IMG/VR virus record: IMGVR_UViG_2061766007_004243
Strand: one strand, 5' to 3'
DNA length: 8,560 nt
Source: an uncultured virus (IMG/VR IMGVR_UViG_2061766007_004243)
Lineage: Duplodnaviria; Heunggongvirae; Uroviricota; Caudoviricetes
Part shown: positions 1 through 8,560 of the stretch, piece by piece
How positions within the stretch are numbered: the first letter of the stretch is position 1
How the letters are laid out: the number at the start of each line of letters is the position of its first letter
Made by a program: the position numbers and the translations under genes
The notes under the pieces: model-generated
Seen by the model: only the letters and a program-made list of their open reading frames with translations
The model's database searches: none
What the model was told of the DNA's origin: nothing

Positions 1-214
1 AAAAATGACATTGCGTCCCCTTTCCGCGGGGCAATACCGGGGACGGTTTGTGCGAAAAGCATTCGGATAGAGAGCAACAATATCTGGGACGGTTCCGCCG
101 GTTGGCAGGGAAGACGTTACCGTGTGAGACACTGTCTAAAAAGAAAAAGCTTCGATATAGAGCATTACGCAAGCATATTCATTTGGCACGGTAACAAATG
201 CCTATATATGTGCT

Positions 215-250
215 GGAAAAGTGTCACGGAATGGGCGCGGAAAAAGGCTT
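215..250 (+). repeat. Intergenic repeat copy 1 (core only)
   Basis: GGAAAAGTGTCACGGAATGGGCGCGGAAAAAGGCTT; invariant 15-mer at 223-237; lacks the upstream arm seen in copies 2 and 4-8. Confidence 0.95.
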
Positions 251-312
251 ATGTGAATCGTTTCACGAAGTAAATCTTTCTGAGAAATCCTTGAGAAAGG
301 CAGGATGAAAGA

Positions 313-1467
313 ATGGGACTTTTTTTCACAAACTTACACGTCCTGAAAACCGAAAAAATCAGTCGTGCAACGCTCCTGAAAGAGCTATGCTGTATCATGA
401 AAGAGCAAGGTTATTGTCCAACAGAAAACGGCACACCAGACGCGACATTCTATATAAGCGATCCGAACAGCAAATGGATAAGCGTTTGCAGTGATCTGTA
501 TGAATCCTTCGACGAGGATCTTTACAAAAAACTGTGTTTGCCGCTTGCAAACAGACTGAACACTCCGCTGATGCTGATCAGCTGCTTTGACAGTGATTTT
601 ACATATTTTACCCTGATCGATGCGCAGAATAATCTGGAGTCCTGGGCGAGGGCGGGCGAAGATTACTGGTCTGATCAGGAGGAGACATACAAGGCCGAAG
701 ACTGGAAAAACATCATCGAAGACCCGGTCGCTTTTGAAGCTGCGCTTAGAAAAGAACGTGTTTTCTCGGAAGAATCAATTGGAGAAATCGAACCTCTGCT
801 TGGGATGGCTAAGGGACAGGGCTTTTTTATGCTTGATACGTCGGACGAAATGCCCGGTACAGAGAAGATCTGCTTTTCTTTGACGGAACAACCAGCCGGG
901 CCGGAGCCACCGAGGTTGCAAACGGTTCAACCCAGCCTTAGCCGCTGCAGGATGGGCGAAAGAATCAACATCGTCAGCGCAATCAATCTGGGCGGCGCTT
1001 CCACGGGTTTAGGCATCGCTTTTGTTGGAAACTATGTTGAAAAAGACGAGATCCGTTTTGAGGATGTAAGCCTTGAATACGATCTCGATGATCCCGGCGG
1101 GCGAAAAACCATTCCTGTTGCCCTCACCAAGCGGCAAGCAAAAGACGGAAACCATATATACTATGCCGAAGTCCCTGATTTCCGGATTCCCGAAAAGGTA
1201 AACCCAAAACTGAGCGGGTCGAAACGACAAAAGGAAGATTTTCGAAAGCAGTTCCTCGTTCGCTTTACACCCGTCGGCAATGCACGTAAACTGCTCGATA
1301 TCTGCGTGGTGCTGTTTCCGCTTGAAAACCCGTCTGGACAATGCTCATGGTGTGTCTGGCATCATTTTGGCTCTAAACAAGCGTATATAGAGGAATGTAA
1401 TGATTGCTGGAATCTGTTTCCTGGAGCCCAGTTAAAACCGCTGGATCCGGATGACTACGATCTGTAA
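313..1467 (+). CDS. Hypothetical protein, 384 aa, no signal peptide
   Basis: Long ORF with purine-rich RBS (AAGGCAGGA) upstream; N-terminal MGLFFTNLHV...WISVCSD...LISCFDSD pattern recalls a conserved uncharacterised family; acidic N-half, proline linker, second domain. Confidence 0.85.
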   Translation: MGLFFTNLHVLKTEKISRATLLKELCCIMKEQGYCPTENGTPDATFYISDPNSKWISVCSDLYESFDEDLYKKLCLPLANRLNTPLMLISCFDSDFTYFTLIDAQNNLESWARAGEDYWSDQEETYKAEDWKNIIEDPVAFEAALRKERVFSEESIGEIEPLLGMAKGQGFFMLDTSDEMPGTEKICFSLTEQPAGPEPPRLQTVQPSLSRCRMGERINIVSAINLGGASTGLGIAFVGNYVEKDEIRFEDVSLEYDLDDPGGRKTIPVALTKRQAKDGNHIYYAEVPDFRIPEKVNPKLSGSKRQKEDFRKQFLVRFTPVGNARKLLDICVVLFPLENPSGQCSWCVWHHFGSKQAYIEECNDCWNLFPGAQLKPLDPDDYDL

Positions 1468-1492
1468 CCTAATTACAGGAAGAGGGGTAGGT

Positions 1493-2041
1493 ATGCATTC
1501 TCATAAAAAATGGCTGGTGATTGGTTGCATAGCAATAGTTTGCTTGCTTTTAGCGGGAGTGTTTTTCTGGTTTCAGTATAGATCATCATTAACGCTTACT
1601 GTTCAGGCGACGCTTTATGTGCCGTCCGATGACGCCTACTATATACGAGAATATAACGGATATAGGCCTTATCGGATTTCACCAAACCAGACTGCAAGTA
1701 TTTTATATGACTTGGATCTTCACAAAGCTAAATTCAAACAGAATACATTGACTACGGTTTTTGATCACGGCCCGTATTCAATTGAAGGATCTTTTTCATC
1801 GTCTGAGCTTCAAGCACATTGGGAAAACATCCCGCTTGAAGGAGACTGGCCGTTCTGCATCAGTTTGTATAACACCAGCAGTGGGCGAAGATTTCAAGCC
1901 TATATGGATTTGGAGTTATTCACTGACAAGACTCAGGCTAAAGCAACATTGTACATTTTCTATGAGCACAAAGCGCATCCTGAAATACTGCATTGGGAAG
2001 GAATCATTGGAGAGGAAATCACTTTTTTGTGCGAGCTGTAA
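1493..2041 (+). CDS. Membrane-anchored hypothetical protein, 182 aa
   Basis: ATG 1493 follows AGGAAGAGGGG and is preferred over ATG 1451, which overlaps the previous gene; KKW plus hydrophobic LVIGCIAIVCLLLAGVFFWF anchor. Confidence 0.8.
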   Translation: MHSHKKWLVIGCIAIVCLLLAGVFFWFQYRSSLTLTVQATLYVPSDDAYYIREYNGYRPYRISPNQTASILYDLDLHKAKFKQNTLTTVFDHGPYSIEGSFSSSELQAHWENIPLEGDWPFCISLYNTSSGRRFQAYMDLELFTDKTQAKATLYIFYEHKAHPEILHWEGIIGEEITFLCEL

Positions 2042-2068
2042 CGTGATGCTATCTCTTCTTCCCTGCAA

Positions 2069-2135
2069 AATACGAGGCAAAGCGGAGAAGCAGATGGGCC
2101 GGAAAAGTGTCACGGAATGGGCGCGGAAAAGGGCT
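2069..2135 (+). repeat. Intergenic repeat copy 2 (left arm + core)
   Basis: AATACGAGGCAAAGCGGAGAAGCAGATGGGCCGGAAAAGTGTCACGGAATGGGCGCGGAAAAGGGCT; 15-mer at 2109-2123. Confidence 0.95.
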
Positions 2136-2177
2136 AATAGACTAAATCATTAAGGTGCACTACCAAGGAGAGAAGGC

Positions 2178-2364
2178 ATGGATAATAATGATAATAAAGG
2201 AAAAACAAAATGTAAGATAAGACGAATAATCATATGCACGGTCTTCGTGGTGCTGGCCATATTGCTGTATATGCAAATTAGCTATGAGCTGGGTGGTTTC
2301 TATCTTGGTCCTAAAATCAAAGGAACTGTTATGCTGCGCACCGAAGCAGGGGACATAGTATACG
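2178..2364 (+). CDS. Membrane-anchored hypothetical protein, N-terminal part only (cut by gap)
   Basis: AAGGAG RBS at 2165-2170; basic N-terminus then IIICTVFVVLAILLYM; runs into Ns at 2365. Confidence 0.75.
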
Positions 2365-2381
2365 NNNNNNNNNNCCCATAT

Positions 2382-2411
2382 AAGTGTCACGGAATGGGCG
2401 GGGAAAAGGGC
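2382..2411 (+). repeat. Intergenic repeat copy 3 (core; left arm hidden by gap)
   Basis: AAGTGTCACGGAATGGGCGGGGAAAAGGGC; 15-mer at 2386-2400. Confidence 0.93.
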
Positions 2412-2450
2412 ATAAATTGTGTAAAAATCGTTTTGATGAGGGTGCATCAG

Positions 2451-3167
2451 ATGAAATGGATAGCGGTGTTGCTGGTTGTCGTTTTCACAGTTACATTTTG
2501 CTCGGTCGACGCGGAAGGGGGAGCACCCATTAAAATGGAATTCAGCGAGATGCTTCGTGAAAGGATCGTGGAAATCCTGAAAACCTGGAAGGTAAAGGAT
2601 CAATACGCGATCATGTTTTTCATTTATCCCAATGAATGCAATGAATATGGTGGTTATACCAACATTCCTGAGTTTACTATGCTTTATAAATGTGAAAGCG
2701 ACCTGCCTTCCCAATGTGATCCCTCGTCCGGATCCTCCGACTACGACGAGGAGAGATGGAATCCGGCGTTCTGGTGGGGACTCAACGAGGAGGAAAACGT
2801 TATTGCGTTTAATGAGATCAATCCGATTGCCGACGCACTGATCGACTGGTATCATTCCAGTGGTGTACAGGATATCGGAACCGAGGGCACAGGACATAAT
2901 TATGACAGTGGCATGCGATACGTTGGAAAAGGGCCAAACGGCTTGCCGGAATTGCTGGAACTTGTCACCGAAATAGCGCGGGAGCTTCAAACGGACGGCA
3001 CGATTGAAGCCAAATTTGGAAAGAAAATTCCCATCATTCTCGCAGACTTTGAATTCACATGGTATATGGTAGCGGCTACAGTCAAAGCAAATGCGCACGG
3101 TGAAGCAGATGAATACATTGAAATGTGCTTGCGCGAAGGCTGGGTATATGAAGACCAAATCCGTTGA
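2451..3167 (+). CDS. Hypothetical protein, 238 aa, predicted signal peptide
   Basis: GAGGGTG RBS before ATG 2451; MKWIAVLLVVVFTVTFCSVDA signal-like; acidic body with EERWNPAFW and FGKKIPIILADFE motifs resembling a conserved hypothetical family. Confidence 0.8.
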   Translation: MKWIAVLLVVVFTVTFCSVDAEGGAPIKMEFSEMLRERIVEILKTWKVKDQYAIMFFIYPNECNEYGGYTNIPEFTMLYKCESDLPSQCDPSSGSSDYDEERWNPAFWWGLNEEENVIAFNEINPIADALIDWYHSSGVQDIGTEGTGHNYDSGMRYVGKGPNGLPELLELVTEIARELQTDGTIEAKFGKKIPIILADFEFTWYMVAATVKANAHGEADEYIEMCLREGWVYEDQIR

Positions 3168-3207
3168 GATTTGTCGTGAACCTCTTGGAGTGTCCGGATG
3201 AAGCGCT

Positions 3208-3335
3208 TCCTTTTCCGGCGCAATACGAGGCGAAGGAGAGGAGCAGATGGGCCGGAAAAGTGTCACGGAATGGGCGCGGAAAAGGGCTTGTATAGTGTAA
3301 TTGCCACCATCTCCGTTTTCCCGCGCAGGGCGAGG
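3208..3335 (+). repeat. Intergenic repeat copy 4 (left arm + core + right arm)
   Basis: 15-mer at 3262-3276; right arm CCGTTTTCCCGCGCAGGGCGA at 3313-3333; perfect 10-bp inverted repeat 3210-3219/3251-3260. Confidence 0.95.
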
Positions 3336-3367
3336 CAGAGATAATTCAAAAGAAAGGAAATTAAGCT

Positions 3368-3972
3368 ATGGCGCAGTCCCCAGAGTGGGCTAAGATGCAG
3401 GCTGAATTGAAAGCGTCTGTGATTCCGGAGCTTCGCAAAGCAGGATTCAAAGGGACTTTTCCCCATTTCCAAAGATTGCGGGATGGCAAAGTCGAACTCA
3501 TTTCCTTTATGGCACATAATACAATTGGGGGTGCCTTTGAGGTTGGCGCCTCGGTCATATTTATTGATGTTGCAGAAGAACAACAATCAAATTGGTTCAG
3601 CCCGAAAACAAAAACAGACATTCATAAGCTTACATGGTGCCATGGAAGGATTAGAAATGGATTGCCTGGTATGTATGAAGAAGCTTTTTTCTATGCAGAC
3701 ACTTATGTCAGACACTTTGAGTGGATAGAACCAGGTACTCAAAAGCGCCACAAAGGAAGCTATTACACAGCATTGACAGAAAAATACAAAAACACCTCCG
3801 CTCTCAGTCAGTTAATCGCTAATGGATTCGAACTGGTTCAAAAAGCAGATGACGGGATCTATACTCGTATTGCAGCCGAAGTAAACAAGCAGATGCAAGA
3901 TCTGCTGATTTGGTTTGACAGTATAAAAAGCTTTGATGATCTGAGAGTATTTCAAGAGCAACAGATAACAAA
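3368..3972 (+). CDS. DUF4304-like protein (C-terminus cut by gap)
   Basis: AGAAAGGAAA RBS; LKASVIPELRKAGFKGTFPHFQR...VELISF...GGAFEV matches my recollection of the DUF4304 N-terminal signature; not HMM-verified. Confidence 0.7.
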
Positions 3973-3983
3973 NNNNNNNNNNC

Positions 3984-4067
3984 AGTAGCAACCGCTTTCA
4001 GAGAAGAACATATGAAAGTTGTGTGCCAATAGACGAGAGGATACGAATAGATGTCGAATTCTATTAG
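3984..4067 (+). CDS. C-terminal 27 codons of a hypothetical protein, paralog of the gene ending at 6619
   Basis: Reads SSNRFQRRTYESCVPIDERIRIDVEFY*; 23/27 aa identical to 6536-6619. Missed by the ORF track because it begins in a gap. Confidence 0.8.
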   Translation, partial: SSNRFQRRTYESCVPIDERIRIDVEFY

Positions 4068-4097
4068 GTATGGTCTCGCTACTCCTCTTTCCACTGC

Positions 4098-4164
4098 AAC
4101 ACGGTGCGAAGGGAAGGTGCAGTTAACCCGGAAAAGTGTCACGGAATGGGCGCGGAAATGGGTT
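4098..4164 (+). repeat. Intergenic repeat copy 5 (left arm + core)
   Basis: 15-mer at 4138-4152; followed by RBS-like GGGAAGGGA just before the gap at 4226. Confidence 0.93.
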
Positions 4165-4679
4165 GAATAGTGGGTGCATTTGGCTTGAAAACCATTCGAG
4201 AAACAATTCAATTTTGGGAAGGGATNNNNNNNNNNNNNNNNNNNNNNNNNNNNNNNNNNNNNNNNNNNNNNNNNNNNNNNNNNNNNNNNNNNNNNNNNNN
4301 NNNNNNNNNNNNNNNNNNNNNNNNNNNNNNNNNNNNNNNNNNNNNNNNNNNNNNNNNNNNNNNNNNNNNNNNNNNNNNNNNNNNNNNNNNNNNNNNNNNN
4401 NNNNNNNNNNNNNNNNNNNNNNNNNNNNNNNNNNNNNNNNNNNNNNNNNNNNNNNNNNNNNNNNNNNNNNNNNNNNNNNNNNNNNNNNNNNNNNNNNNNN
4501 NNNNNNNNNNNNNNNNNNNNNNNNNNNNNNNNNNNNNNNNNNNNNNNNNNNNNNNNNNNNNNNNNNNNNNNNNNNNNNNNNNNNNNNNNNNNNNNNNNNN
4601 NNNNNNNNNNNNNNNNNNNNNNNNNNNNNNNNNNNNNNNNNNNNNNNNNNNNNNNNNNNNNNNNNNNNNNNNNNNNNNG

Positions 4680-5129
4680 TCCAAAATGTATTCGTCCCAC
4701 GGAGACAAATCCCAGACAATGAAATCCTCGGCCTGCGGCCCCACGGCCATGGCAGACATTGTAGCGACGCTAATTGACCCGGCTGTTGCACCGCCCGACC
4801 TGGCTGACAAAGCCATGGCCTGGGGCGATCGGTCATACAGCAGCGGCACAAACTGGAGCTTCTTCCCGCACATCGCTAACGAGTACGGTTTCTCCAAGTA
4901 TGTGAAAACCACATCGCTCCCAACGCTCAAAGCGTGCCTTGACTCTGGTGGCTACGCTGTCGCATCCATGGGCAAAGGCTACTGGACTTCGGGTGGGCAT
5001 TACATATGCGTCTGGAAGTACGATGGCGATTATATCTATGCCAATGACCCGGCATCTTCGAAACGAACGAAACAAAAGATAACGGATTTCAATAAGGAGC
5101 GTAAGGCGCTCTTTTGTTTTTGGGGGTAA
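4680..5129 (+). CDS. Peptidase C39-like domain protein (putative phage cell-wall hydrolase), N-terminus in gap
   Basis: Papain-fold C39-like motifs SACGPTAMA (Cys), WTSGGHYI (His), ANDPAS (Asp); stop overlaps the holin start (TAATG). Confidence 0.85.
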   Translation, partial: SKMYSSHGDKSQTMKSSACGPTAMADIVATLIDPAVAPPDLADKAMAWGDRSYSSGTNWSFFPHIANEYGFSKYVKTTSLPTLKACLDSGGYAVASMGKGYWTSGGHYICVWKYDGDYIYANDPASSKRTKQKITDFNKERKALFCFWG

Positions 5130-5292
5130 TGACTATGAGGAACTTTTCAATCGACATCATCTGGGCGAAGATCCAGACCGCGTTCACCGCGCTCGGTGCC
5201 TGGCTGGGGCTATTCCTCGGAGGTGTAGACGGACTGCTCTACGCGCTCATCATTTTCGCCGTGATCGATTATATCACCGGCGTGATGGTGGC
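5129..5292 (+). CDS. Phage holin family protein (toxin secretion/phage lysis holin type), cut by gap
   Basis: ALGAWLGLFLGGVDGLLYALIIFAVIDYITGVMV is typical of Firmicute Phage_holin_4_1 proteins; ATG at 5129 or 5135. Confidence 0.88.
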
Positions 5293-5324
5293 NNNNNNNN
5301 NNTTAACGGAAAGGAAACACGGTT

Positions 5325-6074
5325 ATGAAAAGAATAGCTGCTTTATTGCTCACAATAATCATCGGTTTTGGTTTGATGGCGTTTGGAGAGGAAGATAGCT
5401 TGATAGGAGTATGGAAAATAAATAAATATGTGAATAACTCACAGATTCTTCCGCGTTCAAGTATTTCTTCCGGATCAAGCCTCTTTGAATTTACATCTGA
5501 GGGTACGATTCTGCACCATGGAAGTGTCACATGGCACTACGACAGCACTGAAGATATGATACTCATATCGCCATATTCACTTTTCTCACTTTTGGATTTT
5601 ATTCTTCCATCGGATCGGGAACCGGCACAGTGCGATTACAGGATTTACGAAGGCAGACTCATTATCAAAGGATATTTGGCATCAAATAGATGGCAGCTGT
5701 TTGATAAGATAACAGGAACGGAAGGTTTGGTTGGTATATGGAAATTTGCCGGTTTTTTCGACGAGGAGGAGCTTCCGGCTTTTTTGAACGATCCGGAGAG
5801 TTACGAATCGACAGAAACTTCTTTCGCCGATGCTTTAAGCTACACATTGGAATTCACGGCAACAGGAAAAATGGTTGACACAATGACATACGAGTTAATC
5901 AGATATAAAGCAGTTGACGGAAACACGATCATGCTGATAAATGAAAACGGCGAGCCGACAGATATAGTGCTTAACTTCCATTTTGAGAAGGGACGGCTAG
6001 TTTTAAGCATGATTGACGAACCCGATAACGGGGAGAAATCCACGGTACAGCTGTTTCTCAAACGGGTTGAATAA
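5325..6074 (+). CDS. Secreted protein with two lipocalin-like (GxW) repeats, 249 aa
   Basis: GAAAGGAA RBS; signal peptide MKRIAALLLTIIIGFGLMAFG; LIGVWKI..FEFTSEG..EGRLII repeated as LVGIWKF..LEFTATG..KGRLVL. Confidence 0.75.
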   Translation: MKRIAALLLTIIIGFGLMAFGEEDSLIGVWKINKYVNNSQILPRSSISSGSSLFEFTSEGTILHHGSVTWHYDSTEDMILISPYSLFSLLDFILPSDREPAQCDYRIYEGRLIIKGYLASNRWQLFDKITGTEGLVGIWKFAGFFDEEELPAFLNDPESYESTETSFADALSYTLEFTATGKMVDTMTYELIRYKAVDGNTIMLINENGEPTDIVLNFHFEKGRLVLSMIDEPDNGEKSTVQLFLKRVE

Positions 6075-6107
6075 CCATCCGCTTTCAAATCTGCTCCAAA
6101 CCCGAGT

Positions 6108-6175
6108 AATATGAAGCGAAGGTGAGGGGCAGCTGAGCCTGATAAGTGTCACGGAATGGGCGCGGAAAAGGGCTT
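6108..6175 (+). repeat. Intergenic repeat copy 6 (left arm + core)
   Basis: 15-mer at 6148-6162. Confidence 0.95.
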
Positions 6176-6205
6176 ATATGCAGGCTTGTCATAATGGAGG
6201 AAACC

Positions 6206-6289
6206 GTGAATTACTACGGAAGTCAGGAACACATCGACAGTCTCAAAGATTATGAAAAACGTTTATTCTCAAAGTGTACATTTGATACT
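6206..6289 (+). CDS. Hypothetical protein, first 28 codons (cut by gap)
   Basis: GGAGG at 6196-6200, GTG at 6206, open frame MNYYGSQEHIDSLKDYEKRLFSKCTFDT up to the Ns. Confidence 0.6.
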
Positions 6290-6300
6290 NNNNNNNNNNC

Positions 6301-6378
6301 GTAGCCATTCTTGCCGTTTCCTGTCTCACAATACAAACTGTACTAACGGTAACAGGAGAAATAACAATTCTGAGTGCA
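6301..6378 (+). CDS. Gene fragment between two gaps (end of a hydrophobic anchor plus beta-strand)
   Basis: Open frame VAILAVSCLTIQTVLTVTGEITILSA; possibly the N-terminal part of the gene ending at 6619. Confidence 0.45.
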
Positions 6379-6391
6379 GNNNNNNNNNNGT

Positions 6392-6619
6392 GGTTATGGT
6401 TGGTACGAATGGACTGTAGGTTCCGAAGATGTGCCGATAGATATTTATCTGTTCAATAAAAATGATTGGCAAACAACTCGTTTAGATCTGACCGTTACGC
6501 AGAATGATTATGAATGGTTAATTACAGGCAAGATTAGCAGCAACCGCTTTCAGAGAAGAACATATGAAAGCCGTGTGCCGATTAATGAGATGATACGAAT
6601 AAGCGTTGAATTCTATTAG
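6392..6619 (+). CDS. Hypothetical protein, C-terminal part
   Basis: Open frame GYGWYEW...RISVEFY*; supported by the paralog at 3984-4067, with several synonymous differences. Confidence 0.8.
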   Translation, partial: GYGWYEWTVGSEDVPIDIYLFNKNDWQTTRLDLTVTQNDYEWLITGKISSNRFQRRTYESRVPINEMIRISVEFY

Positions 6620-6644
6620 TAGCGTTCTCTCCCTGTTTCTATAT

Positions 6645-6753
6645 AATATGATGCAAATAGAAGAGGCAGCTGGCCCGGAAAAGCGTCACGGAATGGGCGC
6701 GGAAAGTGGCTTATAGTGTAAAACCACCCTCTCCGTTTTCCCGCGCAGGGCGA
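6645..6753 (+). repeat. Intergenic repeat copy 7 (left arm + core + right arm)
   Basis: 15-mer at 6685-6699; right arm CCGTTTTCCCGCGCAGGGCGA at 6733-6753. Confidence 0.95.
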
Positions 6754-6802
6754 AAGAGAAAGGCAAAGATCACCTAATAAAACCTACAAGGGGAATTACA
6801 AC

Positions 6803-7351
6803 ATGGGAAAAAGACGTCTGTTTGTAGTTTTCATTCTGCTATGCTGTGCATTATGCTCCTGTACATTAAGGGAAAAAAGGATCAGCGAGGAGGAGTTGAT
6901 CACCGCATTCAACAACAATTATGAGCAATTGAATCAATGCGCGGAGATCCTTTATTCAAATGCTGATCCATGGAAGACAACGATACGCGAAGAACGAAAA
7001 TATAACTGGGAATTGGATCTTAATGAAGATTACACTCAGATATTTGGTAAGGAAAATTGGCTTATCGTTAAAGCAACAATAGACAAGTTCAAACCAGCAA
7101 GCGTAGCTTATTATGTGCATACAATCCGTGATTTTGATTTACCGAGAGTAGAATTCTCTTTCATTAGCAGCGATTCAAAGCCAAGTGAGAAATACTGGAA
7201 GATGTATGTACTTTATTACATTCCGACAGCGCATCCGATCGAAGACGACAAATATGAGTACATCAAAGAACTCTTTGCAGAGGGAGGAGTAAACAACTTG
7301 ATCAGACTGGATGATGACTGGTATTATTCGATTCATGAAGAGAATTGGTAG
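6803..7351 (+). CDS. Putative lipoprotein, 182 aa
   Basis: AAGGGGA RBS; MGKRR, hydrophobic stretch, lipobox-like LCSC (Cys20). Confidence 0.8.
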   Translation: MGKRRLFVVFILLCCALCSCTLREKRISEEELITAFNNNYEQLNQCAEILYSNADPWKTTIREERKYNWELDLNEDYTQIFGKENWLIVKATIDKFKPASVAYYVHTIRDFDLPRVEFSFISSDSKPSEKYWKMYVLYYIPTAHPIEDDKYEYIKELFAEGGVNNLIRLDDDWYYSIHEENW

Positions 7352-7420
7352 TTTTCTGTATACTCTCCTCTATTGACTTGAAACAAGGACTGAAAACTGT
7401 TTAGCTACAAACAAACATCT

Positions 7421-7540
7421 TCCCGTTTTCCCGCGCAGGGCGAGGTGAGGAGCAGATGGGCCGGAAAGTGTCACGGAATGGGCGCGGGAAAAGGTTATAA
7501 GGTTACAGCCACCCTCTCCGTTTTCCCGCGCAGGGCGAGG
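7421..7540 (+). repeat. Intergenic repeat copy 8 (arm + core + identical arm)
   Basis: 15-mer at 7470-7484; CCGTTTTCCCGCGCAGGGCGA at both 7423-7443 and 7518-7538; RBS-like AGAAGGAAAG follows before the gap. Confidence 0.95.
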
Positions 7541-7710
7541 AGAAGGAAAGATCGAGNNNNNNNNNNNNNNNNNNNNNNNNNNNNNNNNNNNNNNNNNNNN
7601 NNNNNNNNNNNNNNNNNNNNNNNNNNNNNNNNNNNNNNNNNNNNNNNNNNNNNNNNNNNNNNNNNNNNNNNNNNNNNNNNNNNNNNNNNNNNNNNNNNNN
7701 NNNNNNNNCA

Positions 7711-7824
7711 TTTTTACTTCTGTCGGTAGGAGTTAACCTCCTGTTGCTATGCAGTTTGTACAGAGTTCTCAAAGTTGAGCGTGCAACAGCGGCTTTGGGC
7801 GTTATCAGTGCAACTACAAAAGCG
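7711..7824 (+). CDS. Fragment of a membrane-anchored protein between gaps
   Basis: Open frame FLLLSVGVNLLLLCSLYRVLKVERATAALGVISATTKA, typical of an N-terminal anchor. Confidence 0.5.
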
Positions 7825-7835
7825 TNNNNNNNNNN

Positions 7836-8105
7836 AAATATAACAGATTGAGTATGAAACGAATAAGGATAGCGAAACTGATTAATGAGAAGTATAAGGA
7901 ACTTATCCCGGGCTTTACAGCACTACTGCAGCATCCGGACTGGTCTATAAAACTTGCTTGTGCAATTAGCCTACTTGAAATTATAAGTTGTGAAAAAAAG
8001 GATAAGGAATGCGCAATAGAAGTTATTAAGGAATACATCAATAGTCACGATACGGCAGATGCTACGGGATGGCGTATGAAATTAAAAGATTTGGGGTTGC
8101 TCTGA
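7836..8105 (+). CDS. Small helical protein (HEAT-like/DUF2019-like), N-terminus probably in gap
   Basis: Frame is open from the gap edge (KYNRLSMKR...); ALLQHPDWSIKLACAISLLE resembles a HEAT-type repeat. Family call is tentative. Confidence 0.6.
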   Translation, partial: KYNRLSMKRIRIAKLINEKYKELIPGFTALLQHPDWSIKLACAISLLEIISCEKKDKECAIEVIKEYINSHDTADATGWRMKLKDLGLL

Positions 8106-8191
8106 ATACAATAATATTGCAGTACTTTGACTTTTATATGTGAACTGATATGGAATAAGATCAGAGAAACGCAGATCAAATGAGCCTGTGA

Positions 8192-8560
8192 AAGCCTGAA
8201 GAGTACGTTTTCCACGATCCCCAGGGCAATCCGCTGTCGCAGGCGACATTCAAGCGTATGTGGTGCAGGCTGATGGCGGACGCGCGGTGCGCGACGGTGC
8301 GGGACTACGACCCACATGCCGAGAAGAACTGGGACATCCTGAAACAGGTCAAGCCTACGCTGACTCCGCACTTTTTGAGGCACAATTATGTGACGCTCCT
8401 GTACGAAGCAGGCGTTGATCCTTTGATCGCGATGAAGATCGTAGGCCACACGGACTACAAGACCACGGCGAATATCTACACCCACGTCCGTGACGAGATG
8501 CTGAAGAAGGCGACGGTGAATATGGGTGAAGTGTTTGGGAGCAGGGAGAAGGGAGGATGA
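8192..8560 (+). pseudogene. Tyrosine recombinase (phage integrase family), C-terminal fragment
   Basis: EYVFHDPQGNPLS, TPHFLRH (HxxR), VGH and NIYTH (catalytic Tyr); in-frame TGA at 8189-8191 and only 86 nt back to the previous gene, so the N-terminal domains and first catalytic Arg are absent. Confidence 0.88.

Follow-up and report, generated by a model that had tools for sequence, protein, structure and literature searches.

An exact scan of the window (the whole stretch of DNA analysed, 8,560 nucleotides) for the 15-mer GTCACGGAATGGGCG gave exactly eight matches, all on the plus strand, starting at 223, 2109, 2386, 3262, 4138, 6148, 6685, and 7470. Beyond these, no copy with two or fewer mismatches was found in the window. 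By chance, 0.01 copies are expected, and eight were reached in 0 of 200 shuffles. All eight copies are intergenic and the genes between them are co-oriented, which confirms the observation made in the initial annotation. It had also placed the genes ~60–120 nt away on both sides. This holds from the stop codon to the core (66–119 nt where readable), while the distance from the core end to the next start has a slightly wider range (32–104 nt). The features of the window are as follows; module M is described further below.

206..250 (+): core copy 1 (nhmmer 50.3 bits); its left flank (182–222) is an alternative "class B" module, found elsewhere too, e.g. in L028, L032, and L057
313..1467 (+): cassette gene for a 384-aa protein without a family match
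1493..2041 (+): second gene in that unit, for a 182-aa protein, N-terminal hydrophobic segment, no family at threshold; 3' part 90% identical to L065
2090..2135 (+): core copy 2 (56.1 bits), purine-rich module upstream
2178..2364 (+): 5' part of a mis-scaffolded cassette gene (3' part at 6390–6619)
2376..2412 (+): core copy 3 (36.1 bits), left part lost to the 10-N gap 2365–2374
2451..3167 (+): cassette gene, 238 aa, no family
3243..3289 (+): core copy 4 (57.5 bits)
3291..3335 (+): module M downstream of copy 4
3368..3973 (+): DUF4304-domain cassette gene (E 1.6e-6, 28.5 bits, cut-off 23.2), interrupted by a 10-N gap
3984..4067 (+): 3' end of a paralogue (86% identical) of the gene ending at 6619
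4119..4164 (+): core copy 5 (50.3 bits)
4680..5129 (+): C-terminal part of a Peptidase_C39_2 protein (E 2.8e-10), interpreted as an endolysin-type phage enzyme
5135..5292 (+): phage holin (Phage_holin_4_1), N-terminal part, truncated at a gap
5325..6074 (+): cassette gene, 249 aa, N-terminal signal-like segment, no family; contig 5303–6171 of run X1
6129..6175 (+): core copy 6 (49.3 bits)
6390..6619 (+): 3' part of the gene starting at 2178, from contig joints
6666..6712 (+): core copy 7 (51.5 bits)
6711..6755 (+): module M downstream of copy 7
6803..7351 (+): cassette gene for a 182-aa protein with a lipoprotein-like N-terminus and no family; contig 6725–7536 of run X1
7401..7445 (+): module M upstream of copy 8
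7452..7496 (+): core copy 8 (41.2 bits), first A-run one base shorter, second repeat with an additional G
7496..7540 (+): module M downstream of copy 8
7854..8105 (+): 83-aa ORF between gaps, with weak HEAT-repeat matches below the cut-off
8192..8560 (+): C-terminal 121 residues of a phage-type tyrosine integrase, with 98% identity to that of L028

The cassette order displayed in the window is a scaffold artefact with mis-ordered pieces, as it is contradicted by contig joints from public runs. Contigs of three runs (X1, X3, and X4) join 2364 to 6390 with 18 letters between. Hence, the gene at 2178–2364 continues in 6390–6619. In run X1, position 3972 is joined to 2093 by one contig, which extends the DUF4304 gene by 30 nt into the core at 2093–2123, and another joint, in one contig, leads from 7491 to 8432. 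Because these joints contradict the window order, the apparent units 2109–2386 and 6148–6685 are scaffold artefacts. The stretch 4680–5129 is a prophage piece set inside the scaffold; its counterpart in L028, with PG_binding_1, matches endolysin PHROGs. The window ends at the integrase stop codon, and loose ends at 8193 show the integrase gene running on upstream in the contigs of the reads. The repeat pattern itself is not a mere scaffolding effect, in agreement with the initial annotation: the units 223–2123, 2386–3276, and 6685–7484 are free of N, and two of the three are matched by independent core-to-core contigs of public runs (220–2118 and 6725–7536). The cassette at 2451–3167 recurs in L053 and L069 with different neighbours before it. 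A 383-aa gene in G001 (L028:8907-10055) resembles the gene at 313–1467 by position alone, as it also follows a class-B junction.

Over 136 unique junctions from all sources, the conserved block covers ~38 nt, from −10 to +27 of the 15-mer start. The near-invariant joining site is CCGGAAAAGTGTCACGGAATGGGCGCGGAAAAGGGCTT. It is built from two ATGGGC(C/GC)GGAAAAG direct repeats around TGTCACGGA. Direct repeats in the core are spaced 11–13 nt, and a TATA-rich hexamer follows 3' of the core. About 30 nt are invariant across more than 130 core copies from goat, sheep, and cattle samples. The absence of attC ends noted earlier was reproduced, as neither RYYYAAC nor the pair RYYYAAC...GTTRRRY occurred in any of 124 junctions. 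Module M is of the TTTTCCCGCGC type and repeats the GCGCGGAAAA part of the core in inverted orientation. It often lies ~50 nt from the site on either side; at fixed distances, it was present upstream in 51 and downstream in 29 of 117 junctions, compared with 2 of 1200 shuffles. Within the window, no site resembles a promoter at 10 or more of the 12 consensus positions, and none of the listed terminator-like sites falls in a core region.

The same site is arrayed in two ruminant Clostridia MAGs and in ~70 rumen metagenome contigs. Clustering in co-oriented arrays was found throughout, since all 38 contigs with at least two cores carry them in the same orientation. G001 has three arrays and G002 has one; the remaining 13-mer matches occur at the control rate, and single copies beside housekeeping genes were not found above this rate in G001 and G002. 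In the family sample, 2 of 401 genomes have multiple copies. All junction evidence derives from assembled contigs of short-read assemblies.

Core-to-core units (n = 61) have a median length of 804 nt. Most are single genes of 0.5–1.4 kb, bounded by cores and without phage remnant. In 56 of 58 units, the longest ORF runs in the common direction, and the 58 cassette proteins form 45 homology groups, consistent with the earlier description of co-oriented, mostly unrelated genes. The median GC of the cassettes is 0.432 (59 units), compared with 0.56–0.60 for flanking host DNA and the integrase. Cargo families include Imm-NTF2-2, Imm33, SUFU, DMP19, DUF1963, and DUF4304 (twice) as well as WG repeats (twice), LRR_5, and ADP-ribosylglycohydrolase. 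Judged by family matches, many of the assignable cassettes are predicted to encode polymorphic-toxin immunity-type proteins. No family matches 37 of the 48 cassette protein clusters, so "immunity" is supported for only a minority of the cargo. An RHS toxin gene is located behind a core.

The arrays are headed by a tyrosine integrase gene of the phage type or by what remains of its 3' end. Behind it come a terminator and a strong, near-consensus sigma-70 promoter pointing into the array. The head promoters match 11/12 and 10/12 consensus positions, each with an extended TG and directly after a terminator hairpin, and the site lies a few bases behind the −10 element. The combination of integrase 3' fragment, terminator, and promoter recurs at 18 places. 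In L028, a full integrase gene, an HTH_17-like gene, an endolysin gene, and tail genes are found upstream of the array. The array end adjoins tRNA-Arg(ACG). The integrase looks like an ordinary prophage integrase and likely belongs to a prophage family that targets tRNA genes. NCBIfam models for the integron integrase IntI gave 60 bits (cut-off 265) and 28.5 bits (cut-off 435). Among the relatives examined, integrase homologues (59–67% identity) located 0.3–3.2 kb from tRNA-Pro/Thr have no core repeats. The idea of a recombinase adjacent to the arrays thus stands in so far as an integrase gene or its 3' remnant heads them; the arrays on C42 and C50 of G001 and in G002 have remnants only, and the examined relatives are free of arrays.

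Neighbours of the cassettes vary. Of the recurrent flank types, 14 of 15 on the upstream side and 18 of 19 on the downstream side have at least two different partners. Both flanks are shared by only two junction pairs, the upstream flank alone by 20, and the downstream flank alone by 38. One 245-aa cassette has three left and three right neighbours across G001, G002, and L057. The sequence left of the site goes with the upstream cassette, to which linkage persists to about −12. The sequence on the right goes with the downstream cassette, with linkage beginning at about +17 to +21. Compared junction by junction, cassettes change partners, and the exchange point falls within about −12 to +20 of the site. 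Gene order and content differ between assemblies, as the initial annotation expected for a cassette system, and the switch point lies inside the core. At positions −15 and −11, linkage to upstream cassettes that are otherwise almost identical is only 0.5–0.6, as would be expected from variable crossover points or conversion tracts.

We give an even chance to the reading that the window is a scrambled scaffold of an integron/rAID-type mobile-cassette array in a rumen Clostridia prophage, for which we infer site-specific exchange. The interpretation in the initial annotation, cassettes delimited by recombination sites, is thereby partly supported by the layout and the neighbour switching; as a reading of the layout, it withstands both refuting observations that the annotation had named. 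The array would occupy the cargo region of a prophage that integrates at tRNA-Arg(ACG), with the prophage's integrase gene on one side and its attachment end on the other; the probable hosts are uncultured rumen Clostridia. Each unit would be a promoterless, usually single-gene, low-GC cassette. The exchange would be catalysed by a tyrosine recombinase, for which the adjacent phage integrase is the simplest candidate. The ~240-nt head may play the part of a complex attI/attP-like partner for the simple sites of the cassettes. Cassettes would be transcribed as one message from the head promoter, and the lysogen may acquire a changeable immunity gene set able to travel with the phage. Several observations count against cassette recombination. 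Conservation of the core fades gradually on either side with no sharp edge, the core as read from its sequence lacks the dyad symmetry of simple tyrosine-recombinase sites, and an attC-like folded site has no supporting covariation. In addition, the exchange point is resolvable to tens of bases and not to a few, a core precedes but does not follow the final cassette of an array, some arrays are headed by integrase remnants only, and the integrase resembles ordinary prophage enzymes whose examined relatives lie near tRNA genes with no core repeats.

The main rival is homologous exchange at a conserved leader, which we regard as possible, though clearly less probable. Here, the conserved block would be a cis-acting expression element common to toxin and immunity genes, i.e., a transcribed leader, an intercistronic element, or the operator/activator site of a regulator binding three CGGAA direct repeats. 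Shuffling would be a by-product of RecA-type homologous recombination/gene conversion, and conversion between the repeats would keep them uniform. The proximity to the −10 element occurs in two different promoter contexts and puts the site probably at the transcript 5' end, and 11 of the 18 heads have a diverged, non-shuffling version of the leader instead. The spaced direct repeats with the TATA-rich hexamer, the core in front of the RHS toxin gene, the missing trailing core of the last gene, and the array-free integrase relatives also fit an expression element. Conversion tracts would account for the gradual decay of conservation and for the partial unlinking of positions −15 and −11. A short ORF starts from −15 behind an SD-like purine run in 49 of 119 junctions, but it is absent from over half of them and its reading frame is not preserved. 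However, ~30 invariant nt in more than 130 copies are far tighter than usual for operators or RNA motifs, and the core has no covariation, no stable consensus fold (−1.35 kcal/mol), and no matching Rfam family. Moreover, copies outside arrays do not exceed the control rate. Homologous recombination generally works poorly on as little as 38 nt of identity, yet nearly every recurrence of a cassette brings a new neighbour.

The arrays could also have accumulated from the remains of related tRNA-Arg prophages or small integrase-less elements that integrated again and again (accretion, then deletion). Every such event would deposit a moron gene, the 3' fragment of an integrase gene together with its promoter, and an att-like core. 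Dedicated cassette capture would play no part. Integrase 3' fragments do occur inside arrays (L030 at 10022–10138 and 10878–11015; L091, L094, and L075), and the depth in the source run is 438 at the integrase 3' end versus ~20 for cassettes. A ~130-nt terminal element by tRNA-Arg is found in 11 other loci and abuts an integrase fragment in L074, and the relative L123 also has a duplicated integrase 3' end beside a tRNA. We consider accretion unlikely, as most units are core-bounded single genes without phage remnant and the left ends of 10 integrase fragments all lie within a 52-nt window, unlike random deletions. Decay also cannot explain the same cassette with different neighbours and a switch inside the core. 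That arrays and shuffling are assembly artefacts of a dispersed short repeat is highly improbable. The order of the window scaffold is demonstrably wrong at the repeats, every core is a break point of the Logan contigs, and the metagenome contigs are mostly short, many ending at a core. Against this stand the gap-free units with their matching contigs, the lack of copies outside arrays above the control rate, and 43–100 kb contigs of two separately assembled MAGs, which hold 2–4 cores with host genes on both sides. Across the core, the distance from unique to unique sequence is ~35–60 nt and thus below the length of a sequencing read.

Integrons consist of IntI, attI, Pc, and attC cassettes. 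An identity with integrons was rejected because there is no IntI and no attC. The Clostridia arrays are integron-like in their promoterless, mostly single-gene, co-oriented cassettes of 0.5–1 kb with unrelated cargo, the recombinase gene and outward promoter at the head, and the varying cassette order among carriers. As in integrons, most of the conserved site sequence goes with the 3' end of the upstream cassette. In contrast, the integrase is co-directional with the array, whereas that of integrons is divergent, and the site is nearly invariant, whereas the integron site is variable with conserved ends. The last cassette also lacks a trailing site, and there is no attC and no supported hairpin.

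In the accessible part of the rAID-1 description, relatives of its recombinase are reported only from Bacteroidales (Ross et al. 2019, 10.1101/471110; PMC12247911). As described there (10.1101/471110; PMC12247911), rAID-1 shares with the Clostridia arrays a 5' tyrosine recombinase gene followed by co-directional short genes, conserved repetitive intergenic motifs (a likeness by description, not motif sequence), a cargo GC clearly below that of the recombinase, and polymorphic-toxin immunity families in the cargo. On these features, the architecture matches rAID-1, but in another phylum and with a different recombinase type: rAID-1 has a XerD-like recombinase, and the Clostridia arrays have a Gram-positive phage-type integrase beside lysis and tail genes. 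Unlike rAID-1 in that description, the Clostridia arrays lie inside a prophage end next to tRNA-Arg, and cassette boundaries and neighbour swapping map to one ~38-nt site. Polyimmunity loci are described as tandem co-oriented immunity genes of unrelated families with strain differences, some of them beside XerC/D-type recombinases and with firmicutes included (Zhang et al. 2012, PMC3482391). In the portion of that work consulted (PMC3482391), no defined recombination site between genes, no head promoter, and no prophage location is described for them. Unlike in these loci, most of the Clostridia cargo has no recognised immunity family. Since rAID-1 and recombinase-adjacent polyimmunity loci are in print, as far as these excerpts describe them, the Clostridia arrays are a new variant of a described architecture and not an undescribed system. 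Integron-like immunity arrays have so far been known only from Bacteroidales, and closely similar arrays are now found in rumen Clostridia.

In the CIME/ICE of streptococci, integrase-less, att-flanked elements accrete beside integrative elements. The Clostridia arrays are similar in that tandem units bounded by direct site repeats lie beside an integrase-carrying element, with mobilisation in cis being possible. They differ in that the units are many single genes behind a promoter and in that the repeated site differs from the element's attachment site at the tRNA.

The initial annotation had described eight same-strand copies of a 15-mer in the window. The sequence GTCACGGAATGGGCG occurs eight times, always on the plus strand and at each of the positions assigned to it, and no extra copy is found in the window at up to two mismatches. 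The chance expectation is 0.01 copies, and none of 200 shuffles reached eight. The repeat exceeds the 15-mer, as the repeat family D2 is aligned over 43 nt in all eight copies and D1 over 77 nt in six. All copies are intergenic with ORFs on the plus strand on either side, in agreement with the co-oriented layout that had been reported, and the units 223-2123, 2386-3276, and 6685-7484, which had been called gap-free, do not contain N.

Contigs from four public ruminant-gut sequencing runs were mapped onto the window. They span from core to core at 220-2118, 3260-3952, and 6725-7536, and contradict several of the N-joins; 2364/6390, 3972/2093, 7491/8432, and 6534/3983 were joined instead. The step from 2364 to 6390, with 18 letters between, was found in three runs, so the gene starting at 2178 ends at 6619. 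The N-joins do not give the true order, and the scaffold splits at least one gene (2178-2364 and 6390-6619). In one contig of run X1, 3972 continues at 2093, which places core copy 2 behind the DUF4304 cassette. Another junction in one X1 contig leads from 7491 over 21 letters to 8432 in the 3′ part of the integrase gene. Over cassettes, the contig depth sums to about 20, over the bins that hold cores to 130-220, and over 8295-8560 to 438; in that sample, any single cassette is many times less abundant than the core and the integrase 3′ end. The cassette structure is real, and the cassette order in the window is not. That the pattern is purely an assembly artefact, as the false joins might suggest, is highly improbable given the contigs that run from core to core.

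An exact 21-mer of the core, searched in one genome per species, was found only in two Clostridia bacterium MAGs, one from goat abomasum and one from sheep rumen (together G001 and G002). Clustering of the copies in related genomes had been proposed as a check, and co-oriented arrays are indeed present on three contigs of G001 and one contig of G002. Other one-mismatch 13-mer hits in these genomes were no commoner than with a reversed-pattern control. Among 401 sampled genomes of the same family, only G001 and G002 have several copies; one further genome has a single copy with one mismatch, and single hits with two mismatches were seen in three genomes, vs. eight control hits for the latter. 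A 19-mer scan gave 90 metagenome-contig stretches (loci L033-L106), and the viral contig collection had no match to the 21-mer or the 19-mer. Two 20-nt matches to the 19-mer (L083:192-211 and L090:8000-8019) were rejected as chance hits in a DUF2499-family gene on unrelated freshwater-type contigs. Both were left out of the core-profile, module M, attC-motif, short-ORF, and flank-type counts and are still among the 138 junctions of the conservation profile and the flank-pair comparison. A REP-, BOX- or MITE-type scatter (single copies in both orientations beside unrelated housekeeping genes), which would have spoken against an array, is not the pattern observed. All 38 sources with at least two cores have them on one strand.

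Anchored on the core, with positions counted from the start of the 15-mer, 136 unique junctions are near-invariant from about −10 to +20, and conservation fades to about −26 and +38. A weaker pyrimidine-rich module lies near −55 to −43. Read directly, the core block consists of the direct repeats ATGGGCCGGAAAAG and ATGGGCGCGGAAAAG on either side of TGTCACGGA, and no dyad symmetry is apparent in it beyond GTGTCAC. It holds three CGGAA motifs with a spacing of 11-13 nt. A second repeat, module M (TTTTCCCGCGC-type, about 25-45 nt), has four copies in the window (family D4) and repeats the GCGCGGAAAA portion of the core in inverted orientation. Of 117 junctions, 51 carry it at −53 to −45 and 29 at +49 to +64; 15 have it on both sides and 52 on neither. 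Shuffled flanks were matched in 2 of 1200 cases.

The absence of attC ends was confirmed, as neither RYYYAAC nor the pair RYYYAAC...GTTRRRY occurs in any of 124 junctions. A folded attC-like site was rejected because RNAalifold gave no structure, with a consensus fold of −1.35 kcal/mol and no compensatory pairs. Four hand-drawn helices were likewise dropped, with no covariation above shuffles. The upstream module pairs with the 3′ portion of the core only modestly better than shuffles do. At least seven complementary bases are present in 23% of the 124 junctions vs. 4% in shuffles. The pairing of M with the core (86.9%) was measured on sequences picked for having M. The curated covariance models of Rfam 15 gave no match at E up to 1 on both strands of the window and the array of locus L030. 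A sigma-70 promoter within each core was discarded, since no site reached the scan threshold in the core regions of the window; these regions contain no terminator-like site, and over the whole window no promoter-like site of at least 10/12 was found (8 sites vs. 11.8 expected by chance). A leader peptide at the core was also rejected because a start codon stands at −15 in only 49 of 119 junctions, the stops vary, and frame-shifting indels are tolerated. Where it is present, the short ORF (MGRKSVTEWARK...) with an ATG, GTG, or TTG start at −15 extends to about +38 behind an SD-like purine run (e.g., 3247-3300) and in many cases terminates at the TAA within TATAGTGTAA. It may help to translate the next gene or be due to chance.

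At the core, cassettes are joined to changing neighbors. All junctions were compared in pairs by their far flanks, −150 to −65 and +45 to +130, which were considered shared at an identity of at least 80%. In 20 pairs, the upstream flank is shared and the downstream flank unrelated, 38 pairs show the reverse, and two share both. As junction pairs are not independent, we recounted by flank type, with both flanks readable in 114 of the 136 junctions. Differing gene order and content, another check proposed by the initial annotation, were evident: at least two partners were found for 14 of 15 upstream and 18 of 19 downstream flank types that recur, i.e., are seen at least twice. By per-position identity, the sequence left of about −12 moves with the upstream cassette and that right of about +17 to +21 with the downstream cassette, and the positions −15, −11, −1, +13, and +15 are weakly linked to either side. 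For example, a 245-aa cassette is preceded in G001 by an integrase head, in G002 by an LRR cassette, and in L057 by a third sequence, and is followed by a different cassette in each of these separate assemblies. Reads should span the core because the unique-to-unique distance is only about 35-60 nt; chimeric contigs may still contribute to the neighbor changes, which were taken from assembled contigs.

Complete core-to-core units (n = 61) range from 277 to 2654 nt in length (median 804). Of the 58 units without long N-runs, 56 have their longest ORF in the orientation of the cores. That the genes are mostly unrelated, as stated before, holds true: 58 unit proteins form 45 homology groups and, with an 80% identity threshold, 48 clusters. 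The median GC content is 0.432 for the units (n = 59) and 0.416-0.475 for the arrays, vs. 0.586 for the integrase gene and 0.56-0.60 for the host flanks. A Pfam family was assigned to 11 of the 48 cassette clusters, 7 of them to families among or near immunity proteins, and 37 clusters are without a family. The cargo comprises Imm-NTF2-2, Imm33, SUFU, DMP19, DUF1963 (twice), DUF4304 (twice), and UPF0167; WG repeats (twice), BspA-type LRR (three times), and ADP-ribosylglycohydrolase; and a BlaI/BlaR1 pair, PBP_like_2, DUF5412, and a radical-SAM protein. Imm-NTF2-2, LRR, and SuFu are named as polymorphic-toxin immunity proteins in the accessible portion of PMC3482391. Further immunity-type families are encoded by ORFs in the array flanks. 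Several of the other cargo families also belong to the polymorphic-toxin immunity proteins. The 384-aa and 238-aa cassette proteins of the window matched unnamed clusters only (Pfam, NCBIfam, protein atlas), and searches with them gave one weak DUF4303 lead at 0.82. Two RHS genes and the BlaI/BlaR1 pair are located as follows.

Selected genes behind or between cores
L074:1-3573, minus strand: RHS-repeat protein with CBM96 and DUF6531, at least 1191 aa; starts about 160 nt behind a core and runs off the contig
L094:7026-7592, minus strand: RHS fragment of 189 aa, then a small ORF; behind another core
L030:12753-14840: BlaI/BlaR1-type repressor and sensor pair within one core-to-core unit; own sigma-70-like promoter, 11/12 positions

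As RHS genes sit behind cores in L074 and L094, toxin modules belong to the same system. In L094, the gene next behind a head with a core-like site of two mismatches encodes a small Sigma70_r2 protein (3324-3725, minus strand); an unassigned 420-aa protein and trypsin-like peptidases follow.

A recombinase beside the arrays, which had been suggested as a further check, was found in L028 of G001, where the array is preceded by a same-strand tyrosine integrase of 374 aa. On the array strand, the order is tail genes, endolysin (PG_binding_1 and Peptidase_C39_2), an HTH_17-like gene, and the integrase, followed by a terminator hairpin and a promoter (TTGAAA, 17 nt, TATAAT), with the first core about 8 nt past the −10 element. 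The integrase gene occupies L028:11240-12361 on the minus strand, and the HTH_17-like gene 12367-12774. An IS110-family transposase gene is inserted between the prophage lysin and tail genes (L028:14338-15510). The window region 8192-8554 matches the C-terminal 121 residues of this integrase at 98% identity, and lysin and holin pieces of this type are present in the window as well. Short fragments from the integrase 3′ end with terminator and promoter, here called heads, recur in many loci and sometimes within arrays. By our own count, 18 heads are among 28 motif matches (10 unrelated); 5 continue directly into a core, 11 into a core-like leader that has diverged, and 2 are intermediate. The two predicted head promoters of L030 match the consensus at 11/12 and 10/12 positions with an extended TG, and each is just past a terminator-like hairpin. 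Ten integrase fragments start 0-52 nt upstream of the codons GGCCACACGGAC.

Several smaller features of the heads were noticed. The last 130-180 nt or so of the integrase gene form a high-copy unit with terminator and promoter (L030:10022-10222 and 10878-11099; window 8295-8560). The codons (GTGGGCCACACGGAC) at the fragment starts loosely resemble the core, a likeness noticed post hoc. In the 11 heads with a diverged leader (e.g., L029:16580-16700, L030:11087-11200, and L032, minus strand), about 75 nt follow the promoter, the second half being a diverged core of about 60% identity. This leader does not seem to take part in the exchange and is often followed by an "empty cassette," in which the 5′ module is directly joined to the 3′ module.

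At the far end, no core follows the last cassette. A conserved terminal element of about 130 nt is present there, is common to 11 other loci, and adjoins tRNA-Arg(ACG).

Far end of the array: terminal element and tRNA-Arg(ACG)
L028:8576-8830, minus strand: 3′ half of the tRNA only
L032:7866-8690: complete tRNA
L049:1746-2512: complete tRNA

In L074, an integrase fragment directly adjoins the terminal element, which would fit two arrays in tandem.

The arrays have an exchange zone, a head, co-oriented cassettes, and a foreign composition, and the core is confined to them. A recombination-site-delimited cassette array of the integron or rAID type, with expression from the head promoter and tyrosine-recombinase exchange inside the core, is about an even prospect in our judgment. 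The exchange would take place within the invariant core, most simply by the adjacent integrase, and the cassettes would be expressed from the head promoter. The head of about 240 nt, the length of which is kept within about 50 nt in 10 fragments, could be a complex partner site, with M and the direct repeats as candidate extra binding sites. The main rival, which we consider possible though rather doubtful, takes the core as an expression element that lies at the transcript's 5′ end and is homogenized by gene conversion, with homologous shuffling. Consistent with it are the gradual fading of conservation, the loose linkage at −15 and −11, the absence of a core behind the last cassette, the 11 heads with a diverged leader, and integrase relatives without arrays. 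Against it stand the 30 bases that are invariant among over 130 copies from different animals, the lack of covariation or a fold at the core, and the lack of an Rfam match. Such an element would be unusually invariant and would mark a whole toxin/immunity regulon. Accretion and decay of prophage ends accounts for the many integrase fragments and leaves single-gene units and the swapping of neighbors unexplained, which makes it improbable.

A more specific proposal, which we put forward tentatively, is a phage-borne capture platform. The arm-binding integrase of a temperate Clostridia phage would itself insert and excise cassettes at the site of about 30 nt, in an integron-like array between the integrase gene and the tRNA-Arg attachment end, using as the complex partner site the head with its integrase 3′ end, terminator, and promoter. 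Immunity genes in changeable sets, with occasional toxin genes, would be expressed in lysogens and carried between hosts by transduction. If the array travels with a temperate phage, lysogeny would give the host a changeable shield against the toxins of its neighbors, which would bear on strain competition in the rumen. If this proposal is true, the integron principle would have been invented a second time, convergently, in Gram-positive bacteria.

The array is not an integron. IntI and attC were tested for and are lacking, and the integrase is upstream of the cassettes on the same strand, whereas an integron integrase gene is divergent from its array. A promoter at the head that reads into promoterless cassettes is shared with integrons, as judged by the predicted head promoters. 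The accessible portions of the rAID-1 reports (10.1101/471110, PMC12247911) describe recombinase-headed arrays of orphan immunity genes in Bacteroidales with repeated intergenic motifs, the assembly mode of which is stated as open. They define rAID-1 by a XerD-like tyrosine recombinase at the 5′ end that shares 44% identity or more with that of B. fragilis 9343 and report a cargo GC content of 41% or lower. As far as these portions go, every defining architectural feature is present here, the comparison being of architecture and not of recombinase identity: a 5′ tyrosine recombinase, at least two co-directional short genes downstream of it, low-GC cargo, and repeated intergenic motifs. The cargo GC content is below that of the recombinase, the absolute 41% cut-off being that of another phylum, and the likeness of the motifs lies in the presence of repeats and not in their sequence. 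In contrast to rAID-1, our arrays belong to another phylum, have another recombinase type, and are in a prophage setting. Polyimmunity loci, in the accessible portion of PMC3482391, are tandem same-strand immunity genes that vary between strains, sometimes with an adjacent recombinase; this is also found here, although most cargo is unassigned. Those beside a recombinase are listed there for several phyla including firmicutes, with no defined site. In literature comprising few subscription journals, we found no such array for Clostridia or Bacillota, in line with the initial annotation, which had recognized none as described in Clostridia-like bacteria. As a Gram-positive counterpart to rAID-1, the locus offers a very sharply defined site of about 38 nt, many natural examples of the same cassette elsewhere, and a clear candidate enzyme. 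Because of this site, the recurrent cassettes, and the candidate enzyme, the mechanism is directly testable.

By sequence comparison, the integrase is a Gram-positive phage-type enzyme. Against the NCBIfam integron-integrase models, it scored 60 bits for TIGR02249 (cut-off 265) and 28.5 for NF011946 (cut-off 435), and against XerD 71.7 bits (cut-off 329.6). All 797 matching phage records are integrases with less than 60% identity; the phage hits among the matches listed are 25-30% identical and mostly from Streptococcus and Staphylococcus phages. The best PHROG for the integrase relatives is phrog_1 integrase. In the viral contig collection, only two relatives (65-66% identity) were found, at the ends of predicted viral contigs, and the relative in L129 sits behind tail, holin, and endolysin genes. 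Of 301 genomes in the family to which G001 belongs, 41 have a match to the head or the 3′ end of the integrase. Among ten such regions examined, full-length homologues (59-67% identity) are 0.3-3.2 kb from tRNA-Pro/Thr. No match to the core better than E = 4 was obtained in these ten regions, and no repeated intergenic element in the 8 that were scanned for repeats, from other genomes of the family. The phage matches, the low Xer and IntI scores, and the array-less homologues beside tRNA genes thus point to an ordinary tRNA-targeting prophage integrase family, and the array, located in the cargo region that separates int from the attachment end, is a specialty of a narrow lineage. In L123, with an integrase of 63% identity, about 120 nt overlapping the integrase 3′ end are duplicated (8308-8428 and 10305-10426); the duplicate is 74% identical, about 2 kb away, and adjoins tRNA-Pro. 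Such duplication of the 3′ end may be common throughout this integrase family.
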